DNA from: Lingula anatina
Taxonomy: Eukaryota > Animalia > Brachiopoda
DNA: 64,000 nucleotides
Reading direction: 5' to 3'
Assembly (NCBI GenBank): GCA_051362555.1
Contig: CM120645.1
Span: forward strand, 6,386,001 to 6,450,000
Every line of letters begins with the position of its first letter. Position 1 is the first letter of the stretch. Both the position numbers and the translations under genes were made by a program. The notes under the pieces were generated by a model. It saw only the letters and a list, made by a program, of their open reading frames with translations. It was not told the origin of the DNA and ran no database searches. Positions 1 to 64,000 of this stretch are shown here, piece by piece.

Positions 1-538
1 AATTATTAAAAACATGACACATTGTTTATTTAAAGCCTATATATGAAATAATGTATTAAAATGAATTTACGACAGCTTCATGGTATATGTTGCCAAGGGT
101 GATAATTAATTCTAGCCTCTTGACATTTATGACAGTGCTGCATAGTCCACCTCAGGCTTGTTTTACATTAAAACAAATTCACAACAGTGCTGGCCAAACT
201 TGTGCACTGCAAGTTGTAGAATCTTTGGACTATTGTTACCGAAATAACTAGAAGTTAATGAAAGCTTAAATAAACTATTATACTGAATACTCCACCATCA
301 TCCTGATGTTCTATTGTTCATTACTTCCCGAAAAGATAAAATAACATCAGTGCTGTAACAAACTTTATCAAAATATTAAAAATAGTGCTTTTATTAGTAA
401 AAGTGATAGTTGTGTGGTTTCTATAGTGAATAAGCAAATTTCCCCAACTTGTTTTTCAGAAATACATTTTAATAAATTCCCTCATAAGGTCAGCTCAGTC
501 AAGGATGATTAAGTTCGGCTGTAAATGTGATTGATTGT

Positions 539-3500
539 TTATGATGTTGATAGGTCAGGGTAACCTGTTATAGATAATAAATAGACATAACCAGCTATTC
601 TTAGTGTGACTTTCTTATACATGTATATATAAAGCTAAATTGTTGAAGGTCGTACATATACACATATATTTAGCCGCATGCTGCATGCTAAACACATTCA
701 GGCTAAAAGCGTGTAACATGTGAAAGAGCTAAACGCGTTAAAAATGAGACAAAACAGGCACTTAGAAATGTGTTTAACAGTCTACATTATATTAAAAAAA
801 TTTTCAGGTCATTTTAAAGATGCATACAAAGTCAATTTTTGTCATAAAAAAATGACCAAATGCCAGCATATAGTTTCAAGTAGTATATAACTAAGAGAAT
901 TGCCAAAAGGCATTGTTTAATTTTACCCGAAAATGATGTTTGAACAGATTTTTTTGCTGGCATTCTAAGCTGTATGTCAATGGGGCAGAAAAGTACATGT
1001 AGGTCACGAAAGTAGGTTAAATTTCTGACCAAAAATTTAAAGAAAGGAGCAGTCTCAAGCTCTTTTATGGCTGATCGAGTGATCTTTTCAGTTGGCATGT
1101 CGAATTTATTTGAGTCGTATAAGAAACCTAGTATAAGTGGTTTACACATGTAACTGGGAATCCACGCTCCACCGATGCTCAGTTCGTACAGGTGTATGCA
1201 CCTTTAATGTCTTTTGATCCAAGAATATTGTCTAACAACTGGGGTTGATACAATATTGTTATATGACATTGATCCAATTTTTAAATCCAATGTTAATCCA
1301 ACGTCTTGTCAACGTTGAAGTTAAACGTTGTATTAATATTGAAACAACACAATTTGCACGCTAGGAGTATTCTTAAGAAAAATGAGTTTGTAATTGAAAA
1401 ATTTCAAAACATGTGACAAATTATTTATACTTATATATATTCATATAAAAATTGATAAATTGGCATAAGCTTAGAAAGTGGCTTAAAAAGATTCCAGATC
1501 GTTTTGTGCTGTGCAAGCCAAAGGATACAAATGAATGGGCACTTGAAATTTTCTGTGTCTAAAAACAAAGAAAAATCTTACTTGTATTACAGTTATCCCC
1601 ACTAAATCCAGCTGTGCAGATACATTTTCCAGTGTCAGGGACACAGAATCCTGGGTAACAGTTTCGACTGCGACAAAAATCTGAATATCATAAGAAAAAA
1701 AAATTTTTTTTTGAAACACTAATGACATACTTCATTTTAAATTTGGCACAAATAACAACTTGTGAACATTCCAACAGTACAGTTCTGACAGAACTCCATC
1801 AAAAATAAACAGTAAATTTCCTTTAAAATATTTATTCCCAGGCATGAAATAGGCATGAAATAGTATCACTGACACTTGAGGTGTCATTGGATATATTGTT
1901 TGGGTGACACTTACTTGGACTAACAGTAGGGAGGTGCTCATCAACATTGATCTCTGAAAAATAAATGACACACATTGTCAAAATATTTATACCCTTAAAA
2001 GTATTTAAAATAGTTTAAAAATAAATTATTACTTCTATCTTTATTTCTTTTTTATATTATTACTTTTGAATACATCACAACTACATGTAGGATGTACCAT
2101 AATGTTCACCTTTAGATGCAGTTGCTTCATTTCCAGCTCTATCCACAACTTTCAGAAGAACAGCATAAGTTCCTGTATTCACGATGTATATCGGCCATGG
2201 ATTCCCACTTCTCCATTCGTTGGTATGTACAGGTGAACCACTTTGTATGGTACCACGGATGATGGTGTAGACGTACTTCTCAATACCAGATGTCACATCT
2301 ACCCAGTTAGCCCACTGGATCTCTAGCTGAGGCTGTCATAGAGAACCAAAAACAACTGGTTATCCCTTCTATCTTTTTCATAATTGGTCTTGCACATGTA
2401 TCATTTTCAATGAAAACTAAAATTTTCGCTAAAGTTTAATGCCATGCATGTGAAAAGGGTAAATATTTCAAGAAAAAAGGTATGCATGAATCACCTTATT
2501 TCGTCAAATCTTCTTAAAGATCCCAAATATGTAAATATGATATTTTATTTTTACCTGTGTTCCATTTTTTGCCACATAAGTCATTAAGGCAGAGTCTTTT
2601 TCAGCACATTTTCTCAGGTCACGGCAAATATGCTTTGGTTCCTCAAAGTCGAAAATGTAGGTGAAATTTCTGGTTGTTTCTTTTCCTTTGATCACATGGT
2701 TCGTAACTGAGCTAGTATCTGTATTCAATGCCACCTTGTAGCCTCCATTCCTGCTTGATATGCCAACTTCCAACCTATGACAATAAATAAATGAGAAATA
2801 AAAATGAGAAATAAAAAATGATGCACATAAACAGTATCCCCCCCCCCCCCCCCCCCCCCGAGTTAACCAAGAATATGCATAGTCAAGTCCAGGCCTACCC
2901 AACTACCAAACTCGGCACTGAATAATCCCGAATTTACCAATAGATCAGACCACACTTCCTGTTTCCAAGGTGTGCGTCAGTAAGCATTTCACAGTATCAT
3001 ACACCGGAGCAAATTTTGAGATGAGATGCACTACTTTCCAACCCCTCTGAAAATCATTACTATCACATTGCATACTAGGCAAAAGCGGTGTCGCATCTGA
3101 TACTTCGAAGAACGCACTGATGCACACCTTGATAATGGTATAGTGTGGTCCAATCTACCGGTGAATTCAGGATCATTTGGTGCAGTCTGGTAGTTGGATA
3201 GGCCTGAAGTCACAATTTTACAATGAACTTCTCTTAAACAGTCTACTTAATTCACAACAAAACACAGTCACATGCAATTTATTCACACAGGCCCTTTTCA
3301 AATAGTGTGGAACAGATTCCCTCCTCATTTGAAACATCAGCTTCAACTTTATGTATTTCTTTATCTTCAAAACTTCATACATTTCACCCATACCTTTATT
3401 AGAACCTTAATGTCTCTTGTGCTGTTGTTTATAATCTTTAACTTTCTGAATGCTATTAACTATAATTAAATGGATAATAACTCTTTGTATGAGATCTATA

Positions 3501-6500
3501 TTTTACAATAAAAACATTGTGAATAACTCATAGAAATATAATATATTCTGTTTTACCACAAAAACGGCAGTTATAGCTATTATTCTGATAATTGAGCTTG
3601 TCTTTAGACCACGTGACCTCCAAAGATGGCTATACTTTTTAGAAAAAAAAACAGGGACTAACTTTGAATGTAAAAATGGATTCATTCACCATTGGTAAGT
3701 ATGGGAAAATGTTGTTTACTCCAGGAAAATTCATTTTTTGGTCGAAACCAAGAGTCATTATCCCTTAAAGTAAATCACTATGTAAACAATTTTTTCACAA
3801 TGAAGATCAGTAAACAACATAATTATGACATTAAAACTTGCAAGAATTACCTGTCTTCATGTTTTATGGTATGTCTAGGAAAATTGTATTCTACTCTGCA
3901 ACTGGAGACGTCTTGGTTAGGATTACTTTCCCTATCACCATTTCCACAAGGAAGAGTCTGAGAAAAAAGGTATCTTCCATCTGTAAAATAATTTCAGTCA
4001 AGTAATGTTTTGCCATTTGGCAAATGATCTTAGAGTTGAATATGGGATGCTAGTGTAACCAAATTCATCAGTTTTATTCATGAAACATAAGATAGCATTC
4101 TTGAAATCAATGTACAAACAACATGCACATGAATCACAGCTAATTAAAGAATAAAGGTTATTTATTTTTTGTAAACTACGTATCAGTTTTTGTAAACATA
4201 AGGATCAAAATGTTTTAAAAATCTGATGCAGTACTGGGATATATTGTTTATTTTGGCAGCACCACAAGAAGCAGCATGCACATTGCATTGATCTCTAACC
4301 TAATTAATTCCTTGGTCAGAGCATATATTACTCAAGATGAATTAGAGGGAAAAGTAGAAGCAGACTGGCAGTTTAAAATATTAGCTATGAAAAGCTAAAC
4401 AAGATGTATTTTAAGAGTTTTGTTAGGGTTTATCATTAATTATTCAATAATGTATCTACCTTTGTGCCAATTTAAAACAAAAAAACGTCAAAAGAAATAA
4501 AATGCTGTATGTGCATGCATTTATATTTCTCGTCACTATTAATGAGCATAGGCAACTTAAGGCTTTTATCGTCAATATTACCTTTCTAGGACCCCCCCCC
4601 CCCTTACACTTCCTAAATCTGCCACTGCATATTCAAGGAGAAAAAAAAAGGGACCAATTAAGTAGCTTATCAACATACAAACAAAAATGTTGCATTCAGT
4701 TTACTTCTTAGTCTACATTTAGCAACACTTAAACAGTGACTTACAAAACATGCTCATTTGTCAGATAGTAAAAATGATATGACAAGTCCCAAACCAAGAG
4801 CTCTTCCTCATTGCAACATCACTAGCCTGAAGGTAACTATCACTAGCCTGAAGGCAACTTTAATTTTAAAAAATCAAACAAGCATTTCACTTGACAAATA
4901 TTTAGTTTGTATTAACACTCACATACAGCTTCATTGGTTAAACTGTCAATATTTACATTTCTAAAATTGCCAGGACTTTAACTTCCACTTACCTTGACTA
5001 TACCATCTTAAGTGAGCACTTCCTCCCACAATACCAAGCATAAAGCTTTTAATGTAAGAAGGGCGAGTTGGTGCTGTGGTCAGCTTATATCTACTTGACC
5101 ACTCTACTCTCACATGGTTCCAATCCTGTTTCTTCACATAAACTGTTGTTTTAGAAGGACAGCTGGCAACTGCCTCTAAGTGATCTCTGCTACCTGTCCG
5201 ATCACTCATAGTTGCCTTACAAGACATTATGGTTGGGCTCTGTGAAGCACTGACAACTAATAAACAAATATATACAAATGAAATGTAAATGCAAATAGTG
5301 TGGACATTAAAAATTATTATACATTTTTCAGTCAATATATAAACCTTCACTGATTTAAATATATAATTTTTTTATTCTAAAATAAAAAGTGGTTTCATTC
5401 CCAAATCTTAATTAGAACTTAAAATGTGATAAAATGTTAGAATTGCAACCAATATACCAGTGCATTTAAATTTGGTGATTATTGATATCAAGTTTTACTG
5501 TATCAAAAAGAGAATAAAAAAATTCTGAAATGGGTGGATCACTCATTTTTAAGGATTAAGTTTGGCAAGGACTTTCTTTAAATATTTTCCCTGTTGGCTT
5601 TACATAACTGATTATGGGTTAAAAACAAACAAAGCAGCAACATCCTGGGAAGCTAAAACAAATGACTTACTACTTCCACAGTGCTCTCCTCCAAATCCAG
5701 GTGTACACCTACAGTTAGTACCAGAACTGCAAGTACCAGGGTAACAGGGGAACTTCCAGGAACACTGACCTACATATATGAGATAGTTTTTATCATGAAA
5801 GCAGTTTGATAAGTAATTATTTGAATTACCATATCAAATGATTAATTTTTAAAAAAAATATAATTCTCTTAAAGTAATAGAATTAATTCAGAACTCCAAA
5901 ACTCTACAAGAAGCAATTAAATTAGCAATTCTGTCTTTTTTCCGCAAATTTCATCTGGACTACTTCTAAAGAATAGTCACAGAAATCTATATTAATCAAT
6001 GTGAAGTACACATACTTAATTGACAGTAGGAACCATAATGTGTAGCTGGGCAGTGACAAGTGTTTGGTCTTATGCATGTTCCACCATTCAGACAACCAGA
6101 ACTGCAAATAGCTGAAAAGTAAATAATAAAATAACATTTCATAGCTGACCAACAATTGAAAGAATTTTTCAAACATCATTCTTAAAATCATTTATCATTT
6201 TTAAGAAGAATTGTTGATATAAGAAACCTATTTATACTGGTTTTCATTTTGCCTGAAAACTCAAATGGCATATATACAATATAGACATATATATATCCAA
6301 CTCCTCTAATCTTAGAGTTGAAATAGTGACTAGGTCCCCCTGTATACCTTGTAATATAAAACAAAATGTACATCTTGGCTGTATTATTGTACATATACTT
6401 ACGGACCACACAGGCTCCATTTCTACTAGTCCAACCTGCACAGCAACGGCTCTGGCGGTACGTGTACGGGACACTATAGGACCCACTTCTTTGACACCTA

Positions 6501-7203
6501 TCCAACAGAATTCAAAGAAAAAATTATGCATTATCTGGTAAACGCATGACAATCATTGCAATTTTCATCTCGAAGAAAGCAATGAAAATTAAGATATATG
6601 GGAATCAACGACAAGCATGCAGTAAAATGACTTTAAGTTGTTAGGTAACAAGTCTTTTAAATTCTAAAACAGTGTACTGCATTTACATGTATTCTTGGTG
6701 ACTTTTGATGACTGAACCTAGGGAAATTCACCAACCTTGACCATCCCCAAGTTCCGCACTTAGAGGTTCTATAATAGGTGACATATCTTTCAGCTGTTGC
6801 AGAGTAGTAGCAGACATAACCACTAAAATTGAATAAAAAGTCTAACTCACTGATGCAACAGTCTGGGACATAGGGATAATGGTTTCTATATCAGCAATAA
6901 TAACTCGATAGTCAAAACTCATATTAAATTGATATCAATTCCCCAAAACCTCATATTTGAAGAAAAAGATTAAAAATTTTTATTCAAGGTTCAGGACATA
7001 TCCTCAAAGAACCTCTTCATTTTGCAGTGAAAACTTGAACATGCAACAAAGGCCAACATAAAAAATAAAACTTAACAAAATTAAAGCAATTTTTTATGCA
7101 GAATGACTCACCTGTATCCCAAAGATGTTGAAGCAAAATTGGCAAATATATAAACTGTTACAATTACTTGCAAGGAACAGAGCATGAGAGTATGATAAGC
7201 CAT
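539..7203 (-). CDS. Secreted multi-exon protein: signal peptide, EMI-like domain, 2 EGF-like domains, non-EGF beta-rich middle region, C-terminal EGF-like domain
   Basis: Approximate exons: 7203-7112 (MAYHTLMLCSLQVIVTVYIFANFASTSLGYS), ~6822-6737 (GYVCYYSAT..KCGTWGWSR), ~6498-6403 (CQRSGSY..CCAGWTSRNGAC), ~6110-6017 (ICSSGCLNGGTCIRPNTCHCPATHYGSYCQ), ~5768-5672 (CYPGTCSSGTNCRCTPGFGGEHC), ~5256-4993, ~3980-3851, ~2774-2555, ~2332-2111, ~1953-1914, ~1680-1582 (CYPGFCVPDTGKCICTAGFSGDNC), 564-539 (SYPDLSTS*). Canonical GT-AG; AATAAA on minus strand near 25-30. Confidence 0.8.
1225..1365. repeat. Degraded fragment with CAACGTTG-type subterminal motifs (EnSpm/CACTA-like MITE relic)
   Basis: Clustered caacgt/aacgttg motifs (ccaacgtcttgtcaacgttgaagttaaacgttg); ends degraded. 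Confidence 0.35.
3466..3768. mobile_element. Kolobok-like MITE copy 1 (internally deleted)
   Basis: TTAA-flanked; same body as 9907-10252 but lacks ~45 bp of the middle. Confidence 0.8.
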
Positions 7204-7576
7204 CACATACTCGGATACAATTTTCTGGATCATAGGAGACCCCTTAAATACTCTCCCTTTTAATCCAAGCTACTCCCAAATGTTAGGTAAACACATGCAG
7301 ACCAATCAACATCAAGCAGGAAATATTTAAGTTCAAATAACAATCTTAAGATAAGAAAGGGAAAAAATTCTTTAGTCTGTTGTTTAAAATATGTTTTTCA
7401 TGAAATTTTATTTCAACAAAATACATGTATAACCAAGTTAACCATTATAGACGCAAAAATGCTCCTGGCACATGAAATTCCACCTGGTTATGTATTCTTT
7501 GAATACTGAGATACACACCCCTCAGGTGTGCTGCTGTTGAATTAATTGTTCAATCATTCATTAAATACACTTCATC

Positions 7577-7794
7577 AAAATTTCATTTTTCACAAATCAT
7601 GGAAATGGAGTTTGATCAAATTTGAGCAGATCTTGACAATAAACTGTTACAGTAAAAATCTTTATTTCAGATGCACAGTATGTAGGCTACAGTCTTGAGT
7701 CAACATCAGTATCACATGAAGAGTCCACTGTTTATTGTCAAGACTTGCTCAAACTTTGGAACTCCATTCGCATGACTTGTGAAAATGAAATTTT
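7577..7794. repeat. ~220-bp foldback element with ~65-bp imperfect inverted arms
   Basis: aaaatttcatttttcacaaatcatg...cttgacaataaac (7577-7645) matches the reverse complement of gtttattgtcaag...catgacttgtgaaaatgaaatttt (7730-7794). Confidence 0.75.
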
Positions 7795-9906
7795 ACCCCA
7801 CATTCATTAATGTTGCTGTATTTTTCACAGAATTCCTTTCCTGGCAAAATTACAAAGGCAAATGAATGGTCAGTGTATTATCTATCAATATTTGTTAAAA
7901 TATTAACCTCAACTTAAGTGGTTCTTTTATAATCATTCAAAATAATGATGTTGCCTAACTTTTTTTTGTCGCATGTAGTTACATAATTCACCTATCCAGT
8001 GCAAACTACTGGTGGATTTACAAAAGTACACAGAGAGCATGCACTAGCTCCCCTAGCTTTGCAGGTACCAGCTTCTTCCCCTTCTCTCTTAAAAAAAAAG
8101 ACAAAAAGCAAATTTCCATTCCTATAGCCTAAACATTATGGTATTGAAATGAATACAGAAATGATACATAAGCAAGCCATTTTCCATCTCTTTGCCCTAT
8201 ATGCTATGGTAAAAACTACTGTTAAGGAGTTGCACATGAAGCATGGCAAAAAAAGTAGCTCTCTCTCCCAGCAAAATTCTTGATTTGCCAGAGCAAATAT
8301 ATATTTATCAAAATTGACCCTATGTAACTGAAATACCCAAATAAATCAAATCTCCAACCAGGAAGAGTGATACAGGAATCAAAGAGGTGATTGTTAAAGG
8401 TCTTCCTCACTGAATGACCATTAAAAGTGCCATCTAAGTAGGCTTTTGCAAATGACTTATTCATTTGACATTTCCTCCCTCACTAAGGACAGGTAAAAAT
8501 GTTTTCTGATCGCTCAGATATTTTTGGAAAGGCTCTTTCAGTCCGTTTCATACTCAGTTTAACTGATAAATGGCTCTTGAAGACTATCAAGAAAGATTTT
8601 TATTCAATCTAATCTGTTTAGTTTCAGGTTGACATTTGAGACCTAAATTGGAAATTCTTTTAGATCTTTGTCCTAAATCACTTTCATGTCTGCATTACCC
8701 TCATTATCATGTCACGTCATGAAATGTGAAGAAAAATATTATCACTATCCCATTTGATTTCTATTACCCTTGAGACCTCAAAGTTTTTAAGTACTCTAAA
8801 AAAGTCCCTATGGCCAGTATATTTTTATTGGATGGTGGAACACATTCTAGTACACATTTTCATTTTTGGTAGAAATTCCAACTTTGAACAAGTAGAGCTT
8901 GAAACAAGATATAATTACCCATCAAAACATAACCCTTCTTTTATCACATTTACATAGTTCCAAGTTAAAACAGTTCTCTGGAACTTTGGCATCCTTTTTC
9001 ACCATGTTTTGATTCTTTAAAAGAAATCTTTTGATTACCAATGCCACAAACTCAGGGTCCCAACTTAAATGAAGACAACTTTTCAATCAGGAGCAGTTTA
9101 CAGAAGATCCTTTCATATCCACTAAAACATTTTTGTACAGGTAGCAATAGATTTGCAAAAACATTTTTATAGTTTTTGTTTAGATCTCCTGAAATGATGA
9201 GAAAGCATGGAGTAACAGTTAGTTTATCTGCACATCTATAGCCACTTCCTTGTTACATTTATTGACACGACTTACTGTATGGCTCACCAGCATTTTTTTT
9301 CTAAAATTGTGCTTCCTGATTCATTTGCAAACATTTCACAGATAGAACAAGTTACATTTTGTACTTGGTGCTTGAGTTAATACAATATACATCCACTGAC
9401 ATAGACAAAATTCAAGTCTAAAAGTGAACAAGAATTTTATTTAAAAACACTTTTTAACGTATCAATACAAGTGAAATGATTTAAAATGTGACTTTAGTCC
9501 ATGCAAAACTCATCAGTCAACATGTAATCAAACCTGTCAGAGTCAAATTTACTCTTTGAAACATCTTTTCTTGAATTAATTTCAAAGAAACACCCAAGTT
9601 TATTAATTCAAACTCAATCCAGTAACACTAAAAAAAAACAATTCTTAAAGAAACTTATGTATATTACACTAACACATAAAAGGACAATTCTGACTGATCT
9701 ATTAATATATGTCAGCAATTCATACAAACCCTTCATCAAAACCTGTCTCTTGCAATATTTCATAAACAAATAATCAAATCAAGATCACTTCTAACTGAAA
9801 ATGACCACTATCTGGTTTGTGGTCATTTAACTGATGGTAACCAAAGGTAACTGATGCACCTGAGATAATAAATGACAGCCTTTACAGTTAGTTACCCATA
9901 GCTACC

Positions 9907-10252
9907 TTAAAGGGATAATAACTCTTCGTATGAGATCTATATTTCACAATAAAAACCTTGTGAATAACTCATAGAAATATAATATATTCTGTTTTACCAC
10001 AAAAACGGCAGTTATAGCTATTTTTTCTGATATCTGAACTTGTCTTCAGACCATGTGACCTCCATTGATGGCTATACTCTGTTAAAATCTCTTAAGAGAT
10101 TTTAACCAAAAAACAAACTTTTTAGAAAAAAAACAGGGACTAACTTTGAATGTAAAAATGGATTCATTAACCATTGGTTAGTATGGGAAAATTGTTGTTT
10201 ACTCCGGGAAAATTCATTTTTTGGCCGAAATGAAGAGTTATTATCACTTTAA
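9907..10252. mobile_element. Kolobok-like MITE copy 2
   Basis: ttaa|agggataataactcttcgt ... gaagagttattatcact|ttaa; TTAA target site and purine-purine termini as in Kolobok, unlike piggyBac CCC ends. Confidence 0.85.
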
Positions 10253-10413
10253 ATAGTCATTTTCTGAAATGCCACAACAGTGGTTGAAGCTTTCAAATAG
10301 TTTTATTCACCATTGGGTTCATGCATCACTGTCTTAATAAAAAGACAAACAGAAAAGTATGTAAATTTGGTCTTTTTTTCTTACTATTTAACCAAAACAT
10401 CTTTAAATATAAA

Positions 10414-11449
10414 TCAGCAACTGTCATTCAACACTGCTGTCTTGTTACTGTCTGTTCTTTCACCATCTGTGGATACCAGTTCTTTTTCCTTTTTCTCTTT
10501 CATTTTTTCATGTTTGGCAAGCAGTTCCTTCTTTGCTGCTTCAACATGCTCCTCAAAATTCTGAAAATAAAAGTTGTTACATAAAACAAAGAGCACAAGA
10601 CATAAATAAACATGACACATTAATATTTTGCATTAACTAAAATAAGCACCTCCTATTCACTTTTTTTAACTACTTCAGTTTTCCAAATTGTTTTCTTTTT
10701 GATTACTTGTTACCATTAAAAATTTCTAAATCACTTCTTCTTTAGATACACTTCAGAGTGCACCTCCCCCAGCAACAGTTTCTTAGACTCCATTTCCAGA
10801 GATTAGATCAATCTAATTTAGATCAACCTAACTCCCTGGGGGGTTCACGCTAAATAGCTGTCAGCCAAGCGGACACGAAAGTTAATTACCCCCTTACAGC
10901 TTGTAGTAGACGGGACGGACATTTAAGCCGGATTATCTGACAGTAATCTAGTGAGACTCCCGCGGGGATAGATCGATCTAAAAGCTCTGGGAATACAGCC
11001 TTAGACAGCGTTCAGGTAAACCCATCATACAAGCTGGTTTGAGCCAACTCTGCAAGGGACTCTCCCTAAAGTGCAATCAGTGTAATCAGCTTAATTGTCT
11101 GACACGCCTCCTCAAGTGAAAGAGTTTCCTAAAGCCTTTAACTGAGCACGCACAATAGTTAATTACCCCCTTGCTGGTCGAAGAGACTTGACAAACAATT
11201 TACTGATTACATTGCACTAAGATAAAATTCCTGCTGAGTTGGATTGAAGCAACTTGTACAACGGTAAGTTAAGGGACACTTTCACACCTAACACATTGTC
11301 ATGGAATTGAAGGGTATATACTGTTTATATGTTATATACTCTTTTCTGCCTACCTCCAGTGGTTTGTAATAACTGTGTACTATTTGAGCCCCAGCAAACA
11401 TAGACAATAGCCCAGCACTGAGCAGCTTGAAATACTGGCTTGTGCTCAT
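10414..11449 (-). CDS. UQCC6: BRAWNIN / C12orf73 / UQCC6 (sloth2 ortholog), ~80 aa, 2 coding exons (11449-11354, 10560-10414)
   Basis: MSTSQYFKLLSAGLLSMFAGAQIVHSYYKPLE|NFEEHVEAAKKELLAKHEKMKEKKEKEL... resembles the BRAWNIN core (human MSTYLKMFAASLLAMCAGAEVVHRYYRP). Phase-0 GTAGG donor and ttttcAG acceptor. First exon is absent from the ORF track. Confidence 0.88.
10785..11003. mobile_element. ~220-bp interspersed MITE family (PIF/Harbinger-like), copy 1, in the BRAWNIN intron; a diverged related unit follows to ~11260
   Basis: Core tagatcgacctaactccctggggg..aaatagctgtcagcc..gttaattacccc..gattatctgacagtaatctagtgagactcc recurs at ~50915 and ~56410; degenerate TIR (tctgggaatacagcc). Superfamily is a guess. 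Confidence 0.7.
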
Positions 11450-11828
11450 CTTGGCTCGTCTTGTTCCACTCCAGGGAAATCAAAATAACTGTGGTGTCCT
11501 CACTAACTATAATGATGCAAGACTGCGGACTGTTTTCCCCCTGTCAAAAGCAGATCTTTCTGCACAAGTACAATGCAAGTCGTTTCTTCACTCTTTTTTT
11601 TTGTCAAAAGCAGGTACTCAGCAGCAGATCTTTCTTATATACTAAATCTTTTCCTTATCACAATTGTTTGTATGATGTTTTTTCCAGATTCTATGGGTTC
11701 TTCTTTCCCTTTACAGTTTGCTTTTCTTATCAACAGTTATTTCACGTGATTTTCACTGCCCTCCAAAGAAAACCTGTATTGAGAAAAATTATCTCCTTGC
11801 ACTATTTTATAAGATATCAAGTCTTTGA

Positions 11829-12781
11829 TTACTCGTCCAAAAGATACATAACATTAATTTTCTCATTGATAAGCAGACGTCTTGCTGCTGCTTTTTTGGC
11901 CATTCTTTTTGTCCATATTGAATCTGAAATAGAAAAGATAAGAACAGAATAGAAAGGTTGAGTAAAAGGTATACTTGGAAATATGGGTATTTTTACAGCC
12001 TTCCTTTCCCTACATTCAAAAGTCTTTGACTTTAAAAGGGATAACAACTGTTCATTTTGGCCAAAAAATGAAATTTCCTGGGGTAAACAGCAATTTTCCC
12101 ATACTTACCAATGGTTAATAAATCCATTTCTGCATTCAAAGTTAGTCCCTGGTTTTTTTTTTTTTCTAAAAAGGTTGTTTTTTTTGTAATTATCTCTTAA
12201 GAGATTATTACAGAGTATAGCCACCTATGGAGGTCACTTAGTCAGATGGCAAGCACATATTTCAGATTTATTGCTATAACTGTCATCTTGGTGGTAACAT
12301 AGGATATATTATATTTCTATAAGTTGCTTACAATGTATTTATTTTGAAATATAGATCTCATACGAAGTGCTGTTATCCCTTTAATGTTTGTCTTAATTTA
12401 TTCAAGAAGTGAATTTGATCAGATGTTCAATTTATCAATTTTGTAATTTACTTATAACTTTTTGAAGTTTTTTTTTTAATGAGAAAATTTCAAACACTTT
12501 GACCAAAAAGATTACAGCCAATTTTCACCTCTTATGTGGCCTCAGCTGTCACAGGTTTTTGAATGCACTTCAAGTTTCTCCTAAAAATAAATAAATAAAT
12601 AAATCAGTTTTAGGTGCATGTTACACTTACAAAAGTTAACTTCACCAACTTTCAGTTTTATCATAGTGAATTCAAGCATAGCCCCCACGAGGAAACAAAG
12701 AGGGAGAACACTGTACGCTCCAAATCTCCTTCTGCCAGGGAGGGAACGGAAAAAACTGCGTAGCAAGCGCGATCTTAACAT
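11829..12781 (-). CDS. SMIM4: SMIM4 / UQCC5 (sloth1 ortholog), 81 aa, exons 12781-12631 and 11923-11829
   Basis: MLRSRLLRSFFRSLPGRRRFGAYSVLPLCFLVGAMLEFTMIKLKVGEVNF|YSIWTKRMAKK... matches the SMIM4 pattern PGxxRFGxYxxLPxxFxxGxxxExxMIKxxVGxxxFY; phase-1 intron with GTAAGT donor. Confidence 0.92.
12032..12384. mobile_element. Kolobok-like MITE copy 3 (opposite orientation), in SMIM4 intron
   Basis: ttaaaagggataacaac ... gttatccctttaa; diverged body. Confidence 0.8.
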
Positions 12782-12789
12782 TTCTCACT

Positions 12790-13351
12790 GAAATTTAAGA
12801 ATTCAACGTGAAAAGGCAGTGCTAACCATAAATGAAACATAACGTAATCATTGCATTGCAGACTTTATAGCATTGCATAATGCCTCGTCTCGAAGTTTTA
12901 CAGGTATGTTACTATACATAATTACACACCAAAACGAGGCTTTGTTCAGGAGTGCGCCAGGTCTTTGCATAAGTGCATTTTACTGTTCTTTAACGTGCAT
13001 GTTAACAATACCACATCACTTACACATAACGAAATGAACAAAATTGTTGTGAGTATTCGATGCATTAACAAATTGTTTTAATATCATACAAATAAACTGA
13101 AAATTACATTTTAAGGGGAGGAAACGGGTCCACAAGCTTACCCATAAGGCGCAGACATCTTTAAAACCCCCCTGTCCAATCGCACGAACGATAAGTTGCG
13201 AGTGTTGGCACCGACCAATCACAGAGTACCTTTTGTGTATGTTAGGCGAAAAAGGCTGCAAGCTGTGGTTTGCAAGGAATTACAAAGGGCCTGCACAAAT
13301 ATTCGAAATTCGGGGACGTTGAGTTATTCAGTGATGCAGTACTAAGAGCAG
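12790..13351. promoter_or_regulatory. Probable bidirectional promoter SMIM4/BRAWNIN <-> TDG plus TDG non-coding first exon
   Basis: Locally CpG-richer; CCAAT boxes at 13176 and 13215; donor GCAG|GTAATA at 13351/13352; 3-codon uORF ATG CAG TAC TAA at 13334-13345. Confidence 0.6.
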
Positions 13352-14729
13352 GTAATAGTTTATAATCTAGAGAAAAAACTGATCACAATGAAGTGTATCG
13401 AGAGTCTTCTGATCACGTGTAAGCATGAGCTTGATTTGCGAGGCCCACTGTTCCCGTAGGCAAGTGAACTTCACTCACCATTGCTACTTACTAATGCAAT
13501 ACCACTATGAATGACGGTCATTTTCAACGAGTCCAAAAATGATCAGAAAGTTAAACACAGTTAATTATATTGGTCATGAAAATGCCAGTTGGTCATTTGA
13601 AAAATAATCCAATAATTTTTTTCTCAAAGACAGATTTGTTCAAATATAGGTTATAAACTCGAAGACATAACAATTATTTAGAATGTAATAAGGTGTTTTT
13701 CTTTTAATTTGTGTACTTGTAATAGAATAAGGAAAATTACTGAAGCAGTAACTAAATTTTGTGAAAGTCTCTGATGTTAAATATGACGTTGAAAAAAAAA
13801 ATGCAAAATGAAATGTGTACTGTTAAATGAAAAATACATCATAATTATAACTTCTGTGTATTATAACTATATATAAAGAAAATTGCACTGTTTTACTCGG
13901 AGTGATTATTGGCAAATGGTATTGGTGAACACTTTCTAGAAGAGATTGTTGATCTATTGTTTTTTTTATTAGACAGTTTTCATGCACACACAATGATCAA
14001 AATGCCAGATTTGACACGAGTCTTGCAATAAAATGCCTTTTATGTGTTGAATAAAATATACTGTTAATAAATGTCTTATTTTACTAGGTCCTTTACAGCA
14101 TTCATTTTTTCCTTTAATTTTTAGCAAAGATTTATATTATGTACAGAATATTAGACAGTCTAACATAGTAATCTGTTGTACTGTCATATGACGTATGTTA
14201 ATTTTTATGTTAATAGGAACATAACTGATGCAATCTTAGATTTGGGAATGATAAACTCCATGACTTGAGACTATATTTTGTCATATGAAACACGAGGTAG
14301 AATTTGGCCTCTAAGCATACTAGTCTTGTTTTTTATTAGTATTATTTGACTTTTGAAATGGTGTTAATTTAAGATTTTTTGATAATTTATAGTGTCTAAT
14401 AGCCCTACTCACATTGTTATGGTTTTTTATGCTGTTTGTTTTAGTCTAATCACTCTATAAAATTCCTAACAAACAAAGAGCATAAATAAAAATCATGAGT
14501 AGTCAAAAAAAGAGGAATGCTTTACATTTTGTGTGTCCATAATAAATGTTAAGTCATTGGTGCTGTCTTTGCTGCTTACCGCCACAACCATTAATTGTTG
14601 AACATTTTTTTTAAATGAAATTTTGATCTGTGTCTAAAGGCAAATGTGTTAAGCTTCCTTAAATCTTCTCTTTTCAGGTTATAAAGAAACAGAAGTAAGA
14701 GTTCTATTGTAGCAGAATACGAACTGGAA

Positions 14730-17700
14730 ATGGAGCAGGTCTCAAGCCCATATTTGTAAGTATAAAACCTTAAGTTAAAGGGTTAAATTGTATTTAAGTG
14801 CCTATTCTTAGAAACACTTACACATCAGTACATCATCACAGTCTTCCTGTCTGCTCTGAGTTTTATTTGTGAAGTCATAATTAAATTTTCTATGTGTTAG
14901 TATTATATTTTTAATTATATTATACATACTATTTTATATACCAAACTCTTAACGGTAGTAAAGGCAATTACTAAATCTTTTCAATGAGGGAAAAGGTATT
15001 TTTGAGTAATAATTGTAGAACATTCATACCGAGTGGTACAAACAAAATTAAATAGCAGGCTACTTTATAGTTATATTCTATGCAGTAAAAGCACCACAAA
15101 TGCTACATAGAAATATATATTTTTGTGATAAAACATCATGCATCAGAAAATTTGATAACTTTTGCCCATTGAAAAGACAGAGTAATTACTGTAGTTTGTA
15201 TCTGCCATCCTGAATTTCTAATGGTACTAGGAATATGCCTGTGTTATCAGCATGCACCTGCCATTTTTGGGAATAACAGAAGTATACAGGTAGAAGAGAT
15301 AGGATGTTCCACTAGTTACCTCTGAAACTCTGTGCTTTTGCCAATTGAATATTTTCTGTTATTTTGTTCTGAAGGGGTTCAACAGAGAAACCCATCTGTA
15401 TTGCATAATTAGATCTATTTAGTAATTATGTTTCCAGGGTGCCACCATGCACTGCGTGTCATTTGAGTAATTTTAGGAAAATTAATTTGGTCAATTAGTG
15501 CAGTCTTCTAGCAATCAGTGTCTGAATCAGAACACACATGAAGCAAATCAAAATGTTGCTCAGTGGGCAAAATTTTCTGTAATATCTGGGTAATGAAAAC
15601 CCTTTCCCATCACTGTAAATGCCAGTTATATTCCATCACAAAGTACCTATTTCAAAGGCCGTAACAAGATTTTACAATTTACTCTACATGACCAGAGCCA
15701 ATTAGTGGCTACTATAAAAGGGGTTTTATTTCTGGTTGCTAGGTAATGAAGGGTAGATAAGGTCTGCTATTGATTACTAATCCATAAACCAGTGCACAAG
15801 AAAAGAAAGAAAAAAAAATAAAGAAGAATTTTTTTTTTTTGGCAAGTCACAGTTGCAATGTTTTATGTTATGTACTTAATTACTTATAGAACATGTTTAT
15901 TTTCTATAGTTGATTTCTAGTTTTGTGTCCTCATGTTAATTTTTGCAGTCAGTAATTTTAAAACTATCCATAACACTTGGGAACTACTAGTATAGTCTAT
16001 CAGTGTTTTTGCAATGGCTTCCTTTTTGTGATTTCTTTGTGATTGATTTAAGGGAAAAAAGGGAGACATTAAGCTTCTATATTAATTTATATCCACATCT
16101 ATTCTCTAAATAGTTTGTTGCTTGGTGGCTCTGCTTGCTGACTTTTAGAAGTAAATGAATTTCTTATTTTCCATATAGCCAAAACTTCACTGTCAAACAG
16201 GAGCCAATGTGGGACGGAGTTCAGATTCCACCAATACAGTTCCCCCCTGCTGCCCCCGCAAAGAAAAAACCTGGCAGGAAAAGAAAAGTGAAGGAAGAAC
16301 CTGTAGAAAAGTAAGCATTCTTGGCTTTCAGTTCTTTGAAAATGTTCAATATGAAGAGCAGATTTTTAAAATTAATGATTTTTGCTTTAGTCAGAACTCA
16401 AACCAGTAATAGTTTGACAGTAGGTTTAGATATTTTTCATTTTCGTAAACCAAAGTAGGTTGTATAAAACATTGTAAGAAAATGGTGGATTTTTATTTTC
16501 AGCGGTGAGTCTGTAACAGTAGATGGTAAAGTGGTCAAGGTGAAACAGGAGAAAATCACAGAACACTTGAAGGTCAGAAAGAAGTATGACAGGTTTAAGG
16601 GGATGACAGAAGAGGAAGTTTTACAGAGGACACTGCCTGACCATTTGACCCATGGACTGGACATTGTCATTGTAAGTAGAAGAAAATAATTTCCATTGAT
16701 TTGATATCTAGTATGAAAAAACATTCAGAAAAATAAAATTTGACACTTTACAGGTAAGGTCTAGAAATTAAGGATTTGGATCTTTGGCATCTTTAGAGTA
16801 AAAGATGAAACAGTTTGCTCATTATTTGCAAAAATATTTTTTATGTGTCTGTGTGTGTGTGTGTGTGTGCATTGGGAATGTGGATTGAAATCCAGCATTT
16901 TTGCCAATAGAGCTGTCTATTTTTGAGGTCACTTTCTGTTGAGTTCTTTGTTAATATATTTCAGGTTGGTATAAACCCCGGCCTCACTGCAGCTTTTGTG
17001 GGACACCACTATGCAGGACCAGGCAACCACTTCTGTAAGTGTGGATTAGGAAAGAGTACTTGTTTTTAAACTTTTTTTCATTTAAAAAACAACCAACCCC
17101 AAACATGAGAACAAAATCTCTATGATATGTCCAAAAGTGTAAAGCACTAGTTTTTTTCCTTTATTTCCCAGTTCATTACAAAATTTTACCTAAAAAGTAA
17201 TGATAAGGCAGACAAGGTTGTTATTTCCCAAATTTATGAACGTGCCTATATATCATGTCTTTTTCTTTACAGGGAAATGCTTATTCCTGTCTGAATTGAT
17301 CCCAGAACAGCTGAATGCTTATGATGACTATAAACTGAAAGAATTTGGAATTGGATTCACAAATATCGTGGAAAGAACATCTCGAGGAAGTGCAGATCTC
17401 ACAAAGTAAGTAGTAACCAGGCATGAGAATTCCATGATTTTTTAATTCAGTTTTGTTGGGACCTCACACTGCCGTGGACTCCCAGCTGATTAAATATTTG
17501 ATCCATGATGAATTTTCAGGGAGTCTTTCCTAAACCAAGGCTTGTGTCTGAGTAGCAAACTCAATGTTCAAACCTTAAAAAAATGAAGTGTTTTTGCATT
17601 TTTGATTTTCTAAATTGTAGGAGATTAAAGGGATAATAACTCTTCGTATGAGATCTATATTTCACAATAAAAACAATTGTAAACAACTCATAGAAATATG

Positions 17701-20700
17701 ATATACCACAAATACGGCAGTTATAGCTATTATTCTGATATCTGAGCTTGTCTTTAGACCATGTCACCTCCATTGATGGCTATACTTTGTTATAATCTCT
17801 TAAGAGATTATAACACAAAAACAAACTTTTTAGAAAAAAACCAGGGACTAACTTTGAATGTAAAAATGGATTCATTAACCATTGGTAAGTATGGGAAAAT
17901 TGTTGTTTACTCTAGGAAAATTCATTTTTTGACCAAAACAAAGAGTTATTATCCCTTTAAGAAACAGAAGAAACAGAAAAAAAAATCACTGTGTGGTAAT
18001 TACTGATTCAGAATTGATTCTCAGAATGATATAGTTATTTATTTCTGGATGATTTACACTGAATAAAGCTCTCTCATGTCCTTTGTAAATTCAGGAAAGA
18101 AATCAAGGAAGGTGGAGAAATTCTAAAAGGAAAAATACAGAAATACAAACCAAAGATAGCAGTTTTTAATGGGAAAGGTAAGCATGAACTGTACTAACAA
18201 GACATTGCCATTCCCTTTTTTTACTGTTTAATGATTGTGGTTTTGTGTAGAAGCTTTAGAATTGATCAGAAGAGATTCAGGAATGGAAAATCAATCACTT
18301 ACATTTCTTCTAACCAAACTGTCACATTGAATAGGAGTACTGCTATTTACCAATATATCTATTTTAATACCAGTTGTCAAATTCAAATTTAGCTTCAGAG
18401 AAGCAATTTCACTTTTGTGTTACATACTTTTATATTAGTTAAGTAAACCAGGAACACTAATCTTGTAAATATAATTATAATTACTTGAAATATGTTCTGG
18501 TTTTGTTTTCCCAGGCATATACGAAGTGTTTGTTGGTCACAAGAACTTCCACATTGGAAAACAACCGGACCATTTTCCTGACTGTCCTGACACGGTGAGT
18601 CACAATCTGGAGAGAGTCCTTGTTAATTAATTGTACCACCAGCGTTAGCGCTGGCGGTACACATGGTTTCGGTCTCGTCCGGATCGTTCCGCCGGCTCCG
18701 CCGGACGGCTACCGTTACCGCTTCTCCTCCTAGACGGTAAGGCCCCCCATACCCATCTCATGGATTTAGGTCACCTATAATCTCAACTCGTTCCACGTAA
18801 AATTTGGGCTTTGTCGGTATTGGGGTCTGGGTGTGGCACTCATTGCAATGCACCCTTGTCCAAAAATGGCAAAATTAAATGCTAATTATCTACCCTACGG
18901 AAGGAGTTACGGGAAAAATTTCTACAGACGGCTTTCCAAAAGTCATATGTGTAGATTTCAAATATACCCTCGGATTTGACCTTTGACCTTTACTTCAAGG
19001 TCAAATGGGCCAAAATTTTCAAAAAAATGAAATTTTTTACGAAAAAAAAATTTTTTGCCCTGTTATTCAGACACCACACAGACTTAACCAATAATATTAT
19101 TGGAAAGTGTTACCCTTCAGGTCATCTTTCATCTCCGTGAATTTGGGGTCAATCGGTGCATTTTCACAGGAGTAGCGGCCATAAGATACCGAAACTGAAA
19201 ACTGTCTCTAATTCGGGAACCGTTAATGCTAGAGACCCATTCTTTTTTGCATATTGTAGAGCATGTAAAGCCCAACACTGGAGGTGGTCTCGGTTTTTTT
19301 GTATTCCATACGGTTTTCGAGTTACGCTGTATCAAAAAGTACATATTGGTGGTGAAAGGAAAATGTACGGAAGCCCACTGGTGCCATATGTAGAAAAAAA
19401 AATTATCTCGAAATTTCGAGATACTATTTTGAAATTTGAACAAAAAAATTTACCACCAGCGTTAGCGCTGGCGGTACACATGGTTTCGGTCCCGTCCGGT
19501 CCGTTCCGCCGGCTCCGCCGCCATGTTACCGTTACCGCTTCTCCTCCTAGACGGTAAGGGCCCCCGTACCCATCTCATGGATTTAGGTCACCTATAATCT
19601 CAACTCGTTCCACGTAAAATTTGGGCTTTGTCGGTATTGGGGTCTGGGTGTGGCACTCATTGCAATGCACCCTTGTCTAAAAATGGCAAAATTAAATGCT
19701 AATTATCTACCCTACAGAAGGAGTTACGGGAAAAATTTCTATAGACGGCTTTCCAAAAGTCATATGTGTAGATTTCAAATATACCCTCGGATTTGACCTT
19801 TGACCTTTACTTCAAGGTCAAATGGGTCAAAATTTTCAAAAAAATGAAATTTTTTACGAAAAAAAATTTTTTTGCCCTGTTATTCAGACGCCACACAGAC
19901 TTAACCAATAATATTATTGGAAAGTGTTACCCTTCAGGTCATCTTTCATCTCCGTGAATTTGGGGTCAATCGGTGCATTTTCACAGGAGTAGCGGCCATA
20001 AGATACCGAAACTGAAAACTGTCTCTAATTCGGGAACCGTTAATGCTAGAGACCCATTCTTTTTTGCATTTTGTAGAGCATGTAAAGCCCAACACTGGAG
20101 GTGGTCTCGGGTTTTTTTGTATTCCATACGGTTTTCGAGTTACGCTGTATCAGAAAGTACATATTGGTGGTGAAAGGAAAATGTACGGAAGCCGACTGGT
20201 GCCATATGTAGAAAAAAAAATTATCTCGAAATTTCGAGATACTATTTTGAAATTTGAACAAAAAAAATTTTTATCTCGAAATTTCGAGATAGCATTTTGA
20301 AATTTGAACAAAAAAAAAATTATCTCGAAATTTCGAGATAGCATTTTGATATTTGAGCAAAAAAATTTATCTCGAAATTTCGAGATAGTATTTTGAAATT
20401 TGAACAAAAAAAATGCTATCTCGAAATTTCGAGATAATTTTTTTTTTCAACATATGGCACCAGTCGGCTTCCGTAAAAATGTGCAGTACGGTAATGGATA
20501 ATAAATTTTGAACTCCGGAAAAATAAAACATAATGCTTGGCAAAGCAGACAACTTGTGGTCAAAAATGACATTATTTTATCAAATTTAAACTTCTGCAAC
20601 TTCAGAGAACCTCCCATTTCAAGAACTTTGACCAAAATGACCTTTTCTTTATTTTAATTAATTTTTTCTGTAGGAAATTTATGGCACATTATGGTAACTC

Positions 20701-23108
20701 CAAAATTATAACATTTAGTCCCTTATATCTCCAAAACTGGCAGAGATAGGTCCATAGTTACTATTGAAGTTGAATAGGAAGTCATATACTGGCAATCTTA
20801 CTGTGACCTTGACATTGACCTTTGACCTACTTTTCACCATGAACTGAACTTTGCAAATTTTGCTTCCCTTTTATCTCCAAAACTGGCAGAGATAGGTCCA
20901 TAGTTACTATTGAAGTTGAATAGGAAGTCATATACTGGCAATTTTACTGTGACCTTGAAATTGACCTTTGACCTACTTTTCACCTTGAACTGAACTTTGC
21001 AAAATTTGCTTCCCTTTTATCTCCAAAACTGGCAGAGATAGGTCCATAGTTACTATTGAACTTGCATAGGAAGTCATATACTGGCAATTTTACTGTGACC
21101 TTGAAATTGACCTTTGACCTTCTTTTCACCATGAACTGAACTTTGCAAATTTTGCTTCCCTTTTATCTCCAAAACTGGCAGAGATAGGTCCATAGTTACT
21201 ATTGAAGTTGAATAGGAAGTCATATACTGGCAATCTAAATGTGACCTTGAAATTGACCTTTGACCTACTTTTCACCATGAACTGAACTTTGCAAATTTTG
21301 CTTCCCTTTTATCTCCAAAACTGGCAGAGATAGGTCCATAGTTACTATTGAAGTTGAATAGGAAGTCATATACTGGCAATCTTACTGTGACCTTGAAATT
21401 GACCTTTGACCTACTTTTCACCATGAACTGAACTTTGCAAATTTTGCTTCCCTTTTATCTTCAAAACTGGCAGAGATAGGTCCATAGTTACTATTGAAGT
21501 TGGATAGGAAGTCATATACTGGCAATTTACTGTGACCTTGAAATTGACCTTTGACCTACCTTACAATGAACTTAACTTTGATTGCACCATTTTTAGTTAT
21601 ATATATTTTTTGCATATTTTGAAAATTCTTGTTGATTGCATTTTTACAGCTTGTCAAGCACAAGACTGGTGGCTGCACCCCTTATTTTGTGTATGTGGGG
21701 GTCTATACGAATGCGCTTGCTCCAGCTGGTGGTACAATATTCGGAGGCGGTATCGCCTCTCTGATCCTCTAGTTGGTTTTACTTTCAAATAAACCCTCCA
21801 GTTTGATCTCTTTTGACAAATGATTATATAAATTCCAATATTATAAACAAATTTTAAAATTTTGAAATGTAATTGATTTTTGGACCAAAAGTGGCTTGTG
21901 CATTCATGTCTGTCAGTCATAATACCATCTTGTGATCCTCTTGTGAACATCATTCCTCAAAGACCAGGCAATTGAAATGGAAAAATAAATGGGACCTTTT
22001 CTAACTTTTGCATGTATTGTTCCAGGCAATCTTTGTGATGCCTTCCTCCAGTGCACGGTTTACCCAGCTTCCAAGGGCCGTTGACAAAGTGCCATTTTAC
22101 CAAGCATTGAAGAAATACAGAGACTACCTCAGAGGTGACATAAGCCATATAGAGGAATCAGAGATCTGTTTTCCTAACCTTGACCTCAAGGTGAAGGTCA
22201 AGAAGGAACCTGACACAGATCCAAATGGTCAGAGTCTCCCCAAGGCTCCAGCTGAACCCAAACAGAAGAAGCCTAGAGCGAGAAAAAAGATAAAAAAAGA
22301 GCCTAAAGAAGTTGGAGGTGACTCAAATATGATGCCTAACTGTATGAATTTCCAGCAGTTTCAGGTTCCTAATGGCCAGGGCAGTGCAATGGCTGTACAG
22401 CATGGTGCGTCTTCATCTCTACCCGATTTCAGCAGGGCAGTTCTTCAGGTTAAGTCTGAGCCATATGACCCCTTCTTGGCGTCTTTCAACCAGTCTGTTC
22501 AAAATTGCCCAACTACACAACAAAGCTTTCAGGCCCATTTCGGCTCCCAACAACAGCAACATTTGCAGCAATTTCATCATTCTCAGCAACAGCATTTGCA
22601 ACATTTTCCACAGCAACAACAGCACAATAGTCAACAGCCCCAGGGTCAACCCCAGGGTTTACTGCCCCAGGGGCCAGACCCATCCCAGAGATTACAACAT
22701 TTCAATGATTCTCACCAAAATTCTCAGGAGCAGCAGGGTTCTCCCCAAAACTGGTCATCATTCTCTCAAAACGGCAATAATAGTCAGCCTGCTTGCTCCC
22801 AGAATGGCAGTGGAACTCATAGTGAAACTCCTTCCCCTTTCTTTCCATGGCAATATCATCAGAATCCAATGCACCCGTCTGTATCACTACCTTCTTCAAC
22901 TACTGCTGCCTGCTTCTTTGCTAATTCTCAGGGAAATGTCTCCATGGCAGCAGACAGGAATTATGGTATGGTCTCCATGTCAGGTGAATCAAATCACATG
23001 CCCCACAGTCGGGCTAACTCACAGAACGGTAATATGTTCTCAGGTGTGAGAGTGAAACAAGAGCCTGGAGAGGGGTTTCCAGGTTCACAACAATGTAACT
23101 TTTCCTGA
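14730..23108 (+). CDS. TDG: G/T mismatch-specific thymine DNA glycosylase, ~591 aa
   Basis: Exons 14730-14755, 16179-16310, 16503-16671, 16965-17034, 17273-17405, 18095-18177, 18515-18594, 22026-23108 join in frame. Motifs [66 protein letters not shown]. Confidence 0.95.
17625..17960. mobile_element. Kolobok-like MITE copy 4, in TDG intron
   Basis: ttaaagggataataactcttcgt ... aagagttattatccctttaa. Confidence 0.87.
20184..20475. mobile_element. IS3EU-like MITE nested in the HINE
   Basis: TIRs tacggaagccgactggtgccatatgt / acatatggcaccagtcggcttccgta (TAC..GTA ends), 6-bp direct flanks AAAATG on both sides; interior is repeats of palindrome tatctcgaaatttcgagata. Confidence 0.75.
20725..21560 (+). 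repeat. 146-bp tandem repeat, ~5.7 copies
   Basis: ccaaaactggcagagatagg recurs at 20731, 20877, 21023, 21169, 21315, 21461. Confidence 0.95.
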
Positions 23109-24135
23109 TTACAAGCCACTGCTGACACATTCTTACCTGACACATTTGATCTCAAATGAATAAGGGACACTCATTTTCTCATCTATGGTATCTACTAATT
23201 TGAACACCGTATTCATTAAGTCATGTGTTTTAGTTTGCTCTTAAGAAATCTGTAGTCATGAATTGGAAACATTTGTGGAAATGGAAAAATGGAAAATTTT
23301 TAAGTAATGTAAAATCATATATTTTCTCTTCTGAACAAAAGTTGGATAATTAAGATTAAGATGTGTCCTGTCTCAGTCATTTATATTATAGATAGTTGTG
23401 TTCATTAAAGTTTAAAACTAGGTTTGCTGATAACAGATAACAAATGTTGTGCAAAGTATCCACCATTTTTCCATGGGTTCCAAGTATACCCAACTTAAAA
23501 CACAGAGCAGAAAAAATGTATCTCTTTTCACAAGCAACAATTCTTATATAATTGAAGCTGTAAGGCCCTAAATCAACAAAAATTTAAAATTATGCAGGTG
23601 GTGTGGAGTAGTCCAAGTTCACATCCAATATGCTAGTATTTATTTGATATTTATTACACTACATCCCACTTATGATTTGTGTTGTTCTGTTTTGGGTCAT
23701 TGTTGTTAGTGTCTGCATTTGTTTTGTTTTTCACTTTTCTTATAGCTGTAACAATGCCTAATAATTGTGTTGCAATTTATATTACTTTTACCAGTTGTGT
23801 TTTAGTAAATTAGTAAGAGTTGCACCCTTATCCATAAGTTGTACTGTTTTTCATATATAATCCTAGGAAGCAAACTTTTTACATTAAAAGTCGTTTAAGA
23901 TGTGATTTTTAAGAATAATACATTTATTTGTTTTTATTTGTTTTTACAATTTTCTACTCACATTCATAGTGGGATTATAGGATTATTTGATGTTGGAGGT
24001 ATTTGGTTTTAGAATACCTGGCTGTGCAATTGTACAATGTTTTCATTATTACAATTAAATCATACCTTGTATTTTAAGTGAAACCTCTGTTTTTATGTAT
24101 ATATTGATTATTTCAGTCTGTAAAAAAGATTAGTG

Positions 24136-26865
24136 CTTTTTATGTACAGACACAGATGTGTCTGTACATATTGCCATCACCTGCGTCTGTCGTCGCCGAT
24201 GCCGATGCCGATGCCGATGCCGATGGCGATGCCGATGCCGATGCCGTCGCCGTGCACTTTCCTTGTAAACACGATAAGTGGAAGGCAGTTTTACTTTTTG
24301 GCTTTATATTTACAGAGCTGATGAATATTCATAAAACGCAGGTCAAGTTCGAAAATCAGCATGATCGGGCCATTATTGTAGAAGTTATGCTATTTTTTCA
24401 CTTTTCAGCATATTTTTCACATTTCCTCAGATTCAATTCTTAGGCATGTTAACAGTCTCATTATGAAACTAATAAGATACGTGAAAGTTTTTGTTTGACA
24501 TTTCCTGCATCTTTACAACATTGTTAGTTGATTTTGTAAAAATGATGGTAAACTTGTTATCGTGTATTGTGTAATAAAGTGTCAAAAATGGAAATAAACT
24601 CATATCATTGCAGTTTGTCAGATTCAATCATTCACTATGTTCAGAATCTCAGAATGGAAGAAATTGGACATTTAACACTGCTTTATTGATATTTTTCCCA
24701 TCTCATCAATTTTCTTAGTTGATCATATAAAAATTGCAGTAAACTGTTAATTTTGTTTTATGTTAAAAATTGTTAAAAATGGAAAAAAAAAAAAACATTT
24801 CAGAACAGTGCTGTCTTGTTTACATTTTGGCATTTTCAAGTTGTGACTTAGAGGTTCCATGGGCCTGAAGACCTTTGCTAGTCACATTTTCTGAATATCC
24901 ATGATACTAATATTTTATTATTAAAAATTGATGGTCATTATGCTGTTAAACATTATGTAATATTGCATCAAAATTTGAAAAAAACCTATTTTGGGCACTG
25001 CTCCCATGATGACCATTTAAGAAAAACCATGTCACTTACTGTTCTCAAACAGTACAGTAAATATATATATAGATGTGTCTGTACATATTGCCATCACCTG
25101 CATCTGTCGTCGCCATCATCGCCGTCGCCGGTGCCGTGCACTTTCATTGTATACACGATAAGTGGAAGGCAGTTTTACTTTTGGGCTTTATATTTACAGA
25201 GCTGATGAATATTCATAAAACGCAGGTCAAGTTCGAAAATCAGCATGATCGGGCCATTATTGTAGAAGTTATGCTTTTTTTTCACTTTTCAGCATATATG
25301 CAACACTGTAAACACATTCCAAGGAAAACCGATACGCCTGTTGTCATGAAACTCACAGGAGTAATCTATCTTACTAAAACGCAGGTCAAGTTCGAAAATC
25401 GGCATGATCGGGCCACTATTTTAGTAGTTATGCTGTTTTTTTCATTTTTCAGCATATATGCAACACTGTAAACACAATATAAGAAAAACAGATAGGCCAA
25501 TTGTCATTAAACTCACAGGAGTGGTCAATCTTACTAAAACGCAAGTTGAGTTCGAAAATCAGCATAATTGGGCCATTATTTTAGAAGTTATGCTGTTTTT
25601 TCACATTTCCTCAGATTAAATTCTTATGCATGTTAACAGTCTTATTGTTTTACTAATAAGATACATAAAAGTGTTTGTTTGACATTTCCTGCATCTTTAC
25701 AACATTGTAAGTTGATTATGTAAAAATGATGGTAAACTTGTTATCGTGTATTGTGTAATAAAGTGTCAAAAATGGAAATAAACTCATATCATTGCAGTTT
25801 GTCAGATTCAATCATTAACTATGTTCAGAACCTCAGAATGGAGGAAATTGGACATTTAACACTATTCTATTGATATTTTTCCCATCTCATCAATTTTCTT
25901 AGTTGATCATATAAAAATTGCAGTAAACTGTTTATTTTGTTTTATGTTAAAAAAGTGTTAAAAATGGAAATAAACCCATGTCAGAACAGTGCTGTCTTGT
26001 TTCACATTTCCTCAGATTCAATTCTTAGGCATGTTAACAGTCTCATTATTTAACTAATAAGACATGTAAAAGTGTTTGGTTGACATTTCCTGCATCTTTA
26101 CAACATTATTAGTTGATTATGTAAAAATGATGGTAAACTTGTTATCGTGTATTGTGTAATAAAGTGTCAAAAATGGAAATAAACTCATATCATTGCAGTT
26201 TGTGAGATTCAATCATTCACTATGTTCAGAATCTCAGAATGGAGGAAATTGGACATTTAACACTATTCTATTGATATTTTTCCCATCTCATCAATTTTCT
26301 TAGTTGATCATATAAAAATTGCAGTAAACTGTTTATTTTGTTTTATGTTAAAAAATTGTTAAAAATGAAAAAAAAAAAAAAAAACATTTCAGAACAGTGC
26401 CGTCTTTGTTTACATTTTGGCATTTTCAAGTTGTGACTTTGAAGTTCCATGGGCCTGAAGACCTTTGCTAGTCACATTTTCTGAATATCCATGATACTAA
26501 TATTTTATTATTAAAATTGATGGTCATTATGCTGTTAAACATTATGTAATATTGCATCAAAATTAAAAAAAAAAAACTATTTTGGGCACTGCTCCCATGA
26601 TGACCATTTAAGAAAAAGCATGTCACTTACTGTTCTCAAACTTACAGGAAAGAAACATGGGACTTAAATACAGCTTCAGTAGGCAATGCAGTCTGTTTGG
26701 TAATTCTTACTGCCAGTTAAACGGTTTCACATATTGGCATTTTCAAAGTGTGACTTTGAAGTTCCACGGGCTTGTTTATTATTGCATCAAAATTGGCAAA
26801 ATGACCTCTTTTGCATCCTTTTTTCTGTTATTTTGTCTGTACATTTGACAGCTTTGCTGCCTTGT
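24136..26865 (+). mobile_element. HINE-like element family B, copy 1
   Basis: 5' T-run + palindrome tgtacagacacagatgtgtctgtaca, (GCCGAT)n microsatellite, internal repeated blocks, 3' gtctgtaca plus hairpin gacagctttgctgcc and T-run. Confidence 0.75.
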
Positions 26866-27241
26866 TTTTTTTTTTACTCCAGGCCTCACTACAAGGAGGA
26901 TTATTGATATTATTGATAATTTATCACCATTGCTGCTATTCAGACATCAATTATTGAAGATCTAAGTAAATGAAATGTAGTTATTGATTTATAAGACCAT
27001 GCTAAAGCAACTGTTTTAGACAGGAAATTCTATAGTTCATATTGTCACATTCAGTGGCTTTGGTGTGGAATGTTGTTCATGTAACTGATTGTCAGTATGT
27101 AATAATGTTATATATCAAATATGATATTATATCATGTTGGCTACAATGGTGCATGCAGGTTTAATCACTGTTAATATAATAGTGAAGCATCGCTGTTTTT
27201 TCCCCTTCAGTTATATCAGTTATTCTTTTGTTGATCAATGT

Positions 27242-27588
27242 TTAAAGGGATAATAACTCTTCGTTTCGGCTAAAAAATGAATTTTCCTGGAGTAAACGAC
27301 AATTTTCCCATACTCACCAATGGTTAATGAATTCATTTTCACATTCAAAGTTAGTCCCTGGTTTTTTTCTAAAAAGTTTGGTTTTTTGTTAAAATCTCTG
27401 AAGAGATTTTAACAGAGTATAGCCATCAATGGAGGCCACGTGGTCTAAAGACAAGCTCAGATAGAAGAATAATAGCTATAACTCACTGTTTTTTGTGGTT
27501 AAACAGAATATGTTATATTTCTATGAGTTATTCACAATGTTTTTATTGTGAAATATAGATCTCATACGAAGAGTTATTATCCCTTTAA
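27242..27588. mobile_element. Kolobok-like MITE copy 5
   Basis: Perfect ends ttaaagggataataactcttcgt ... acgaagagttattatccctttaa. Confidence 0.88.
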
Positions 27589-28772
27589 GCATTTAATCTT
27601 ATTTAATAAACTGAAAATGGGGCAAACCCACGTCTTTAATGATGTTGATGTAACTTCAGAAGCTAAATTTAGATCTTGTTAAGTGAAGCCAGTTTTTAAA
27701 GTATTGAAGTCAACCTAATGTTTAATGCTGATAGTTTTTTCTTGTAGATTTTGTATTTCCAGCAAAGATTAAGTAAAGTGTGATTCAATCTTTTTCAGTT
27801 AATAGAAACTGATTGCAATTCATATCACACCTTTTTAATATAGTTTGAATAGAGAGTTATTTCTGGTAATCTAGTCAATGTATTTTATATTCTAGCAACT
27901 GTAACAGATTTGTATACATGTAGATTTTTATGTGATCAGTTGCTGCAAATATTCAAAGAATTTTCAAATTGGTGACTAAACAGTTTCATAGGATCCTACA
28001 TTTTGATAAATTTTGTAATTTTAGGGTGGTATTATTTATGATCTTCACTGCATAGTTTTGTCTTACCAGAGGTTAACTTGACAGCAACTTTCACATTTCT
28101 GAGAGTGAACAGAGGTACAAATGTCATTAATCATAAGAATTTTATAACTGTGTATGGCATATTGGAGTATTTAAAAGTAATGTAATCTATTCACAAAGAA
28201 CTCGCTCAAGAGGGTTTTATAGTTGATGCTTCAGTGTTAAAGTAGATTTGTGTATTAATAACGTCTTGTAAACATTTTTGTATGCTCTCTGTATTGAAGT
28301 CAATGTACTTTATCGGACCACAGGAAAAAAAAAGGAGATGTGAAAATGTTGATTTATATATCGTTAAAGTATACACTGATAAATTGAACAGCAGAAATTA
28401 GTGATTAAATGACAAGAAACTATTTATGTTGGTTTTCATGTTTAGTAGCTACCCCCCCCCCCTCCCCAGGAATCTTGGATCTCTCATCAACTTACTGGCG
28501 TTTTCATTTCTCCCAGCAGTCCAGCTGAAGTGCTAGTACATTTATCAATTCCGTAAGCGGGAGTGCTACCACATAAATTTTAATGCTACTCGCGGTTCTG
28601 ACCAAGTAACAATGCAAACATGTTTATAGGATACATGAACACATTTTTATAACGTCTTAAAAACATGTTTGTGTCTGTTGAGACAGTCAATAACGTTACT
28701 GGGCACAATCAGAATACGATTGTGGTAGAGAAGCCCCGATACCGCATACATTAAATCTCGCTGTTTTGGAAA

Positions 28773-28815
28773 TCTCGCGATATCTGGTTACTTTGACAAC
28801 ATGACGCCATCTTTG
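28773..28815 (+). promoter_or_regulatory. IQCA1 promoter motifs: RFX X-box, TCTCGCGA-like motif, YY1-like CGCCATCTT
   Basis: GTTACTTTGACAAC at 28787-28800, ~110 bp upstream of the ATG of a motile-cilia gene; tctcgcga at 28773; gacgccatctttg at ~28803. Confidence 0.6.
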
Positions 28816-28906
28816 AGAGCAAGACCTAGTGAAATCTACGGCTTGCGAAAGAAAATGTATATAATTTAGGTTTATGTATAAATTAAGTGATTTGAAACAA
28901 TAATCC

Positions 28907-44824
<15,918 letters not shown>

Positions 44825-45289
44825 AAACTTAACTGAAAGAAGGCCATGAAATGTCTTTTCGTTTTTGTATAAAAGGAGTTTTACAGAGGCATCTTGAGAG
44901 AAAAAATGACCTGAACACTGGGCAGAATTTAATGAATTTTTCATCATTCCATATCTTGTATTTGCCACAGTACTGCAGAGACAGTGAAAAATGATAATCA
45001 ATCTTTGATAAAAAAAAAAAAAAACAATCTTATCATGGACACATTTCTTGTGAAAACATGATTGCCTTACAATCTCATAATGATTTATTTTTTACTTTTC
45101 ATAAAGCACCACTGTTCAAACTAAAAATGTTTCCAAGGTTCATTACTTTGTGTTGAATGTATTTCTTAATCATTGTACCAGCATTTTATTGAGCTCTGTA
45201 TATACAATCTTATTACTGTACATAAATGAATGAATATATCTTTGGTTGTTTTAATTATTTTAAAGTATCCTATCCAGGATTTTCTTGTC

Positions 45290-45320
<31 letters not shown>

Positions 45321-47507
45321 CAGTAAATTTTGCCTACTTAAAAATTAAAATCCAAGGCCTTTATGAAAAAATATTCACAAAGGTTTTTAAATAGAAAAAT
45401 TGACAAACCAATCATGAAATGGATAAAATACTTTTTTATTCAGATAAGAAAATTGATTAAAATGTGCATTACTTTTTTGCAATGATTAACTTTTTTCACT
45501 TGCTATTAATATCTAATATAATTATTATATTGGTGTTATTAAAATAGTATATTTTCACATATTTTACACATAACATTAGTACTACATTCATAAATATACA
45601 TGCAAAAAATTGGTTAATGTTATACTTCTAAGGCACTGTGACCCTCTGCAACCTACAGCTATATTCTGCTGAAACAGGTAAAATGTGCAACCCATCTTAT
45701 AAACAATAAATCACTCAAAACCCTTGGGAACAGTGACTGGACATAAACACTAATACTGACAAACACAATCCTCATAAAATGAAGTAAGAAATGAAAATAA
45801 AACCTCAACTTGTAAGCATTTATGCACTTTTTTAATGTTATATGTTATACCAGAATCTAACAAAAATAACTCTTGACTACATAACCTCAACACTAAAAGT
45901 CAAACACAAAATTAAAGGCAAGTATTTGGCATAATATATAGAATTTTGGGACATGAAAGATATGCAGTTGTGACTGATATATTTATAATAGACATCTCTT
46001 TTAGTGATACAATATGCATACATGAACTGTATAAGACAAACTTTGATATGCACATTTCTCTGCATAATATATTATCACAAATAACTTTACCAGATCAGAA
46101 TTTCACCTTGCTCCCATAAAAAACAGTTATAATTTATAGAACCAAGTTTTACCCTAATTTCATAAAAGATCTTACATTATGAATAAAATTATGGCATATT
46201 ACAAATATCTTTAAACCAGGCTATCAAATAAATTAAACATTAATTAATATTTATAGGCAGGAAGTCTCAACTGTCATTTTAGTAAAGTACATTCTATTTC
46301 TTTGATTTCTTAAAATTAGATGTACAATCAATCATTCACCTTGATATAATTATTGACACAAATCACAGAATGATCTAAACAAATTCAGTTCTAAAGCGTG
46401 ATACCAACATATTAATATAAAACCCATTTTATAAGTCTGCCCAATTGTTTTAACTAAAAATTACTGAAATACATTTTCCAAAGTGAAAAGTTCAGAAGCA
46501 AAAGCATTTTTACCATTTGAACACAAAATATGAATTTTAATTCTGAAGTTCTGTATCTAGATTTTCATTAGACTTATTTGGGGGTAGCCTAAATTTCATC
46601 CCAAAATACAATACAGTCATCATGATCATCACATCACAAGCAAGCCATTATAAGAGCATAAATGGCCAGGGAAAACAATACATTTAACCTTATTTCTTAC
46701 AACATCAAATTTTTGCAGTTAAACTAAGTGATCACTAAAACAATTCTTGGGTGACTTCAATTTCTGCACAAAATTTAAAACCATACTTATATAATCGGTA
46801 TAAAAATATACTGTTAAACTGCATAAGTTGTTAGTAACATGGTGATTTAGCTTTGTTTAAATATCTCTATGAACAATATGCTGTCAGTCAATTTGTCCCA
46901 ATAGAAGGACTTTACCCATTAAAAAAATTCGATTCAGCAGACATGGGACCTTTCACTGGACAAAGGTGTATTGTACAGAGATAGGGGTTAAAAATGGAAA
47001 CTCAAACATACATCATGTTTTCAACCTGCATAATGGCTGTTGTCCAAGAGCTTCTCTTAACGAGCTGTTCAACATTCTATCTGTATAATGGCTTATAAAA
47101 GGCCCTCTTATTCCACTACTGCAGGTTAATCACATATATATATTTATATATAACATCAACACCTGTTCCATATTACCCAATATACTCTCATCAAACTGGA
47201 TCATAAAGTACCAATGGGAACAGAAAATGCTTTTCTCCCCCCCCCCTCCCTCCCCCAAAAAGGTAAAAAAATAAAATACCTTTATTAAAATATGTAAGTT
47301 AATAAATTCAATTAAAAAAGGTTCTCATAACAGCACCACATTCCTTTCAAACACACAAAGGAAGACAACCTCCTGAAAGAGAAGAACTCCCATCCTTAAT
47401 CCATCTTTGACAAGATAACACAGACAGCTGAACTGATGGACTCCTGTGCCCGAGTCAGGCCTCCTGTTCATATTCTAGTGCTTCTTAAATCCTCTTATTC
47501 TTTCTTA

Positions 47508-50500
47508 TTATCCACCCACAGATCTCTTGTTTACAGACTGCTGGACATGCTGAATCATAGTCCAAGGCTCCATGTTCACATTAGATACCTGGAATACATA
47601 CAAAGCAACTGAGATGTCTGCTGTTCATTAACTGACTGATAATTTGTTTGAAAATGTACAGGATCTTAACACCATATAGTAATTAGACATTTTGATAATG
47701 TTTAACTTGGTGCGTAGCTGGGCAAAGTCGTAATTTATTCTAAAAGCAAAGTATGGTTATGCAAAATTCCTCCATCATGTCCTTAGGTAATGAAACTAAC
47801 TGCTACTTAAAGTAATGCTTTGCTTCTACTGGTTTTGTTACACGTCAGGTACATACCCCATACATTTCCATGGAGCTCAGGTCCCCCTTGACACTGGAAG
47901 CGGAACCCCTGCTGGTGATTCTGGCAAAAGCTGGCATTCTGCCACGATCAGCATTCATATATGAATCTGGCACCTAAAAACCAATCAGAGTTGAGGAAAC
48001 ATTTTATCAACCACATGACTGATCAATCAGAGTAAGGGAAACATCTATCGATCTGGGACAAGTTATATGGCAGACGGCAACAATGTTTCAACTTCTGATG
48101 TAATCCTGGTGGTCAGTGACATTCGGATTTAAATTATATGATCAATAAATTGCCAATTTTCACTTTTGATCAAAATGTTGTTTTACAAGAGTCCTCTCTG
48201 ATCATTCACATTACTTACCAGACTTGGTAATGTTATGGCCATGCTGAAGCACAATTGGTCCAGGTCGTCTAAGTATGCTAAAAAGAAAAAAAAAAAAGAA
48301 ACCATGGATTAAGGAAATTTTCATCTTGAGCAGAACTTAATGAACAGTAATGCTCCAATTATATCTTTTTTTTTTCATGACATGTGAATAGAAATCTTGT
48401 TATAAATCTATATATTTCATGTCTGTTTCAAGATGCATCTCTCCTTCAACTTGTTAACTGAGAACTAACTCTTCTTGCTATGCTGACACAGTAAATTTTA
48501 GACAGGAAATGAACTCTGTGTCAGGAATGCATTTTCTTTCTTTTTCCTTGAAATTCTAATACTCCATACTTCTGAGCACATAATATATCAGCCTGAAGAA
48601 ATCTGTGTTTGGAGTCCTGCTAAGAACAATGATCTCTGTCTCATGTTTGGGGTTCTGGAAAATCAAATTACAGAAAACTAAAACACCAAAAGTCTCAGTC
48701 TGATGCTCTTATTGGGGACCAATAAATGCTACAAAAATCTACTAAAATGTCACAGATTGTTAATGCACTTTATTTAAATAAATTGAAGCCATATGAAAAT
48801 AATCACTTAATTATCTATAATAGGCCTGTTTTCAAAATGTTAACTCACTACAGCAGTCACTATCCAACTTACAAGATTGGCAAAAGCAGTGGCAGTCCCC
48901 AAGTCCACTGTGAGTCCCAAAACCTGATGAAGTTCCTTCAGTTCCTTGAAATAGTTGCTGCCAAATTCCCTAAAATACGTTTCTCCTGCCCTGCGCCATA
49001 ACTCTTGAGCACCTACAAATATGAAACAATGGATTAAAATGCTGACAGAAAGGATCATAATAAGCATTTTTGAAAAGCAAGTATGGAGATGTGATTATGA
49101 TCAATTTTTAGTGTGATAAGCAGCAAATATCATTCCCTTTATTGTCCCACCCGCTGCCGCCATAATTGTAGTTACAAGTCACATGCCACAGAAATCACAC
49201 AGACAACTGAGACAGTATGTACTAATGTCTTCAGGCAATGACACCAATTACGTTAAGGGCTAAATGTGGGTGCATTCACAATATAATGAAACTATCGTAC
49301 TAGGTAGTTTAAACTAACTCTGTGTGGATTGTTGCTGAATACAATCAGATAAAAAGATGAACGTGCCCCCTGGTGTTGAGTAGAAAAGCTCCTTATTGCA
49401 CAATTACGAGGAAGCAAGAGCATTTGTGTGCATCTTATTGCATTCAGGGAGTCCCTTTGCAATTAGCCAAAACCACCTAGTACAACAGATTTATCATGAA
49501 TGCACCCATAAAGGGTGATCAAGATTAAGGACGATCTTTTTAATCAAACATTGACCATTGCTTACCATAATACTGATCTGGCCGCACGTTAACATGTATG
49601 TGTGGATGAATCTGACTGGCCATTGCATGAGGAAGTAAGTCCCAAAATATTATGGGATAGACATAGTCCTTTTGGATGGCATTCACATTCTTCATCCTGG
49701 AATTGGACATGAAAACCACATTTTGTCAAATCTCTGCCTCAATAACTGAACTATTGCAAAATTTACATCAGAAAAGCTGTTTTTTTTCACCTTTTTATTT
49801 CACATTTTTGACAGAAATTTCATTTAGAAATTACAATACAAAGTTAGGTCAGTAAAATTTTATAAATAAGTTCAGTAACTGTTTCAGCTTTAGACCAGCA
49901 AACTGCTAGAACCTTGGGGTGCCAAGGACAGGAAGGAAAAAAAAATTAGATTTGCCCGCTTCTGCTTAACTAGGACCCACCAAGCAACCTTGTAGTCTTT
50001 AATAAACTTCTCAATGACAATATATACACCAAACTGATTCAACTTTTTCTTTTCAGCAATTAAACCTTTACCATGAGAGCCCGGTGTTTGTCATATCCAA
50101 GAACTCTTCTTCGGTCCATTTGAGTGGATGATGGTTCCTCAGTAACACCAAACTGTGCCACCTATCATACTTAAAGGCATTAGCTACACTGTAGGAATGC
50201 TTGGACTCCACTCGACCAAATGGATCCAATGCGGTGAACCTAAAACACCAAGAACAGGAGCAATTAGTGTGCCACCTTTTTTTTTTTTTTTAAAGGATTT
50301 TATTTCCATAAATATTTTAATGCCAGCTTCATTCCTTTTCAATCCAAGTAATCACCAGTTACACTCTTTTGGCATGTATTAAGCTGCAGATTTAAGTAAT
50401 AAGTTAGATGCAAAATTTCATCATGTGTTTGTTTTGACAAAAATCCCACCTTTCTGCTTAAACTTAGCATCAACCTCAAACCCACAAATGTTCAAGTTCC

Positions 50501-52126
50501 TATGAGAATTATTATTACTATTATTATATTTATAATAATACTAATTATCATTATTATTGTTGTAGTTTTCTTAGTATATTGGGGATTTTTAAAGGTATTG
50601 TTCTTGTTATTTTTATTATTAGTTTTTTATTGATATGAACACCCTTTTAAACAATCACTATCACTAGAAAACAAGCCAGAATGTTCAATAACATAAATAT
50701 ATAGAACAGGGGTCATTTACCAGCATTATAAACATTATCCCTGCTACTCAATCATTGTTTTTTTCTGAGAAAGCATTAAAGCAGTAGCTTGGTTCATACA
50801 AACTGCCACATGGCAAAAAAGCACTAGTCAACAATAGAAATATGTTTCTTTTATGTCCAATTTATTTAGTACTACGACTCTTGTATAATCAACATTATAC
50901 CCAATAACCTACACCCCATTCTCATAGATTAGATCGACCTACATTGGATCGACCTAACTCCCTGGGGGTTCACGCTAAATAGCTGTCAGCCGGGCGGACA
51001 CGAAAGTTAATTACCCCTTAAAGCTTGTAGTAGGCGGGGACGGACACTTAAGGGGGATTATCTGACAGTAATCTAGTGAGACTCCCCGCGGTGATAGATC
51101 GATCTAAAAGTTGTGAGAACAGAGCCCTAGAGAGCCCACAAATGTAAAAACATTTAATGGTCAATAAATTACTGTCTCATTTTCATTCATTTTCATGCTA
51201 GTGCATTTTATTATGACTATGGCTAAAAAATTTAAACTAAAATATATCAATAATTTTTAGTGGGATATATCTTATAAAAGATTTTAAAAAGGAATACATT
51301 TAACATTACATACAGTAATAAAGATACATTTCACTAGTTAAAGGGATAATAACTCTTCGTTTTGGCCAAAAAATGAATTTTCCTGGAGTAAACAACAATT
51401 TTCCCATACTTACCAATAGTTAATGGATCCATTTTTACATTCAAAGTTAGTCCCTGTTTTTTTTTCTAAAAAGTTTGGTTTTTTGTTAAAATCTCTTAAG
51501 AGATTATAACAGAGTATAGCCATCAATGAAGGTCACGTAGTCTGAAGACAAGCTCAGATATCAGAATAATAGCTATAACTGCTGTTTTTGTCGTAAAACA
51601 GAATATATTATATTTATATGAGTTATTCACAATGTTTTTATTGTGAAATATAGACCTCATACGAAGAGTTATTATCCCTTTAATTGTGTGACTTTGTGGC
51701 AGCTGGAAGGGTAAATTATTAAACAGCACAGTGACAATCTTTTTTTTACTGTATGGTTACAAGTATGTTAGAAATTTACCAATTACGATATTTTTTTACT
51801 GTATGGTTATACAGTATGTCAGAGATATACCTATTCCAAAGTCGTGTGATTGCAGATACAAAACTGACAAAACATGGCACTGTGCAATTTAGTGGTGTAA
51901 CCCAACCTTATCATTATCACAAACAAATACAATCTCAAAATCTGGCTAAATTCAGATAAATTCAGATTAAGAGCTGGTTCTTATATCTGGCCTAGTTTTA
52001 CATATAATCAGTTAGGTATGTTAGGTGGATTTACTGTGCGTGGAACCTTGACAGATGCCCTCTTATATAATGGGACTTGCTAGCTCCCAGATGCTTGATA
52101 TTTTGGTGACTACATTAACTGTGGAT

Positions 52127-52165
<39 letters not shown>

Positions 52166-55100
52166 TCATACCATATATCTTTCTCCCATTTACAGTAATA
52201 TGTAGTAAACTATACAAAGTGTACATCTATTCAATATTCATTTCAATCTAAAAAAATAGTAAAGTCATTAGATATTTATTTCAAGGTATGAAAAGATGGA
52301 TGAAGCCGTTCTGTATATAATTTATCAGAGAACAAACCTTTTATAAGATCCTTCACAGAAGTCACAATTCTGGGCAGATTCCTTGGTTATGTCTTCTACA
52401 CTGTAATTAAAACAGTACGAATCTAATACATTGAGGCTGACATAAAATATCAAATTATTGGAACATTATTAATTTTGAAACAGTAAAGGTATATAGATCC
52501 TTTATTTCACATGTAAAAAATTGTTTACAAACATGAATGCCTGAAGACTCTAATCTAGTATTTAAGAAAAAGAAGAATTAGAGTCAATAAATGACTACCA
52601 GAAATGCAAAGAAAGATGAACTTCTTTACTCATTTCATTGGTTGCCTGATACACTACAAAAAATCCACAGTTAATTCTCAGGTCAAATGAGTAAGCTTCC
52701 ATTCTATTTTAATTTGTTCTGAAATCTTTAGCCAAGCATTATTTATCATTTGCTTAACATCATCAGAATTTATCTGATTCACTAGATTGATTTGAAAATA
52801 CCATAAATAATCAATTTCCACCTGCCCTTAAGAAGCAGGCAAACTACTCTAGGGTGATCAAGATTATAAATAACCACTACCGTTTTTCACTACAGTCGTG
52901 TTTCCAGTGAAGGTAAGTCCACCTAACCTTGTATCTACTCAACAGGTAGTCTCTTTATTCCATCCACAGTATTCAGTCAATCTATCATTTAATAACTCCT
53001 CATAATTACAACGGTGGATGGAGAGACAATAGATAGATTGACAGGATTCTACTGATTAGAAATTGCAATATCATATCAATCTGAAACATGAGATTGATCT
53101 GTAATGATCATGAGCTAGGTCAACCAATCTTCACTGGAAACAGGCCTTGAAACTTTATTTGTGCCGAGACATAGGAGTGGAGAGATAAATGCCAGGTAAT
53201 TAAAATATGCACTTCCAATACAACACGTACCAGTATGTCTGCCATTTCAAAACCAATAACACTTTCTAATATACTTCGTACATCATGTTTCCAGTCAAAC
53301 TGTATCATGACTTCCCATTCCCTACTGACAGGTGATCTTATTATGACTAGTTTAATATAAGAAACCGGTCTAATAAACTCAATCACAGATTCTCCACCGA
53401 GCAAGCTGCTAACTTGTGGAAGAAGTAATGTAAAATAACATGGGCATTAGCTGGATTTCTGATAAGAACTGGATTTGGTTTACATAGTAAGAGGGAACAA
53501 GGCAGCAAAGCTGTCAAATGTACAGACAAAAAGCAGGAAATAACAAAATAGGCTACTGTCAATTCTGATGCAAAAGTACATTATGTTAAACTGCAAATTC
53601 AACATCAAATTCTGATTATGCTCAACAGGTAATACCAATGTAAGTAAAATGTGTAACAAACATAAAGCTTCAGGCCCATGGGAGTTCAAGTTCACCCTTT
53701 GAAAATGTAAAAGTTCCAGAAAAAGAAGTCAATTAGACTGCTTTTCCAACTCAGGCTGCATTTTAGTCCTGTATTTCTTTTTTGAAAGTTTGGCAATCAT
53801 AAGTAACATGGTTTTCCCATAATGGTCATCATGGCAGCAGCACCCAAAATTGTGTTTTCTTCTATTCTGATGCAATATTACATAATGGTTACCAGCATAA
53901 TGACAATCAATTTTTAATAATAAAATATACGTATCATGGATTTTCAGAAAATGTGACAAGCATGGGTCTTCAAGCCTGTGGAACTTCAAAGTCACACCTT
54001 GAAAGTGTCAATATGTGAAAAATTAAAATTTCACAAAAAAACTGTTTAACTGGCAGATTGCATTGCCTACTGAAGCTATATTTTAATCCCATGTTTCTTT
54101 CCTGTAAGTTTGAGAACAGTAAGTGACATGGTTTTTCTTAAATGGTCATCATGGGAGCAGTGCCCAAAATAGGATTTTTTCAAATTTTGATGCAATATAA
54201 CATAATGTTTAACAGCATAATGACCATCAATTTTTAATAATAAAATATTAGTATCATGGATATTCAGAAAATGTGACTAGCAAAGGTTTTCAGGCCCATG
54301 GAACGTCAAAGTCACAACTTGAAAATGCCAAAATGTAAACAAGACAGCACTGTTCTGAAATGTTTTTTTTTCCATTTTTAACATTTTTTTAACATAAAAC
54401 AAAATTAACAGTTTACTGCCATTTTTATATGATCAACTAAGAAAATTGATGAGATGGGAAAAATATCAATAGAGCAGTGTTAAATGTCCAATTTCTTCCA
54501 TTCTGAGATTCTGAACATAGTGAATGATTGAATCTGACAAACTGCAATGATATGAAATTATTTCCATTTTTGAAACTTTATTACACAATACACGATAACA
54601 AATTAACTATCATTTTTACAAAATCAACTAACAATGTTGTAAAGATGCAGGAAATGTCAAACAAACACTTTTAATATCTTATTAATTAAATAATGAAACT
54701 GTTAACATGCCTAGGAATTGAATCTGAGAAAATGTGAAAAAACAACATAACTTCTAAAATAATGGCCCGATTATGCTGATCTTTTAACTCAACCTGCGTT
54801 TTAGTAAGATAGATTACTCCTGTGAGTTTCATGACAACAGGCCTATCGGTTTTCCTTGGAATGTGTTTACAGTGTTGCATATATGCTGAAAAGTGAAAAA
54901 TAAAGCATAACTTCTACAATAATGACCTGATCATGCTGATTGTCGAACTTGACCTGCGTTTTATGAATATTCATCAGCTCTGTAAATATAAAACCAAAAA
55001 GTAAAACTGCCTTCCACTTATCGTGTTTACAATGAAAGTGCACGGCGCCGGTGACGGTGACGGCGATGACGGAGACGACAGACGCAGGTGATGGCAATAT

Positions 55101-58100
55101 GTACAGACACATATATATATATTTACTGTACTGTTTGAGAACAGTAAGTGACATGGTTTTTCTTAAATGGTCATCATGGGAGCAGTGCCCAAAATAAGTT
55201 TTTTTCAAATTTTGATGCAATATTACATAATGTTTAACAGCATAATTACCATCAATTTTTAATAATAAAATATTAGTATCATGGATATTCAGAAAATGTG
55301 ACTAGCAAAGGTCTTCAGGCCCATGGAACTTCAAAGACACAACTTGAAAATGCCAAAATGTAAACAAGACAGCACTGTTCTGAAATGTTTTTTTTCCATA
55401 TTTAACAATTTTTAACATAAAACAAAATTAACAGTTTACTGCCATTTTTATATAATCAACTGAGAAAATTGATGAGATGGGAAAAATATCAATAGAGCAG
55501 TGTTAAATGTCCAATTTCTTCCATTCTGAGATTCTGAACACAGTGAATGATTGAATCTGACAAACTGCAATGATATGAGTTTATTTCCATTTTTGACACT
55601 TTATTACACAATACACGATAACAAGTTTACCATCATTTTTACAAAATCAACTAACAATGTTGTAAAGATGCAGGAAATGTCAAACAAAAACTTTTACGTA
55701 TCTTATTAGTTTAATAATGAGACTGTTAACATGCCTAAGAATTGAATCTGAGGAAATGTGAAAATATGCTGAAAAGTGAAAAAACAGCATAACTTCTACA
55801 ATAATGGCCCGATCATGCTGATTTTCGAACTTGACCTGCGTTTTATGAATATTCATCAGCTCTGTAAATATAAAGCCAAAAAGTAAAACTGCCCTCCACT
55901 TATGGTGTTTACAAGGAAAGTGCACGGCGCCGGCATCGCCATCGCCATCGGCATCGCCATCGCCATCGGCGACGACAGACGCAGGTGATGGCAATATGTA
56001 CAGACACATCTGTGTCTGTACATAAAAAGGACAAACTTTGTGCTTTTCAATGACTCTGCAAACCAAAACAAGAATGCTTTTTTTTCTGTTTGTATATTTT
56101 CTTTAAATGAAGATGAAAATGTTTGAATAAGATGTAGATACACTGAGATAATTGAGAACAATTGATATAAGGGTTAATCTATATTTAAAAAAAATACTGA
56201 TTGTATTGATATATACATCAAAAAAGCACCTAGACACAAGTGCAATGTTCCCTCATGTTTCCCCAGTAATTATTCTAAATTTAGAGGAAGTATCAGCAAT
56301 AAATGGTCAATCAACAGATACTCTCTAGGCTCACTTATCATAATGATTTTTCCCAACTATTAAAGTAGGTATGATAGAGATCTTTAATTTCATATGTCCA
56401 TTAACTCTTAAACCCCAACTAGATCGACCTAACTCCCTGGGGGTTAACACTAAATAGCTGTCAGCCGAGCGGGCATGAAAGTCAATTACCCCCTTACAGC
56501 TTGTAGAAGGCGGGACGGACATTTAAACCGGATTATCTGACAGTAATCTAGTGAGACTCCCCACGGGGATAGATTGATCTCGAATCTATGGGAATGTGCC
56601 CTTATACTCCATTTTATCTCTTATATACCACTATTCACTTAAAAGTGTCTGTTTTAGAAGGTGCTGCTCATCATGTGAACTTACTATTGCCTATCCTCAT
56701 GAACATGGTAACTTACTATTGTCTATCCTGATGACCATGGTAATTACTATTGCCTTTCCTCATGAACACAGTAACTTACTATTGCCTATCCTCATGACCA
56801 CGGTAACTTACTATTGTCTATCCTGATGGGAAGTCTTGGTCATGGGTCTCTTGGCTCGCAGTGGGTTGTAGATGGTGTGTTCTGATGTCAGTTCATTAAA
56901 AACTGATGTGATGACCTGTAGCACATGGAGTGCAGAAAAAGTAATGACCGTTAACACAGAGATTATAGATATAATAGAGAGTAAAGAGTCTAGACGAAAA
57001 GCATACATGGATGACCAGTTTGGTTGTGGCAGATAACTGTCTAAAAATTTCCCCCCGTGTCTGGAATTTGCTCCCCTCCATCCCTCAGATTTTCGTGATA
57101 AAATTTGACCCATGGTAGTAACTTCAATTACCTGTTCACCCTACCACCCTTTATAAGGTGGAGGAAGTTTGCCTCATTAAATATTGTACCTGAAGGATCA
57201 TGGTAACAAATATAGTACCTGAAGCATCATGGCTGTTTGAATTTAAACAAAATCTTTTTTCTAGGGTTTTTTTTCCTTTTTTCTTATGAGGCTATAAGAG
57301 AAGAACTGTAAATTAACGGTCTTTTTAAGCTTGTACTCACTTGATGTGTCACCTCTTTAAATGCATCTTTTTTGTTCCCAAGCCATTTGTTAATCTTGTC
57401 TTCAAAGCTCGCAGGAATGATGACATTGGTAGGTGTTTCTCTTACAGAAAACACAAAATTGAACTTCCTAAAAAGTTCTCTGAAAATAAAAAACAGCACA
57501 TACTGGGTACAGACATTGAGCCAGACCACAAAATCAAGTAATTAAGCCATTGCAATAAATGGGAGATCTGAACTGAAATGTTCATAAAAACATGCTTTTA
57601 TTGGCCGGGCCTGTGGTTCTAGCTTTTAAAACAATGTGTAAGTCAAACTTGTGAGTTCATTATCTTCATTATTTTATATGCCTAACACAGACGCCGACAG
57701 ATGACATGATACTGGTACCTCTGTCTGCTTTGCCTATCCATAATCTAGATCTTGAAAACAAACAAAGTATTATCCAGCCTGGGAAAAGAGGCCAACTAAA
57801 GCAGCCTCAAATACCAGCAGTATCAGGCAACAGATAACAAAAGTAACTTGAATTCATGCATTACTTGTTCACTGCTAGGGTCAGGAATGATGTATGAAAG
57901 GCATTTACAGAATCTTTCAGTTATTCATTTTTAATATTATTGAAGTGCAAGGAATCAGCTGGAGAAATGAACATACAAAGGTTATTTATACAGCTGCAGA
58001 TAAGTCACGAAATGAAATTTATAGCCATTTCAGTCAACAAAGCTGCATTGTTACTATGTACAAATGAGCATTTTCTACATGGAAATTACCAAAAAAAAAA

Positions 58101-59470
58101 AAAATAATAATAATAATAAAAATACAAGTTTTACTGTATATTGTATATAGTAAGAGATTACTAGTACTAACAGTTTGGTAAGAAAAACCTTCATAAAATT
58201 TTACTGTGAAATCACCATTGTGAAATGTTTGTTTACAGTGAATTATATATTGAAGAAATTTGATTTAACAATAATAATAATAACACCAGCAACATACTCA
58301 AGAAGAACAAGAATAATATCAAAAACAACAATTTGTTAAGATCTATGCTTACCTGCATTGACTGTCTTGTGCATTTTCCCACTGTTTCAGAACATCAGCC
58401 AATATGCCTATCTCCATCTGTTGATATTCAGTGTAGAAACAGGTCTTTTTAAACCAGTGCTGTAAGTAAAAACAGTATCACAGATAGACTTAAAGATCTA
58501 CTAGTTCATATGTTTTCACTTATGAACCATTCTGCCATATTCTTGAAAAACTTAATAAATAATGAAAATGGCTTCAGGGAAACAAAAGGGCACTTCTCCC
58601 TTTTTTTATTATAAAACTCTGCTGCATCATACTTTACATGTGTAGTATAGCTTATTACCCAATGTATACATATTTATAAGTTTAGTATTTTATACAGCAT
58701 AGAAAACAGTCATATTAATGTAGAATGATCCTGCTGGTGACACAAGTGTGTTACAATTTTGGTTTTACGCAACAATAAAATTTACATGTTTTTCAATAAA
58801 ACAAGTATAATTTTCTGTCCTTCTTTTAAGCATAGTGATATACAGCCACATTAATTTCTGGTTTAGCCAATAAATGCTTTTTCCCCTCACTAACTATTAT
58901 TTCATCAAGTGGCAGAAATTACTAACGTCAGGTTAGCTTTTCCAACCTTTCTAAAAGTAAAAGCGTACTATAGCATTTCTTGTTAATGTCATTTAAGAGA
59001 GGTACTTTTTTATTTTAGTGCATTTGTATATAGGTCAAAACAGACGTCATTTGAAACACATATATCAAAACCTGAGTAGAGCAAAATTTTGAAGTGTCAC
59101 AACTAATCCCCACATAAACCTAAAATCCAAGGTGATTTTTAGTCTCTATAAATAATATTGACAAAATATATGAAAATTAGAAAGTTTCTTGGCAGAAGGT
59201 ACTAACACTCTTGCTGGATGAGACGAGTTAAAATGACCAAATCATAAGCTGTCTCATTGATCCTTTTTTTTCTCCAATACTTACATGCGACCTGCTTGGA
59301 TTATTTCTATAATCTGGCCACACAGAGTAACCCTGGAATGATCTCTGATATTCTCCATGATTTTTATCTGGCCGTTTCCACACAGACAAAAAAGGCACAA
59401 AAATCAACGCTGCCAAAAACAGGCCTCCTGCGCACAGGGCAACCTCCCTCTGTCGCAGCTTGATGAGCAT
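47508..59470 (-). CDS. Uncharacterised ~459-aa N-terminally anchored GalT/HIT-superfamily-like protein
   Basis: 12 exons joining in frame: 59470-59285, 58459-58353, 57479-57341, 56915-56812, 52400-52338, 50239-50072, 49696-49566, 49012-48873, 48654-48570, 48277-48219, 47973-47857, 47588-47508. TM segment VALCAGGLFLAALIFVPFLSVW; NPLRAKRP; CDFC; NAFKYDRWHSLV; WDLLPHAMASQIHPHIH. Confidence 0.85.
49268..49507. mobile_element. Small MITE (PIF/Harbinger-like)
   Basis: TIR gggtgcattca / tgaatgcaccc ~240 bp apart. Confidence 0.6.
50915..51130. mobile_element. ~220-bp MITE family copy 2
   Basis: High similarity to 10785-11003. Confidence 0.75.
51338..51683. mobile_element. Kolobok-like MITE copy 6
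   Basis: ttaaagggataataactcttcgt ... acgaagagttattatccctttaa. Confidence 0.88.
53496..56028 (-). mobile_element. HINE-like element family B, copy 2 (inverted relative to 24136-26865)
   Basis: Reverse complement of the same termini, (GCCGAT)-type microsatellite and internal blocks; spurious ORFs 54867-55220 and 55680-56066 mirror 24156-25471. Confidence 0.8.
56410..56598. mobile_element. ~220-bp MITE family copy 3
   Basis: High similarity to 10785-11003. Confidence 0.75.
56679..56826. repeat. 32-bp minisatellite, ~4.6 copies, spanning an exon/intron junction
   Basis: ttactattg recurs at 56681, 56713, 56744, 56776, 56808. Confidence 0.9.
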
Positions 59471-60061
59471 GGTTGTAAGTTTTATGTCCAAGCATGACCG
59501 CAAAATGACTCTACATAGTTGAGTGGGCCAAGTTCATCCCTAAAATGAAATACACCGATGTCCATTACCGCAATTATACTTCCTCTATTGGCCTAAATGA
59601 GTATATAAAATCAACTGCAATATTAATGTGACCATTCAATATTCCTGCATCATATATATATACAGTAATAATTTAGTAATAATGTCTTGAGTTAAGCACC
59701 TTCGTATTCATGAGACAATTTATACATAATCAGCTTGTATCTTCACACATAAATGCAGAAGCCAAAAAGGAATGTCCAAATAAACCTGTGGACTAATTTT
59801 TCACTTGTGGTGTTTGCATTTTGTCAAACCATTATACCCAAAAACTCTACAAAGGCACAGTATAATTTCTGATAAGGCAAATGTATCTCATATCTAAATA
59901 ATTCATGATCACAGTTTTCTCATGCTGGTACTTCTTATGTTCTGATATGATCATAATAAGAAACAGCCTACAATCATTTCATAACTTAACAAATGCTTAC
60001 ACTATTACTAGTACACATTTGCTGATAAGGCCAATCAAGAACAGATATTTATGTAAGTTGG

Positions 60062-60412
60062 TTAAAGGGATAACAACTGCACAACTGCATTTTGGCCAAA
60101 AAAATGGGGTAAAGGACAATTTCCCCATACTTACCAATTGTAAATGAATCCATTCCCACATTCAAAATAAGTCCCTGTTTTTTTTTTTTTTTTCTAAAAA
60201 GTTTGTTTTTTTCGTAATAATCTCTTAAGAGATTATTACATAGTATAGCCATCTATGCAGGTCACGTGATGTGATGGCAAGTACAAATTCCAAAATAATT
60301 ATGTTAACTACAGTTTTGGGGGCAAAATAGAATTTACTGTATTTCTATGAGTTATTTACAATATATTTGTTGTGAGATATGGATATCTTACGAAAGGTTG
60401 TTATCCCTTTAA
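60062..60412. mobile_element. Kolobok-like MITE copy 7 (diverged)
   Basis: ttaaagggataacaac ... gttgttatccctttaa. Confidence 0.8.
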
Positions 60413-60479
60413 CTAGTGGCAACTCTCTGTAAACAAGGTTGGTGCATTGCTTCATAAAATATATTGATGTAATGAATAG

Positions 60480-60625
60480 CTTTTGATGACATTTTCAGGA
60501 AAGGTCACAAATAGCCAAAGGAAGAAATGATTAGATTTTGGTGATGAATTTATTGATTAATGGCTAATTATTAGTTAATTACTGGTCTTTGTGGAGGTTG
60601 TCCTCTCCAAGTGCTTTTCTAGTTA
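60480..60625 (+). mobile_element. 3' end of a third HINE/Helentron-like family
   Basis: gattagattttggtg ... ggaggttgtcctctcc hairpin then gtgcttttCTAGtt. Confidence 0.45.
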
Positions 60626-62699
60626 TAATCAATACATTTTAAAAAATAGTGGAACCAATAATACCATGATAAGCATCATCCCCAAAATATATAGAAAATA
60701 AAGCAACTCATGGGTTAATATAGTAGCAAGGAAACATTTTGATTAAATAAACAAGTGTAAGTAATCAAATAATATTAGTTTGTCAAACTGCATGACCATG
60801 AGAAAATTTGTTGATAAAAAAGAATTTCACAAATTTTATGTTTTTTTTTTTTTTCTTAGTGTTTAGCTCTTAATACACTAACAAAAAAGACATTCCTCAT
60901 AAACAATAAGTTCGGTATAAGATAATGCAGTTGATTTTGGTTGGAAAAAAATATTAAAAGAGTACAAAGTATAATTATAAATTACATATTATTAATTATA
61001 TATTATAAATATAAATCTGAAAATGAAAAGATAATGGAAATAGAAGTCAAGCAGTCTAGTCCTCCATGCATTTCATATACACAGCATTCTAGCAACAAAA
61101 CCAACCTTTTAATCTTGGTGTAACATAACAACAACAACAAAAATGATAATAATCTTGTCTTTACATAGACTTACTAATTCATCTTGCAACCATGCTAAAT
61201 AAAAATTTTAACTGCACCTAGTTTAACATGTACAGGCTATTCAGCAGTATTAACATCCTTGCTCTGTGGCACTTTTTGAATGGCGCTGCTGCTTGCCAAG
61301 CTTTACATAACTAGTATAATATATGTATGTATTGTGTGCATATCAGGTATGTCAATGGCACTTACCTAGTAATGCTAACTTGACACTTCCAACAAGTTTT
61401 GTATTGCAAGAACAGTGCATCCAGGCATAGAGGGTATCATCTGGGTTAACAAAAGGGAAGGGCTGGGCCTTTCACTGTACCAATATCAAAGGCCAGCTGT
61501 GTGAATGTTTATTGTTGGGCAAAAAGTCTCAGTTTACAAAAATGAATATGTACACAGCTATATAGTGAAATACTGGTACCTATGAAGGGTAGCAGGGACT
61601 GTAGTAAGAAAAGAAAATTAATGGGAATCTATGGGAATTTGACAACATTCTTTAAATGCTTTTAAACTGAAATCAAACTTTTTTATGTGTTATGGTAGAC
61701 TAGTATGGTAGTCTAATGACTTTCTATGTGGTTTTGAGGTTTATCAACCTGGCATTAACCTGATTTTACTACTGTAAACACTCTTTTAGTGACCAATCAA
61801 GATAGTGCCCTACAGCGTGTATATACATGGGGCAGTATGAATGCTCACCCATCTCTGTTCATTCTTGCCACATTGATTTTACTCAGGGGCAGGAGGGGGG
61901 GCTATCAATTAAGTCATCACAAAGACTGTGGGGTAATTATAGTACCTGTTCACCTACCTGTACTGTTTACCTTAAACTCCGTTGTTACCAAGTCGGTCAG
62001 AATGAACAAATCAAACTGTCAACAGGTAAATCAAAATGTTTAGATATCTATCATTAATGAAAGCTGTCTTTACTAAAAACTGAGATCTAATGAAATTATT
62101 TTCACTTTTTTTTTCTTTCAAGGGTACAAATAGGACGATGTGTAAGATTAAGACTATCTAAGATACAGGGTGATTAATTCAATGTACAACAAAGGATTCA
62201 TACGTCAAAGCCAATTGGAAACCTCAACCACTGACGACTGCTTTGCCAGAGTTGAGTACAACTCAAGTTCAACTTCAAGAGATGTACCTTAATTGAACCA
62301 ACTTGCAATATTAATGTCGATAAAAATGTGTTATCTAACAATTACTAGCATGCCTGAATGCACTTCAGGCTAACCTGGACGCTGCAAATCAAACAGAGAA
62401 CATTTTGAACCCTCACCTGTTCACCAGAACTGCACACCCACGCCACCTTGGCCGCCTGTGAAGGCACCAGCCTTGTCACGTTGATTTCACCTGGACGGAT
62501 AACTTCTATCGTAAATGTTCCGATAGAGGGCAATACTGCTGGCAAAGGAACAATATATCGAAAGTAGCGTATAACTTGCTCCCCCAGTGTCTTTTGATAA
62601 CTTAATTTCAACCCTGAGACCTAGAAAAAATATTGATCTTATATCTATTTTAGTTGAGCAGAAATAACAGACTTGCTTATTGTTCACATGGCAATTAAT

Positions 62700-62840
62700 T
62701 TTACCTGAAAGCGCTTCTTGCATATAAACATAGCAGCGCCATCTTCAGAAAGATAACACCGCGAAATTCACACGTGTGGTTAGGTGTTGACAGAAAATAC
62801 GCTTAAAAATTTAGTCGTTTCAGCAATAGCTGGTGAGTAG
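62700..62840. promoter_or_regulatory. Probable compact bidirectional promoter (GalT/HIT-like gene <-> right-end gene)
   Basis: Minus-strand donor CAG|GTAAA at ~62704, plus-strand donor CTG|GTGAGT at ~62832, YY1-like gcgccatctt at ~62736, E-box cacgtg at ~62772. Confidence 0.5.
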
Positions 62841-63173
62841 AATTTGCACAGAAAGAAACACCACTAAGTGAAGCTCTTTTTATTTATATTATAGCTTTAG
62901 CCTCTTTATATACCGCTCTAAAATGCTGAATTATATCTCGCCAAATTTGTTGGAAATTACTACAGGCAGTGTTAATGTTTCAAAATTCCAAAATTGCCAA
63001 CGATGGGTTTTTATTTTGCACCCTTTGTAGTATATGATTGCATTGGCTGTAAGGGGTTATTAGTCAGATCGAGATAGAAAAAAAAAACTAATTGATACAA
63101 ATTATTAAAATTTTTGTGTCTTTAGACTTAGTTGTTGATAGTTTTTCCCCTATTTTAATCTTTGCAGACAAAG

Positions 63174-63863
63174 ATGTCCCGAAAAAATAAAATGTGGGAA
63201 GATGGAAAGAAGAAGGTTATGGAGAGACTCGGTGAGATAGAGGACCTGCAGAAGAATCTAGTGAACTGTATTGAAAACCTTACAGGGCCTGTATGCAGAA
63301 ATGTAAGGTCATTCATCAATACCATAAGTATTATTATTATTATTTCTGTTTTGTTTTATTTAAAACAGAATAATCTAAGGCAAAGCAAATTTTTGAGCCA
63401 TACTTTACATAAAGTCATTTCAGAGAACAACTTAATCTCAGACACCCCACCCCCATGCATACACAGAAACTAACTCCCATGGGAAGCCCCGGACTATCAC
63501 TGAATGCAGTGGGAATAAAGTTAGTTCGTATAAACTAAGTTGATAAAACACATTCTAAACTGTCGCTAAGAAAACTGGTCATTTGGACACACCAGTTAAG
63601 TCTTTTTTCGGTCTAAGATGTCGTTGACGTGTACTTGATTGAATTATTATTTTTCATTGAAAACCACATCAGAATAATCACTGTGAAGTCTAGGTCAGCT
63701 TAAGTTGAACATATCTAGAGGGGTTTTTTGTCATCCTAGGGACGGGCTCTGCTGGAAGTCCAAGACAAGTCACAATTCTTGCAGAAGTATGCCTCTGTCA
63801 TGCAGAAAATGGAAAAGTGCAGAAATGCTCTGTTCCTTGCATCAATGACCCTTGATGAACAAG
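63174..63863 (+). CDS. 5' part of an unidentified gene with helical/coiled-coil-like N-terminus; continues beyond window
   Basis: Exons 63174-63301 region (MSRKNKMWEDGKKKVMERLGEIEDLQKNLVNCIENLTGPVCRN|gtaag) and 63740-63863 (GRALLEVQDKSQFLQKYASVMQKMEKCRNALFLASMTLDEQ|gtaag) join in frame. Confidence 0.7.
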
Positions 63864-64000
63864 GTAAGAAATTAAACCTTTATGAATGTTTTGCTCATGA
63901 ATTTATCCATTGGGCTTTTTATAGTTAAAACTATAGGTGGTATTGTTGATGACCCTATTGTCCTGGTTTTTCAGCTGTGACCATACATTTGTACTGTATA

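What the first reader, a model, noticed from the sequence alone, without database searches (positions are those of the whole stretch)
10414..12781. Bicistronic SMIM4(UQCC5)-BRAWNIN(UQCC6) transcript with an ATG-free 379-nt spacer
Seen: the SMIM4 stop (11829) and a BRAWNIN-like ATG (11449) lie on the same strand, apparently in one exon; reading 11450-11828 I find no sense-strand ATG (no plus-strand 'cat'), whereas roughly 5-7 would be expected by chance in such AT-rich DNA. Established: both peptides act in mitochondrial complex III assembly; Drosophila sloth1/sloth2 are on one transcript while the human genes are unlinked. Inference: operon-like arrangement is kept in this lineage, and because SMIM4 itself contains internal ATGs while the long spacer has none, the second ORF is probably translated by termination-reinitiation. 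Gene predictors would likely miss ORF2 or fuse the exons.
Basis: partly seen in the sequence, partly recalled or inferred. Interest (0 to 1): 0.8.

Follow-up and report, generated by a model that had tools for sequence, protein, structure and literature searches.

The report
Two-protein mRNA with start-codon bypass
Two small mitochondrial complex III assembly genes lie in one continuously transcribed, spliced unit, an arrangement already published for flies, and a short upstream reading frame that covers the first gene's start codon here and in many other animals likely lets ribosomes skip the first gene and reach the second.

Summary
SMIM4/UQCC5 (Pfam E 8e-16) and BRAWNIN/UQCC6 (E 8e-14) share the middle exon. 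RNA reads confirm both introns and tile the 379-nt spacer on one strand without a joint. The spacer has 0 ATG against about 8 expected, but reads show an allelic AUG (two codons, weak context) at 11745 in several samples. The two-gene unit is known (fly sloth1/sloth2, Bosch 2022); 45 of 72 fetched relatives have it too, mostly with 1-202 nt, ATG-poor spacers. New here: (1) an unusually long clean spacer paired with 7 internal AUGs in SMIM4 (relatives 1-4); (2) a 5' exon whose short uORF would end on SMIM4's start codon, a layout found in 9 of 11 relative transcript lineages (2.9 expected; criterion chosen after seeing the data); (3) head-to-head linkage with TDG, the neighbour of vertebrate BRAWNIN. 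Best reading: ribosomes likely bypass SMIM4 through short ORFs and reinitiate at BRAWNIN, as on KSHV ORF35/36, more likely than after the full 81-codon SMIM4. Translation is untested, and an internal start site is not excluded.

The parts
13108..13148 (-). 5' non-coding exon, read-supported part; true start not mapped, one or two X1 reads reach beyond 13180
   Evidence: joint 13108 to 12787 in 6 reads of X5, best side 41 letters; depth bins
13138..13158 (-). uORF A: 6 codons, A at -3, ends 36 nt before the SMIM4 AUG with the observed donor; with an unobserved donor at 13142 it would be 9 codons and end on the SMIM4 start
   Evidence: presence in most mRNAs not shown
12775..13145 (-). uORF B (13145-13108 + 12787-12775): 16 codons, out of frame, stop ends at +7 of SMIM4, so it covers the SMIM4 AUG
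   Evidence: on the joint
12631..12787 (-). exon with 6 nt of leader and SMIM4/UQCC5 codons 1-50; start 12781 has G at -3
   Evidence: PF15114 E 7.6e-16; reads; 98 database relatives
11924..12630 (-). intron, 707 nt, GT-AG, phase 1, at a position shared by relatives
   Evidence: 21, 8, 3 and 9 joint reads in X1, X4, X7, X5
11829..11923 (-). SMIM4 3' coding part, stop at 11831-11829
11450..11828 (-). 379-nt exonic spacer without ATG in this assembly; no unusual fold, no Rfam family, fast-changing between samples
   Evidence: (z -0.76)
11737..11745 (-). site of an allelic two-codon uORF (AUG in part of the RNA samples, not in the assembly)
11354..11449 (-). BRAWNIN/UQCC6 coding exon 1; start has A at -3
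   Evidence: PF14990 E 7.9e-14; reads
10561..11353 (-). intron, 793 nt, GT-AG
   Evidence: 51, 10, 5 and 23 joint reads in X1, X4, X7, X5
10414..10560 (-). BRAWNIN coding exon 2 (80 codons in all); last codons not covered by reads at 95% likeness
10302..10307 (-). candidate poly(A) hexamer, use not shown
16471..17409 (+). exons of thymine DNA glycosylase (TDG), the head-to-head neighbour; plus-strand RNA begins near 13200-13290
   Evidence: PDB TDG E 3.3e-12

Best explanation
SMIM4 and BRAWNIN lie in one spliced, continuously transcribed unit, and BRAWNIN is likely made by ribosomes that first translate a short reading frame, thereby skip the SMIM4 start, and then scan on and reinitiate. Inferred steps: ribosomes that leak past the leader AUGs make SMIM4; those that use a leader uORF stop on or just before the SMIM4 AUG and pass it. 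Many of these would be caught again by SMIM4's internal AUGs, most of which open short frames (6-24 codons) that all end by 22 nt into the spacer. The long, nearly AUG-free spacer would then give freshly terminated subunits room to regain initiator tRNA and reach the strong BRAWNIN AUG. Relatives with 1-200 nt spacers would depend on the leader uORF and on few, weak internal AUGs. Shown: gene identities, splicing, continuous RNA, AUG depletion, uORF layout. Inferred: single mRNA molecules, and every step of translation.
For: Continuous stranded reads and no joint in the spacer. ATG depletion in this spacer and in relatives: 1 ATG against 13.1 expected in 20 lineage spacers, leaving out L063 whose 640-nt gap holds two extra ORFs. 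Leader uORF ending at +7 of SMIM4 with the observed donor, and the same stop with a second possible donor. Out-of-frame uORF covering the SMIM4 AUG in 9 of 11 transcript-type lineages, 2.9 expected from shuffled leaders, P 1e-4; 7 of 9 without two doubtful loci, P 1e-3; only 2 of 10 BRAWNIN starts are covered this way. By eye in the published supplement: lamprey has a 15-codon uORF starting 7 nt upstream, sea squirt a 4-codon uORF ending 1 nt upstream. BRAWNIN starts have a purine at -3 in 16 of 16 lineages, SMIM4 starts in 10 of 16. Window SMIM4 has 7 internal AUGs against 1-4 in 16 lineages. The one allelic spacer AUG is a weak two-codon frame. Tested precedent: KSHV ORF35/36 (PMC3561293, passages).
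Against: No ribosome or protein data. The 5' exon rests on 6 joint reads in 1 of 4 runs plus one or two reads in X1; the cap site is unmapped, and the chance of such a uORF in this leader is about 0.2. The overlap criterion was set after seeing the data; with coarser clusters the count is 4 of 5 (P 0.013) or 3 of 5 (P 0.13). L012 has overlapping uORFs but no BRAWNIN in 1251 nt downstream. Fly and choanoflagellate show no overlapping uORF by eye, and the fly reporter data support leaky scanning. Several genomic relatives (L025, L033, L037, L043, L046) show none within the DNA examined. Spacer length and internal AUG number do not correlate across lineages (rho 0.20, P 0.45; with the window 0.34, P 0.18). 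In KSHV an AUG 246 nt after the uORF strongly cut downstream expression, so the model needs two rounds of reinitiation here. Depth is higher over BRAWNIN than over SMIM4 in some runs (threefold in X6).
Confidence: 0.5

Rival explanations
1. A second transcription start near the SMIM4 stop gives a one-gene BRAWNIN mRNA; the spacer lacks AUG because it is an ordinary 5' leader.
For: Joint reads at the BRAWNIN intron outnumber those at the SMIM4 intron (51:21, 10:8, 5:3, 23:9); depth rises from about 5 to 17 across the region in X6; a TATA-like hexamer at 11811. Leaders being AUG-poor is established knowledge.
Against: The rise is gradual and fits 3' bias; no pile-up of 5' ends is listed in the stranded runs; the hexamer is changed in X7 and X8; relatives keep the pair with spacers of median about 20 nt, which are AUG-poor too.
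Confidence: 0.18
2. One reading: ribosomes finish the full 81-codon SMIM4, stay on the mRNA and scan 379 nt to BRAWNIN.
For: AUG depletion begins at the SMIM4 stop (last ATG 11849) and out-of-frame ATGs inside SMIM4 are not depleted (3 against 2.6); the spacer is long enough for regaining initiator tRNA.
Against: Reinitiation falls with first-ORF length (PMC10275272; PMC3561293); long-ORF cases usually need special elements and a stop-start distance under about 30 nt; no such fold or family found; it does not explain the uORFs over the SMIM4 start.
Confidence: 0.15
3. Plain leaky scanning past all upstream AUGs, as shown for the fly gene.
For: Tested in Drosophila by reporter (PMC9681215); SMIM4 start here has G at -3 and U at +4, BRAWNIN has A at -3; in relatives 1 of 35 internal SMIM4 AUGs has A at -3.
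Against: Here 8 AUGs in SMIM4, 3 with A at -3, plus 2 in the leader would have to be passed. The context bias in relatives is not significant against BRAWNIN-internal AUGs (6 of 47, P 0.23) and the search pattern favoured one residue before the invariant Met.
Confidence: 0.12
4. Internal ribosome entry or shunting on the spacer.
For: The spacer is long and A-rich.
Against: No unusual fold (z -0.76), no Rfam match at gathering score, and part of the spacer (about 11486-11604) is too diverged in X7 and X8 to align at 85% while the ORFs align; internal entry near the AUG would not need depletion over all 379 nt.
Confidence: 0.05

Closest known systems
Drosophila sloth1-sloth2 bicistronic gene (Bosch et al. 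2022, PMC9681215)
   Same: Same two families, same order and strand, one transcript; linkage also reported for choanoflagellate, sea squirt and lamprey.
   Different: Fly spacer is 5 nt and translation is by leaky scanning; here 379 nt, 7 internal AUGs and a leader uORF over the first start. The paper's main text has one hit for 'uORF' (as an analogy for sloth1 itself) and none for 'TDG' or 'mollusc'.
KSHV ORF35/ORF36 mRNA (PMC3561293)
   Same: A short uORF overlaps the first cistron's start; ribosomes would bypass it, scan several hundred nt and reinitiate on the second cistron.
   Different: Viral and tested by mutation; one natural internal Met. Here cellular, untested, with 7 internal AUGs and about 620 nt from the uORF stop to the second AUG.
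Vertebrate BRAWNIN/C12orf73 locus beside TDG
   Same: BRAWNIN next to TDG: listed side by side in chicken (PMC12937304, table row); placed at Tdg in a figure legend (PMC12455275).
   Different: In jawed vertebrates SMIM4 is on another chromosome; here SMIM4 sits between the TDG promoter region and BRAWNIN. The head-to-head orientation in human is recalled, not shown by a call.
TURBS-type termination-reinitiation of caliciviruses and influenza B (review PMC10275272)
   Same: Second ORF made after termination.
   Different: Needs stop and start within about 20-30 nt and an RNA element; the distance here is 379 nt.

Membership tests
SMIM4/UQCC5 (PF15114) | Profile match above the curated cut-off | tested here: met
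   58.2 bits against 27
BRAWNIN/UQCC6 (PF14990) | Profile match above the curated cut-off | tested here: met
   51.5 bits against 27; N-terminus about 4 residues shorter than in relatives
SMIM4 and BRAWNIN | Mitochondrial import and role in complex III assembly | not testable with these tools
   Taken from PMC9681215 and PMC12455275 (passages)
sloth1-sloth2-type bicistronic gene | Both ORFs in order on one strand with exonic spacer | tested here: met
sloth1-sloth2-type bicistronic gene | Single mRNA molecules hold both ORFs; no separate start or end between them | tested here: inconclusive
   Short reads tile the spacer; no long reads listed; 29 molecules begin at 11538 in X1 only, without a listed tail
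sloth1-sloth2-type bicistronic gene | Leaky scanning: weak first start, strong second start, few captors between | tested here: not met
   Second start strong and first moderate, but 7 internal AUGs, 3 with A at -3
uORF-bypass reinitiation (KSHV ORF35/36 type) | Short out-of-frame uORF overlapping the first cistron's AUG in the mRNA | tested here: met
   16-codon uORF on the observed joint; share of mRNAs that hold it unknown
uORF-bypass reinitiation (KSHV ORF35/36 type) | Second cistron's output depends on the uORF AUG and on its shortness | not testable with these tools
   needs reporter or ribosome profiling
TURBS termination-reinitiation | Stop and start within about 30 nt | tested here: not met
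   379 nt (rule)
Trans-spliced operon | Spliced leader added between the cistrons | tested here: not met
   No joint and no leader-like loose end among the 15 rows listed for 4 runs (3 rows not shown)

The most novel reading that the evidence does not exclude
Across much of the animal tree the SMIM4-BRAWNIN mRNA is balanced by a conserved short uORF that sits on the SMIM4 start codon and sends ribosomes on to BRAWNIN: a cellular counterpart of the herpesvirus ORF35/36 bypass. This lineage added a 379-nt AUG-cleared runway that tolerates many internal AUGs. The unit is the ancestral TDG-linked locus, and vertebrate BRAWNIN is what remains after SMIM4 moved away.
Probability: 0.35. Interest if true: 0.7.

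Novelty: new variant of a known kind. Interest (0 to 1): 0.5.

Why it matters
How animal mRNAs make two proteins in fixed ratio is mostly known from viruses. If the uORF over the SMIM4 start is functional, it gives a cellular, widely conserved and easily mutated test case of start-codon bypass, and it would revise the leaky-scanning model drawn from the fly alone. Because uORF reinitiation responds to initiator-tRNA supply (established for GCN4 and ATF4), it would also predict stress-dependent shifts in the ratio of two complex III assembly factors. The TDG linkage points to which vertebrate locus is the ancestral one. Without the mechanism, this is an ordinary new member of a published arrangement.

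Tried and rejected
No whole genome is held, so the organism's lineage was not determined. Word-indexed protein searches with the two first exons found no candidate; the full HMMER search did. No indexed RNA holder was listed; runs came by species label and were laid. One search used a wrong exon edge by one base; corrected. Fold of the spacer: not unusual. Rfam: one match at E 0.24, far under its gathering score. Short degenerate repeats in the spacer explain nothing. A fused SMIM4-BRAWNIN protein: 0 of 28 longer hits; readthrough is excluded by stops in all three frames of the spacer (10, 9, 4). Depletion of out-of-frame ATGs in relatives' SMIM4: not found (14 against 14.1). Fewer ATG-gaining variants than expected: 1 of 33 against 2.7, not significant. 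Correlation of spacer length with internal AUG number: not significant. A contrast of linked and unlinked relatives failed: in 22 of the 24 parsed loci without BRAWNIN the second SMIM4 exon was not found in the DNA held, so linkage is undecided. The published supplement was shown only to about 400 letters per sequence, so lamprey, sea squirt and choanoflagellate spacers could not be counted; its zip file could not be read. The atlas gave no answer. Paper searches listed no paper on a uORF over the SMIM4 start or on the TDG linkage outside vertebrates; judged from listings and the passages cited, in an open-access library only.

Full report
What is there. On the minus strand, ORF1 (12781-12631 and 11923-11829, 81 codons) matches the SMIM4/UQCC5 family (PF15114, E 7.6e-16) and ORF2 (11449-11354 and 10560-10414, 80 codons) the BRAWNIN/UQCC6 family (PF14990, E 7.9e-14). 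Reads of four RNA runs confirm both introns.

One transcribed unit. In the stranded runs X1, X4, X5 and X1, X6 depth is continuous from SMIM4 through the spacer into BRAWNIN on the sense strand. One search lists no joint inside 11401-11910, and none of the 15 loose ends shown looks like a leader or a tail (3 rows not shown). Limits: reads are 150 nt, so no single molecule links the ORFs. Joint reads are 1.25 to 2.6 times more numerous at the BRAWNIN intron, and X6 depth rises about threefold; 3' bias or an added start site could both do this. In X1 alone 29 molecules begin at 11538 with no tail listed; a priming hot spot is my inference, a minor 3' end is not excluded. The bin holding ORF2's stop has no depth in 3 of 4 runs at 95% likeness.

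The spacer. It is 379 nt with 0 ATG against about 8 expected; 0 of 20000 dinucleotide shuffles lack ATG, and 0.19% of minus-strand windows of that size do. Three longer ATG-free gaps exist elsewhere in the window, so such gaps are rare, not unique; the match to the spacer is what counts. It is not ATG-free in every allele. A change at 11745 creates an AUG with C at -3 that opens two codons and stops 287 nt before BRAWNIN. It is in all covering reads of X7 and X8 and in part of X5 and X6; X1 has a second change that removes it. Of 33 spacer variants read from the two tables, 1 gains an ATG against 2.7 expected, which is not significant; only 12 of 81 possible gains would open so short a frame. 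The spacer has no unusual fold, no Rfam family, stops in all frames, and is partly too diverged in X7 and X8 to align at 85%. So what is kept is the lack of AUG, not a sequence.

Relatives. A HMMER search gave 98 SMIM4-like proteins; an alignment of 12 of them fetched 72 loci from metagenome contigs. BRAWNIN follows on the same strand in 45 of 72. Of the other 27, 3 were not parsed, 22 lack the second SMIM4 exon in the DNA held, and 2 (L012, L065) lack BRAWNIN in 1.2 and about 5.7 kb. Spacers were measured in 44 of 45. One per lineage, they are 1-202 nt with 1 ATG against 13.1 expected (20 lineages, P 3e-5); the 21st, L063, has 640 nt with 13 ATG and two extra small ORFs. All 32 distinct spacers without L063 hold 2 ATG against 17.4. 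The window's spacer is thus the longest clean one, and its SMIM4 has the most internal AUGs (7 against 1-4 in 16 lineages), although the two measures do not correlate across lineages.

A uORF on the SMIM4 start. With the observed joint, the leader AUG at 13145 opens 16 codons out of frame and stops at +7 of SMIM4; the AUG at 13158 (A at -3) opens 6 codons that end 36 nt before it. A second possible donor at 13142 would make the 13158 frame end at the same stop; no joint shows it, but X1's 78 letters of depth in that bin equal two reads from 13142 and not one from 13108 (arithmetic, not an observation). In relatives an out-of-frame uORF of at most 30 codons covers the SMIM4 AUG in 9 of 11 transcript-type lineages (2.9 expected from shuffled leaders, P 1e-4), and the other two have a uORF ending 10-11 nt upstream. 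Dropping L012 (no BRAWNIN) and L006 (start moved by hand) leaves 7 of 9, P 1e-3; all transcript loci with a start give 19 of 23; BRAWNIN starts give 2 of 10; coarse clusters give 4 of 5 or 3 of 5 (P 0.013 or 0.13). The criterion was set after seeing the data and many lineages are probably related. Among genomic loci L039 has it inside the exon; L025, L033, L037, L043 and L046 show none in the DNA examined, some with an intron close upstream. In the published supplement, read by eye, lamprey has an overlapping 15-codon uORF and sea squirt a 4-codon uORF ending 1 nt before the start; fly and choanoflagellate have none that overlaps.

How it likely works. All translation steps are inferred. Plain leaky scanning, shown in the fly (PMC9681215, passages), would have to pass 8 SMIM4 AUGs, 3 with A at -3. 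Reinitiation after the whole SMIM4 runs against the fall of reinitiation with ORF length (PMC10275272, passages). The tested case that fits the layout is KSHV ORF35/36, where an 11-codon uORF over the first start lets ribosomes bypass it and reinitiate 332 nt later (PMC3561293, passages). I propose the same here: leak past the leader gives SMIM4; use of a leader uORF skips SMIM4. Subunits caught by internal AUGs mostly translate 6-24 codons, and every such frame ends by 22 nt into the spacer; the long AUG-poor spacer then lets them regain initiator tRNA before the strong BRAWNIN AUG. Against it: two rounds of reinitiation are needed, the cap site is unmapped, and the same KSHV paper shows that a distant AUG captures such ribosomes.

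Neighbourhood. The gene facing away on the plus strand is thymine DNA glycosylase (PDB E 3.3e-12), with RNA starting within about 200 nt of the 5' exon. L039 has the same TDG, SMIM4, BRAWNIN layout; it was the only hit among the 72 loci, 17 of which have 1.5 kb or more upstream, and only three TDG pieces were used as queries. Vertebrate BRAWNIN is next to TDG (chicken table row; figure legend). This suggests, as inference, that the BRAWNIN-TDG locus is the ancestral one and SMIM4 is the gene that moved.

Novelty. The two-gene unit is published. The long cleared spacer, the recurring uORF over the first start and the TDG linkage were not found in seven paper searches (listings and cited passages only; open-access library; one zip supplement unseen). 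An earlier scan note (e1-9512540) files the pair in an arthropod as the known gene, which agrees and is not independent support. Verdict: new variant of a known kind, interest 0.5.

Noticed in passing
L063:1299-1825: Two further small ORFs (60 and 70 codons, each with a hydrophobic stretch) lie between SMIM4 and BRAWNIN on the same strand, with gaps of 48, 134 and 62 nt: a candidate four-gene unit. No Pfam or PDB match, no match to the two profiles; an AATAAA lies within the region.
   Followed up: partly
window 13100-17400 and L039:717-2765: TDG head-to-head with the SMIM4-BRAWNIN unit in two lineages; BRAWNIN is beside TDG in vertebrates. Two CCAAT-type boxes lie between the two starts (about 13180 and 13220, seen).
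   Followed up: partly
window 11538: 29 molecules begin at one place in run X1 only, with no tail listed; unexplained.
   Followed up: partly
window 11743-11746: Three alleles at a CpG site: no AUG (assembly), AUG, and AUG removed by a second change.
   Followed up: yes
window 11800-11820: Runs X7 and X8 carry a diverged allele with an AATAAA shortly after the SMIM4 stop (loose end, read by eye); depth continues past it.
   Followed up: no
L012: SMIM4 transcript with overlapping uORFs but no BRAWNIN match in 1251 nt downstream.
   Followed up: partly
L043:spacer: The one ATG in a 202-nt spacer opens 33 codons that end 2 nt before BRAWNIN; BRAWNIN has an extra intron in L043 and L067.
   Followed up: no
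window 31000-44830 (+): Multi-exon gene with an AAA domain (Pfam E 4e-6); resembles IQCA1/DRC11 (name recalled, not tested).
   Followed up: no
window 10100-10320, 10760-11200, 11970-12410: Interspersed repeats in the introns and 3' flank draw reads from elsewhere on both strands; 10612-11301 is a 689-nt plus-strand stretch without ATG.
   Followed up: no
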